Source: Dimorphilus gyrociliatus (lineage: Eukaryota > Animalia > Annelida). Taken from it: a stretch of DNA of 64,000 nt. Position numbers and translations under genes: made by a program. Below are positions 1 through 64,000 of this stretch, one piece after another. Each line of letters starts with the position of its first letter. The first letter of the stretch is position 1. The DNA lies in NCBI GenBank assembly GCA_904063045.1, contig CAJFCJ010000007.1:1394510-1458509 (forward strand), given 5' to 3'. Below the pieces are notes generated by a model. The model did no database searches and had not been told where the DNA came from. It worked only from the letters and a program-made list of their open reading frames with translations.

Positions 1-2226
1 GTTGGAAGCTAAATCAAAAGAAAAGCATACTGAAGGTTAGATCACCTTGAAATTGTAAACTATATTTAAATCCGTGCTAAATCACATGTGTTCCCTTCTT
101 CAGGTCCAAAGAAAGTAAAGCAGCCAAAGCTGTCAAGAGAAATTATAGAGAAACATGAGACCGATAGTGAAGAATCTGATATCGAACAAAGTCAGGATGA
201 GGTTGACATAGATTCTGGTGACTCTTCAAAAGACCAAGAAAATGGTGATGTCAAACGTTCGTATATACAAAATTTACGCAGTATCATTGCTAAATCTTCC
301 ATGTTACTTTAACAGTTCCTGGTAGCAGCGTAGCATTTTCGATTCTTACTGACAAATCATTTGTAAACTTAAAGGATGTTGTTTGTGAGGAAACATTAAA
401 AGCTATAAAGGACATGGGATTCGAAAATATGACAGAAATTCAAGCTAAAACTATTCCACCTCTATTAGAGGGACAGTAAGTTGAATAGGTTTTATAATTT
501 TCTGTTCTATAATAGCATCTCATTTTAGTGACTTGATGGGTGCCGCTAAAACGGGAAGTGGCAAAACGTTGGCATTCTTAATTCCAGCCGTAGAGCTATT
601 GCATAAACTAAAATTTATGCCCAGAAACGGTTGGTTACTTTGGTTTAATTATATTAGTTTTTTATTTTGGTATTTTATAAGGCACTGGCGTTATCATTAT
701 ATCGCCAACTAGAGAATTAGCTATGCAAATTTTTGGAGTTGTGAAGGAATTGATGAATCACCATCCTCATACGTACGGTTTGATAATGGGTGGAACCAAC
801 AGACAAGAGGAAGCGAAAAAGATTGCTAAAGGCGTAAATCTTATAGTCGCCACCCCAGGAAGGTTGTTATTTCTATTTTTTTTAAATATTATTTAGAGTT
901 GAGAATATTTTTTTTTCAGACTTCTGGATCATTTACAAAATACTAATCATTTTATGTATAAAAATTTGCAATGTTTGATTATCGATGAGGCTGATCGTAT
1001 TTTGGATATTGGTTTTGAAGAAGAAATGAAACAAATTGTTAAGTTATTACCCAGTAGGTTATCTAATTCTCTTAGTGAGCAAAATTTGTAATAATACTAA
1101 TCGTTGTAGAAAAAAGACAAACGATGCTGTTTTCTGCTACACAAACGCGTAAAACTGAGGATTTAGCAAGAATTTCTCTAAAGAAAGAACCATTATATAT
1201 TGGCGTTGACGACAGTAAAGAAACGGCTACAGTTGATGGTTTGGAACAGGTTTGTTAATGATACGAATTTGGATATGATTGCTAAGCATAATTGTTTACA
1301 GGGCTACGTTATATGTCCTACTGATAAGCGATTTCTATTGCTCTTTACTTTCCTTAAGAAGAATAAGAAAAAGAAAATTATGGTATTTTTAAGTTCTTGT
1401 ATGAGTGTTAAATTCTACAATGAACTATTGAACTATATTGATTTACCAGTTACTTGCATTCACGTAAGTAGTTATCGCTATTAGAAATCTAAATAAAAAG
1501 TTTTATCTCTCCTTCAGGGAAAACAAAAGCAGACCAAGAGAACTCATACTTTTTTCGAATTTTGCAACGCAAAGGAAGCAATTCTCCTCTGTACAGATGT
1601 TGCAGCCAGAGGATTGGATATCCCTATGGTTGATTGGATAATTCAATTTGACCCACCAGATGATCCTTCAGAATACATTCATCGAGTAGGCAGAACTGCC
1701 AGAGGTGAAGGTGGCAAAGGTCATGCTCTTTTAATTCTCCAACCAGAAGAAGTTGGCTTTCTTCGTTACTTGAAGAAAGCTAAAGTTCCTGTTAGTGAAT
1801 TTGAGTTTTCTTGGGCTAAAGTGTCTAACATTCAACCACAACTAGAAAAACTTATAGAAAAAAATTATTTTCTACACAAAAGCGCACAAGAAGCCTATAA
1901 GAGCTATGTTAGAGCATATGCTTCACACAGTTTGAAAAATATATTTGACATAAATGAGCTGGATCTACAGTTGGTAGCTAAGAGTTTTGGATTTAGTGTT
2001 CCTCCCTACGTTGATTTAAGTAAGTGTAATTTTTTCACTGTTAAAATTGAATAAATTAAAAATATTTTGTTCAGATGTACATGCAAGTAAATCTGCCGGA
2101 AGGGTTCGTAAGCGTGGAGGTGGTGGTGGATTTGGATATAAAAAAGATAAGGAACAAAAAAAAGCAAAGATTTATAAAGCTGTTTCGGGTAAAAGAAACG
2201 TAGGTCGAAAACAATTTTCCCGTTAA
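1..2226 (+). CDS. DDX18: DEAD-box RNA helicase DDX18/Has1/pitchoune, multi-exon, 5' end outside window
   Basis: Spliced translation gives [14 protein letters not shown] (Q motif), [47 protein letters not shown] and [11 protein letters not shown]. Many small GT-AG introns. Last exon 2075-2226 ends ...RKQFSR*. Confidence 0.95.
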
Positions 2227-2394
2227 ATTTATTTACTTTATGAATAAAAATCTGAATTTTTTGTAACTCTTGGTATTTCTTTTTCATAATATATTACCTA
2301 GGGTAGCTACACAGAGGGATAGTACAATTACGATTGTCAGTAACACAATATTTATCCCGCTCCCTAAAAATATATATATATACAAATACACAAG

Positions 2395-3791
2395 TTACTT
2401 CCACAGTTTCTTGATGGACATATTTTTCTCCGAGTCTTTTTGCATAATCTTAGCTACGGCTAGCTCAAAGTCATCCTGGGTCACGTGTACCCGTCTCTCT
2501 CTAAGGGCATACATTCCAGCTTCAGTACATACACCCTTAACCTCAGCTCCTGATGCTCCCGGCATGAGTTCTGCGATTCTTCGTAAATTTATACCTCGTG
2601 TCAAATTCATTCGTCTTGAATGAATTCGTAGAATATCTAATCTAGCCTGTTCGTTTGGAGCAGGAAACTCGATCTTTCTGTCAATTCTTCCTGGACGAAG
2701 TAAAGCTGAATCTAATATATCAATTCTGTTTGTTGCCATTATAACCTTGATATTTTGTTTTGGTTCAAAACCATCTAACTGATTAAGAAGTTCAAGCATG
2801 GTTCTTTGAACTTCACTATCACCACCGCCTGAACTGCCACTCTCGATTCTCGTGGAGCCTATGGAATCGATTTCGTCCATAAAAATGATTGAGGGCGCAT
2901 GTTCTCTGGCCATTACAAAGAGTTCTCGAACCATCCTCGATCCTTCACCAATAAACTTTTGAACGAGTTCAGAACCCGAAACCCTAATGAATGTACAATC
3001 GGTGTGATGAGCTACAGCTCTGGCCAGCAGGGTTTTACCAGTTCCAGGAGGACCGTAAAGTAAAACACCTTTAGGCTGAGCTATACCCAGAGCTTCAAAT
3101 AACTCTGGATGTTTTACGGGCAATTCAATAACTTCTTTTATTTCTTTTATTTGTTTATCCAAACCACCAACAAGTTCATAAGTAGAGTCAGGAACTTTTT
3201 CCACCATCATTAAGCTTACAAGAGGATCAACTTTGCTTGGTAATACTTTGTGTAAAGTATAAGAGTCGTTGCGGAGGGCTACGCGAGCACCAGCCGTCAA
3301 TGAGGGTATGTTGATTGACTTATCAACATCGACGACAAATTTTCCCTCAGGATGAACCTTTACAAGTACTTTACTTTTATCCATTGGCCTAACAACTTCT
3401 CCTACGTAAGATCCTTGTTCGTGTAAAAGACCTAATTCTTCCCTAAGCAAACGAACTCTAGCGTTTAATTCATTCCTTTGAGCCTCCAATCTTCTAACAT
3501 TGTGTGTTCTATCTGATAGTTCTCTGTTCATCTCATCCATTTTGGAGATATAGTACTTTTTTAGACCGTCTGTGGCCGGAACATCATCAACTTCCATCTA
3601 TGATAAAACGAATTAAGGTTTTGTACGAAACAAAGAAAACCACTCTCTGATGAGAAGCATCAATGTAAATTAAATTATTTCTCTACGGTCAATCGTAATA
3701 TATGACGTAAACATATGTCGTTTTTATATAAAATTCATTAGTATATAATGAAATTAAAGAGAAATATTGTGCTTACCTTATTGCTCGTCAT
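2395..3791 (-). CDS. PSMC5: 26S proteasome AAA-ATPase Rpt6; micro-exon MTSNK (3777-3791) plus one large exon (2395-3597)
   Basis: 400-aa ORF with [25 protein letters not shown] and [10 protein letters not shown], ending SIKKLWK. Upstream ATG ACG AGC AAT AAG|gtaagc donor joins in phase 0 to the tag|ATGGAA acceptor. Confidence 0.96.
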
Positions 3792-3882
3792 GATTCCGGC
3801 GTTCAAGAAAACGAAATTTGTCTACGTCATATCCGCTGATATAGGGATTCTCCGGGCTAGCCCCTAGCCGCCTGACTCACAA

Positions 3883-6800
3883 ATGGCGAACACCAACCCT
3901 TTTAGTGAAGAAGATTTATCGACTCAGGAGGAAGAAGTACAAGAAAACTCATCTCATGAATCTAGTCCAATAAATGAACGAATAAGCTGGGATCATATTG
4001 CACGGAAATTGCTAGAGGAACAATACCTTCTGACTGCTTTAGAGTTACATACAGAATTGATTGAGGCGGGTAGAGAAAATTCAAAGCTGAGAGATTTTTT
4101 CTCAAATCCAGCTAATTTCGAGAGAACAAGACAAACGGACTTTCCTAATACAACGTTACGTGAGTTAGATCGCGAATCTTGATTATCTCTATGTATAATT
4201 AATTGCAGCCAGGACATCAAGTTGTCAGACATTTGATTCTTTGGATTTCGCCCGATACTCGGATGATGGTGAGCGTCAAGAAAGTGATAAAGTAGCCGTC
4301 TTAGAATTTGAGTTAAGAAAAGCCCAGGAAACTATTCGATCGTTAAGAGCAGCCTTGACAAAAACTGCTGAAACAGAAACAGAATTGTTAACATCTCCTG
4401 ACGCTTCAAACAATAAAATCACTGAAGCAGCAATTGAAGATGAGGAGTGCATTAAACCTTACGAAAAACGTGCTATCAATTTTCTTGTTAATGAATATTT
4501 ATTAAGTCACGATTATAAAATAAGTTCTGTTACTTTTTGTGAAGAAAATGAAAATCAAGATTTTGACGATTGGGATGATGTTGGCCTAAATGTTTCGAAG
4601 CCACCAAATTTATTACACTTATATCGTGATTACGGGCATCATGCAATAGAAGTTGTGGAAAAGATTGATAATAGCACTACAGCGGATCTTGATAGCGAGG
4701 AAATTTTGAAAAAAGACGAAATAATTACGCATCTAGTAAGTTACTTTTTCGAATCGATACTGGTTCGACTATATATCAAATTTTTAATAATTATTCCTTT
4801 ATAAAGAATGATAGAATAACTAATTATGAAGAGAGAATAGAAACAATGCAAACAGAAAATGAATTTCTCAGTCACCGATTAAAATCATCTGAAAAGTAAT
4901 TTAATTTTAAATTTATTTGAAATTGAAGGATTACTATTATTTATATAATTCACAGAGATAATCAAATAACTAAATTTTCTGCTACATCAACACCTGCTGT
5001 TAGTCCAATTAAACCGTCCATTAATCAGACCAAAACCGACTCAATAGTAGCAAACGCTGGAAGCGATATACAATTTGAAAATTCTGCAAAAGAAACAATT
5101 GAACAAACACCTGATTCAAGTTATAGTAAAAATGACTCTTGGGAAGCTATCAATCAAACTATACCAGAGTCATTCTCTAAAATATTATTTCAATCAGCTT
5201 TCTACTCACCTCACGACAATCGTATTGTGAATGAAGTTACAGCTGTAAGGGATAATGATGATGTTATCCCTATGCTAGGTCGATGCTTGCCACACATAGT
5301 CCCAAATGTATTACTCAATAAGAGAGAAGTAAATCTTTGTCAATAAATCGCAATAGGATGACTATAATTTATCATTTTCTTTTATAGGAACTTATTCCTG
5401 TTATCTTAGCTGCTGCCAGTCTCCATTCGGATTCTAAAGAAAGAGATAAATTATTAAATATTCTTTTTAATCTTATTAAAAAGCCTGATAGTCAACAAAG
5501 GCAGATCATTCTAACTGGATGTATTGCCTTTGCCAAAAATGTTGCCTATTCAAGATTAGAGAACGAGCTGCTACCACAGTGTTGGGAGCAAGTAAGGCAT
5601 TTTATAAATTCATTAAATATGTAAATAGTTTAAAAACGTCTGTTCATTTGTAGATCGGTCATAAATACTTCGAACGCAGGATGCTAGTTGCCGAAGCATG
5701 TGGAGCGTTGGTTCCGTATTTTTCGGTATGAAATTATAAAACATCGTTTTCCCAACAAGTGCAATCATAAATATTGGAAATCTATTATTTTTTAGAACGA
5801 ATTACGAAGCTCTTTAGTTTTATCGATTTTGCAACAAATGTTAGATGACAAGAGTGACGAAGTAAGAGAAACGAGCGTTCGAAGTTTATCATTACTTTTC
5901 GCTTTCATTCAAGATGAAGGAAAATTTGGACAGGTTTACTTTATGCGCTAACTTTTTAGAATTCCACTGAGAATACAGTTATACTTATTGCACACAGGCT
6001 GGCGAAATGCTTCGAAGAGGTTTACTCGATAAAAGTGAAAATGTTGTTAAAGTTTCAAAAGAGCTGATGCTGCCAACTTACGGCCTCTGGGCTATTTCCC
6101 TCAATAAACTATCCGAAGTTATTCAAACCTATTTTGATTATTTACAAGATGTTATCCGAGTGAGTTGAATCAAAATAGTAATTTATAAATTCTTAATTGA
6201 TTTTAGATAATATTTTCTTTTTTATTCTTTTTATTTACATTCAATTCTACAAAAAACCAAAAAAAAATTTATCTGTACTTTTTTTTTTTGCTTTTTATAT
6301 ATAATTAACTAGAGAGTAGAATATTCTTTAAATAGAACTAAGGTAAGGTAGCGTGCATCTATAAATCAAATTTATAAAAGCTTCTGCTTTAATTTTGAAA
6401 GTTTCAGTAATATAAAGCACGCTTTAGCTGAAATAAAATTACCAACTGTTTTTCCTCCAGTAATATTATATCATTTTACAGACTGCGCTGGCTACCCAAG
6501 TGGCGTCGAATAGTCAAACTCTACCAATCGATACCGGAAAATTTGGTAGATGGATAGATGCTTTGGAAGAATATATACCACTCCTGTTCTCATTAGTTAT
6601 AACTTCCGCTCCCTTCTTAGATAAAATATCTGACGAGCCAGAGAACGACAACGAATATCACCTTCTAGACGATAGATCCACATCTAATTGTCAATTATTG
6701 CAATTAGACACAATTATTGGTAGCAAATCTCGAACAGTTAAGCTATTAGCAAAATATGAAGAGTATATATCAGAAGAGTGGTACGATAGTTGGAAAGAAT

Positions 6801-9800
6801 TTTCATGGGTAGTTGATGATCTGTAAGAAAATAGTAAAATTTCTCGTTTTTCGATTCTAACTATTGACAATTTAACCTTACAGTTTACCGCAATTAATCA
6901 ATGTCGTAAAAACTGTGAGTGATGAGGTGGATTTTGTTGTCGATTCTTTTTGCTCATATTGCCGTACTCTATGCAAAAATTTTGGCTTTACTTTTGTTAA
7001 CACGAAGGTTACCGACATATTAATAGTTTTTTTTTTATTTTTCTATATAAACAATATAAATTTGTTTTTACCCTACAGATATTACCTAAATTTGAAATGA
7101 TGTTTAGTATTCCCAATGATCAAATTGGTTTGTTAGGATAGAATTCAATTAATATAACTTATATTAACATTTAAATATTACAGAATCAATAATATGCAAT
7201 AATCATAGTGTTTATCACAAATGTGCCCTACCTGTATATACTTATTCAATTCTATGCACATTCTTATCAGTTAGTATAAGTTTTAATTAGAAAAATTTTA
7301 ATATATATTTTAATCAATTAATACTTAATGTATTAAAAAAATTCATTAATCTTCTCTAATTCTTTAATCCCATGATTCTTTTTAATAGAAATACGAGAAT
7401 AAGTTATCAAAATTCTTAAGCCGAACCTTAGAAATGGTTGCGGAGAATGGTGCCAATCCTCAATCACTACTTTCAACTTTCGCTCAGTTATCGTTAGTAT
7501 TTTATTTACTACGATGTCAATATTGATAATTTCAATTAATTATTTATAGATTTTTATATACATATTAATATAAAAAAAACTATAGTATTAAATTAATCAA
7601 GTTTATTATGAGAGTTATTACCATAAAATTTATTTAACAATTGTCATTTTATATAGACACGACTCAAACGTACATGATTTGCTTTTAATTGTTCTCTGGG
7701 AAGCCGTTGTTCATTCATCACTTAAAGTTCGCTCATTGTCTGCTAAAGTCTTCGAAGTAAGTCGTTTTTTCAAATTAATTTCTTGATTTAAACAATTTTC
7801 CACCTCAGAATTTAAAATCTAAAAGTTTTCCTTTTTATCCCTTAAGGGTTTATTGAAAAGAATGTCTCCGGCAAATATATCTAATCGTATCATTCCAGCA
7901 CTGGTCACTTTATCCTCGGATCCAGAGATGTATCTATTTCACCCATGAATAATTTTCTTCTTGACTTACACGTAATACATACAAAACATGTTTTCAAAAC
8001 AGGTCTGTAAGGAGAGCTACAATATCACCTTTGACATCCATAATAGAAACTGTATCATCTAGAGAGGTAATGGGTATTAATAAGAAAAGATATTTTTTTC
8101 TCATATGAACTTTATTAAAGGTTTTAGATAAGGTTCGTCTACAACTTCAATCTTTTATGGATGATAATCTTTACGAAGGAGAGCATCTATTACAACTAGA
8201 GCTGATCCATTCACTGGCTCGTGTTGTACCAAACGCTGACGCAAATTTTCGGGATGAGTGTAAGTACTCAATAATTATTGTAAATGTCAACTGACAAGAG
8301 ATAGCGCTGAAAGCTATTCAGGCTTTTTTCATTATAAAGATATTGCGCTAATTAGGAGAGTTCAGTTTCTCGGAAAGGTAGAATAGGATTAGATGTCCTA
8401 AAAATGCTAACTGCACGATTCTGTCTTGTAGATCGGATTAGTATAATATAACGGAGAAATTGCCTCCGGAAATTACTATTTGCGACAAGGTAGATGAAAA
8501 ATTTTCCACTTACGTATATACCCTCAAGTGTTTGGGTTATCGCATCAGCAATTAAAATATTTTTATCTTCATTTTCCGACCATGAAGTAGATTTCAGTCT
8601 TTCCATAACATTCATTAGCATTCGAAATCCCAATCTCGGAGTAACAAATAAAAGAAAAAAGATACATAAAGATAATGCAGTGGTCTCGAGGTTATGCAAT
8701 CCACTCGGTAGAAGTAAATATTTTATCTGGCTATTTAATTTTCTTTTGTTCCTTAAATTTCTACAGCAAACAGTAAGCGAACAGATTGTAACAAAAAAAG
8801 GTAAAATATCTTGTATAAGAATGGCCAAAAGTGGTGAAATGAATTTTTGAAAATATTCACTATGATGATGTCCAGTATTTGTAATAAGACAAACGTAACT
8901 TTTCTCGTTTTTGGTATTCTTAATTAATTGTAGTTCAAATAGCCAAAAGTATTGGGAATTCAATAGAATAAGTATAACTATTAAAAATAATATTACAGTT
9001 CGACATTGCTCCAACTTTAATTTATTTTTGCTTGGACATCTTCCAATAATAGTTGCGTGCACAACGAAACAAATCGCCAACCACTTACTCATATGAAAGG
9101 TTAAATTTAAAATGAACGGATATATTTTACATACAGCAGCATTGCTATTTGTAAGTTTTGTAGAAAGGTCCGAGTGAATGGTATTAGCTAACCATTTATT
9201 ACCAAATTCTAGAATGAGTACAACGCTATCGATTGCAGCTGTAGAAGTAGTAAAAGTTTTTATGTTAGAGAGATAAACAGAATATCTGATAACTATAATT
9301 GAACAGCTATAGAAAAAACATGCTAACTAAATCGTTATTAATACGAACCCAGAAAAACCAAATAAACGTAAGTTGCCGAAACTAAATTGATTAGTTTGAT
9401 GAGTGCCAAAACTCCCAGGAAACAAGTTATGCAGCCTATAAATAATAGACATGGAAAAACGTACTTATATATAAGAAACACAATGCCTTCCTCCTCGGCT
9501 GAATAGTAATTATGATAAAGTCTTAATAAGTCTTCCTCACTCAGAGAGTCTATGGCGTTAGCATCGGGGAAAATTTTACTTAAGTTAAGCATTTCATCTA
9601 ACGCCTTCACGAAAAATGAGCGAATGACAGGAGCGACCTCTCTTTATAGATTTTTCCTCATTTATACTTCGCCAGCTGGAAGGATAGCTCTGTAATGCAT
9701 CGTAATTACGGATGCCTTTTTGTTTACTTAAATCGTGGCCTGAATTTTAGCAATTCCCATGCCACTTATTAACTGTTTATCATTTCAAGGTGATTTATAA

Positions 9801-12311
9801 GGAAGATGTAGAACTAATTAGGCAATTTCCATAGATAATTTTCCATTACAATAGTATTCATACAGTATACTGTATTGTATTATTATATAATTATATACAA
9901 TATAATAAATTTTATATAGTATATCGTATAAATAATAAGTTTCTATAAAGAAATAGATATAGTAGTTATCTAGTACAATTATTATTTTTTCGAAAAATAT
10001 TTCAATTCTACTTCATAATTGATTTTTTCCCAGAATTAGAATTTTTACTTTATATCAATTCGCGATCGGTTAGCTTCTAATTATCATGATGAGATATCAC
10101 ATGTCAATAATACGGATGGCGATGAAGATAATGAAGAACAATTTAATATAGGTTTTTACATTTTTTTTTTCTTTATTCCATTATACTATCTTTTAGATAA
10201 AAAAAAGATTCATGGTAGAAAAGAAAGGAAAGTATATTATGAATAAATACGTAATTTTAATAAAATAGCCAAAAAACTAATAGTATTTATAAAGAGACGA
10301 CATTATTAATAAAAACAAGTTTGGAAAGAAAGTAAAATAATTATATTAGATAAAAATATCACTTGATATTTTGCAATTTGAATGAACTTTGTGAGTTGGA
10401 CATCTTTTAACATCTGTTTCAGAGCTGAAAACTGTTTGCTCTCCTGGTATTTGAGGCCTAGTATTCTTCCATTGACTTATCATTTTTAAGATTGTCGTGA
10501 CGATCGCCATCTGACGGAAAGTTGCTCTAAATACTCCGCTTGTAGTTAGAAGTAATACGAATTTTAACCCAAAAAATACTCCTTCACTTGTCATTGTTAA
10601 GGAATGAAAAAGAACGGCCGAATCATACTCTTGCATATTGTAATGTTCCACATAATACTTGAAGAGCGAATAAGTTACTTTAGGGGTAATTAAAAGAGTA
10701 TAGGCAAGACCAATAGCTATTAAAGAACCTTGAAGTTCGTAGACACCTAATGGTCTAATGCTAAATTTGTAGTCAGCCAACGGTTTGTCCCATTTTGTTA
10801 GCCTTCCGTGCAAAGTGATTATTGTCCCGGCTAAAATGATTAGAAGTGGGATCACATCGCCGACTGTAAAGTCGATTATTGGCCAGATAATATGTGGGAA
10901 GTTACTTAGATGTTGATTTGTGGAATAATTTTGCTTGAAACGGCAAATAAATTGAGTACAAGAGCGATTAACGAACAGTTCAAAGGACCAAAAGTAGTGA
11001 GCATTTAAAAAAATGATAACAACCATAAGTAGGTGGACAATCGCTTTGCAGCCTTCGACTGTATTGGCAATGGGAACCCTTCTCCTGGACCTCAATGCGC
11101 AATCCAAAACTGCAAGTACGAGAGCCCAACGACCCAGATAAAAGAAGAAATTAAATATTAATGGATATATTTTACAAGATAAATCCGTCTTGACAAGAAC
11201 TAAAACGTTAACATCCAAATAAAATGTAGTAGTTACCCATTCGTTGACTATTCGAATAATTATAACACCAATATCCATAAAACACGTTGTTGTAAGATAA
11301 ATGTATGTTGGTGAAACTATATTGTGCAAACTAAACGAAGTTATTAAAAGTAAGAGGTTAGTGAGTATTCCAATAATCGCTATAAATGGTAGTAAATAGG
11401 TATAACACACTGAAGAAATAGTTTGTTCGATTGGTTCGTCGAAAAAATCCTCTAGTTCCGAATCTTCTATGGAGGTATTTATTGATGATAAATCAGGCAG
11501 TGTTGCCCATAGAAAACAGGAATAATCTTTAATACGTAACCCTGGACAAAATCCAGGCAGAGAAAAGCTATCGCCTACCATTTAAACTCCGCTCTATATG
11601 CTTTTTACTCCTCTTTAGTTGTTGTGAAACTACCAGAAACAATTTCAAGTGTTTTAAAGATTAAAATAAATAAAAAAAAACGTGTTGTACAATGGTACAA
11701 CAGGTGTTTTTTTAATTTACAAAGTTAATGAATGATATTTTTATTGCTTTTTAGTTGTACTACCGAGAATGGCAGTAATGGCAGCGACAAATAACCATAA
11801 TGCAGATGAGGCAAAACGATTTGAAATAGCAATGCAATTATTTGAAGCCTATAGCTCGCTATCATGTTGTGGTAATTACAGCCAATAAGATTTATTTTTG
11901 TTTTTTTCTTTATTTTAAGTTTGAAATGAATCCAGGAAAAGTAATTGTGTTTTATACTTACTTATTTTTTACGTTTAGTCATGAACGAACAAGTCGCGGG
12001 AGAATTTTTGCTACCTGGATTAGTTTGCGTTCAGCGTGATATCGCGCAATTAGCTCCAGATCGAGTAGATATTGTTCAGTCCTTGCTCCGCGACGTGCAA
12101 GATCGGTTATCCACGTCTGATCCGTAAGTATATGCATTATTGACATGAAAGCTAGATTCTAATTTATTACTTTTTCCTCCCTCGTGAATTTTCATTCAGG
12201 CGTTTTGCAACATCTACATCCTTTGGTGATATGGGCGTTACATCAAAAATGTTTAACACTTTTAAAGACCTCAAAGATCGTTCAGGATCAAAATTATTTG
12301 GAAAAAAATGA
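3883..12311 (+). CDS. RELCH: RAB11-binding protein RELCH (KIAA1468; LisH, coiled-coil, HEAT repeats), multi-exon
   Basis: N-terminus has LLTALELHTEL, FSNPANFE, DFARYSDDG, EKRAINFLVNEYLL and DFDDWDDVGL. HEAT exons include LPHIVPNVLLNKRE and LLPQCWEQ. The junction NFRDE-F|VLPRM...QLFEAYSSLSCC spans intron 8260-11754. Final exons 11979-12123 (FLLPGL) and 12200-12311 end KLFGKK*. Confidence 0.9.
8352..9592 (-). CDS. Rhodopsin-like (class A) orphan/peptide-receptor-like GPCR, 2 exons, nested in RELCH intron
   Basis: Exon 9349-9592 (TM1, ...ATYVYLVFL) splices over intron 9239-9348 (gttcgt...ctacag) to AAIDSVVL...CKIYPFILN...SKW, continuous with the 246-aa ORF to the stop at 8352. Seven hydrophobic segments. 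Confidence 0.8.
10346..11581 (-). CDS. Rhodopsin-like (class A) orphan/peptide-receptor-like GPCR, intronless, nested in RELCH intron
   Basis: 411-aa ORF with 7 TM segments: GILTNLLL (TM1), SPTYIYL...MD (TM2), CKIYPLIFN (TM3 Cys) and LNAHYFWSFEL. Motifs are shared with the adjacent GPCR. Confidence 0.85.
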   Translation of the reverse strand: MVGDSFSLPGFCPGLRIKDYSCFLWATLPDLSSINTSIEDSELEDFFDEPIEQTISSVCYTYLLPFIAIIGILTNLLLLITSFSLHNIVSPTYIYLTTTCFMDIGVIIIRIVNEWVTTTFYLDVNVLVLVKTDLSCKIYPLIFNFFFYLGRWALVLAVLDCALRSRRRVPIANTVEGCKAIVHLLMVVIIFLNAHYFWSFELFVNRSCTQFICRFKQNYSTNQHLSNFPHIIWPIIDFTVGDVIPLLIILAGTIITLHGRLTKWDKPLADYKFSIRPLGVYELQGSLIAIGLAYTLLITPKVTYSLFKYYVEHYNMQEYDSAVLFHSLTMTSEGVFFGLKFVLLLTTSGVFRATFRQMAIVTTILKMISQWKNTRPQIPGEQTVFSSETDVKRCPTHKVHSNCKISSDIFI

Positions 12312-12409
12312 AACATTCCCATCTCTTTTCAATTTATATGAAAAATGAAAAAATTTATTTATAGGCTTATACTTTTTTAACACTTAGCCATTTTTCAAAC
12401 ATTCCCTTA

Positions 12410-12424
12410 TACATATATATATAT

Positions 12425-12462
<38 letters not shown>

Positions 12463-12620
12463 CGTATATTTATACAATTTTCTTGTGTATACTTTTTATG
12501 TCTCTGTTTTTAAATCATTTGCTCTATTGTCATTCCAGTTTTTTAGGTATAATTGTACAAGACGTACATTATGATACACATATATATATATATATATAAT
12601 TTATATATATATATGTGTAT
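12410..12620. repeat. (TA)n microsatellites / AT-rich low complexity downstream of RELCH
   Basis: Long TA dinucleotide runs at about 12410-12465 and 12575-12620. Confidence 0.85.
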
Positions 12621-13139
12621 ATCTTATTTCTTTTAACAAAATTGACAAAGTCTATCTAGCCTTCCCTTCTTTTGTTTAAATTTTACGTTTGTTTTTACAA
12701 TGAAATGAAGATAATAATCTGTACTTTGTTCAAAGTGATAATAACACCTTTAATATATTAATAATATGAATTTTTAAAACTATAACAAGAGAGAAAATAA
12801 ATCAGAGAATAAACTAAAAAAATAAAAAAGATACAATCTTCCTATGTTCGTAATAAAAAATTCAACATCATTTATTCTACTATTTAGTAGGTAACAGATT
12901 GTTTTTCTTTTATTATTAAAACATGAAAGCGCATTTTTTATCTATTACTTTATCATAATCGATAAGTCAAGGCTGAACAATTTTGCTACATTGTTCTTTT
13001 TGATTAAATGTGAACGATGAGTATTTTTCTTTTTTTTTCATTATAGTACCATCGTTAAAACCAATTTAGCGAATCGTATAATAAATTTCTCTTGGGAGGA
13101 TAGATAGCAATAGTATCGCTTTATAGATCTATATACAGT

Positions 13140-13140
<1 letters not shown>

Positions 13141-13192
<52 letters not shown>
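13141..13192. repeat. Compound (TA)n(GA)n microsatellite
   Basis: tacatatata...tatatatagagagagagagagagagagaga read directly. Confidence 0.9.
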
Positions 13193-13193
<1 letters not shown>

Positions 13194-13571
13194 TTTATTA
13201 GATGGTTTTAGCAATTATTAACTCTTATTTATTTCTATTGCTGTAGTCTCTTATGAAATTTACTAGAAAGATAATGCCAAAGTTAATTTATCCAATTTGA
13301 TTCTAAATTTTGTTTGACATGACATTTAACACTCTTTCAAGAGTAAATCAAAGAAAAACGTCTGCTATATATCTCTTCGCCAATTGATGTAAAAAATTCA
13401 TTTCTCCAAACGTTAGACTGAAAGATGTTCTCAACATTTGTATGGCAAGTATCAAGTAAAAAAAATGGCGGAATTAAGAAAAATTCAAGGTGTATTACCT
13501 ATAAAACCTTTAAAAATGGTATAAAATCTATTTCAAATTTAAATATTTATTAACGAATATTTAAATGAAAT

Positions 13572-15035
13572 ATGATAATTTTATTTCTGATTTTATTAGA
13601 ATCGTATCATGCAATATCTTATCCCAATGAATTTCATAGTGGTTTTAAAGATACAGAAACATTAACTGCTTTACCGGGCTGCTCTTGTAATGATATAAAT
13701 GTTTCCGTTGAAAATGTTACTTTTATTTGTAATGGCAATCAAGAAAATAGATGCGATACAACATATGGCATTTTGAGAAAAAAGACCAACGTTACTATCA
13801 TTTGTAAACGGTCACAGATGCCAACAGTAAAAACTACAGATGTTGTAATTGAATTAGTATTTGATTCTCTATTCTCAGAAAAGGTCAATAGAAATTTATT
13901 AATTAGACAGTTATCTAACTAATTAACAAAAAATTTCTTTAAAAGGGTAATTTGTACTTGGAAAACTGCCAATCTGACTATATTTACATCTATTTTCACG
14001 AATCCTTACCACATATGAATATGATTGATAAAATGATTTATAAAAATACTCATCATTTACCGTGTAATTTGAAAATTAGACAAGTCAACTATTTACGTTT
14101 AATATTGCCAGTTCCAATGATTTATACTATCGATTCATTCTTTCATGAGAAAAACACTTGCGTTTTTGAAGATAAAAAAGGAACTATAAATAACATTGAG
14201 ACATTTTCAGTCGTATCCGATAATCTCGAAAGAAAACAGTTTATTTGGCTTCAGAATAAAGGCAATATGTTAATTGTTAATTTTGCAGTATTTTAACCCT
14301 TTTCCATTTCTCTATTTTCCCCTTCATTTCACTTTACAATCGCATTTTTATATTCTAAAGGTATCATATTTACGAATGATATAATTATAAGTGAATGTGA
14401 GAAATGTACAATTATCCTACCATCCGACTATCATAACAGCCAAATATTATTATTCTTCAAAAGAACATTTACAAATCTTAAAGGTCGATTATCTTTAGGA
14501 ATCGTTATTGGCTGTTTAGATAATATGAATTGGTTAATTCAAGTTTATAAGGCAAGAATCGAAAATGGAAAAATTCATGATGAATTTAAAGGATTTCAAT
14601 GTCCTAGACCTGAAAAATTCACTATATCTTTAAGAAAAAATGACAAAAAGTAGAAGAGAAATTCACTTTATAAAAAAATTCATAAATATGCAAATTTTAT
14701 TCAGATCTAGGTATAATTTTCTAAAAAGCGTAAGATTTATGACAAAGCCAACAACTATACAACAAATAGTAATGAAAACAAGGAGAATGTTAAAGATTTC
14801 AACAAAATTTTCACTTTCAACAACCTCGATAGTCGATCCATTAATCGTCGAAATATTAAGGAGAAGAGATGAAAGATTAAAACTCAGCTCATCCTCTCAT
14901 AGATGGTTAACAGTGATACTTCCAATAGTAGTCTCTCTTATATGCTTCTTTGTCATTTTCTTCGCAATCTATTCATTTTATCTCGAAGGAAAATGTTTAG
15001 AAATGTTACAAAATAATATTTCTAACGAAGATTAG
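13572..15035 (+). CDS. Uncharacterised type I single-pass membrane protein (signal peptide, Cys-containing ectodomain, Thr/Ser-rich stalk, TM), about 4 exons
   Basis: Hydrophobic start MIILFLILL. Three track ORFs plus an open frame GIIFTND...IGCLDNMNWL...KNDK (about 14360-14650) join via short introns. C-terminal TM is WLTVILPIVVSLICFFVIFFAIYSFYL. One junction seems to need a GC donor. Confidence 0.5.
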
Positions 15036-15491
15036 ATCTACTAATCCTCTTTGTTATTAAAAGAACGAAATTGAATATGTAAATGAGAGATGGGAATGAT
15101 AATTTGCGAGGATAATTATCTAATACATATACATTTAATCAGCTCATTGGATATTAATTGAATAAATGACAAAACAAATCAACTTTTCTTTTTAATATAA
15201 ATTTAATATAATTATTATCTTTAAACACAATATAGTTTACCTTTGAACAATATAAAGTTAGACTACCTTTTAGTTAATCTCTTTATGTATACGAAGTATA
15301 AATACAGTATAAGAAATATTTTTTGCAGTATTTTCAAGAATAGAATTAAAGATATAGCATAAATTAATTTATGAAATGGAGACTAACATTTAAGAAAGAC
15401 ATGAAAAAAGTCTATTTAATTCATAGAAAAGAAAATTCAATTGTGACTCAATAGAGGAAAATCTTCAATTTTCCATACTTTACATATAATT

Positions 15492-18209
15492 TTATGCTTC
15501 TGTTGAATATCGAGAGCGAACAGTTTCAAGAGCATCGTCTACTTCGTTATTACGAATACTAATTCGTCTAACTTTTGTTTCGTACCTTAAAACTGCACCA
15601 CTTTCAGTTGGTACACCAATAACTGGGTTATCCCTGTGAGAATCAGCGGCGTCCTTTCCATTCAAAGCTTGGACAGCTGATTCGTTATAGATTTGACTTT
15701 GAGGTTTAACGGCATCAACCCGAGCGTCATAAGTATCGTCGTATACGCTTGGAGTTGAGTTATTAGCTGTTAAGCTAAATACGGAAAAAAACGGAATGAA
15801 GAGAGTGATTTATAGAAAAAAAGAACATAATAATAATAATAGTGCTATTCGTGTTTACCGAGCTGTATCATCTTTAGGAGCGAATTTCCACGGTTCATTA
15901 AATTTGAACTTTTCCCGAAATCCGGCATTTTGCACATAACATATCAATAAGATAAGGAAAAAGATACCCAGAATCAAGAGGACAAATATGACTATAAGAC
16001 CTATGGAATGAGACGATATGATAATAAAGTAAATGAAAGAGAAATGGCAAACCTGCGTGAAATCTTGTAAAATTTAAAGAACTCTTCTTCTTAGAAAATC
16101 CTACTTGAGGATCAGTCGGTGGATCCTAAGATAATGATTACAAGAATAAATCAACTTTAAAAAGATTAAAAAACAATCCGAAAAATCTTACTGGAGGTTG
16201 AGTTGTTGGTCGATCTGTCTCTGGTGGAGGATTTGTAGGATAGGTTCTAGAAGGGTCTCTGGTAGTTGTTGTTTTGGTTGTTCGTCTCGTTGATCGTTTA
16301 GTCGATGGCTTTGTAGGAGTGGTTGTAGGCTTTTCAGTTGTCTTTGTAGTCGGTTTTGGTGTTGGTGTAGACGTTGGTTCATTTGTCGTCGTAACATAAT
16401 CTGAACAAGAAAGAAAGTAAGTAGGGAGAACGAGGAAGGTAATGATACTACTACAATTTATCATTCTTGAACAACATCATAGTTTATTACATAATAATAA
16501 AAAAGTGATAATAGATAATGAACAGTGATTCAACAACATTACAAATTACCAGAAATAGTAGTATTTAAAAAGTAAGTTGTTGTTAACTCAGTAAAATTGA
16601 AAGTAGTATTTGCGGTCACATTTGGAGCAGTAGACGCTAAATGATTATTAATAAGTAAAATTGTAAAAAAAGATTAAAGTTTGGAATAAGAGATTGATTA
16701 ATTAATTAATTATTTATTTACTTACTAGTTGTTAAGTTAGTAACTTTTTATAGAAAGCATTAAAAGAGATTAAATAAAACAAACGTTTAGCTTTATTTTA
16801 AAGCGAATATTAATAACATACCCGTTGCGCATATTACTCCATAATTTTCAGAACATTTTTCTGTAGTCCATTCACCAGTTTCTAGATTAATGGCAACACA
16901 TGCCTTATCTACTTTGTTCAGATTTTCAGTAGGTTGGCAAACTGACCAATTTGAATAGGTCAAATATCTATCGATTCCATTAATTTTCCAAGATTGTCTG
17001 GTTGCTCCAACCCAGAATTCTTCGTTTCCAGAAAGACCATATGAATCAAGATATGCTGTAGTATTTTCAATAGCTTCTGTCGAATTCAAGTGAATCAAGT
17101 TCATATCTCTCTTCAAACATTCATTTTGGGCCTCACACCAGCTTAATTTCGTACTCGAATATATAAATGTATCAAGACCGTTTTGACATAAAACCCCTTT
17201 TAAACTAGTACAATCATCATCAGACATCTCTAATTTATCATTTTTTGTCGTAAAAGCGCAGGCGCTTCCCGAATCTATTGATCCATCTGGCTGATTTTTC
17301 TTCCATTTTGAAAGAGCTCCGTCAACGTAGAACACAATATTTGCACCAGCTCCTCCACAATTACCTTTTTTACTTGTTACACATTCGATTGTGCAATAGT
17401 ATGAAGATGTGGCCCCGTACCGGCCGTATTTATCGCTACAAAAGCAGATATTTCCTCCACCATCATTCTGAATTCCAGCAACTTTATTCCCTTTTAGTCT
17501 GCATATATTCCCGCATGTAGTGGGATCTATTTGAGTAGGAAGTATTTGTTCGTATTTCGAATCAAGATCAGGCATTATAGAATTATCTTGAAAGCATCCT
17601 TGCTCATACAAAATGGTATGGTCTATATATTTAAAAAACAGAAAAAGTTGATAACAGTTCTGTTTAGCAGAGAGTTATTAAATTTGTTTACCTAAAGACC
17701 AAGACCAATAATTAGGTCGGCTAAAACTGTCACCAACATTTTGGTCCTCTATTGCTTGATACCCAAGCCAAATCTTATTAGAACTACTTTTATTGATATC
17801 TTTTAATTTATTTATTAAATTCTGTTGGGGATTTAAACACAAAATTTTATCAGTTTTGTGTCACACATTCGCATTATGATGGGATCTATTAAAAATAAAC
17901 ATACCGCTTGATAATGAATAAGAAAAGCATCGTTTCCAATCTGACTTTTACATTGGCTTAAACCGTCATTATAATTTGTACTTCCGACGTATTTCAAGCA
18001 CCAATTGTCGTAATTTTCACAACCATCTATTTGATATTTAATATATACTTATTTAAAAATTCAATAAACATAATCTAAATCCTTTCTTGGTTTAGAAATA
18101 GCTTAAATATTAAAGGAACGTGCTTAAAACTCTACTTACGACTTGTGATGAACTTAAGTATAACCAGATAAAGTGTTAATCTTATCCGAAAAATTAAAGC
18201 TGTTGACAT
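15492..18209 (-). CDS. Type I membrane receptor: signal peptide, C-type lectin interrupted by WSC domain, second C-type lectin, mucin stalk, TM, Tyr-containing tail (about 9 exons)
   Basis: Exons 18140-18209 (MSTALIF...), 17905-18026 (WCLKY...C), 17692-17821 (IWLGYQ...WSWSL) and 17622 onward (WSC GCFQD...C..IC...CFC...CGG; WKKNQPD; CTLD FWVGA...NW...C...W...C). These are followed by Thr/Pro-rich exons, TM GLIVIFVLLILGIFFLILLICYV and a last exon ending STEA*. Splice phases are consistent. Confidence 0.8.
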
Positions 18210-19402
18210 GGTATCAGATAAAACTGTTTCGACTTCATTAACTTAATAAGAAGGTAAAAATGAGGGAACTACGTCATTTTTGACTCGTCACCAAGGGCGA
18301 GAATGAAAACAGATCGAATGGAATTCCCTGGACACGGCGGGCTGGTGAATTACTAATAAGCCTATATTTGTCAATGCACGTTAAGCTATAATATTATTTC
18401 TTCTTTCCAATTTAATATGTCTATTTTAATAAAGATATTTAGAGATTGGCTTTTCATGTCATAGAAGCGTCGTGACACGACTTATTCTTGATTCTATAAA
18501 TGAAAAATTGTTTGAATTATTCATCTAATCAAACTTATTCCATTCCTTCCTCCTTTCCCCCCCCCCCCTTACTTTCTAATTTCTGTTATTTTTGTTTCAC
18601 AAATAGTACATTACTCCTTCAATCAACACTACAATGTTGTCACGTAAAACATACTCTTAAATAGCCTATAAGACAATTAAGTTATTTAAATTTTACACAA
18701 TGGTGTACTTACTAAAAACTAATATTTAATCTATGAAATGTAAAATACAGTATTCTTGAGTACTATTAAAATAGAACAAAAACATTCTTCTTTTACTTCT
18801 TCTTCTTCTTCTGCTTCTTTTATCATTAAATGTTACTAAATATTATTATTCACACCGTTTATTAATTTTGAATGGTTTTGATATAAACAACTAACAATTC
18901 GTTTATTACACTGAACTTTTTAATTATTTGTGGTAAAGAATAAAAAGGGCCCAGACATTTATTTGAAGCGATATTTCTCAACATGGCGAATCTATTTCGT
19001 AGTCAACTTTAGGCGATTATTTACCGGTTGTTGCTTTAAATTTTCGTCAAATCCTGGTAAATAATTGACCGGAGTAGGCTAAATTCATTTCTTCTAGTTG
19101 TATTCGCTTTAAAATATAGTTTAAATACAGATTACAATAAGTATTATTAAACGATTCTTATTATTATTGTTATTGTGCAGTTTATGTTAAATTGGGGGCG
19201 GTTTTCTAACATTTTCTCTTTTAGCGTTTAAAAGATGTGAAAATATTTCCTTTTGGAAGAAAGGTGGAGTGATAGAGAGAGCAAATAGTATCGAAATGCA
19301 TTCACTTTAACAGTTGCGGTGTCCGAATAAAATATACATCACAACGTGGTAATTTGTATATTTTGGAACTTCTTCTGTACCTCATACTATACCTCTACAA
19401 AA

Positions 19403-19978
19403 ATGTCGGATGAAGAATCCTCAGATAATATGGAACAACCCATACGCTCTGGTAGTAAGAAGTTTAAACGATTAAATAAAAATCGGCCAAGCGAAATTTC
19501 ATCGAAACGTCCGAAGAATAATCCCGTTCAAACTGCGTCTTTAACTAACACTCGAGATCCAAGATTCGATGATCTATCTGGTAAATTCAGTGAGCATCAT
19601 TTTCAAAATTCATATGGTTTTATTAGTGAAATTGAGAAAAGAGAAAAAGAGAAAATTGCGAAAACCATCAAAAAGGAAAAGAATTCTGATAAAAGGTTAA
19701 AATTACTCAAATTAAAAGATAGATATGAGCAGAAAGAGAAGGTAAAAATAATGAACGATAACAAAAAAGAACAGTTAAAGAAAATCAAGAAGAAGGAATT
19801 GGAACAAGTAGCTGAAGGAAAGAAACCATATTTTCTTAAGAAAAGTGATAGAAAATTACTGGAATTAGCAGAAAAATATAAGGATCTACAAAAAGACAAT
19901 AAACTAGAGAGTTATATGATGAAGAAACGAAAGAAAAATTCTCAAAAAGAAAGAAAAAAAGTCTTCAAAAATTATTAA
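19403..19978 (+). CDS. RRP36: rRNA processing protein RRP36 (DUF947), coding region intronless
   Basis: NRPSEISSKRP, RDPRFDDLSG, Y.FI, EGKKPYFLKKS and LESYMMKKRKKN motifs. First ATG at 19403; the track start is a GTG. Confidence 0.88.
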   Translation: MSDEESSDNMEQPIRSGSKKFKRLNKNRPSEISSKRPKNNPVQTASLTNTRDPRFDDLSGKFSEHHFQNSYGFISEIEKREKEKIAKTIKKEKNSDKRLKLLKLKDRYEQKEKVKIMNDNKKEQLKKIKKKELEQVAEGKKPYFLKKSDRKLLELAEKYKDLQKDNKLESYMMKKRKKNSQKERKKVFKNY

Positions 19979-20565
19979 ATAAAATGCATTCTTTATTCAT
20001 CCTTCAGTTTTCTTTTTAAGTAAGACACTTAGCGAATTTAGCATTGAACAAGACTTAAAAGTGTTGAGCTTCTTATGAAAAATGAGTAGAAAATAAGTAA
20101 ATTCCTTTATATCTTTATTCCTCTACTATTACACAAGACTATGGGAGGAGAAGTGGACAAAAAGGCTTATAATTAAACCAGATTAGTAGGATAATCATTT
20201 AAGGTCTTTTACGCAATCTTATCAAAAAATTCTTTTTTTTATATTTCCATTAAAAGGTTTCACTTATTATTTTATTTATTTATTTTAGAGAAAATAATAT
20301 ATAGGATAACAGATTCCCGCTTAATGCTGTACATTAAAGTTTTTTAGGCCTACATTTATTATTAATAATTGACCTTTATTTGTTATTTAGACTGCTTTTC
20401 CAACTTCTTAGGAAACAGTTGAGCCAATTTATAACGTATTTTTAATGTATTATTCCAGAAGAGAAAGACTCTTCATAACCTAGAGCAACGCCATCTATCG
20501 AACAATGATTTATATACCTTTCACCTGTTAATGATATGTATTGATAAGGTGAGAAAGAACCTAAA

Positions 20566-22992
20566 ATGTGCGATTCTAATGTTGAATCAATCTTCGCCAC
20601 ATTACAACGAAGTACCATCTCATCAATATCAGGCGAAATTTGCAAAAGATGTGGAAAAAAGGTATATCCTGTTGAAAGGATTGACGTTGGCTTGGTTTTT
20701 CATCGTTCCTGCTTCAAATGTAAACAATGCGAGATTCAATTATCGTTGAAGTCTTTTCAATTGAGCAGAGATGAACAAGATGTATTTTGTGGTAATCACG
20801 TTGCTATCGCCAATGCTCAGATTAACAGAGACTCCCTCCATATCCAACAAGCCATACAATCGCAGAAGATCTTTAGTCAAAGACCTGGCGTAACGCCCAC
20901 TCTGCAAAGAAAAAATACATTTCATCCTATTCATGAATTAGAAACTAGTGGAGTAATTAATGCCCAAAGTGCTCTCGAAGAAAATCACAGGGAAGAGGAA
21001 GATGAATTGTATAGACAAATGTTTGATGAACGAAGAGCTCAGCTACGAGCTTTAGATAGACAAATGCAAACGGAACGAGAGAACGCCGTTAGCCTCCTTA
21101 TGAGATACTTTGACACCAAGCAAACTTCAACAAATGAAAGAGAAGCGATTATTAGAAATTTAGATAGAATGCTAACTGGCCAAAGAACAGAAAGAGCACA
21201 AGAGCTTTTAAAATTAATTGCACTCGAAGAACAAGCAGCAGTTACTCGTATGATTGAGAAGCATAGCAAGGAAATGTTCTTACTTATTCACAATAAAGAT
21301 CGTTCAATTTCCTCCGAAGATGGCTCTAGTTCAAGACAAACTCATGAACAGACGGAAGAAGAAGTGCAACTTTTAGCTGATCCACCACCTGCACCCCCAC
21401 TTTCTAGTAAATTTGATCTCTTCGATTCGCCAAAAATCTTTCGTCATTTAGACCGACAGGCGTTAAGGGTTGCGGGGCAGCAATATGAGTCCTTCACAGA
21501 ATTAGTGAAAGTTTTAACAGCGAATTGCAAGAGTGATTTAGAAAAAGTAAGGGTAATATTCAAATGGATGTCGACTAGTCAAATTACAGAGGAAGCTGAT
21601 CCTGAATCCCCTTTGGGATTGTTGAGAGGAGTACAACTTGGAACAGAGAGTTACCATGATCTCTTTAAGCGTTTATGCGGTTACGCCGGTCTTAGATGCA
21701 AATTAATTGATGGTGTCTCCAAAGCAGCAGGATATAAGCCAGGAATGTCACTTATGAAATTCCGAAATCAGTGGACAGCAGTCTACGTCGATGACGCTTG
21801 GCGTTTTATAAATTGTAACTGGGGAGCTAGACATGCGAAAAATTCATCAGGAGATCTCACGTATGAAGTTGATGAGTTTTACTTTCTAACAGATCCTGAA
21901 GATCATATTTATCAACATTTACCAGATGATCCTGAATGGCAGCTACTAGAAATTCCAGTTTCAAAAATTGATTTCCAGAGTCTTCCTGTTGTGAAATCGC
22001 CTTTCTTCAATCAATCATTAACTCTAACCGGTGTTTTTAGCGGTTTACTAACAACTGACCAATTCGGTAATGTTCAAGTTAGACTAAGATCTCCGAAAAG
22101 ATTAAATATTGCGGGAAAATTGGAACGTTTAAAGAATTCCTTATCTCGTCCTTCGCAAAATGCAGAATTGGAGAATAGAACATTTGTTGTGCTGAAAAAT
22201 TCGAATGAATACGTTGTTCAAGCAAGACCACCGACTATGGGTAAATTTCTGTTAGAAATTTACGTAGAGAGTGAATGGATGGACGGGGAACTAGATGCAG
22301 CATGTTCGTTTCTCGTCAAATCTAATATTGTTGCGCCTCATGCAAATATTACGTTTCCACCAGTCGGTCTGGTCGGATCGCTAACACCAAAACTCAAAGA
22401 ATTTTCACATAAAGACGCTTACATAGCTTGCAATAATGCTTCGTGCAAGATCAGAGTTCTAATGAATACCGAAATAGAAGATTCTGATCATTTATCATTA
22501 AAATTTAGACTCTGGGATTCGACAAAAAATCGTTTAATCGACAGAGATAAATTCGCTCTAATTGTATCTAGAGACGATCGCACAATAGCCATAGAAGCCT
22601 TAACGGCTACAAGAGCCATATATTTATTGTCTATATTTGTCAATGGAGAGTGTTCATTTAAATATTTAATCGAAAATTATTCGAATGCCGAACCAAAAAT
22701 TCGACCATTTCCAAAACCGACCAAGAGATGGCCAGCAATAGGATGCGAACTTCGCGCACCATTAACTCGATACCTGCCAGCCAACAATCAAGTCCGCTTT
22801 GACTTTCTAGCAAGAAATGCTAAGAGAATGGTTATTTCAATTGGTGAAGATTGGGTTGACTTAATAGAAAGTAGAGGAACTTGGACAGGCCAAGTACAAA
22901 CTGATAAACAAGGAAACCTTATCATTTATGCGTCTTTTGACGGAAGAAAGTTAAAACCTCTTCTTGAGTATACAGTTCAAACAATGCGTTAA
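20566..22992 (+). CDS. Hillarin / LIM and transglutaminase-like (kyphoscoliosis peptidase family) protein, intronless
   Basis: 808 aa. N-terminal LIM (CKRCGKKVYPVE...FHRSCFKCKQC...C..H), coiled coil, then transglutaminase-like region with LFKRLCGYAGLRC, WTAVYVDDAWRFINCNWGA and DEFYFLTDPE. Confidence 0.88.
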   Translation: MCDSNVESIFATLQRSTISSISGEICKRCGKKVYPVERIDVGLVFHRSCFKCKQCEIQLSLKSFQLSRDEQDVFCGNHVAIANAQINRDSLHIQQAIQSQKIFSQRPGVTPTLQRKNTFHPIHELETSGVINAQSALEENHREEEDELYRQMFDERRAQLRALDRQMQTERENAVSLLMRYFDTKQTSTNEREAIIRNLDRMLTGQRTERAQELLKLIALEEQAAVTRMIEKHSKEMFLLIHNKDRSISSEDGSSSRQTHEQTEEEVQLLADPPPAPPLSSKFDLFDSPKIFRHLDRQALRVAGQQYESFTELVKVLTANCKSDLEKVRVIFKWMSTSQITEEADPESPLGLLRGVQLGTESYHDLFKRLCGYAGLRCKLIDGVSKAAGYKPGMSLMKFRNQWTAVYVDDAWRFINCNWGARHAKNSSGDLTYEVDEFYFLTDPEDHIYQHLPDDPEWQLLEIPVSKIDFQSLPVVKSPFFNQSLTLTGVFSGLLTTDQFGNVQVRLRSPKRLNIAGKLERLKNSLSRPSQNAELENRTFVVLKNSNEYVVQARPPTMGKFLLEIYVESEWMDGELDAACSFLVKSNIVAPHANITFPPVGLVGSLTPKLKEFSHKDAYIACNNASCKIRVLMNTEIEDSDHLSLKFRLWDSTKNRLIDRDKFALIVSRDDRTIAIEALTATRAIYLLSIFVNGECSFKYLIENYSNAEPKIRPFPKPTKRWPAIGCELRAPLTRYLPANNQVRFDFLARNAKRMVISIGEDWVDLIESRGTWTGQVQTDKQGNLIIYASFDGRKLKPLLEYTVQTMR

Positions 22993-23105
22993 CTATATTG
23001 TCTAAACGACATTATTTTTTTTCTATTATATATTGATATATTATTGTTGTATTGACCGTTACAATAGCTAGGCTCAGTTAGTATGTTGCCAACGGTTTAA
23101 TAAAT

Positions 23106-23821
23106 ATGGATCCATTCTACTGCTCCTGTTCTGCTTGTAAAAAATTTTTAACCAAATATTTTAAAGGCTACGAATCTTTATTATACGAATCTGAGGATGA
23201 GAGGGTTCGAAGGACCCGCGTAGTATCGGCGTCTTTAGGTAAAAGTGGAAATAAGGATAGTTGCTCAATTAGAGTTGGAGATAGAGTAATCATTCGCGGT
23301 AATCAAAAAGGTTTTGTCAAGTTTATAGGTCCTTTATCCGATAATATTGGAGCAGAATTGTATATTGGTGTTCAACTGGATGAAAATGGTAACTTCGAAA
23401 GATTAATATCTGTTTACTTTCATACTAAAAATATTGTATTACCATTTTTAGTAGGTTCTCATACAAACGGTATAATTAGGGGCAAGCGATACTTCTATTG
23501 TCCTCCTGGTCATGGAGCTTTCGTCAAATACCCAGAAGCTAAACTAATTCCTCGTTATAATAAAAGACCAAATACTAGGAGTGGAAATAACAAAGACAGG
23601 CGTCTTTTACAGTTAGTCTATTTATTTATTTATTCTTGATTAATAAGTTATTTAAACAAAAAATAAGCAGAAGATCGAGAACCATGCCAAATTTAACGGG
23701 AAAGCAAAACTTGAAAAGAGGTACTGGAAAATATGGAGATTATTCGGGTACCATAGAAAAGTTGCGGGAAGCGTATGAAATTGGTTTAATCTTAGAGAGC
23801 AACGAAAGAGATGAAAATTAG
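23106..23821 (+). CDS. Small CAP-Gly domain protein, 3 exons
   Basis: VGDRV...GFVKFIG...YIGVQLDEN|VGSHTNGIIRGKRYFYCPPGHGAFV. Introns near 23389-23450 and 23612-23669 have compatible phases. Confidence 0.7.
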
Positions 23822-24199
23822 TAAACAAATGAATTTTTTTTGCACATTTTATAGGTATTTTGTTTGTTTTAAAAATCAATTAAAAATAAATTTGCTCAGA
23901 AAACTCTAGGTTTCGAGAATTATCTTTTGCCAATTCATCGGTGTTGCACATGATTAAGTTGTTTTAAACATTAGCGTGGTTACTAGGTTCACACCTATTT
24001 TTCTTTCAATCACTATGGTGGAGAAGGAGGTCCATATTTATTTTTTTTAAGCTCAGCAAATGAAATGCTCGAAAATTCGACTGGTCCCAGTTAAATGACC
24101 TAGTTGTCACCGTTTCACACTATAAATTGAAATTGGAAGTCTCTTATTTTTATTGCTTTACGGCTGAATATAAGGAAAGCATCTAATATCAATAAGAAA

Positions 24200-24616
24200 A
24201 TGAATGTTTCTATACCAGACAACTTTGGCTATGTTATCTTAACCATTATATCATCAATGTTTATGTTGATATATAAAGGATTAAAAGTAGGAAAGGCAAG
24301 AAAGAAGTACAACTTGCCATATCCTGCAATGTATCATCCTGATAGTGTTGTCTTTAATTGCATTCAACGGGCCCATCAAAACACTCTGGAGCAGTATCCA
24401 CAATTTTTGGTTCTTATGTTGTTTGCAGGTATTAAGTACCCTTGTGGTGCCACTGTTTTGGGTTTGCTCTGGATTGTTTCAAGAATCGTATACGCTCATG
24501 GCTATTACACAGGAGATCCATCAAAAAGAACTCGTGGAGCTTTTGGATATATCGGCTACTTTGGTTTGATTGGCATGTCCATTTCAACTGCGCTATCTCT
24601 TTTGCATTTCATCTAA
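24200..24616 (+). CDS. MGST3: Microsomal glutathione S-transferase 3 (MAPEG family), intronless
   Basis: VGKARKKY.LPYPAMY, FNCIQRAHQNTLEQYP and YAHGYYTGDPSKR.RG motifs. Confidence 0.92.
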   Translation: MNVSIPDNFGYVILTIISSMFMLIYKGLKVGKARKKYNLPYPAMYHPDSVVFNCIQRAHQNTLEQYPQFLVLMLFAGIKYPCGATVLGLLWIVSRIVYAHGYYTGDPSKRTRGAFGYIGYFGLIGMSISTALSLLHFI

Positions 24617-25265
24617 ATGTTTTGTTTAAATATAATTTAAGTGTATATTCCAAGAAAGTAGACTATATGTATTAATATACTTTGTATACTATTATATGAA
24701 AGATTAAATACAGATTGATAAAAGTGATTAAAATAATGAGTAAGAGGATTCAATATTTGTATTCATTAATTTTATTACCATGTCATAAAATAAATGCCTA
24801 AGTAAATGTTATATCACAAATAGTATATAACTCAATCTCCGATGTAATATATCTGAAGATTGGTGAACTCCAAGAACATTTATAAATGACCATTTAGTAT
24901 TTTTCCTTAAAAAAGAGTACGATATTTTTTCAAGTTACAAAACTTTAAAAATAAATAGATATGTTAAAATATATGTATTACGGAAGATAATAACTCGTAC
25001 GATTTTTGCTGTTAGATATGGCTAATAGAGAATATCAACAGGCGAATGATTTCTTTACAATAAACACACTAAACATTCCCTGTATTTTTTACGTAATAAT
25101 GTAGGTCTTACTGAATTTGGTAACACTTTTAACTAGTCAACGTTGTAAATCATTTTTTTTCAACTGAAATTGCTAATATACAATAACAATAAATAAGTCG
25201 TTATTTATATCGAGTTATTTTTTAATTTTTAGGTCGTTGAAAAATAAATCAAGTTTAGACCATAT

Positions 25266-28200
25266 TTAAGTAGCAGATCCGTTGCATGGTGCATTTTCTG
25301 CAGTTGACGCCTGTTCAGCAGCCTCCTCATATTTCATTAGACCGGAATTTGAGAGAAAGCTGCAGGGAGAATCTCAAATAAATTCAGTGAAAACAAAAAA
25401 TGAAACAAAACGATAAAAAATATTAGTATGGAAACGAAAAGAAATTGTTAAGTTGTCTCATAGTGCAGAAGAAAGAAACGACATTTCACCACAAGCCAAT
25501 CGCAACTTACTCAAAGTTTGCTGATAGATCGTCTCCTTGCTCGACATCTTGCAATATCAAACTAAAATCGCGATCGTTTTATTGATTTTATTAACAACAT
25601 TAGTGCGTAAATTAAAGTATTACATTAATGGGAATAAGGGAAGGTCAATTAAAATATAAACTGTACTCTTTAACTAAAAAAAAGACTTACCCCTGTGGAT
25701 TTTCTTTTTCCTTCACTTCATCATTTCTTTCACTATCTTCAGATAGGACTGTGAAATAAAACAAAAAACATTATAGGCACTTTCGATTATAAGAGAGCAG
25801 ATAAAAACAATGAACTGTACCATATGCTGAAACTCTTGCAGTTTCAACTTTCAAATCTGCATTTTCCATTGGAACATCAGAAATTTTTCGGAAATCAGCC
25901 CAACCTTCTTTCTTTTCATTATTTGATTCTTCGATTGAATCAAAATTGGCCCAATTAGAGCTATCTTCGGAAGGAGATTGACACGCGTCATCTTTCCATG
26001 GTGTGGTATCCATATCGGTGGCTTTTGTAAATGTTTCTTCCTTCTCGACATCCATTATTTCCGTATGTCGAATAACTTGTGGAGAGTCGAGATCTTCACT
26101 ACTGTCAGAGGAAGAAGATTTCTTAGGCCTCTTTTCATCGCAGTCATCCTCCTCATCAGATGAGTGACAAAGGGTTGCAGAGAGTGCGTGCGGTGCAGCT
26201 CTTACTTCCACTTCCTCAACGTGATTCCAAGCATTCTTATCGTCATCATCGTCTTCGTCATCGATAATATTCATTTTCTTATTAACTATTTTATCGAATA
26301 AGGTTCTCGACGATTGGGGAGACTTAAAATATAATACAATAAAATTATGCATTTAGGTTAAAGAAGATTTAGTATTTGAAAATGGAATACTCACGCAGTC
26401 TTCAACAGAACCAAAGTCAATACTGTTAACGTTTTCCGTATACATCGACCTGTTGCATTGAGGAATCGGTAAAATTTAATTTCTACTTGTGGGGTGATTT
26501 CTTTACAACTTACTCAGGCTTTTGTCCGGTCTTGGCAAAATCGCTCTGTTCAAAGCCAAAATTGTCAACAAAATTGCTTGTCATTTGTTGTAGTTGATAG
26601 TCTGAGAATGCCTACGGATTACATGACAAAGTGTTTTACACTTCAAATTGTTTTATTTTTTATGTTGTAAATAAGTTAAAATACATTCTTAAGCTTAAGT
26701 ATTACATGTCTTTCGTATGCTTTAATCATCTAACTTTACATTAATGTGACGTAAGTGTCTAATTAGAATTGCTAATCTATGTTAAAAACATTTTGTAGAT
26801 ATGTACCTGCTGTAATCCTGTATCACTCGGAAAGTTAACCTGTTTGAAGTCATCGTCTCCATCTTCTGAACTACTTGGCAGCCCCATGTTGCCTTGTCGT
26901 ACAGGTGTAATAATGTTTTTTGTGTTAACCTAAAGAATTTAAAAGTTATTGATGTTATATTTAAATCAATAAAACTTACAGATTCAAGGGTGCCGGTAAC
27001 AAATTTATCCCAATCTTCTCGAGCACTTTGATCAATCCAATCACTCCAAAAAGCTTTTTCGTCTGAACCAGTACTAATTGAAAGTTCACTTTTTTCCTCT
27101 GTAGGTTCTAAACATAAAATAATATTAAAAAAGAAAAAATTATATAAAAAACCATTAAAATTACTCGGGTCTCTGGGAGTTTCGGGAACTGAATCAACAT
27201 CGGTGCCATTTAAACTATCTCCTCCATTGACTCTTGCAGCTCCTAAATTATGTGAGACGGTTGTAACATGATTAGCGATTTTCGTTAGATGACCCATATA
27301 ACCGGCTCTACGAGTATTAACTTCACGCCTTGCGTCCATTTCAAATGCCCACAAAATTTTTGATACTAAGGAACACTGGTTTGACGAAAATAATTGCTCT
27401 ACTAATTTAAACGTTCCGGTTCCTTCTGTTAGACCCTGAGTGGCGTTTAGGATTGCCGCAATGCATTTTTCGACTTGAGTGTGTAAAAGATTATTCCAAG
27501 TGTAATGAAAAAAAAGTTCTAAAAGAACTTGCTGAGTTTTTAATTCAACTAATTTTTCGTTGATTTTTTCACTTGGTGCTCTCTCCAAAATCGTTGCTAA
27601 AAGTCTAACAACTGCTAAACGAATCTGTCCCAAAGGGGGATCTAAAAGACCTATAGTAGTGTTCATAGTTGAATAATGTTGTTTTGGAGGATTCAACAAT
27701 AGCTGATGAATGTCTGGTAAGTGCTGAACTATCCCTTCAACAGATTCAGTAACATCAAAAGTCAATATGTCATCTGCAGAACGTCCGTTATCTGTGGAAT
27801 TGGAAATAATTTCGCCGGGTAGACCGCTCATGATTTGATCGTTCATAATAGGTCCAGAACTGATAAAATATTACTTGCTATAGTTTGATTTAATCTTTAA
27901 GAAAAAAAAACATACTTCGACGGCGCACAAGCTTTCGGGTCAACCAAAGTTAAAAGAATACTGAAGCCGTGTACAAGAGCCGAATTTCGTCTCTCCTCTT
28001 CATCCGGAGTAGACGTGGTGTCTACATTTCGCCTCCATGACAACATATTATGTAGAAGTTTATTTATACAGGCTGACGATTCCGCCTGCTTTGCTATCAA
28101 GTCATCTTCATCAGAAACTTCATCTCCTTTAAGTTTAGCTGAGAGAAATTCCCGATGTAGCCTAAGAAAACCAGATTATTAGTAAAAAACCATATAATGA

Positions 28201-29218
28201 AAAGGAAATTCAGACTTTATAATTTCCATAATGACACCAGATGCATTGGCATGAATATAACACGAATAATCTGGATGAATCAGATTGACTAATTTTTCTA
28301 TTAAATTTAAATCAATTAGCCAAGATCTGCATTGTTTTACGCAGTCTTCTCCAATATCTGTATTATTAATTGAATATTTATTTATTTAAACATACATCTA
28401 ATCAAAGATATCTGATAAAAAATAATCTTACCAGGAAAGCTATTTGATGCTGCAAAAGATGAGCTACAAGTTATAAACTGGGTTAACAACTCGCAAATAG
28501 CTGACGTCTCCAGATGTTTTAATAACAAATCCATAAAGTTTAATTTGCTTTTAACGAAATTCAGCGTTGATTCGGATTTACGTGTAATCAACAAGCAGAA
28601 TACTCGGCCAACAAAGGACGCTAGTAACGGATTTAAGGAATCATTGGTGTTTAAAAACTTATACAATCTTTCCAAGTAGATATCTCCATCCACTAACATA
28701 TTAGTAATTTGAGCAACATCGCTGGTTAATAGTTCGCAAGCCGTGTTCGGAAACTTATAACGACGTCTCTCATCTGTTTCATCGTCTGGTTGCATAACTA
28801 TCAAATCGACTAACTTGTTCATTGACTCATCTTGTGTTAAACTATAAAATAGGTTATTGTAGTTTAGTTCTGGAGATAATGTATGTTATACAAACAATTC
28901 AAGTAGTCTCTGATTTTGACCCTTGCATTCTTGGAGGACATCGTCCTCATCTAGCAGTTCCATAAGACATATTTCCTAAAAAGATTGGAAAGGTTTGTAA
29001 GCCACTTAACAATGTTGATTCTAGCCTAGATATATTTATGACTAACTGCAAATAGTTTCCGAAATACTACTTTTAACCTCTAAGAGAATTTTGTCATAAA
29101 TTTATTAATTAGCTAACGATCTTTCTGCAGCTAGAACCATTTTCAAATAACAGTAATACCCTACCTCTTTTTCAAGAAGACTGTCAATTTTAGAAGGTAA
29201 GGTAAATCTCCAGAACAT
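25266..29218 (-). CDS. PPP6R3: Serine/threonine-protein phosphatase 6 regulatory subunit (SAPS family), multi-exon
   Basis: Start [18 protein letters not shown]. Later exons give [62 protein letters not shown] and [16 protein letters not shown], then an acidic tail. Paralog assignment within PPP6R1-3 is not resolvable. Confidence 0.9.
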
Positions 29219-30637
29219 TATGGAGTCAGTAGGTTTTCTTCAATTTATTAACTTTATCGATCTTTGATTTTCATGCTCCCTTCAAACTGTAGAATGACAC
29301 ACGATAAATATCTTGTGTAATTACCTAAACACCTACAATATGTTAACCATTCGGCCATATACTCTTATTACACTGATATAAAGGTAAAAACACGCATTTT
29401 ACCAGTCCGTAATTGGTCGTGAAATTTTTTTCGACAGAAAAAAATAGAAAAAACTTAACGCTCTAAAAATTTAACTCTAGCTAAAAAGAGTGCTAAATCA
29501 ATTACATCTTACTTAAACGGACGGTCTTTATATTCACAAAATGCCTTGTCCGAAAAACAAACAGAAATCAAAATGGCGGACAAATATCGTAAACGGGAAG
29601 TTCAAAGTGAGGTCAAATGAGATTTTGTTAGACTGGTATAAAAATAGTACCTTCTTAATTAAAGAATTAGCGCATTTGTCAGGAAAAAACTAATATCTAC
29701 AAATGCATATTACTAAAAGATCATTTTCTCTAACAAGGAGCTATTTAACTGTTAGAAAGAGGACCAGTCTAATTTGACTCGATGTTATACGTGAAATGTA
29801 AGATATAATATTTTCTTCTGTTATAAGCGTTTAAATTTTGCATCGTTATTAAAAATTCAAACTTTTTGTGTAGAATATGCAACTCTTTTTTAAATTTTAT
29901 TATGATTTTGTACGAAATTTTTAGACAATAACATAGATCCGGATGTTGGATGACTTATATATGCAAATCAATTTAACGTACTACTTGCGCGAGAATCGCG
30001 TTGTTTGGGCTTTCTTTCAAAGGTAGGTGTTAAACATTCTGCATTATAGCTGAATTATTGTGATTTTCAGGTTTTAATTTTTTTGATACTATTTAGAACA
30101 GTTTTATCTATACTATGTGACATGTTTCATGTTATGACTTTTTTTTGTTTCTCTTGAAACCTACGTTAAAAGTAGTCACATGGCTAATGATTGTACTCAT
30201 TCAAATGAGTTCCCGCGTAGGATAGATTTTGCTTCATTTAGGAAAGATAGAGATAAGATGATATTCTAATAGGAGAATATTAGCTAATATTAAAGTTTTT
30301 ACAACGGTTTAGTCAGTCGTCGCTTATGAATAACGCTGAAAACTAGCGGCGTTTCTTACCGAACCAGCTAGCTACCTCGGATGAATCAGACAAAGGATGG
30401 TGCTCTTTGTCTCAAATCGATTACCCCGCTGACTAATTCTTAAGTTTCTTGATGACTTTTCTTTGAAAGATACAATTATTCGAGGCAACGAAAATTAAAT
30501 GTACATAAATAATTTATCTAGATGGGGCTTGCCCGGCAAATGTCTCGCGCGCGCTAGCTATTTATAGTAACAGTTGTGACCTCGTTTTTTCTCGAGATGC
30601 TAAAACTTATGTAATAATTGCAGAATTTTTATCGAGG

Positions 30638-31467
30638 ATGTTTTCGTTTCACAAACCAAAGACATACAGATCTTCTGATGGATGTTGTATCTGTAAGGCT
30701 AAATCGTCATCTTCAAGATTTACTGATTCGAAAAAATACGAGAATGATTTTGCCGATTGCTTCCGTATAGAAGAACGCCGAGCCGGTGAAATTTGTAACG
30801 CCTGCGTTCTGCTTGTCAAAAGATGGAAAAAACTACCCACGGGATCAAAGAGACATTGGCATCATGTAGTCGATGCTCGAGCTGGGCCAGGTAGCAAAAG
30901 CCTAACACGAGTTAAATCACGTCTGAATCAGAGATTGGAACATTTTACAAAGTATAAACACAAGAAGTTACCGTCAAAACGAGCTCCCTCCCGACTTTTT
31001 GCTAGATCTCCAAGTTTGATATCAGATGACAATATCATTGGTAAGTAACTAATCGAAACTTTATTGCAAGATTATTATGTCATTTTACCTATCAGTATCA
31101 GATGAAGAATCATCAGTCTCATCATCCGAAAGTGGTTCAGAATATCAATCAAAACGCCGCCAGAGACGCGTATCAGTTTCCCCTTTATTAGATCTGAGCT
31201 ACTGGAAAACAAAGCACGTCTGTTGCGGTATAATTTTTGTTGGAGAATTTGGGGAAACAATCCTTGATCCTAAGTAAATATTCTTTAACACTTATATTAT
31301 GAATTGTATAATGAGTTGCTACTTTGTTCAGGTTAATTAGAGGTTGTGAGAAGTGCATTCCAAACTATTCAAGAACTCCATCCGAAACTTCGAGTATAAA
31401 AGATTCTTTGGAGCGCCAAACATCTTCAGGAAGCACAGTAGAAAGCGATACGGAGCAGGCTGAGTAA
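30638..31467 (+). CDS. SINHCAF: SIN3-HDAC complex-associated factor (FAM60A), 3 coding exons
   Basis: MFSFHKPKTYRS..GCCICKAKSSSSRFTDSKKYE and EICNACVLLVKRWKKLP.GS..W.HVVDARAGP. Exon 2 has LDLSYWK..HVCCGIIFVGEFGE. Exon 3 ends EQAE*. Confidence 0.93.
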
Positions 31468-32407
31468 CAAAGAGTTTTTAAAAGCAAAAGTATTTCTTTT
31501 TGGTTTTCATAGCATCCAACTTCCGGTTATTTGACTGAAATAATCGCCACGAAGTTTTTGTAGTTGAAATGTATTTATTAGTGTGAGAGTATTTGAGATT
31601 TGTAAGTGTTCATAACTTATTGCTGTTCAACTTGATATTTCAACCGCCGAAATATGTCAGGTGCTTTCCTCTTGATGACTAAAGTTTTATTGTATATTGT
31701 TTTTTTAGTTGAACTATTTGTTACAAGAATGCTCAAGCGATTTGAAAGTCACAACATTTTGTAAAATGGACATTTTGTACTTGTTTTCGTATATATATGT
31801 ATATATATATATACAATTTGTATACATTTTTATTCTGGATACATTGTAGCTGATTATTATTCAGACAATGTTAAATTCGATTATAGATATAGTAAAAAAA
31901 AAAAAAAAAAAATTGTCCAATTTGTGCAATTAATCGTTATGTTAGATATGCAAGTGTCTTGCTTTTCAATTTGCCAACATACTTATATACTTTTATATCT
32001 TTTTTTTTTGTAACATCCCTCTGAACTTGAATGGTCTCATGTTTGTTACTTGCTAAAACGATTGTAGAAAGGTAGTCAACCTTTATTTAATTTTACAATT
32101 TATCCGTTCTACCGTTTAAACTGCTATGTTATTTATCTGAACTTTTACATTCTGGGAATAGTTACACATTGTACATACTTACACATTTTGTTTTTTTTTG
32201 AGTTAATTTAAATAAAAGTAAACTTCCATTTGTTGCATGAATCAATTCAGCTTGAACGTCTCTTTGTATTGCTCCGATCTACTTACTGATAATAAAAAGA
32301 TTTAAACGTATTTTTCCCGCGGATAAAATAAAAAAAAAATTAATCATTTCTGATTGGTCGATTTTTTCTGGGCATTTGATTGGTTGTCCACTTGCATCAG
32401 AAACGTT

Positions 32408-34240
32408 ATGGCGACTAGTGAAGAAAAATCGCAAAAATCTTCAATGCACTCTCATTTAATGAGACAGGATTTAGCTACATTGGTGAGTAGGGTCGTTTCA
32501 ATAAAATAGGAGGATTTTTGATACTAGTCTTTTGTCTATTCTTCTGCGAGAGACTTACCGGTCTGCTGTCGCGTGTTATTCCGATGCTAGATTTTATTAG
32601 TTTCGAGTGTAACATATTCCCCTGTTTACGCATCGATATAAATAATTTCAACTTTTAATGACATATACGATATTTTCTTGCCAATTGATGTCATTAAAAA
32701 ATTAATATAAGGCTTGAAGATAATTGTGGCCATAATAATTGAGAGCGATAATATATTGCAATAATAGCTACCGTATTGCATCAACATTTCTTACATTACC
32801 TTTCATAATCTTTTCAGTACGAGATCTATTATGTATTTGCGGAAATACTGATCTTTTCATAAGTAAGAAAAATTAATATCATGTTTGAATTAGGATATCT
32901 CCAAATTGACTCCATTGACACCTGAAGTTATCAGCAGACAAGCAACAATTAACATTGGTACAATTGGCCATGTAGCTCATGGAAAGTCCACTCTTGTTAA
33001 AGCTGTATCTGGAGTACAAACTGTCCGTTTTAAAAATGAATTAGAAAGAAATATCACCATTAAATTGGGCTATGCCAATGCCAAGATCTACATGTGTGAT
33101 GATCCAGCTGTAGGACGGCCACAATGTTATACTTCTCGTGGAAGTGCCCATGTTGATGAATTTGTCTGCGACCTGTCTCCAACGAAAGCCAAATTTAAGC
33201 TTGTTCGTCACTTGTCTTTCGTTGATTGCCCAGGTCACGATATCCTTATGGCGACTATGTTGAACGGTGCCGCTGTTATGGATGCAGCTCTGCTGTTGGT
33301 TGCTGGAAATGAATCATGTCCTCAACCGCAAACATCGGAACATTTAGCTGCCATCGAAATTATGAAGTTAAAGCATATAATAATTCTCCAAAATAAAATT
33401 GACCTGGTAAGAGATACACAAGCTAAGGAACAGTATGAGCAGATAAGGAAATTCGTTCAAGGAACGATCGCTGAATCAGCTCCTGTTATTCCGATATCTG
33501 CTCAGTTGAAATACAATATGGATACTGTATGCGAATACCTTGTTAAAAAAATTCCTGTTCCTATTCGTGATTTTACAAGCGAACCAAGACTGATCGTTAT
33601 TCGATCTTTTGATGTTAATAAGCCAGGCTGCGAAGTAGAAGAATTACGCGGTGGTGTTGCAGGAGGCTCTATTCTTAAGGGAGTTTTGAAAGTAGGTCAA
33701 GAAATTGAAGTTCGACCTGGAATAGTAAATAAGGATGGACAAGGAAAATTGACATGTAAGCCTATCCGCTCCCGCATCGTATCGTTGTTGGCTGAACAGA
33801 ACGACCTTCAATACGCTGTACCAGGAGGTTTAATTGGAGCAGGAACCAAAATCGAACCAACTTTGTGTCGTGCTGATAGAATGGTCGGGCATGTTTTAGG
33901 GGCAGTAGGATCATTACCTGACATTTATACTGAAATAGAAATATCGTATTTCCTTTTGAGACGTTTGCTGGGCGTTAGGGTTGAGGGAGATAAGAAAGGC
34001 GCGAAAGTACAAAAACTAGCTAAAGGTGAAATGTTAATGGTTAATATTGGTTCTTTGTCATCTGGTGGTCGAGTTATTGCAGTTAAAGCTGATTTGGCTA
34101 AAATATCTCTACAAAACCCTGTTTGTACTGAAGTCGGAGAAAAAATTGCTCTTAGCCGAAAAATTGAAAAACACTGGCGATTGATAGGTTGGGGTCAAAT
34201 AAGAAGAGGTAACACCGTAAAACCGGAAAGTGATTACTAA
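32408..34240 (+). CDS. EIF2S3: Translation initiation factor eIF2 gamma; exons 32408-32482 and 32894-34240
   Basis: [29 protein letters not shown] and WRLIGWG motifs. Exon 1 MATSEEK...QDLATL|gtgagt joins tag|GATATC in phase 0. Confidence 0.96.
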
Positions 34241-34331
34241 AAATTTTCTCATTTTTTGTAAGAACTATATTTCGAAATAGCTATTCCTCAAATACAATTA
34301 TTTAATTGATAATTGCACGAACAAACATTTT

Positions 34332-35439
34332 TTACTTTCGTGGACGAGGGCGGTAGGCAATTACTCGAGACTTAAGAGCTGACCATTTATGTCTCTTAAT
34401 GTAGTATGCTACTGGTATGAGGATACCGAATATCATAAACATTTTCAGTGCCATTCGTTTTCTTGTATCATATTCTGGTTCACCAGCGAACTTCAAGAAT
34501 GTAGATACATCTTTAGCCATTTGACTGGCTGTTGCGGGTGTTCCATCTTCATATTCCAAAATTTCATTATACAATGCTTTAGCCATTCCAATAGCTCCTC
34601 CAGGAAAATATGGATTGAAATGTAACTCTTCCCTTACTTCAATTCCAGCAGGTGGGTCGCAATACCCGGTCAATAAACTAAATATATAATCTTCACCTCC
34701 GTGCCTTGCCAGTGTGATGAAGGACAAATCAGGCGGTAGAGCTCCGTTATTTGCAGCCTTTGCGGCTTCGTCATTAGCATATGGTTGGGGGAAGGGATCG
34801 CTCAATTTTCCTGGTCTTTCAAACATATTACCCTCTTCATCAGGACCGTCTACGACTTGGACTTCAGCGGCCTCGGCTTTGGCCTCATCTTCAGTCAATA
34901 ATTCACCTACTAATTTTCTGTAGTACATATAATTCATTGAATGGCACGCAGCGCACACTTGTTTATAAACTTGATAACCCCGTCGGGCACTCTTATGATC
35001 TATTGATGAAAATATGCCATTATGTGACCATGGCATAGCTGGAGGATGTAATTCCAACTCAGAGGCGAAAACAGATGAAGCCAGTCCAACACCTCCTACA
35101 GTTACGCCGGCAGTTAATAATCCGGCGATCCATTTCTTGTTCGACAGAAATTTGTTGGATTTTGTAGAGAATACCTGTTAGGTTATTAAGGAGTAAATAA
35201 AAGTACTTTCTTATTTTTTAATTAGTTCGTCTGCTGTAGCGGATAAATAAAGGTCACACGTTAGAGGAGTTAGAGGTAACACTTCTCTATGAACAATATT
35301 TATGTGAAGGTCATGAAGGGATCTCATGACAATTTTATTTTATTAATATATGAAAATCTCGTACCTGCTTGGATACTCGGAATTCATTGCCGAAACGAGT
35401 AAAATTTCGACAAGTCGAACGACCAAGAATAGCGGCCAT
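34332..35439 (-). CDS. CYC1: Cytochrome c1, mitochondrial precursor; exons 35365-35439 and 34332-35174
   Basis: Heme motif [26 protein letters not shown] and DGTPAT, plus a C-terminal TM. Presequence exon [16 protein letters not shown]...KQ|gtacga. Confidence 0.95.
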
Positions 35440-35782
35440 TTTCACATCTACAGAGACTTCCGGCTGATGATAGTTCTAGTATTGCAATGAGAAGTCCAGA
35501 AGAATTTGCGGTGTCCAAGGCAGAATAACATTCATTTGTCAATATTAAATTTTACAAACTGAAATATTTACAATTTGCAATCGAGTCTTAATTGGCAGGA
35601 GCGTTTGTAAGTGAAAGCATTTAAGGTTAGAATTTTATGTACTTGATAAGAGTGTACGATTACATATGGAATGATTGTATTATAACTGATACTCCCACTT
35701 TGGTCATTTCCTGCAGTTCTTTAGAAAGTATTTTGTGTAGATTTTTACTAAAAAGAAACCAACTATTTATAAAAAAAATCGT

Positions 35783-36541
35783 TTATTCATTATGAACTAC
35801 GATGAATGTTTTGTGATTAGTCAAAGCGAAAGTCTTTTGAGGAGTTGCAGGCTTTCGGGGTGGTCGATCTATATTGTCTTCATCTCTCTTGAGTTGACAC
35901 CATTCCTCATACATCATCCCATTCTTTCTCAAATTTTTTCTCCATCGCTTAATGTCCTCCCTGCTGACGGGTTTGCTGGTTTCTTTTTGAAAAGAATTTG
36001 TTGATTGCCAATTTTTATATGAGTCCTTATAGGTTGATGAAGTGGGAATTTGAACATTTCCATGGCCAGTATCCACAAGAGAAAAGATACTGATTTTAGT
36101 CTTTTCTATTTTCTGCTTAGCGATTGGATCAACTGCAATCTCTGCTTCCTTTTCTCGTTTCATTAGTTTCTGTTCGTAAAAGTAATCTTGTTTACTCTCC
36201 ATCCAATTCTCGTAAGCTGTGGAATTATTTTCTAATATATCCCTGGTTGGCGTCTTTCGATAATCAATTTTCTTTTGTGCTAAAGGATTAACGAATGCTT
36301 TTGGTCCTTCATCATTTTTCGATTGCAATAGTCCCTTCTTTCTCTTTCTATCTAACCATTTCTGATAAGCCATCGCATTGAAGAGCTGCCTTTCTTCATC
36401 AACTTCTTTCGTTTTCTCTTCCTCTAGCAACCATGTCTTCCAAGTCCTGAATCTACTATCTGCATTTGCGGGCCTGTAAGCAGATTTCAATAGTAAATCT
36501 TGTTCACTTTTTTCTACCATATTTGCTACTTGATTGACCAT
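35783..36541 (-). CDS. Charged coiled-coil ORF with repeated (Y/F)xxW-K/R motifs (CCDC34/CCDC181-like); possibly last exon of the upstream ankyrin gene
   Basis: 252-aa ORF containing RFRTWKTW, AYQKWLDRKRK, AYENWMESK and MYEEWCQLKR. Family assignment rests on motif resemblance only. Confidence 0.55.
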   Translation of the reverse strand: MVNQVANMVEKSEQDLLLKSAYRPANADSRFRTWKTWLLEEEKTKEVDEERQLFNAMAYQKWLDRKRKKGLLQSKNDEGPKAFVNPLAQKKIDYRKTPTRDILENNSTAYENWMESKQDYFYEQKLMKREKEAEIAVDPIAKQKIEKTKISIFSLVDTGHGNVQIPTSSTYKDSYKNWQSTNSFQKETSKPVSREDIKRWRKNLRKNGMMYEEWCQLKRDEDNIDRPPRKPATPQKTFALTNHKTFIVVHNE

Positions 36542-36714
36542 AAAATTTTTACTGATACTACAATCATGCTGTTATCACTTATTATAGATATAAACAAATA
36601 AGGAAAGTTACTCTCTGTCAAGTATTATATTTTACATGGAAACGGACGTAATATATTTTATCTCGATTATTAAATTCTACATACGTAAATATCATACTTG
36701 ACATTTTTTTTCGC

Positions 36715-38137
36715 TTACCTCTTTGACCAATCTGTTTCTTTGTTCTCTCCTGTGTGATACTTAGTTTTATAATAAACCTTCCTTTCCGTAGAAACGTTCT
36801 TGTTCATTTTAGAATTTTCCTTTCTATATCGAAGCTTCTTCTGCGATTCTAGATTACAATTTCGTAGAAAATCCAACTCCCAATCTTCCAATATAACTGT
36901 TCTACACGTAGATCCTTTCGTCATATTGGAAACTGAGCTGGAGGGTCTCTCTAATTTCGTATCAGCGAAGGAGGAGACTTCTATACCGCTATCTGTGTCA
37001 GCACTCCAACCTACTTTTCGTTGCCTTCTAGACAATGTTGATGGAGCGCTGTTTATTCGTCTGCTTTGTATTGCACTTTCCGTGTCTCTGTCGCCCTCGT
37101 CTGGAGTCTTTTGAACGCGTAATAGATTCTTATTAATAAGACCTGCTCTATTTTTAATCAACTCTCTGAAAAATCTAACACTCGACTTAGCGTCCACACT
37201 TTCTGCAATATCACACGGTGTTTTTCCAAAAATGTCCTTTTTCGTTAAATCTAATCGACTTTGATTCAATTCGTATAAGACGCTTATATTGTCCTGATGA
37301 GCAGCGCTATGAGCGCAAGAACGTTTGAATATTGTCTCTCTAGTAAACGATTTTCCATTGATATTATATAGAGATTTAAGAGTCTTAACATTACCAATAG
37401 AACTAGCTAAGAAAGCTATACAAAAGATTAACTCTTCAGCTTTCTCTTCCGACAGCGTATCTGAAACTATCCTCACATGCTTAATTAAGCAATCGGGGTT
37501 GTCTTCACTAAGCAAATTTACGATCGTTTCCCATAAGGGGGGAAATTGAACAGTAAAGAGTGCACCAGACGATATATTATCATTAAACGTGATTTCATAA
37601 TTGTCATCCAACACATTATGCTTTGGAAAGCAAAGAGAATAATCAATATTTGTGGGTAGCCCGGCCATAATTTCCAATTCCATCTTCAAATGTTTACATT
37701 TGATCGTATGAGGCAGGTCTTTGATAGAGATCGGACCGCCCTTAAATACTCTTATGTGGACGACGTTAGCCGATCTTTCCTCGTCCATCGATACCAAAAA
37801 ACGAGTTATATCAAGTACATTAGTAAATTTTCTATTTTCGAGGATACGTTTAATAGATCTTGATGCCTGTGCCGCTCGACAAGATCTGTTTTGACGAGAG
37901 ATTTACTATAACAACATTCGTATATTTATATATATATGTACACAGTAATATATTAGTATTAAGAGTAATATAAATATCGATATAATAAATCCAATACCCT
38001 TTCGGCTGTCGAGGTTCAACCTGATTCCTTAGAGCCGCGTATAAAGGTAATAAAGCGAATTTTATTTGTTTTCTAAAGTAATTATCATCTATATCCTCTC
38101 TCCAGTAACTTTTCGAATCTGCATCATTCATACTCAT
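36715..38137 (-). CDS. Ubiquitin-like plus ankyrin-repeat protein (ANKRD60/ANKUB1-like)
   Basis: 360-aa ORF with a Ubl-like segment (HLKMELEIMAGLP) and ankyrin motifs (AFLASSIGN, CAHSAAHQDN, DIFGKTPCDIA). The frame stays open upstream to an acceptor near 37885 that fits the first exon MSMNDAD...QPK|gtattg. Confidence 0.6.
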
Positions 38138-39052
38138 TCTTTATATATTCATTGTTTTATGACGCCGATATTGGAAAAAGCTTTATCAACTTTATTAATA
38201 TTCGATTCAATCGCTGCACTTATCTTTTGATGTATTTATTTATTTTATTCGAATGCTTATGATATATATTTTTTTTTTTTGCATTTTAATCAGTTTATAT
38301 AAAGAAAGAAACTTTTCTAGTTGGATAATAATTATCTATTTTTCTTTAACATATTTTAAAATAATCAAATTTCTATAGCTATAGATATATACCTTAGTTC
38401 CCTTATCTTTTTGCATAAACTTTTTCTTCTTTTATCGGTCTTTTCTGTTTTTTCTTCCCTGAGTCGTTTTCTTATATAGAAAATTTTAAAGATACGGTTG
38501 TATTTCAATATTATGGGCAATTAGTAACCATTATCCATTATCAAATTTCGTGCCGTTACGCTGTACACTCCTGTATTAAGCTATCGATTCTTTTTTATCG
38601 GCTTCTTATCGTTGCTCCAAACGTTTATAAAAACGTATGAAAAAAAGCGGTGGTAATCGTCTTAGACAACCCTCTAAGCTTTCAGAAGTAAAACGTATAA
38701 AGCTGAAGAAAAATAAAAAAAATCGACCCATTCAATACGCCACTTGCTCCAACAATCAACAGTGTAATCTAAAAATCCAATATACTTACAAAACCGTTTA
38801 TTTGACAAAACTTCAATTAGATAAGTTAACTAAACTAGCTTTAAACTGAGTTTCTACAACTATACCTCTCCTCCAGGGTTAGTTCAACTTGATTGACTGA
38901 TGTGTTTTAGTTTAATCAATGGTATTTGTTCAATTTCTGAAAAAAATCCATTTGACCTTTGCACGAAATTGTATACGAGATTTCGGCCGGACCAACTTAA
39001 AAACATACTATAAAACTGCAAGGCCTTTATTCCGTTGTTCTTTTTCACCTAT

Positions 39053-39110
39053 TTATCTCTCTCCCTCTCTCTCTCACTCTCTCTCTCTCTTTCTCTCTCT
39101 TTCTCTTTCT
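39053..39110. repeat. (CT)n microsatellite / polypyrimidine tract
   Basis: tctctctccctctctctctcactctctctctctctttctctctct read directly. Confidence 0.85.
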
Positions 39111-39386
39111 TTTACTGTATTTTTCATCTGTATTATTTAACTAGGAAATAAATCTATTAAATGTTTCAATCTTGTTGCTTTCCTAAATCACGTAAACCGG
39201 TAAAAGCTTATATTTATTTTAAATAATGATAAATCTAATTGTACTGTATGCATCCATTTCAGGATATAGTTTCGCCATTTTTTTCAATGTATTAATATAC
39301 GCATATTAAATTAATAATGATTACTTTAATATTTATTATAGTGGAAAGTATCGAATGAAAGACTCAAGACTAAGAAATATCCAAGC

Positions 39387-40345
39387 ATGAGCAACAGAAT
39401 TGGGCAACGTAGCGACCTATCATCGTCAAAGAAAATAGAACCGTTGTTTTTAGAATACTCTTTACTTGCTGAATTGTAAATATTTTTTCAAGTAATTATT
39501 AAACAATTAATTTTCCCTTTACTCCAATAAACAGCAATCTACTGCAACGGCAAAAACTACCTGGAATATATGTAATACCTGCGGCAAATTCACCTTCAAG
39601 TAAGTAAACAAGATCTAAAATGTAGCAGGCAATTAACCTTATTAATTACAGTCTGGTTTGGTGTAATATTCTTAAGACAGGGTATGTACGAGGGATCTTG
39701 CTTTAAATTTACCATTCATATACCCCCGAATTATCCGGATTCCGATTGCCCTGTAAGTTTTTTTTATATTCTTTCTGTTTATTTACGTTTAATAACCTAA
39801 AACTGGTTCTAGAAAATAAACTTCGATACTCGGGTATTTCATCCTTGCGTGGATCAACGAAGCGGTGAAGTGGATGTAAAACGAGCATTTCGGCATTGGA
39901 GGTTAGTAAACAGTACTATGTTATTCTTTCTTGTCACCATCTGGTATACGTTTAAACGTTTACAAAATGGCGTAATAAATTAGATGTTTGACAGCGTTTA
40001 CTATTCTTGAAAAGAATAAGAGAAAATATTTTTCTAAAGTGTCATTCGATTGTTTTATTCTCTCTTTTATTTTCTAGAAAGAATAGAAACCACATAGGAG
40101 AAGTATTAATGTACGTAAGGAGCATCTTTTATCAAATTGATTCAACTAATCCCAAGAATGAAGAGGCAGCGGAATTGTATGATAAGAATATTGAAGAATT
40201 TAAGAAAAGAGTTACGGAGTGTGTCCAACAGTCTCGTTCCTGTATTTATGATCCACCTAGCAGTGAAGATCCTCACGCTATTCGTTTTAGTGAATGGGAT
40301 AACGAGAAACACGCGGAAGCAAGAAAAAAACTTTTCAATCATTAG
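39387..40345 (+). CDS. AKTIP: AKT-interacting protein / FTS / crossbronx (inactive E2-like), multi-exon; an extra 5' exon (e.g. 38638-38690) is possible
   Basis: [55 protein letters not shown] and NEEAAELY. The frame is open upstream of ATG 39387 as far as an acceptor at 39341. Confidence 0.9.
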
Positions 40346-41430
40346 CGCTAGATGGCAGTTGAATAAAAAAAGACTTTTCTTTTTAAGAAATGAACAGATT
40401 GTAGTTATCAAAGGTATAAATGTATAAATAAAAAACCGTTCGTGAGCGGCTATCTTTCTAATCGCGGTTTAGCCGTTACAATTATACCATCGGCAAACAA
40501 GTGCACGCGCACGTTTGCAGGAGCGTTTTAAACTTTGTTTACCACTAGCACTGCAAAACCTGTTTGGGATTATCGCTAACGGATTATTAAGATAAGCTGC
40601 CGTCTTGCTCAAGGAGTAAAGGCCTTCCTCGTATAGATAATGAATTATACTAGTAGATTGTAACCGAACGGCACGCGAAATTGCATAGAATGAAGTATGT
40701 GAGTCAGTTTGCCAATGCCTTGTTTTACAAACAAACGTCTGTTGTCTGTCTGTACTATATCTAATTAACTCATTCATTTTAACTTCTCCACATATCATCG
40801 GCTACCTCTCGTAGGCCGCTAGATACGTTTGTCATTTCCGTCACGTTTCACCGAACGAGACCCTCGGCGATTGTTTACGTACAAAAAAGAAAACGTCCAT
40901 TAGCACATTGAGCGGATGTCGGGTGAGAGTTTGCCGCCGGAATCTGGCGTGCAGATGACGAAAGGGTGGGGAATATTTTCGTATATAATGAATATTAATG
41001 GACTAAATGGAGTAGATTTTATGAAGTTTATAAAAAGTTATCCACCTCTTATCCGAGTTAATTCGAATTAGGACCGGGGGAACGTTTTTAAAGATGGTTT
41101 GTCTTACGTCAGCGGATAAGATAAAAGGGGTAGATAAGTAGGGGAAGTGTAGAATTTGTAGATTGAGATGGAAGACAAGGCTGATCGTTGTTCGACTGTT
41201 TATATATTAATAGAGCTGCTTATCGGTTACGGGGCTAGACCCAAAAGATGCGAACTAGCTGAGTTTAACCAGGTGCAATTGATGCGCTAATTAGAATTCT
41301 TTGCGGGCCTTCCGCCCTTATCAATCGAAGTCGGCCTATTCGGCCTATTCATTTACCCTGGACTTTTCCCCCTAATTACGGCCGTATCGGATGATGTAAC
41401 CAGTGTATTATAAACATATGCGAAAATGAT

Positions 41431-43803
41431 TTATATACGAGTTTCATGAGTGGAAATTTTCGATTCATCGTAAATATACTGCCTGGTTCGGTGCGAGATG
41501 GGAAATCTATCAGTTTGTTCGTACGTCTCACAGATCCTACCCTTGTTTACTAGGCCAACGAAAACCCTTTGAGCGCAGACTACCGACAAACAGAGGAAGA
41601 CACCTTGCGATCCGTTCGTTAATACGAATGTGTAAGCGAGGATTTGTCGATTGGAGAACGCCCAACAGAAGGCCGATATCCAACAGCTGGCCAAAAGGAA
41701 GAGGAAGAGGGCGTAGATGGTCAATGTTCGCCGACCCCTTTCCACGGGCCTCGAGCAGATTATACAGACAGCTCTCAGTAGTAAGAAGAGGTCGATTAAG
41801 AGGCAGTAAGAGGAGGGTAGAATGAACCAGATTAATAGACCCTTTCGAGAAGTGATCCAACATTCATTGAGCGCGTAATTCGGTCGGTAGTAATCGTGGT
41901 TTGTACTAATGTCCAGTAATAGGGCGGTAACTGTTATAAATAGCGGAAGTATCCAACAATACAGCGAATATAGCACAAAGCGTCTACCCTCCTCATCATT
42001 ACAGGAACGGCTCTTTAGCAGACGTATCGAATCAACGAATAGGCAATTTGTCCAAAAGAATACGACCAAAAAAGAATAATGCAAAACGGTAGCTATAGTT
42101 AGACAAACATAGCGTACCTCGGTCCTCTTGGTTCCTACCAATAAAAGGAACTGCGCGACAAATAATACTGAGCATAAACTTATTAAACATTTCCCCTCTA
42201 AATCTCGGAGTTTGCTCAAAATGAAATAGACTCCAAGTAAAATAGTTAAACCGATAATTGACATTGATGTAGCAACTAGGCTTACAACATAGAGATTACG
42301 GTCGAAATCAAAGGTATAAGCGTGGACGGGGGTAACTGAGTGCCCTTTTCCTATCTTCTGTTTACTGCAGATATAATATCGACCAGTGCCCTCCTCTAGC
42401 ATAACTCTATATCCCATGACAATAGAATCTCCTTTAGAGTCATTCTTTACCAAAACTAGACGCTTATCTGGAGGACAGAGTGATTCCTTCTCAACCGGAA
42501 CTTCCCTTCGGGCGGGCTTTGGTGTTTTCTTCATCATTTCGAGAGTTGTCCATTTGTCTGTTGAAGTACTACTAGTCGGTCTAATAGTTGTCGATTTAGA
42601 AGTAGAGGAAAAGGATTTTTTAGTAGATCTAGTAGAGATCTCTATTTGGGGCGTCTCAGAACATTTAACTTTTTCCCAATCACCTTCGATGGTCGTATAA
42701 CGATTTTCTGGACAGACCGAATGGCAAGATCGGTCAAACGGATCATAAACCGTATTCTTTGTACACTTGGTTAACTTGCCAAACTTCTCTACCGTCGGTT
42801 TACCATTGCTATTGAAGTCTTCAAAATACTCTATAGAACCCATAGACTGGAGCCAATTAACACGAAATCTATAATTAAACTTTCCTGACTTTTTTGTGTA
42901 ATCTGGTATTCCCCTTGGATCTCTACATATTACATAAGTTAAATTCAAATTATGACACCGAGCACAATATTCATTTCTAAAAGCGGTAAAATATCCTTCA
43001 TTATCCACGTAAACGTTTCTTGATGGGGCCGTTACGCACAATTTATTATTCTTTGAATTTTCTGAGGACGAACATCCGGCGTTTGAATGGGCCCTTTTAC
43101 AATATCGGACCCCCGACTTATCGAGATCGTCGTCGGGCGGCTGGAAACGTAATTTACATCTGCTCTTTGAAATCGACGCCGTTAAAAGGGAATTATATAA
43201 ATCACGACTGAAACGAGTTCCGTTTGAGATTCTACTGGTTAACATGCAGTCATGAACAACATTCCATGATTTTAACCAAGTTGCCGAGTTACAGACTGCA
43301 CAATAAATGTTCCGAAAGACCACTGTTATAGGCCTTTTCTTTTTTACGGTAATACGACCACTAACCGGTAGAAAGTAACGCGTTCCCCAACTCTTATCAT
43401 CCGATGGCATTGATTCAGCTTCACATTTTGACCTATAAATGTCCATTTCTGAGTTAGAATGGTTTGTAAAATGAGGTGGGCAGGCGTCTATCATATATAA
43501 ATGATTATAGGACTCTGGAAGAACTAATCTCTCGTCGTTAATACAAGAAGCATTTTTCAGCAAAAGAGTCTCCTTCTTCGTCTTGTGACAGCAGTCGTTG
43601 TAAAACTTGCATAACTTATCACATCTACAATTTTTCTCTACAAAGTGATGTCTTTCATACGAGCCATCCACACAAGCCTCGACGGGACATTTGCGATCTA
43701 CGGCCATCAAAACGACACTCCAAAGTAAAGTGGTAAGAAACAACACGAGCGATCGCATGACTCCGTTAAAAATGAGAGTTTTAGAAAGTAAATGCCAAAC
43801 CAT
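41431..43803 (-). CDS. Family-B (Methuselah/adhesion-like) GPCR with somatomedin-B-like domain and Cys-rich ectodomain, intronless
   Basis: Signal peptide, SMB-like CRCDKLCKFYNDCC, Thr/Ser-rich stalk, then 7TM with GKCLISLC, LHYSFL..FFW, YSLYCWILP, YRPNY....CWI and SQGVF. First ATG at 43803; the track start is a GTG. Confidence 0.85.
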   Translation of the reverse strand: MVWHLLSKTLIFNGVMRSLVLFLTTLLWSVVLMAVDRKCPVEACVDGSYERHHFVEKNCRCDKLCKFYNDCCHKTKKETLLLKNASCINDERLVLPESYNHLYMIDACPPHFTNHSNSEMDIYRSKCEAESMPSDDKSWGTRYFLPVSGRITVKKKRPITVVFRNIYCAVCNSATWLKSWNVVHDCMLTSRISNGTRFSRDLYNSLLTASISKSRCKLRFQPPDDDLDKSGVRYCKRAHSNAGCSSSENSKNNKLCVTAPSRNVYVDNEGYFTAFRNEYCARCHNLNLTYVICRDPRGIPDYTKKSGKFNYRFRVNWLQSMGSIEYFEDFNSNGKPTVEKFGKLTKCTKNTVYDPFDRSCHSVCPENRYTTIEGDWEKVKCSETPQIEISTRSTKKSFSSTSKSTTIRPTSSTSTDKWTTLEMMKKTPKPARREVPVEKESLCPPDKRLVLVKNDSKGDSIVMGYRVMLEEGTGRYYICSKQKIGKGHSVTPVHAYTFDFDRNLYVVSLVATSMSIIGLTILLGVYFILSKLRDLEGKCLISLCSVLFVAQFLLLVGTKRTEVRYVCLTIATVLHYSFLVVFFWTNCLFVDSIRLLKSRSCNDEEGRRFVLYSLYCWILPLFITVTALLLDISTNHDYYRPNYALNECWITSRKGLLIWFILPSSYCLLIDLFLLLRAVCIICSRPVERGRRTLTIYALFLFLLASCWISAFCWAFSNRQILAYTFVLTNGSQGVFLCLSVVCAQRVFVGLVNKGRICETYEQTDRFPISHRTRQYIYDESKISTHETRI

Positions 43804-44711
43804 TCGCAGCGCCCCCACTTAGTCTCAGAATCTAAGTATCTTAGAGATCGGTCCCAATTATTCAAAAAGTAAAATTCATAGTAGCAAATCAACCAGAAGA
43901 GCCAAAGCAGTTTCCAGTTAAAATTATTATGTCTTAAAACTATCTTAAAGAAAATACTCGATGAACTTAAAGGTGCTAATTAAAATTACGATCGAGTTCT
44001 CGACCTATATCCGTAGCGTTCATTTAGAAGAAATTTCAGCATTCTAAGCAAAAATAAACACGCCAAACAAACTTTGCCCAAACAAGCTGCAAGTGCGCCT
44101 GTAAAAGTTCAAAGTTGAAATCACTATCGGCCGGAAATCCGACTGTTAACAAACTTACAGAAAGCGTCAAAACTTTCGAAACTCTTCATTTATTAATTCG
44201 TTTCGGAACTAGAATGTTAAAAGTACAAAAAGCGAAAATGAAAGAGATCGGAGCGCTTTGCAAAAAAAAAAAAAAAGGTTTTGCCTCCAGCACTACTGCA
44301 ACATACGAACGTTATCAGTCAGCGCGATTCGCCAATAAAACCTAGCGCAATTTTGTTCCCTTTTTTATCTATGGTAAAAGGAAATTTCTACTTTAGGTTA
44401 ATAAGGTGGCAATAAGGAAAATGCGCAATGAGTTGAGAGATCATTCTAAATTGTATTCTCTTTATTATAAACTCAACATACGCTGGGATTCTAGTTTCCA
44501 ATAAACTGTTAAACGGTAACGATGAACACGTTGTTCGCAGGTGCCCATATATTTTTTCCCTCTACTGCAATAAATTCAGACCCAAATTCTTAGTTTTCTA
44601 CATGTAATATCCTGGGATTTTTAGAAAGGGTCGTTCAATTACTCTAATAAATAGCATATGATTTGTCAAATTCATTCTATATATCTAATTTATTGTAATT
44701 CTGCAGTTGAT

Positions 44712-47051
44712 TCAGTTAGCGCCATCTGTTGTAAAAGTTTCGTACGTCCCATCTATCAACACTTCTTCTTCTATCTGGCCTTCAACATTTTGTACATGTT
44801 GCTTTACGTGCTCATCAACCGCATACGCATCAGTGAACATTTCCCTGCAAACTCCGCACATATACGACACATCATCGGTAGCTTCGCGCTGTTGAACTTG
44901 TTGTTGAATTTGGGGGGGAGTTGGTGGTTGTGCTGGCTGTTTCATGGAATATATCATTTTCTGAATTTCAGCTTGTTTACAATGGTGCTTTTTGAGGGTA
45001 GCTTGAACTGTGAAAGCCTTAGAAAATAAGAAGTTTTTAATCAGAAACTTTGTTTACTTAACAGTACTGCTCTCACCTTTCCGCAAAACTCGCAGTTGAA
45101 TTTGCTTTTCTGCGTATGTATTATCATGTGAGACTCCAACCGATTCTTTACTTTAAACGATTTATAGCACATGTTACATTTAAAGGGTCTTTCTCTGGAA
45201 TGAGATATCATGTGCTTTCGCAGCTGAAAGCATGTAAATTTAGGTAATACTAAGGAACCCATTTATAATCGTATAATTACTTCAGTTATCCATGCAAATC
45301 CTCTATTACATAATGAACACACGTACTCTTTATTCCCAGTGTGACTATTCTCATGCTGTTTTAAATTAGCTAATTTATTAAACTTTCTTTTACAGAAACG
45401 GCACTCAAACTTCATCTTCTCGACTTTAGCCTCTTCGGATAGGTGTGTTAGTTTGTGATCTCTCATTTTGCTGTGTTCAAAGAATCCTTTTTGACAAACA
45501 TCACAAACGTATCTTACTTCTTTCTTATGTACCCGTTTTATATGAACATTTAATAAACGTAATTCTTTAAATTCCTTCTCGCATTCATTACATTTATGTC
45601 CTTCAACCTTAACACAGAGCTTTTCAAATTGATGATAATCAGCATTTGGATGCATTTTTTTAAGATGATTGGCTAGTTTATCTACATCTCTGAAAGGAGT
45701 TTGGCAGAGAGGACATAAATCTGGCGCATCGTGATCTTCTTTAATGTGCTTTATTATATCGTTGTAAAGTGAGCTACCGAAATTGCACATCTGGCAATTA
45801 TAAGCAAATCTACAACGCTCGGGACTCTCATTAGCGTGCCGAGAAGCCATATGAGTTTTTAAGTATTCTGAAGTCAGAAAATCCTTATCACAATTCTCAC
45901 ATATAAATTCTGATATTTCTACGTTATTTCGACGAATTTTGACCTGTTTATGTAACAGTTGAAAAAAAACAGTTAGTTAGAATAACTTAATGAAGTGTTA
46001 AGCGTAAAAAACCTGTTGATTCGGATGGCTTGAAGTGGCATGTTTTTTACAAAAAGCTATTGAACTGAAACTAAATTCGCAAAGTGAACATTCACTAACA
46101 CCATGAGAATGTCGCTCTTGGTAGTGTTGCTGAATTTCTGAGAGAACTGTATGAAGACCACATAAATCACAAAAAGCGTCAACATCTTCTGAAGAAGCCT
46201 CCTCCATTTCTTTACGAACAATAACGGATGACAAAAGCTCCATACCATTTGCATATTCGGGAACATTAACGAGTTTAGCATTGCTTTGGGTATTTTCCTT
46301 TTTCTAAATAGATAAAGTAATATATCAATTACATGAGAAATTTGTCCAATTTATCACTAAATATATTTTAAATAAGGTATTTTTGTGGCTTTTCTATTAA
46401 CTTACTGGTGGAACACTCAGCAAAACACCTTTCGAAGACAGTATTCGTTTTGACCAGTCATTCAAACTACCATCAAAGTTAATGTGAGTTCTTCTGTGTT
46501 TTCGTTTATCGTAATAGCTTTCGCACGTTCTAAAAAAATATAAAATTATCAGGTTTATATATAAAGTGTGTAAAACGATACCTTTCACATATTTCACACA
46601 TGTCCGAACAAAAACGACTAGCATTAGGAATCACGTCGTGATGCTCATTCCTATAATGTTCCTCTAGATATGTTGAATTTCCTCTAAAAGAGCAAACAGC
46701 ACAATAGGCCAAAATTTCATCTTCATCACTAAAACAATCTGTTTTTAGAGATATATCGCTCTCAACAATTTTAACACAATTGCTTTCTTCCAATAAATTC
46801 GATTGTCCAGCTTCGCTCGAAGCTGTCAGATCGACAATTGAAGCCCAGAGTTTGTTTAAGGAGTCCACACTTCCTTCGATCTTGTACCACATATCTTCTT
46901 CCAATATTTTAAGACTGGCATCAGATACCGTTTGTACAAGTTTGGAAGCATCTTTAACGGATGCTTTTCGAATGCTGATTGTCACGGAGTTCTGGACAAC
47001 AGCACAATTATATAATTTAAAAATTTGAAAATTACAACATACTTCGGTCAT
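44712..47051 (-). CDS. Multi-C2H2 zinc finger protein, multi-exon
   Basis: Many CxxC...HxxxH units across ORFs 45041-45850, 45998-46243, 46530-47051 and 44712-44957, with linker-like HSRERPFKC and HTGNKEYVC. Confidence 0.8.
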
Positions 47052-47292
47052 TTTGCAGATAAAATTAGAATAGACAATAAGAACGTGCTCTAGTTAAACA
47101 TGGCCGTCACGCTGTAGTACCCACGTTTGTAAAAATAACCATATCACGTCAGAACAAATCTTTCATAAGTAAGATACCATAGTATTAGATTTTAAATTTA
47201 TATTTGGACAGAAACCTCTTAAAGATGTCTTTAAATTTTATTTCTGTGAAGAGAAAAGCTGAATCAATTCCTACGTTACCAACAACAGGCGT

Positions 47293-47302
47293 GTCACGTG
47301 AC
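47293..47302. promoter_or_regulatory. Palindromic E-box GTCACGTGAC (USF/TFE-type) in the ZNF/ZC3H3 divergent promoter
   Basis: Perfect 10-bp palindrome inside the 318-nt head-to-head intergenic region. Function not demonstrated. Confidence 0.4.
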
Positions 47303-47369
47303 CACCTGGTATCGAAATCTGTTCTGCTTTCAACCGAAAAGCAGTCTGCTATTACGGAAGCAATGTAAA

Positions 47370-49204
47370 ATGTCTGACGAACATATAGAAAAAGAAAAAG
47401 ATGACTTACTGCGTGAAATTAATTTCCTCTCAGGTAGTTTCCTATTAGGATTAAATAATACATAAATTAGAAATACTACAGATCTCATAGAAAAGCATTC
47501 CAAAAATCAATCAAAAGAAATTGAACCAGTGTTTCGAAATCAAACGGTGTCTGTGTCATCTGGTCAGGATAAGGGAGACCTAACTTCTGGCCAAATTCAA
47601 CTAAATAAAGAATATTTAGTCCCTAGTACTTCAGGAAGTCATGACAAAACTGTAACGAATCAAATGTATAACAATGTTTATAAATCTCGATATAAATTAG
47701 TCAAATTGCCGTTTAAAAAACCTGCGAAGCTTCCGATCTACAAATCTCCCAATAATAGGTTTGCGTCGTATAATATAGATAATCGCCGCAATGAAGGTTT
47801 GTTCGAATTCAAAACATTTATTTAGTAAGTTAACGTGTCTTCTATTGCGAATAGATCCATGCCTGATAAATACGGTACTACAAAGAAAAGTTAATAACAT
47901 ATCCAGAAATAAATATAAATTTATAAACGGTAACTACACCAAGAAAACACCAGTGAGACCCCCATCCAGAAAACAACTAAAAGTAGATAGAAGAAAGTTC
48001 AAGTCAAAAAGCCCAATTCTCAATATAGATGGTGTTCATTATAAATCTAACAACAATAGAAAATTGATAAAAATTCAAAATGATAAAAAAAGTAATTATC
48101 TTTTTTTTAAAATCATATATTATATTTAATAACAGGCAATATACATACAGTATATATATATGAATAATATTTATTTTCCCACTAATTAGGTTTCACTCCG
48201 ACTCTGAGAAGTACAAAATTTGTTCATGCTCAGTAAGATTAGTTCATATTAATTAATATAATATTGATATTAATAATATGTATTTTTTATTAATATTATT
48301 TTTAGAAAAGTCCTAAAGCGTAGTATAGCGACAGTATCCAAATTTAAGATTCGTCGTCATGTAAACAAATCACCAACGAAAAAATTGTGTATTTTCTATA
48401 CTCGTTTTGGAAAATGCTCTAGAAAGGAACGATGTCCATATGTTCATGATAGCACAAAAGTGGCTGTTTGTACTCGGTATCTACTAAATTCTTATCTTAG
48501 TTTGATAATGCTTCATATTGGTCTTGCTTCAAATCAGCTATGCTCAGGGAAAATGCGTCGAAGATAACTGTCCATTCCTACACCAGCTATCAACAAATCG
48601 AATGCCAGTGTGCCATTACTTTCTGAAAGGAGTCTGCAACAAGGAAAATTGCCCATACCTGCATATAAATTTAGGAAAAAATGCCGAAGTCTGCCAGGAC
48701 TTCGTCAATGGATACTGCTCAAATGGCGCCCACGTTAATTTCAACAAGAATACTATCTTGTTTTTTTTTCTTTTTTAAATAGTTATTTATAGAACTATAA
48801 TTTCCTAAACAGTGCAAGAAACTTCACACAAACATCTGTCTGAAAGGTAAAAAATGTAACAACAACCAATGTAAACTGAAACATAAAGTAGCTAGACCAA
48901 GAAAAATATCCATTTCAACAGAGGATATTAAGAAAAAGTATATTTTTAGAAAAAGAATTAAACTAAAAAGTCACCTAATTTACTATTAACAGAGAATTAG
49001 ACCGGACGACAGTAGATAAAACGCCAACAGGTAGTCTGTCATTTATATCTTTAGGATCCCACGACGATTTGGAAATCAGCCATTCGTGCGATCTTTCTCC
49101 CGAAACATTCAGTTAGTACTTGACATTATTGTTTTTTTATTGTAATAAAAATGTTTCTATTTCCAGACGATATTCATCCAAAATTAAACTTTGACAGCGA
49201 TTAA
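47370..49204 (+). CDS. ZC3H3: CCCH zinc finger protein ZC3H3-like, multi-exon
   Basis: Start MSDEHIEKEKDDLLREINFLS. Tandem CCCH array: CIFYTRFGKC...CPYVHD.TKVAVCTR, CPFLH...RMPVCHYFLKGVC...CPYLH and VCQDFVNGYC...C...H. Confidence 0.82.
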
Positions 49205-49769
49205 ATTCACCTGTTTTTATTTTTTAATGCAGTTTTAGCCTACAGGTGCTATTGTTCATCGAAATTAATCGAACGTTCAGACAAAATCGGAAATTATTAG
49301 TGAGCATAATAACCCAACTGGATCCTCTGTCTTGTCCGGTGTCGTTTAAACTTGTTGGTATTGATATTGTTGATATTTTCTCAGAATAAACTGAAAGATT
49401 AAAAAAATAATTTGAGTGCAATAGATTTTCTATAAGAAATTGTGCAACCCATTTGACTCTCTTTAAGGCCGAAGTACTGCTCCTCCTACAATAAAAGTAT
49501 AACAGACACTTTTTTAGCTTAAAACAAAATTTTTCGTTAAAATAAGCCGGTAATTACCATAATATATTAATTTTCAATCTATTAATAGGTATAAGAAAAG
49601 TTTTAACACCCGTTCCATGGCCTATATGAGGTCTTTGAATAGAGTAGAAATGCACCGGCAGTTTTGAGTGACAGATTCAATTCTAAAAATAACTACCTCA
49701 TTTGCATGCCCGAATTTTCCATAGATTCGCCAAACGTAATGTCTAAAAATAGCTATGATCTTAACGCTG

Positions 49770-49832
49770 ATTGGCTCGCTGTGCGCCAATATCCCAAAGT
49801 AGTAACACAATGGAGCTATCCCTATATAAAGC
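49770..49832 (+). promoter_or_regulatory. CCAAT boxes plus TATA box upstream of Maf gene
   Basis: gattgg (about 49769), ccaat (about 49787) and tatataaa (about 49823), roughly 100 nt upstream of ATG 49927. Confidence 0.45.
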
Positions 49833-49926
49833 GGAACTCCGGCAATTCTCCGTAAAATTTCAAGCGCGAAACATTTAAAACTCTACTTATCCGAGTTTGT
49901 TTATACACTTTAGTCGCTGTAACAAC

Positions 49927-50535
49927 ATGAATGAACTATCTGACGACATTTTGGCACTCATCAACGGTATATCTAGTAATGACGATGAACAAACATCACC
50001 TGTCCACTCTTCATCGTATCCCTCTTCTCCTGAGTCGGATTTTTACGCCTCATCTGCATCATCCTTAGACATTCATCAATGCCGACTACCCACTGATCAT
50101 AAAGAAATTAACGTTGAAGAACTTATCAAGATGGTTGGTGAACAACCCCTGCAGAACGAACCAACAAAATTGAATATGACCGACATGCAGCTAGTATCTC
50201 TATCCGTGAAAGAATTAAATCGACAACTTCAAGGTTTGTCAAAAGATGAAATAACCCGTATAAAACAAAGGCGAAGGACCTTGAAGAACCGAGGTTATGC
50301 CCATAATTGTCGAAACAAACGTCTACAACAAAAAGCCGACTTGGAAAAAGTGAACCAAAGTGTCCTATGTCAGTTCCAAGAATTGAAGAACCAATTAAAC
50401 GTCGCAAAGGAAGAAATTGACTCTCTTAGAAGAGAAAGAGATTATTTTAAGAAGGAAAGAGACTATTATAAAACAGAATTTGAAAGGCAACAATTGACCA
50501 GTATTCCAATGTCTCCGGAAAGCGTCATTTTCTAG
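49927..50535 (+). CDS. MAF: Maf-family bZIP transcription factor, intronless
   Basis: Extended homology region [18 protein letters not shown], basic region [18 protein letters not shown] and a leucine zipper. The acidic/Ser-rich N-terminus suggests a large-Maf-like protein. Confidence 0.9.
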
Positions 50536-51139
50536 AAAAGAAGTTTTTCTACTTTCTATGCACAAACTGAACGAAAGTGTGTCGGAAGGTCGTGTGAGAT
50601 TATATAAATTCGATAAAATTTCTATGAATGCATAAACGATTGTAGTATCTATATTTTCCTGCTATTTATTCCTCAAGTAATACAAACACTGCCATTTAAC
50701 ATATAGTTCGATCTCCTATAAGATGTTCACCTCAATCTTTAATCAGCTGTATTTTAGCACATGTGGGAGTGAATAGCCAAGAAAGAATACGCCCATCATG
50801 TGCCCGATCGATCACCCTTTCTCCCCCTTCCTTTCTCGCTAAGACTTATCTAATTGTCTTATATAGCGTACTATAAAACAGAGCAAGTTCGTACAGAAAA
50901 ATTCAAAAATCTGTTAACAAAATATGCAGAAGCTAACTCCTTGCTCCTTGCCCTATTAAATCCTTTACAAATAAAATTTGTACATGCCATTTAAGTAGAG
51001 TATAAAAATTTATTAACTCACATCTGTATATCAACACATAAATAAAGATATATTTATCCACTCATACAAACTATGTATTCAAATACAATATATGTTTAAA
51101 TATAAAAGTCTAGCTTGTATATATAGTCTACCCTGTTAG

Positions 51140-51290
51140 CTGGATGTAGATATATATATATATATATATATACAATATATATATACTGTATATATAAATA
51201 TGTATATATATATATATATACAATTTATATTAGTACATATGTATATCTATAAATATATATATTCATATATATGTACCATATATATATTCA
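51140..51290. repeat. Degenerate (TA)n-rich low-complexity tract
   Basis: Interrupted TA dinucleotide runs between the Maf and WWOX 3' ends. Confidence 0.8.
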
Positions 51291-51672
51291 TATTCAAAGA
51301 AAACGGACGAAAGGGTGAATGCGCGGCTTCCACTAATCAATTTTTTGTTCTATTTGTATCTTCCAATGACGTCATATTTAGGCATCCCTACAAACAAGTA
51401 TCCGCGAAATTTCCAGAATTTAGCTATTAATTTATTGAATGATAGGAAATTACTCTATCGCAAATAGTCGATCGTCATAAATGCAACATGTGCCCACGCA
51501 ATTTATAGAGAATAGTAATTGCTATAGAAACTACTTATACATAAAAAAATTATGTAGCATGACCTCTGTAGATTGTAGGGCGTTACTTGTGACGTCAATG
51601 CAAATTACTGACGTCAAACGAGAATTACAGGAATACCTGGGAGACACGGCAAACAGACGCGTCAGTTCCTCA

Positions 51673-53820
51673 TTAGCATATGGCAAACTCGGTCGGGGCT
51701 TCGTTTGGTTGCTCTGCATCAGTCAGCTGTTTGCAGCGTAAGTTTAAGTCGTTCAAAGTAGCAGCTTTCTGTATCATCAATTCCCCCAAAGACCACAACT
51801 CCTTGGCTAAAATATCACTTTGTGCAGCCAAACTAGGCTGACATTCAGAACAGTTCATGAAGTAGCATCCGCCGATTACGCCCACCTACTCGCATTTTCC
51901 ATAAATGAGTTAATTGACGTAAGAAATTAAGTAATCTACTAGCCTGCCTCGATGTGGCTGCATAAACAATAGTAGCAGCACCCTGCTCTTTCGATTTAGT
52001 AAAAGGTCTGCAGAGGGTGTAAGCTAGCATTAACCACCAGGAGTGACGAAATATAGAGGTATATATCATGTTTCCAGGATGCACTGCGTGACAAATAACC
52101 TAAGCGAATAAAAAAATCACTTTATTACACAAAATATAATTCAGGATGCAAAGGAAAGTTGTACATAGCGGAATAACCATCTTAATCTATCTAAGAAATG
52201 AATACTACAAGAAAGGCTTTTTAATTAGTAAACAAGTCACGAACATATAAACTATATAGATAGATATAGGGCATATACCTGTCTCTGTATTCACAGAAAA
52301 ATTGTAGCAAACAAAATATTGTTATTATTTTATAATATTTATAATTATATTTATAGATACCCTCTTCTTATCCATTCTCCTATTAAGTTCTTTTACTAAA
52401 AGTAGCTTGCACAGATTTGCATTACAATAGGCTTCTAAGGGGCAATAGCCAGACGCTTGGGGATTTAGAGTATTAGCGATAATATCTGATGCATTTTGAA
52501 TCTTCGATTGCCTAATTTCAAATATAACAATATAGTACAACTACATTAAATTAGATTAACGCACCAATGAGCTTCGCATGTAACAGCAACAATACGAGAA
52601 TTTTCAGAGCTATTGTAGCCTGAAGCAACTAAAAGATTTTCAAGAAATTTGCACAGATAGAAATGACCCAAATAATGTGATTGAAATGTTCTTTCAAACC
52701 CGTCAACAGTTTTTTGGAATGGAGGAAACATTTCGCCAGCATTAAGGATAAGAACGTTTAAAGGCCTAAACAAACAAAAGCATATTAATAAAAAGAAAAC
52801 TAAATCGAATAATCAACAAAAGAAATTTACGCACCAGCCCTGAGAAATATATTCCTGCGCAAAACATTTTACGCTTTTCAAATCATTCAAATCCAAATGT
52901 TTAACGTAAATATTCAATTTAACTTTGGAGCTGCAATGAAGAAATAATTGCTTAAGAGTTATTTGTTTATATGCATTTAGTATTAAAATTATATTATATA
53001 CAATATTTAGTATATTTGTAGAATTTCTTTATAAATATTAACCTGTTGTCAATCATTTTAGAAGCTATTAATTCAGCTTTTTTAACATCTCTACAGCCCA
53101 TAGTCACGTGAGCGCCATGAAGAGCTAATGATTTAGCTGTTTCATATCCTTTCAAAATGTATATGTATTATATATTTATTGGTTAGCTAATTACTTCTAA
53201 TACCTAATCCAGAACTAGCTCCAGTAACTATTATATATTTTCCCGTTAGGTCTTTTCCATGAAGAAGTTGTAATGTAGTCGTACTTGAGTCAAATCGACA
53301 TTTTAAAGGTACAAATTTATAAGAATCATCTTCAATTGCAAATGCTAATCTAGGGTCCGTGAAGGTGGTTTTCTGATTTATATGACTAAAAAGAATTGCA
53401 ACCGGAGTAGATCAGTTCTATTTCATAATATACAAACTTACTCAACGTAGACTATCAGTCCTTGATCCGACACTGTCAGTTCCCAACCGTAAGGTAAATC
53501 TGGGAGTAGTTGACCTAAATAAATTTTTATCAGTATTATGCAATGAACAAACCTCCGATTACTCTTTTCTTTTTCCCTGTGTAAGGATGTTCCCATTGAG
53601 TTTCTTGAGTTTGATGGCTTAAGATAGATTGAAACAATAAACATTCATTATCGCTCGACAAAAAATATATAAAAACTCTTTAAAGAAATATTAAAAAAAA
53701 TATTCCTGACAATCATAAAAAAACTTACTTTGCATAATAGACTTTCCCGTTTGTTGTGACCCTTTCTTCCCAACCACTAGGAAGATCATCGTCAGAATCA
53801 CTTTCAGCTAGTTTGTCCAT
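51673..53820 (-). CDS. WWOX: WW domain-containing oxidoreductase, multi-exon
   Basis: [60 protein letters not shown]....[39 protein letters not shown] and GGCYF..C. Confidence 0.92.
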
Positions 53821-53928
53821 TCCAGATTCGGACACTGTGGAGTTTTTGAATGATTTTCAGTTTATTGTTTGGAATTATTCTTTCGTTCGATACCCAAGTT
53901 TCGACATTCGATCAAAATTTGACTAGAA

Positions 53929-55533
53929 ATGTCAGGAAATCCGCGGACAGGGGCTGATATATGGTCAAGGTTTGTGCCATTTGTTATCAAAATCTTTAAA
54001 TTGTAATTTCCCAGTGAATTTTCATATTTGATTTTGCGGCACATTCTTAACATAACAGAGGCGTTGCCTGTCGTAGCTTGTTTTCGCTCTCTGTTCGACT
54101 GCAGTGATTGAATTTTTCTAAATGTTAAAATTTCAGCAATCGACAGCAAAGATTTATAGAGCAACGAATCGCCCAGGTGGAAAAGCACCTGGGCGAAATG
54201 TGTCAAGCATTCGGTGCTTTTTCTCGAAAAATAGCAAGACTTAGAGACAAAGGTGAGAATCATATTAAGGCTTGGGGCTGTTTCTTTAATTTAGCTTTTC
54301 ATTAGGTGACGAAATATGTCAAAAGATCAAGGACTATTCCGAAACTGAAATTGTTAACCAGAGTACACTAGAAGCATTGTCAACTTTTGCACAAAACTTT
54401 TCTGCTGTTCAAGATTATCGAGATCACGAGGTATTGTTTGCATTCTTTTATTTTTAAATAAAAATTTTACACCATAGCAAATTCAATTCTTTATTAAAAA
54501 TAGGTTAAAAGCATTCAACGTAAAGTTGTAAACCCTCTATCGCAATATGGACACAAATGTAAAGATGCAAAAGAAGACTTGAAAAATGCATTTACCGCAC
54601 ACGAGAAGGATCTAAAAAGTCGTAAAAAGTTTGAAAGAACTCGAGAAAGGGGTTCAATTGATCGTCAAGATATGGTATATTATTACCCACATTTTTACGT
54701 AAGTTATTGTAAAACTTATTATATGACTATTATTTCGCAATAGACAAGAAAGGAGCATGAATTGCTTAAAACTAGTACACAAGCACTCCATTCGGAGAAA
54801 GTTTTGGAAGAGAAAATGGAGTCGTTTGAAAGACAAAAAGTAAATGATCTGAAAGTGAGTTAATATTTTGTTTAATTAAGTGATTTAAAGTTCTTTTCTC
54901 TTATCTTTTTTTTCAGAACATTCTTATGGATTTCGTGAATACCGAATTAATATTTCACGCAAGAGCTTTGGAACACTTTACAAATTGTTATAGATCTTTG
55001 CAGGATATTGATGAGGAAGCTGATATAGCGGTAATATTTCTTTATGAACAAATAAAATGAAACAAATTTGTTTTTCATATCAGAGTTTTAGATCCGTACT
55101 GAATCCTTCTCAAACTGAAGGTAGATTAAATATACAACGGCAAAATTCAAGGTCGTCTTTGAACGATACACGATTATCTTCTCAATCTGCAACGCCACTT
55201 CAAACTCGTTCGGCAACACATAGCCGTCAACATTCGACTTCTTCGGCTAATATGTTTGTTGCTAAATCTGAAATTGGACGATCACCTCAGGCTCAAGCAA
55301 GAACATTCAATGGCCAGAATCGAAATGATAGGAGGGGATATGCAGCTGCTAGTAGCGAAGACGATGATCTTGAAGATGATGATGAGGATGAAAGCGAAGA
55401 TGAAAGTGAAATTACTAATCCACCAGTTAATAGAGGACAAGGAAGAGGCTCGAATATTATAAGAGGGGGTCGGGGTGGAGGTAGGCCTAATTCTGCAGGC
55501 CCTGTTAGAGGAAGAGGGGCCTTTGGGCGATAG
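53929..55533 (+). CDS. CIBAR1: CBY1-interacting BAR domain protein (FAM92), multi-exon
   Basis: VEKHLGEMCQAF.AFSRKIARLRDKGD, FSAVQDYR, KVVNPLSQYG, FERQKVNDLK and EL.FHARALE. Long low-complexity last exon. Confidence 0.85.
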
Positions 55534-55817
55534 TTAGTAAGGTGCTAATATGCATAAAGTAAACACTGTCTCGTCCTATTTTAACCGTCCGTGATTGTTT
55601 ATAGAGTATAATTTGTAGATAAAGCAACATTATATTTTTTGAATTAATACATTCCGCGAATAAGTACCGCCACCTACAATTTTATCATGTAACAACCAAT
55701 CAGAGAACTGAACGCTGTCGTTCTTTAAAAATGCACTTGTATAAAAGGCTACGGAAAGGGCAACCTGACAATTCTAGTTGAGCACGTTAAATTATAGTTA
55801 TACGGGAACGGTGGAGT

Positions 55818-58800
55818 ATGAGCCCCGAATATCTAGTCGTTTTATTTCAAGTGACAGGAGGTCAGAATGGTGAAAACCTTGGCTCCGACGAAGAAGAAGT
55901 CGTCTTTTTCGTTTACTTACTTTATGACATAGCGTCTAATAAAGTAGTTTGTGTGCAATCCTATTACTGCCGGCCCACGCAAAATGAACTTCGAGAAACT
56001 ATTTTAACTGAAGAATGCAAAATTGTCACTGGCCTTAATGAAGATCTCATAAAATCTGCTCCTCCTCTGGAGCAAGTTCTGGACGAGGTTAGTTTCATTC
56101 TCTGTCAATAGGCCTAAGTGCTCAGTTTTCACAGTTTTTAGCTGTGTCTATCACGTGTTTTATATATAACTTTAAAACGTAGCATATATATTTAATTTTA
56201 ATGTGCTTTTTTGCCTATATAGCATTTATGTGCTAATTCATTTTTTTTCAATGTGTTCTTCAGTTCGAACGTTTTCTCGTTCAAAAAGAACTTCACCCCC
56301 TCCATGGCGGTTCATCCTTCTTTTTATGCTGCGATGGCCAACTTCACTTACGACTAGTCTTACATCCAGAAGCTCAGAGAAAAAACATTTCATTGCCTAC
56401 ATACTTTTATAAATTCTTCGACCTGAGGAAGGCTTTTAAGGAACACTACAAGGTTGAAACTGTCCATTGCATCAAAGACATGCTAGACCGTATCCTTTAA
56501 AGTTTTTACAACTTTTTTGTAACACTACATACGTCCCGCATTCATGAAAACGTGACGTTAGAGGTTGGCAGGCGCTTAATTTACATATTGCTGTAACGGT
56601 GCAGGTGCGTCCCGCATTGGACGTCGTCGAAGAAAATAAACCCTTATATAGATAGCCATGTCAGAGAGACGCCTTTCGAAACGTCAGCTGCGGTACACGT
56701 GGCTTGATGACTCCTCAATTTCGATTGAGTTATCCAGCTGTTGCGAGCATCAAACGGGCGTCCAAATGCTTTGTTCTGTAGAGCTAGGTGTTGTGTATTG
56801 AGAAACGTGCATCTATTCAGCTGTCGCGCACTAAAACGCGTGTTCTGAACGATATACTGCCTATAACGAATATTATAAAATATTCCTTAACCGTTCATCA
56901 AATATAGACTTGAATTTAGAAGTGGACCAATCTGTGGAATATGGCGTCAGACACTGCCAAGATATGGCTAAAATTATTCAAAGATTGTTGGACGATCGTA
57001 AGTTTTTTATTAATAATAATCATTATTTGGTATTATTATTTCAATTCATAGTACCTTGTATAATATCGATTTTTAATATACTCTTACCAATCCGAGTATA
57101 TAGTTGTTTTTAATCACTTATTATATTGTTAATTGTTAGTTAGAGGAGTTAGGAACGAGGGCCATTAATCGTCCTACTAATCCTCCACTTTAATAGAGTG
57201 GAAAAACTTGAATGGTTTAGCAATAGAAGTATACGTTGTAACTTGCGTGTATATTTACGTAGAAGTGCCCACTGTCTTACTAAGCTTCTAGGTCAATAGT
57301 ATATATCGAGTTTATACCGCCCTTTACGACATTCGAACGCTTATTAAAATTTCTCACGCTTCAGGCTATCAGTTCAGCGATCCCGAAACAATCAGCAATC
57401 GTCTGGAACCCGGCATATGGTTAGTACTCTTTATCTATTTTTTCCGCCAATCACACTTTAGGCCTAAGTATTTTGAAACAATCCTACTTCTTCTCTTTAT
57501 GTCACTTTTAGACTAAACAGTATTTCATTATTTGCAATAGAAAAAAATCGCAGCATTTATAAATAGTTCGTTCGCATTGAAATCGCATTTTCGCTATAGA
57601 CTGGTGCTTTTATATGATGTGTTCTATTCTATTTCACAGTTCAAAGAGTGAGAACGTTGACGACGACACGGTAATTAGAGCTAGAGGTTTGCCATGGCAG
57701 TCTTCTGATCAGGACATCGCGCTTTTTTTTAAAGGATTAAATATTATAAAGTAAATAAAAGAGCAATATTTTCAGACGTTTCAAATTGATTTGCTATAAT
57801 ATGAAAAAAATGATTGAACAGGGGTGGAGTTGCTTTATGCCTTAGTCCACAAGGGCGGCGAAATGGCGAAGCTTTAATACGATTTGAATGTAAGGAACAT
57901 AGAGATTTGGCGCTAAGAAAACATAAACATCATTTGGGCCAACGCTATATTGAAGTCTATAAGGCTTCTGGAAAAGATTTTATAAACGTGGCTGGGGGAG
58001 GGAACGCAGAAGCTCAACAGTTTTTGGAGAAGCATAACAATGAAGGCCAAGTCATTGTTCGAATGCGGGGACTACCCTATTCTGCTACCTCTCAACAAAT
58101 CGTGAGTGTGCCTTTTGCTAACTAGCTTTATCCTCTTTCTTAACTCATTAATAATAAATGTGGTAGCGGGTGAGGAAAAGTTTTAATCTCTGCTCTGACG
58201 ATCAGGCATTTTGTTAAGGTTATAGTGACTTTGTAAAGCAGTCTTTATGGCAAAGAAGGGACTGGGTGGGGGGCTTTTGCCGTGGTAGAGGAAAACATTT
58301 TGAACATAAAAACGACATATTTAAAAGATTTTCTATCAATATAAACAGACCCGTAAACGATGTCTATAAATGGTAAGTCGCAGAAATGGGGAAGTGATTT
58401 AGCGGGTCTGGTGTGGTTTCCTGTGTTTTAAACGGAATAAGCTTGCATTTACAAATAATATCATAATAACCAAACGTATAACCAACAGTATGTAGATGTA
58501 TCTAAAGTATATATGTATATAGATATATAGATATACACTTTAGAAACTACACTTACGTACAAAAACACTATCTATACAGCCTATGGTTTATACAGTGCAT
58601 AAACTTGAACACGTTATTTAATCTCTTATAGCTAGCTAACATAAATATTGTTTAGCATGAGCAATGCACATAATACGGAATGAATTTTTTTCATAACACT
58701 TTTTCATACATAAAGATTATTAATTTTTTGTTTATTTAAAAAATTCAAGATACACAGAAGTTTCTTGTATATTGAGAGACAGACAGACAGACAGACAGAG

Positions 58801-59047
58801 AGAGAGAGAGAGAGAGAGAAAAAAAGAATCTAAAAATAATGTCCCATATGTTGGTTAAAATCAAGAAACAAAACTGTTCAAGAGTATGAATAGGTAGTGT
58901 AGTAGCTTAAGAAAATTTTCTTTTTTATTGAGACGACGATATACGATAAGCATATTTGCTTGTGCAGAGTTAACACATTGCATTGCCTTTTCACTCAATA
59001 GATATCTAATAAGCTTTGCACTGTATATTCTCATGTTGTATACGTAG

Positions 59048-59078
<31 letters not shown>

Positions 59079-60656
59079 ATATATATACGTATATATACTT
59101 CAAGTGCGAACTTAAATTATATATATAATGTTAAGTTCGCATAAAACGGGTATACGTATTTAACAGTTTTGGTAGTGGTTATAACGACTGCAATTTGAAC
59201 GCGATTGGAGTGTTTGTAATGCGTTTATGAAATGATTTTCTTTTTATAAACGACAGCGCAATGTCTTTCTCTGGTGATTTTTAGTCTTTCTCTCATCAAC
59301 ATTTAAAAAACATGTGTTCTGTACATATGATACAGTATATTTTCAATATGTATTACATAAAATAAATTCTTAAAATAAGCGTATGGCTATATATAAAAGT
59401 TGTGTGCTATCACATAGAAAGTATGCAAGTCTTACATATAGTCAGTAGTTTGAAAATCCTTGGTATTTTATTGTTATTATTATTATTGTATGCAGTATTT
59501 GAATCAACTAAGCATATAATACGGCACATACTATTTAGAAGGTGTATGTTACATATTATGCGCTTCGTATGAAATTATAAAAGTAGTTAGAGGGAAAGTT
59601 TTGTGTTCGTATAATTACAAAAGAAAACTTGTACAGATCGATTTCTTCCAAACCGGACCGAATAGTGTACAAGTTCTAGATGGCCAAGAAGGTGTCTTAT
59701 TTGTCCATCATGCCGATGGTAGAGCTACTGGAGACGCTTTCGTTCTATTTGCAAACGATGAAGAAGCTGATCTGGCTTTACTAAAACATCGGGAATGTAT
59801 TGGATCAAGATACATTGAATTGTTCAAGAGTACAACAGCCGAAGTTCAACAGGTTCTCAATCGTTCGATGGACCCTCGTGCACACGCTATGGAAGCCGGT
59901 GTTGCACAAACGGTTAATGTCTCAACTGCTGCTGCCGCTTCATTTATCGACCCTTCCGCCGCCACACAAATGGCATTGATGGGGTTTGCTCCGCCCACAA
60001 ATAATCTATTGCCAGTTCCGCAACAGATGATAACAACTGGATCGCAAAAGGACTGTATAAGACTTAGGGGTTTACCATACGAATGCAGTGTCACAGATAT
60101 CTTGGCATTTCTTGGGGAATTTTCAAAACACATTGTCTTACAAGGTGTACATATGGTTATTAATAGTACCGGCGCCCCAAGTGGTGAGGCCTTTATTCAA
60201 ATGGAAGGTGAACTAGCCGCTGAAGCAACAGCTATAGCTAAACACCGAAAAACAATGACAACAATAAATGGTGTAGCATGTTCGAAAAAGCGCTATGTTG
60301 AAGTCCTTCAGTGCAGCGGCGACGAAATGAATATCATTCTAACGAATGGCCTTCCATCTGTTGCTTCGCCTCTTGCGACACCATTGTTACAAGCGGTTGC
60401 GCCTTCACCTCAAAGAGCATTAATGCCCACACCTACTGTTCCCACTCATCCAGCAATTTTAAGCCCTCCAATGGCTTATCCTGCTCCGGCATTTGCCTCG
60501 CCAATTAATCATCGCTCTTTAGCGACAGCGACAACCTTACCAAACTATGTTTCACCACTACCGACCACTGTTAACCCATACCAGCCTTTCTTCTACTTGT
60601 ACAACGGTTATCCAAGCCCTCCAGTTTCACCTCCAACAGAAGTTCTACCGCGTTGA
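55818..60656 (+). CDS. ESRP1: Epithelial splicing regulatory protein (ESRP/fusilli): DnaQ-like N-terminal domain plus 3 RRMs, multi-exon
   Basis: [96 protein letters not shown] and [12 protein letters not shown]1/2 orthology is family-level. Confidence 0.95.
56490..56907 (+). other. U12-type (minor spliceosome) GT-AG intron in ESRP
   Basis: 5' splice site GTATCCTTT, branch site TTCCTTAAC at 56883-56891, short distance to AG at 56906-56907 and no polypyrimidine tract. Splicing restores the frame DMLD-H-LNLEVD. Confidence 0.9.
58779..58820. repeat. (GACA)n(GA)n microsatellite in ESRP intron
   Basis: agacagacagacagacagagagagagagagagagaga read directly. Confidence 0.9.
59047..59098. repeat. (TA)n microsatellite in ESRP intron
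   Basis: Long TA run read directly. Confidence 0.9.
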
Positions 60657-61304
60657 ATAGAAATTTAATTATCGCATAAGTTTATGTTATGTATAAAAAA
60701 ATGTGTTCGTTAAAGCATAAAACAAAGTTTGCTTTGCTTTTGACTGTTTTAATTGTATATAATTTCTAATAATGAAGTCCCCCCTCCCCCTGTACTCTCC
60801 TGACTGTTTTTATTTTATCAAAAAATAGTTAATTTCATTTTGGTGGTGGAAAAAAATACAAAAAAAATCTTTTTCTTTTAAGAAGGTGGTGGTGTTTAAC
60901 TAGTTAATGGTGAAGGTGCTTCTGCTGGAAGCTCGATCTGAGTTTTTAGGCGCCTGTATATACTATATACAGTATATATAGATTTTTAAACGCGCACGTG
61001 TTTAGCATAATTGATTTTATTTGTTCAAATGAAAGCAGCTGTTGCAGAACTTATCGACTCAGATACTGCAAAATTTTTGCCATTAATATTTGAGAAACGT
61101 GGTCGTTATGTGTTAAAGTCTATGCATATCAGTCGAACATAATATCTCTGCCGTACAATTGCAAAAGAGTACATATCTAGTCCGATAATGTATTTGTTCA
61201 AATTTAGCAATACACCTAATCGAAATAAATATAAACATGAGAATAAATAAATTTATATCTATTGTTAAATGGATTCACAGGATTAAAAAAAACTATTAAA
61301 GTAT

Positions 61305-62354
61305 TTAGGAATTAGCCAAGAAAATATACGAGACAATCCCGACCATACAACCGGCTAAACCTTCTCCATTCACCTTCCAAACTTCCCCCTGTATAAAACC
61401 AATTCTGTTTCTGTACACATCACCCAAAATTGGAGGATTTAAAACGTTCCATAAGAAGTGCAAAAGTGCGGGTGCCCATATCGAATAGCTGTTCAAAATA
61501 ATAATGTAAAAGTATATTTGCGACATCTAGCGGACATCTTAAAAATACATACTTGGATTGAATAGCAATCCATCCAAGTGTTAGACCGTTGACATTACAT
61601 GATAAAAATTGGAAAAGTATTGTTAAATAAGGTTTTGAAGTGCGAAATCGAGCAGTTAATAACACCATAATAGGTATATGATAGCATCCCCATACTAGGC
61701 CACTAGAAAAATGAAAATTTTATAATAATTATCGTTTTGACGGGAAAAGGATAATTTTTTTAATGTTTTTGAAAGTATATTCTTTTTTCTATTTACCTGA
61801 TTAATAATGCTTCAAAACGACCATATTTATTGATTAAACAAGGAAGCATCAGACATCTCCATCCAATCTCCTCTCCACTTGCCCTTAAAAAGTTTTTTAT
61901 GTATTCATTAACTGTAGTCTGACGTAAACTTTTGAAAAGTTTAGACCAACTCGCATCATCTCTTAATTCGCCTAGACCAGAAAGAATGTTGAACGATATG
62001 CAGAGAATCATTTCACCAATAACAATTAAGAAGGCAATAAATGAATATAGACTAGCTAGACCAATCTAGGGGAGAAAAGGTATTTGTTTTGTTTTTAAAA
62101 TTCAACATCATTCATGATATTTTTCTTAAACTATCTAGAGCATCTACTGGAAGTCAATTACTTACACTATCATAACCAATAAGAGCCGACAGATCGTACC
62201 CGTGAAAAAACCATGGAGCAAACAATCCTGGGAAAAACATTGCCCAAGCTAATTTTTGAAGTGTCCATTTTTTGCCGATTACTACCCACAGAATAGTTAC
62301 AGCTATTGTAAATATTGCGAATAATTCGCAATTTCCAAAATAATTAGTTTTCAT
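61305..62354 (-). CDS. CPBP/Abi-family (type II CAAX protease-like) intramembrane glutamic endopeptidase, 4 exons
   Basis: Spliced product has GEEIGWR (EExxxR), GLVWGCYH (xxxH motif) and SIWAPALLHFLWN (HxxxN), with multiple TM helices. Three GT-AG introns with consistent phases. Confidence 0.8.
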
Positions 62355-62713
62355 TGTGAAGGTCAAGGCTAAAGGTTTTGTGCGAAAAACACTCTAGATG
62401 TCAGTAGCTGTTAATTATTTATTTTTTTCACGCAGTTCTATCGTTTTATTAAGACCGACCAAACATAATCTCTATAAAATAGACGGTTAATGAATTAACA
62501 GACAAATCTGTTTATCATTCTCAGGAACAGAACAAGGCAATTAAAACTAAATAAACTCTTTCATATAAACATACAACATAAACTTATTTTTAGTTATTCT
62601 CAACAAAACCTTTTCTATCAATATTATTGCTTTCAGATTTCGTAACAAGAGCTAATCACCTTTGGTGACAATAAACATAGTTACTTGCTCTAAATTTAAA
62701 TTTTCATTTGGCC

Positions 62714-63697
62714 CTAATTTGGCCAAATTTTATTAAACAATTCCATAAACGAATCGTAAATCATGAAAGTAATAGCAACATCCAAACAGACTCTTGATAA
62801 TCTAGGTAAAGTTCCCTTGTAGAATCTAAAAAGTATTTAAAGGGTTAATTATAAATAAGTACAAAAGTAGTATAATATAGAATATAAATATTAAAATATC
62901 TTACGCAAGAGGTCCTTCGTGCTTCAATATTTTTGCAGCACAATCAAAAGTGTTCTTGTATTTTTTAGCTTCTAATCCCTGAAAGTATTTAAATAATTTA
63001 TTTACATTTCAAACATCTAATTGTTTAAGTCTAAATTTAACCTGCATTCTAGTTTTAACAACATCGAGAGGTGTGTTTCCAAATACAGAAGCAGCACCAG
63101 CAATAGCTCCAAAAAGTCCAGTAAGTAATTTAGGAACAGACTTTCCTTTCTCATCTCCTCTATACATATCTTTTAGAGTTTCAACAACGAAAAACCTAAT
63201 AGCTTGATTACTTCCTTGTTTCATGATAGTCGGGGTTAATCCTTGATAGCATCCTCGAAATCCTTCAGTTTTGATGATACTTCTGACACCATGAAAGAAT
63301 CCCTTAAACTTTGGATTTGCAGATGCTTGATCATTGATAAACTTTACTTTTACAGTTTCCATAGGAGTAACAGCAAATATAGCTTCACAAACGCCAGCTC
63401 CCAAACCACATAATAATTTTTTTTGGGCAGATAAATTTCCTTTTTCATCAACAGCTCTTTTCTTAAATTCTTCAAAAGCTCCAAATCTTACAGCAGATTT
63501 CGGAATTGAACCGTACAAGAGAACGGATAAACCTCTATAAAGACCAAAGAATCCATGGTCACGTACAGTTAACTTCGCGCAATCCACAATACCCTTATAG
63601 CGTTTAGCGCCTCCTGATTTTTCATCCAATTGCAATTGTGTCTTAATATATTCCGTTGGAAAGGTGATACATATTTCAATACCCCCAGTAATTCCAC
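62714..63697 (-). CDS. SLC25A1: Mitochondrial citrate carrier (tricarboxylate transport protein); first exon(s) not identified, probably outside window
   Basis: [71 protein letters not shown]|GLEA and [20 protein letters not shown]. Stop at 62714. Confidence 0.94.
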
Positions 63698-64000
63698 CTA
63701 TATTAGTTAGAAATTATACAATCAATACAATTAGTTGGCACGTGTTACAGTGATTAAATCTGGAAGGGTTCCGCATATGCGGGAGAATGTTTACGTGACA
63801 AGCCTACTTTTACTCAGTAAATTGACTCTATCGATTGACTGTCTTACATCGCAACTGCAAATCGATATTTCTTTATATTTTATAACCACTGCAATCAGGC
63901 GATACAGACTTGTAAATGTCATCTTTGAACTTTGAACCGTTGCCATGCTTTAAATGATCCTTCGACCAATTTTAAACATAACACCTGTGGTTTTCGTTTT

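Follow-up and report, generated by a model that had tools for sequence, protein, structure and literature searches.

Clusters of paralogous genes nested in antisense orientation within introns are a familiar layout, well documented in flies and vertebrates. In the human genome, MED12L with P2RY12 and P2RY13 is listed among the different-strand nested structures (PMC3933685). In insects, the last intron of CG18675 houses TipE, Teh2, Teh3 and Teh4, while GMC oxidoreductase genes are found in an intron of Flo-2 (PMC3240667).

The window analysed here is a stretch of 64,000 nucleotides from contig C7 of Dimorphilus gyrociliatus, a tiny marine annelid worm.

A locus of the same kind can be read in it. 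With a probability of about 0.78, the RELCH intron at 8260-11754 hosts two independent minus-strand genes encoding class A-like GPCRs, which are ancient paralogs, and splicing of the RELCH pre-mRNA removes the stretch that holds them. No new mechanism is proposed, and the point of note seems to be mainly that both receptors are apparently absent from the public annotation. The features of the locus are displayed in Table 1.

Table 1. Features of the RELCH locus and of the receptor genes on its opposite strand (window coordinates).
Feature	Position	Strand	Remarks
RELCH (RAB11-binding protein, KIAA1468 homolog), 5' and central exons	3883..8259	+	ATG 3883; ~14 exons, internal boundaries approximate
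First canonical minus-strand AATAAA past the GPCR1 stop	8111..8116	-	235 nt downstream, beyond RELCH exon ~8128-8259; putative use
RELCH exon ending at the donor	~8128-8259	+	ends ...GAT GAG T/GTAAGT
RELCH intron, predicted from sequence	8260..11754	+	3495 nt, GTAAGT...TTTAG, phase 1; contains both receptor genes
GPCR1 exon 2 (TM2-TM7, helix 8)	8352..9238	-	stop TAA 8354..8352; BLASTP match to GPCR2
GPCR1 intron	9239..9348	-	110 nt, GT..AG, phase 1; removal restores collinearity with GPCR2
GPCR1 exon 1 (N-terminus and TM1)	9349..9592	-	ATG 9592..9590; aligns with GPCR2 residues 29-97
AT-rich spacer between GPCR2 and GPCR1	9593..10345	-	753 nt; GPCR2 poly(A) signals; putative GPCR1 promoter
GPCR2, divergent class A GPCR	11581..10346	-	single exon, one ORF, ATG to TAA, 411 aa
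GPCR2 ATG to RELCH acceptor	11582..11754	-	173 nt, read from sequence; putative GPCR2 5'UTR
Putative RELCH exon (VLPRMAVMAATNNHNADEAKRFEIAMQLFEAYSSLSCC)	11755..11871	+	no Pfam match
Putative RELCH exon (...VAGEFLLPGLVCVQRDIAQLAPDRVDIVQSLLRDVQDRLSTSD)	11979..12123	+	HEAT-like helix pattern; no Pfam or Atlas match
Putative last RELCH exon	12200..12311	+	stop TGA 12309-12311

The RELCH host gene and its long predicted intron

An earlier note on this DNA had named RELCH as the host gene, and this identification was borne out. The exon at 4241-4735 matched 'RAB11-binding protein RELCH-like [Tubulanus polymorphus]' with 60% identity (E = 8e-43), as well as KIAA1468-like [Tropilaelaps], KIAA1468-like [Lates] and RELCH-like [Anneissia], and the nearest Atlas cluster was 'RELCH homolog' (score 0.89, 192 shared features). 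The architecture of RELCH is described as LisH, a coiled coil and two HEAT-repeat regions (PMC5940305). Pfam searches, which were done one exon at a time and not with the joined protein, showed HEAT (PF02985) on exon 5796-5948 (E = 1.2e-4, 22.4 bits, below the cut-off of 23.5) and a weak LisH_2 match on exon 4241-4771 (E = 0.13).

The exon ending at 8259 closes in phase 1 on its donor. The acceptor, TTGCTTTTTAG/TT GTA CTA CCG, is T-rich, ends in AG and opens the next exon at 11755, also in phase 1, 19 nt after the opening of the reading frame. Since both sites are in phase 1, T and TT give F and the peptide reads FRDE-F-VLP. The GT-AG sites and the peptide proposed for this junction were confirmed on the sequence, and from these consensus sites and their phase we infer that 8259 and 11755 are joined in the RELCH mRNA. 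The plus-strand exons at 11755-12311 gave no family match in Pfam or Atlas; their peptides show helices in a HEAT-like pattern, 'F..E(F)(V/L)LP'. In view of this pattern and the match of splice phase, they may encode the RELCH C-terminus.

This intron, close to the 3' end of RELCH, is an outlier, as the remaining introns in the rough RELCH model measure ~55-575 nt and the median intron of the D. gyrociliatus genome is 66 bp (PMC7854359); it had been said to be far longer than the other RELCH introns, and this holds (3495 nt against ~575 nt or less). Its size, ~50 times the genome median, would be due to the two minus-strand genes housed in it. No Rfam families or tandem repeats were found within 8260-11754. 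Both receptor coding sequences (8352-9592 and 10346-11581) fall between the donor at 8260 and the acceptor at 11754, with the GPCR1 stop 92 nt from the donor and the GPCR2 ATG 173 nt from the acceptor, distances that had been given correctly before. Their full nesting in one host intron depends on the 8259/11755 junction being real.

Two divergent paralogous receptors

Two complete minus-strand 7TM genes had been described in this intron. The spans stood; however, GPCR1 is not a single ORF, because its 110-nt intron had been overlooked. After its removal, the exons sum to 1131 nt, encode 376 aa, and the stretch TYVYLVFL-AAIDSVV becomes collinear with GPCR2 TYIYLTTTCFMDIGV. Moreover, the GPCR1 ortholog ORF P0197 begins at the same point as GPCR1 exon 2 (..T/AVIDS). 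In GPCR2, an in-frame stop sits one codon upstream of the ATG.

BLASTP aligned GPCR2 and GPCR1 exon 2 with 23% identity over 305 aa (E = 3e-26), and GPCR1 exon 1 is collinear with GPCR2 residues 29-97 (31% identity, E = 5e-4), a likeness that on sequence comparison is far above chance. The motifs CKIYP.I.N and LN..YFW.FEL, which had been reported as shared, are present in both. The nearest paralog of GPCR2 is not GPCR1; it is DgyrCDS5683 (100% identical over ~380 aa to the paralog L002 found in the same genome), located on the same contig 1.03 Mb away, with 47% identity to GPCR2 and the N-terminal PGFCPGLRIKDYSCF motif in both. Unlike GPCR2, DgyrCDS5683 is not nested, being a stand-alone two-exon gene flanked by transporter-like and ribosomal-protein-like genes. 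The phylogenetic tree set GPCR1 against GPCR2 plus DgyrCDS5683 (SH-aLRT of 88-89 for the trio and 100 for GPCR2 with DgyrCDS5683), with GPCR1 joining the GPCR2 clade via long branches.

Orthologs of both genes, one each, are present in two related species, all with intact ORFs: identity is 75% for GPCR2 (P0001/P0002), and for GPCR1 exon 2 it is 69-71% (P0005/P0197) and 63% (P0196). According to these data, the duplication is ancient, and the three lineages were already separate before D. gyrociliatus diverged from at least two related species. The earlier proposal of a tandem duplication inside a housekeeping gene was right about the paralogy (E = 3e-26) but overstated the rest, given the 23% identity, the orthologs elsewhere and the closer relation of DgyrCDS5683 to GPCR2. 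For P0002, P0196 and the RELCH exon ortholog P0163, the longest contig listed is 48,633 nt in all three cases, and for P0001 and P0197 it is 4,691 nt in both. These identical sizes of the listed contigs suggest that the receptor pair is still linked to RELCH in the two related species.

Direct hmmscan of Pfam with GPCR1 and GPCR2 gave no match at E<=1. A profile search with the A1 profile (GPCR2) recovered 1168 relatives; among those aligned, 60/94 matched PF00001 and 37/94 matched Srw. The close relatives P0008, P0009 and P0011 exceed the 7tm_1 gathering score; relatives passing it were found at E values of 1e-48 to 1e-54. When the A2 family profile was compared with the PDB, NTSR1 was found at 5e-34, as well as TRHR, ghrelin and opioid receptors. 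The AlphaFold model of GPCR2 (pLDDT 85, pTM 0.82) showed seven transmembrane helices (51-85, 93-120, 133-166, 175-192, 223-262, 277-314 and 319-347), helix 8 (349-374) and an ECL2 hairpin. With this model, each of the top 50 Foldseek matches was a class A GPCR, with a probability of 1.0 and TM values reaching 0.77; the list was led by the peptide receptors NTSR1, orexin and opioid receptors. The 7TM fold of GPCR1 is predicted from its alignment to GPCR2. According to the profile searches, the GPCR2 model and Foldseek, both proteins are divergent orphan GPCRs of the rhodopsin family (class A) that resemble peptide receptors. The animal clade to which they belong is large and for the most part unnamed, and its members match 7tm_1 and Srw. 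Together with the paralogy, this upholds the reading of the minus-strand genes as real paralogous 7TM receptors of the rhodopsin family.

The core residues of the family in GPCR2 are N75, D103, C136, C213, P245 and P300 (N1.50, D2.50, C3.25, ECL2 Cys, P5.50 and P6.50), and GPCR1 presents the same ones except for N1.50, which is Cys. The helix-8 F-R is kept in both. On the other hand, the DRY position reads D-C-A in GPCR2 and H-A-T in GPCR1, so that R3.50 is missing from both, and the NPxxY position in TM7 reads K-F-V-L-L and K-F-F-I-Y, respectively, with the proline lost. In the wider clade, only 36/94 members carry R3.50, and 71/94 have F in place of P7.50. Since R3.50 and NPxxY are missing (and N1.50 in GPCR1), canonical G-protein coupling is doubtful; any signalling that these receptors retain probably involves an atypical coupling. 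For both, a role as chemoreceptor-like proteins would be a guess.

Concerning transcription, each receptor gene presumably has its own promoter, antisense to RELCH. That of GPCR1 would lie in the 753-nt spacer and that of GPCR2 in the 173 nt adjoining the RELCH acceptor and beyond, the latter probably reaching RELCH exons; the RELCH pre-mRNA would be spliced over both genes. Two poly(A) signals for GPCR2, ATTAAA (10261..10256) and AATAAA (10177..10172), are located in the spacer (9593..10345), and scanning it revealed no extra coding exon and no PGFCPG motif. An overlap of the GPCR1 3'UTR with the RELCH exon ~8128-8259 is plausible, as the first AATAAA (8116-8111) lies beyond that exon; if this signal is used, the 3'UTR would run antisense across one whole RELCH exon.

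Alternative readings of the locus

The receptors could also be intergenic rather than nested, with RELCH ending at or just past 8259 (read-through peptide ECKYSIIIVNVN, then a stop) and 11755-12311 forming a separate small gene with its ATG at 11770, divergent from GPCR2 and sharing a promoter of ~190 nt with it. This agrees with the lack of a detectable family for the downstream exons and with the in-frame ATG found 15 nt inside the 11755 exon. Nevertheless, the exon up to 8259 closes on a perfect GTAAGT donor and not on a stop codon, and the first canonical plus-strand poly(A) signals appear only at 8551/8647, within the GPCR1 antisense region. Moreover, the strong polypyrimidine-AG acceptor before 11755, with matching phase, is typical of an internal and not of a first exon, and the HEAT-like helical pattern carries on in the downstream peptides. 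We therefore consider this layout unlikely.

It is more doubtful still that either receptor ORF, or the two together, represent silent or decaying relics, that is, unexpressed pseudogenes surviving by chance in a tolerant intron. The losses of R3.50 and NPxxY, and of N1.50 in GPCR1, would fit such decay, as would the lack of a direct Pfam match for either receptor and their absence from the public protein collection, where DgyrCDS5683 is present. However, that annotated paralog (D-G-A) has the same motif losses, which thus appear to be long-standing traits of the family rather than signs of recent decay. Furthermore, the reading frames of GPCR2 (411 aa) and GPCR1 (376 aa) are unbroken, the residues of the structural core are invariant, the position of the GPCR1 intron is conserved, and both genes have intact orthologs with 63-75% identity in two other species.

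Meaning of the locus and comparison with known nested genes

These results matter mainly for annotation, as the public protein set of D. gyrociliatus, which does include DgyrCDS5683, seems to lack two receptor genes that are intact and conserved. The GPCR count of the genome paper, based on a PF00001 screen (E<0.01), would also miss them. In addition, the nested receptors account for one 3.5-kb intron amid introns with a median of 66 bp.

A bolder proposal is that the pair forms an antisense unit conserved across dinophilids, with UTRs or promoter overlapping RELCH exons, made of class A receptors invisible to Pfam, lacking the DRY arginine and absent from the published annotation and GPCR count. 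This overlap would make the expression of the receptors and RELCH mutually exclusive in the same cell through transcriptional interference. We regard this as improbable; if it were true, the 'conserved GPCR repertoire' reported for this miniature genome would be too low a count, such receptors being absent from the published annotation.

The GPCR2 model has the seven helices, helix 8 and ECL2 beta-hairpin in common with the nearest solved structures (NTSR1, TRHR and the ghrelin, orexin and opioid receptors), and with class A (7tm_1 PF00001, Srw PF10324) both receptors keep D2.50, the C3.25-ECL2 pair, P5.50 and P6.50, N1.50 being kept only in GPCR2. They differ from the solved peptide receptors in their low identity (12-16%) and in having no W6.48.

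As for the layout, the insect clusters are alike in being family clusters within a single 3'-proximal intron of an unrelated, conserved single-copy host, stable across species. However, they are not GPCRs, and their conservation comes from real synteny maps, whereas that of the RELCH pair is suggested by same-sized listed contigs. MED12L with P2RY12 and P2RY13 is similar in that a broadly expressed host carries, in an intron and on the opposite strand, several related class A GPCR genes with no or almost no introns; it differs in host gene, receptor subfamily and phylum. In the RELCH case, the genome measures 78 Mb and the intron only 3.5 kb, so that the nested genes occupy 68% of the intron and lie 92 and 173 nt from host exons.

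The RELCH host gene and its proposed long intron

The D. gyrociliatus assembly comprises 77.9 Mb in 349 contigs, and the GC content of the window is about 33%. The host gene was identified through its exon at 4241-4735, which matched a "RAB11-binding protein RELCH-like [Tubulanus polymorphus]" with 60% identity (E 8e-43), as well as a number of proteins called "lisH domain and HEAT repeat-containing protein KIAA1468". The nearest named Atlas cluster for this exon was "RELCH homolog" (score 0.89, 192 shared features). Of the features that define RELCH, namely LisH, a coiled coil and two HEAT regions (PMC5940305), Pfam scans of individual exons gave only sub-threshold hints of HEAT and LisH_2. 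Both RELCH and GPCR1, one of the two receptor genes inside its intron, were searched as separate exons. Nothing relevant to the RELCH exons was found in the PDB, Pfam gave no match for the exons 8130-8258, 11757-11870, 11981-12124 and 12201-12308, and an Atlas search with the downstream exon 11981-12124 gave no usable match.

The junction joining 8259 to 11755 can be proposed with a probability of roughly 0.8-0.85, judging from the sequence. The upstream exon ends with ...GAT GAG T at 8259, followed by GTAAGT, and TTATTGCTTTTTAG lies directly 5' of the exon start at 11755. These consensus splice sites agree in phase (both phase 1), giving the joined peptide ...FRDE-F-VLPRM..., and the acceptor sits 19 nt past the opening of the frame. 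Furthermore, the exon ending at 8259 has no stop codon, and the HEAT-like F..E-(F)-V/L-L-P helix start carries on into the downstream exons, where the frame continues and closes at TGA 12309.

The resulting intron of 3495 nt is unusually long, as the earlier note had pointed out: the remaining RELCH introns measure about 55-575 nt in an approximate gene model, and the genome median is 66 bp (PMC7854359). Its length is explained by the genes within it; neither an Rfam family nor a tandem repeat that would otherwise account for it was detected within the intron.

Concerning the surroundings, RELCH and a gene for a proteasome AAA-ATPase start head to head, 285 nt apart (RELCH ATG at 3883, plus strand), and for this reason they probably share a bidirectional promoter. 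The exons of a DEAD-box helicase end near the 3' end of this convergent ATPase gene. On the other side, the 3' flank of RELCH (12312-12800, plus strand) contains no canonical AATAAA or ATTAAA within 490 nt past the stop. This stretch has only the variant signals AATGAA (12344) and TATAAA (12427), along with a pair of TA/AT microsatellites at 12408-12474 and 12580-12627.

Features in the window and further members of the receptor clade in the same genome (C1, C4, C10 and C12 are other contigs)
Feature	Position	Strand	Description
DEAD-box rRNA helicase exons	88-2230	+	DEAD, Helicase_C, SPB4-like C-terminal extension (E 9e-21)
26S proteasome regulatory AAA-ATPase	2395-3597	-	single exon, 400 aa; AAA (E 5e-44), Prot_ATP_ID_OB_C, AAA_lid_3
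RELCH exons	from ATG 3883 onward	+	exon scan
GPCR1 intron	9348..9239	-	110 nt, GT..AG, phase 1
GPCR2	11581..10346	-	single ORF, 411 aa
RELCH exon, inferred	11979-12123	+	frame continues
RELCH last exon, inferred	12200-12311	+	frame closes at TGA 12309
Next downstream gene, plus strand	13569-15032	+	run of 117-133-aa open segments
Next downstream gene, minus strand	15495-16999	-	Thr/Pro-rich mucin-like segment and lectin-like segment
L004	C4:179505-180476		more distant clade member
L006	C10:777857		more distant clade member
L007	C12:306389		more distant clade member
L008	C1:305438		more distant clade member

Structure and family of the nested receptors

GPCR1 occupies 9592..8352 on the minus strand, the span proposed in the earlier note, which had overlooked that a short intron is required. 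The gene consists of exons of 244 and 887 nt (376 codons), and removing the intron restores collinearity with GPCR2; the ORF of the GPCR1 ortholog P0197 likewise opens at this intron boundary. The paralogy of the two receptors is solid, since GPCR2 aligns with GPCR1 exon 2 at 23% identity over 305 aa (E 3e-26) and GPCR1 exon 1 aligns with GPCR2 residues 29-97 (E 5e-4). The shared motifs on which the claim had been based were also found in both.

Regarding the transcript ends, GPCR2 has two poly(A) signals in the 753-nt spacer between the receptors, ATTAAA 84 nt and AATAAA 168 nt past the stop. No canonical signal was found in the 92 nt separating the GPCR1 stop from the RELCH exon. Since the first minus-strand AATAAA (8116-8111) falls beyond this exon, an antisense overlap of the GPCR1 UTR with RELCH, as formerly suggested, is plausible.

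A direct Pfam scan of both receptors returned nothing at E<=1. Searching 1.84 billion proteins with a five-sequence profile, A1, yielded 1168 representatives at E<=1e-3; in the PDB, this profile had only a marginal match, the urotensin-2 receptor (E 0.13). When the profile was built from 94 sequences, the top match was neurotensin receptor 1 (5e-34), followed by the TRH, ghrelin, opioid and kisspeptin receptors. Among the 94 aligned relatives, 60 matched 7tm_1 and 37 matched Srw, and close relatives (E 1e-48 to 1e-54) exceeded the 7tm_1 gathering score. The AlphaFold model of GPCR2 from five sequences was unusable (pLDDT 39) and was replaced by one from the 94-sequence alignment (pLDDT 85, pTM 0.82). 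The latter displays the seven helices together with helix 8 and a hairpin in ECL2. Its Foldseek matches, at probability 1.0, were exclusively class A receptors for peptides or chemoattractants.

Both receptors keep D2.50, C3.25, the ECL2 Cys, P5.50, P6.50 and the helix-8 F-R, and N1.50 is present in GPCR2 and replaced by Cys in GPCR1. The DRY position reads D-C-A in GPCR2 and H-A-T in GPCR1, and the NPxxY position K-F-V-L-L and K-F-F-I-Y, respectively. Such changes are likewise common in the wider clade, where R3.50 occurs in 36 of 94 sequences and (K/N)-F-x-x-Y stands instead of NPxxY. Hence, GPCR1 and GPCR2 are divergent members of the rhodopsin family, and these changes suggest that their coupling is probably atypical.

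GPCR2 also carries the motif PGFCPGLRIKDYSCF(L/I)WA at residues 7-29 (about 11563-11495, minus strand), a region of low confidence in its AlphaFold model. This motif is invariant between the clades of GPCR2 and its nearest annotated paralog, DgyrCDS5683 (noted at the loci L002/L005 of the same genome), although overall identity is just 47%. In DgyrCDS5683 it lies on a separate upstream exon. GPCR1 lacks it, and no upstream GPCR1 exon with the PGFCPG motif was found in the spacer.

Both genes seem to be missing from public annotation, since the exact GPCR2 sequence and the GPCR1 long ORF are absent from a collection of 15 billion proteins, and word searches among proteins 0.55-1.75 times the query length gave no match of at least 90%, even though DgyrCDS5683 of the same contig was present. 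The GPCR collection of the genome paper relied on PF00001 at E<0.01 (PMC7854359), a screen that would miss both receptors anyway.

History of the receptor pair

The genome contains about six or seven members of this receptor family. L002, on the contig of the window, corresponds to DgyrCDS5683 (100% identity over about 380 residues), and the four more distant members in the table gave E 5e-42 to 1e-4 in the own-genome search; of these, L004 differs little from the database protein P0030. The same topology emerged from two differently sampled trees, the second a quick tree: GPCR1 and its orthologs are sister to a clade of GPCR2 with its orthologs and DgyrCDS5683 with P0004. The trio received SH-aLRT support of 88-89 and the inner clade of 100, values to which a long-branch warning applies. 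DgyrCDS5683, the closest GPCR2 paralog, lies 1.03 Mb away as a stand-alone gene without nesting, between a transporter-like and a ribosomal-protein-like gene.

In Logan assemblies of related species, GPCR2 has the orthologs P0001 and P0002 (75% identity) and GPCR1 has P0005/P0197 (69-71%) and P0196 (63%). The duplication is thus old, as both receptors have orthologs in related species. Moreover, P0002, P0196 and P0163, an ortholog of a RELCH exon (83% identical), list the same longest contig of 48,633 nt, and P0001 and P0197 both list one of 4,691 nt. These coincidences suggest that the pair and its linkage to RELCH are conserved in related species.

Comparison with known nested genes

The receptor pair in the RELCH intron is confirmed as an observation, and its first interpretation is largely right. 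The layout itself is ordinary, as nested genes are common; in Drosophila, nearly 10% of genes belong to nested structures (PMC3814207). As here, paralog clusters within one intron are represented by TipE/Teh in CG18675 and by the GMC oxidoreductases in Flo-2 (PMC3240667), and human MED12L hosts the documented paralogs P2RY12 and P2RY13 in one intron (PMC3933685).
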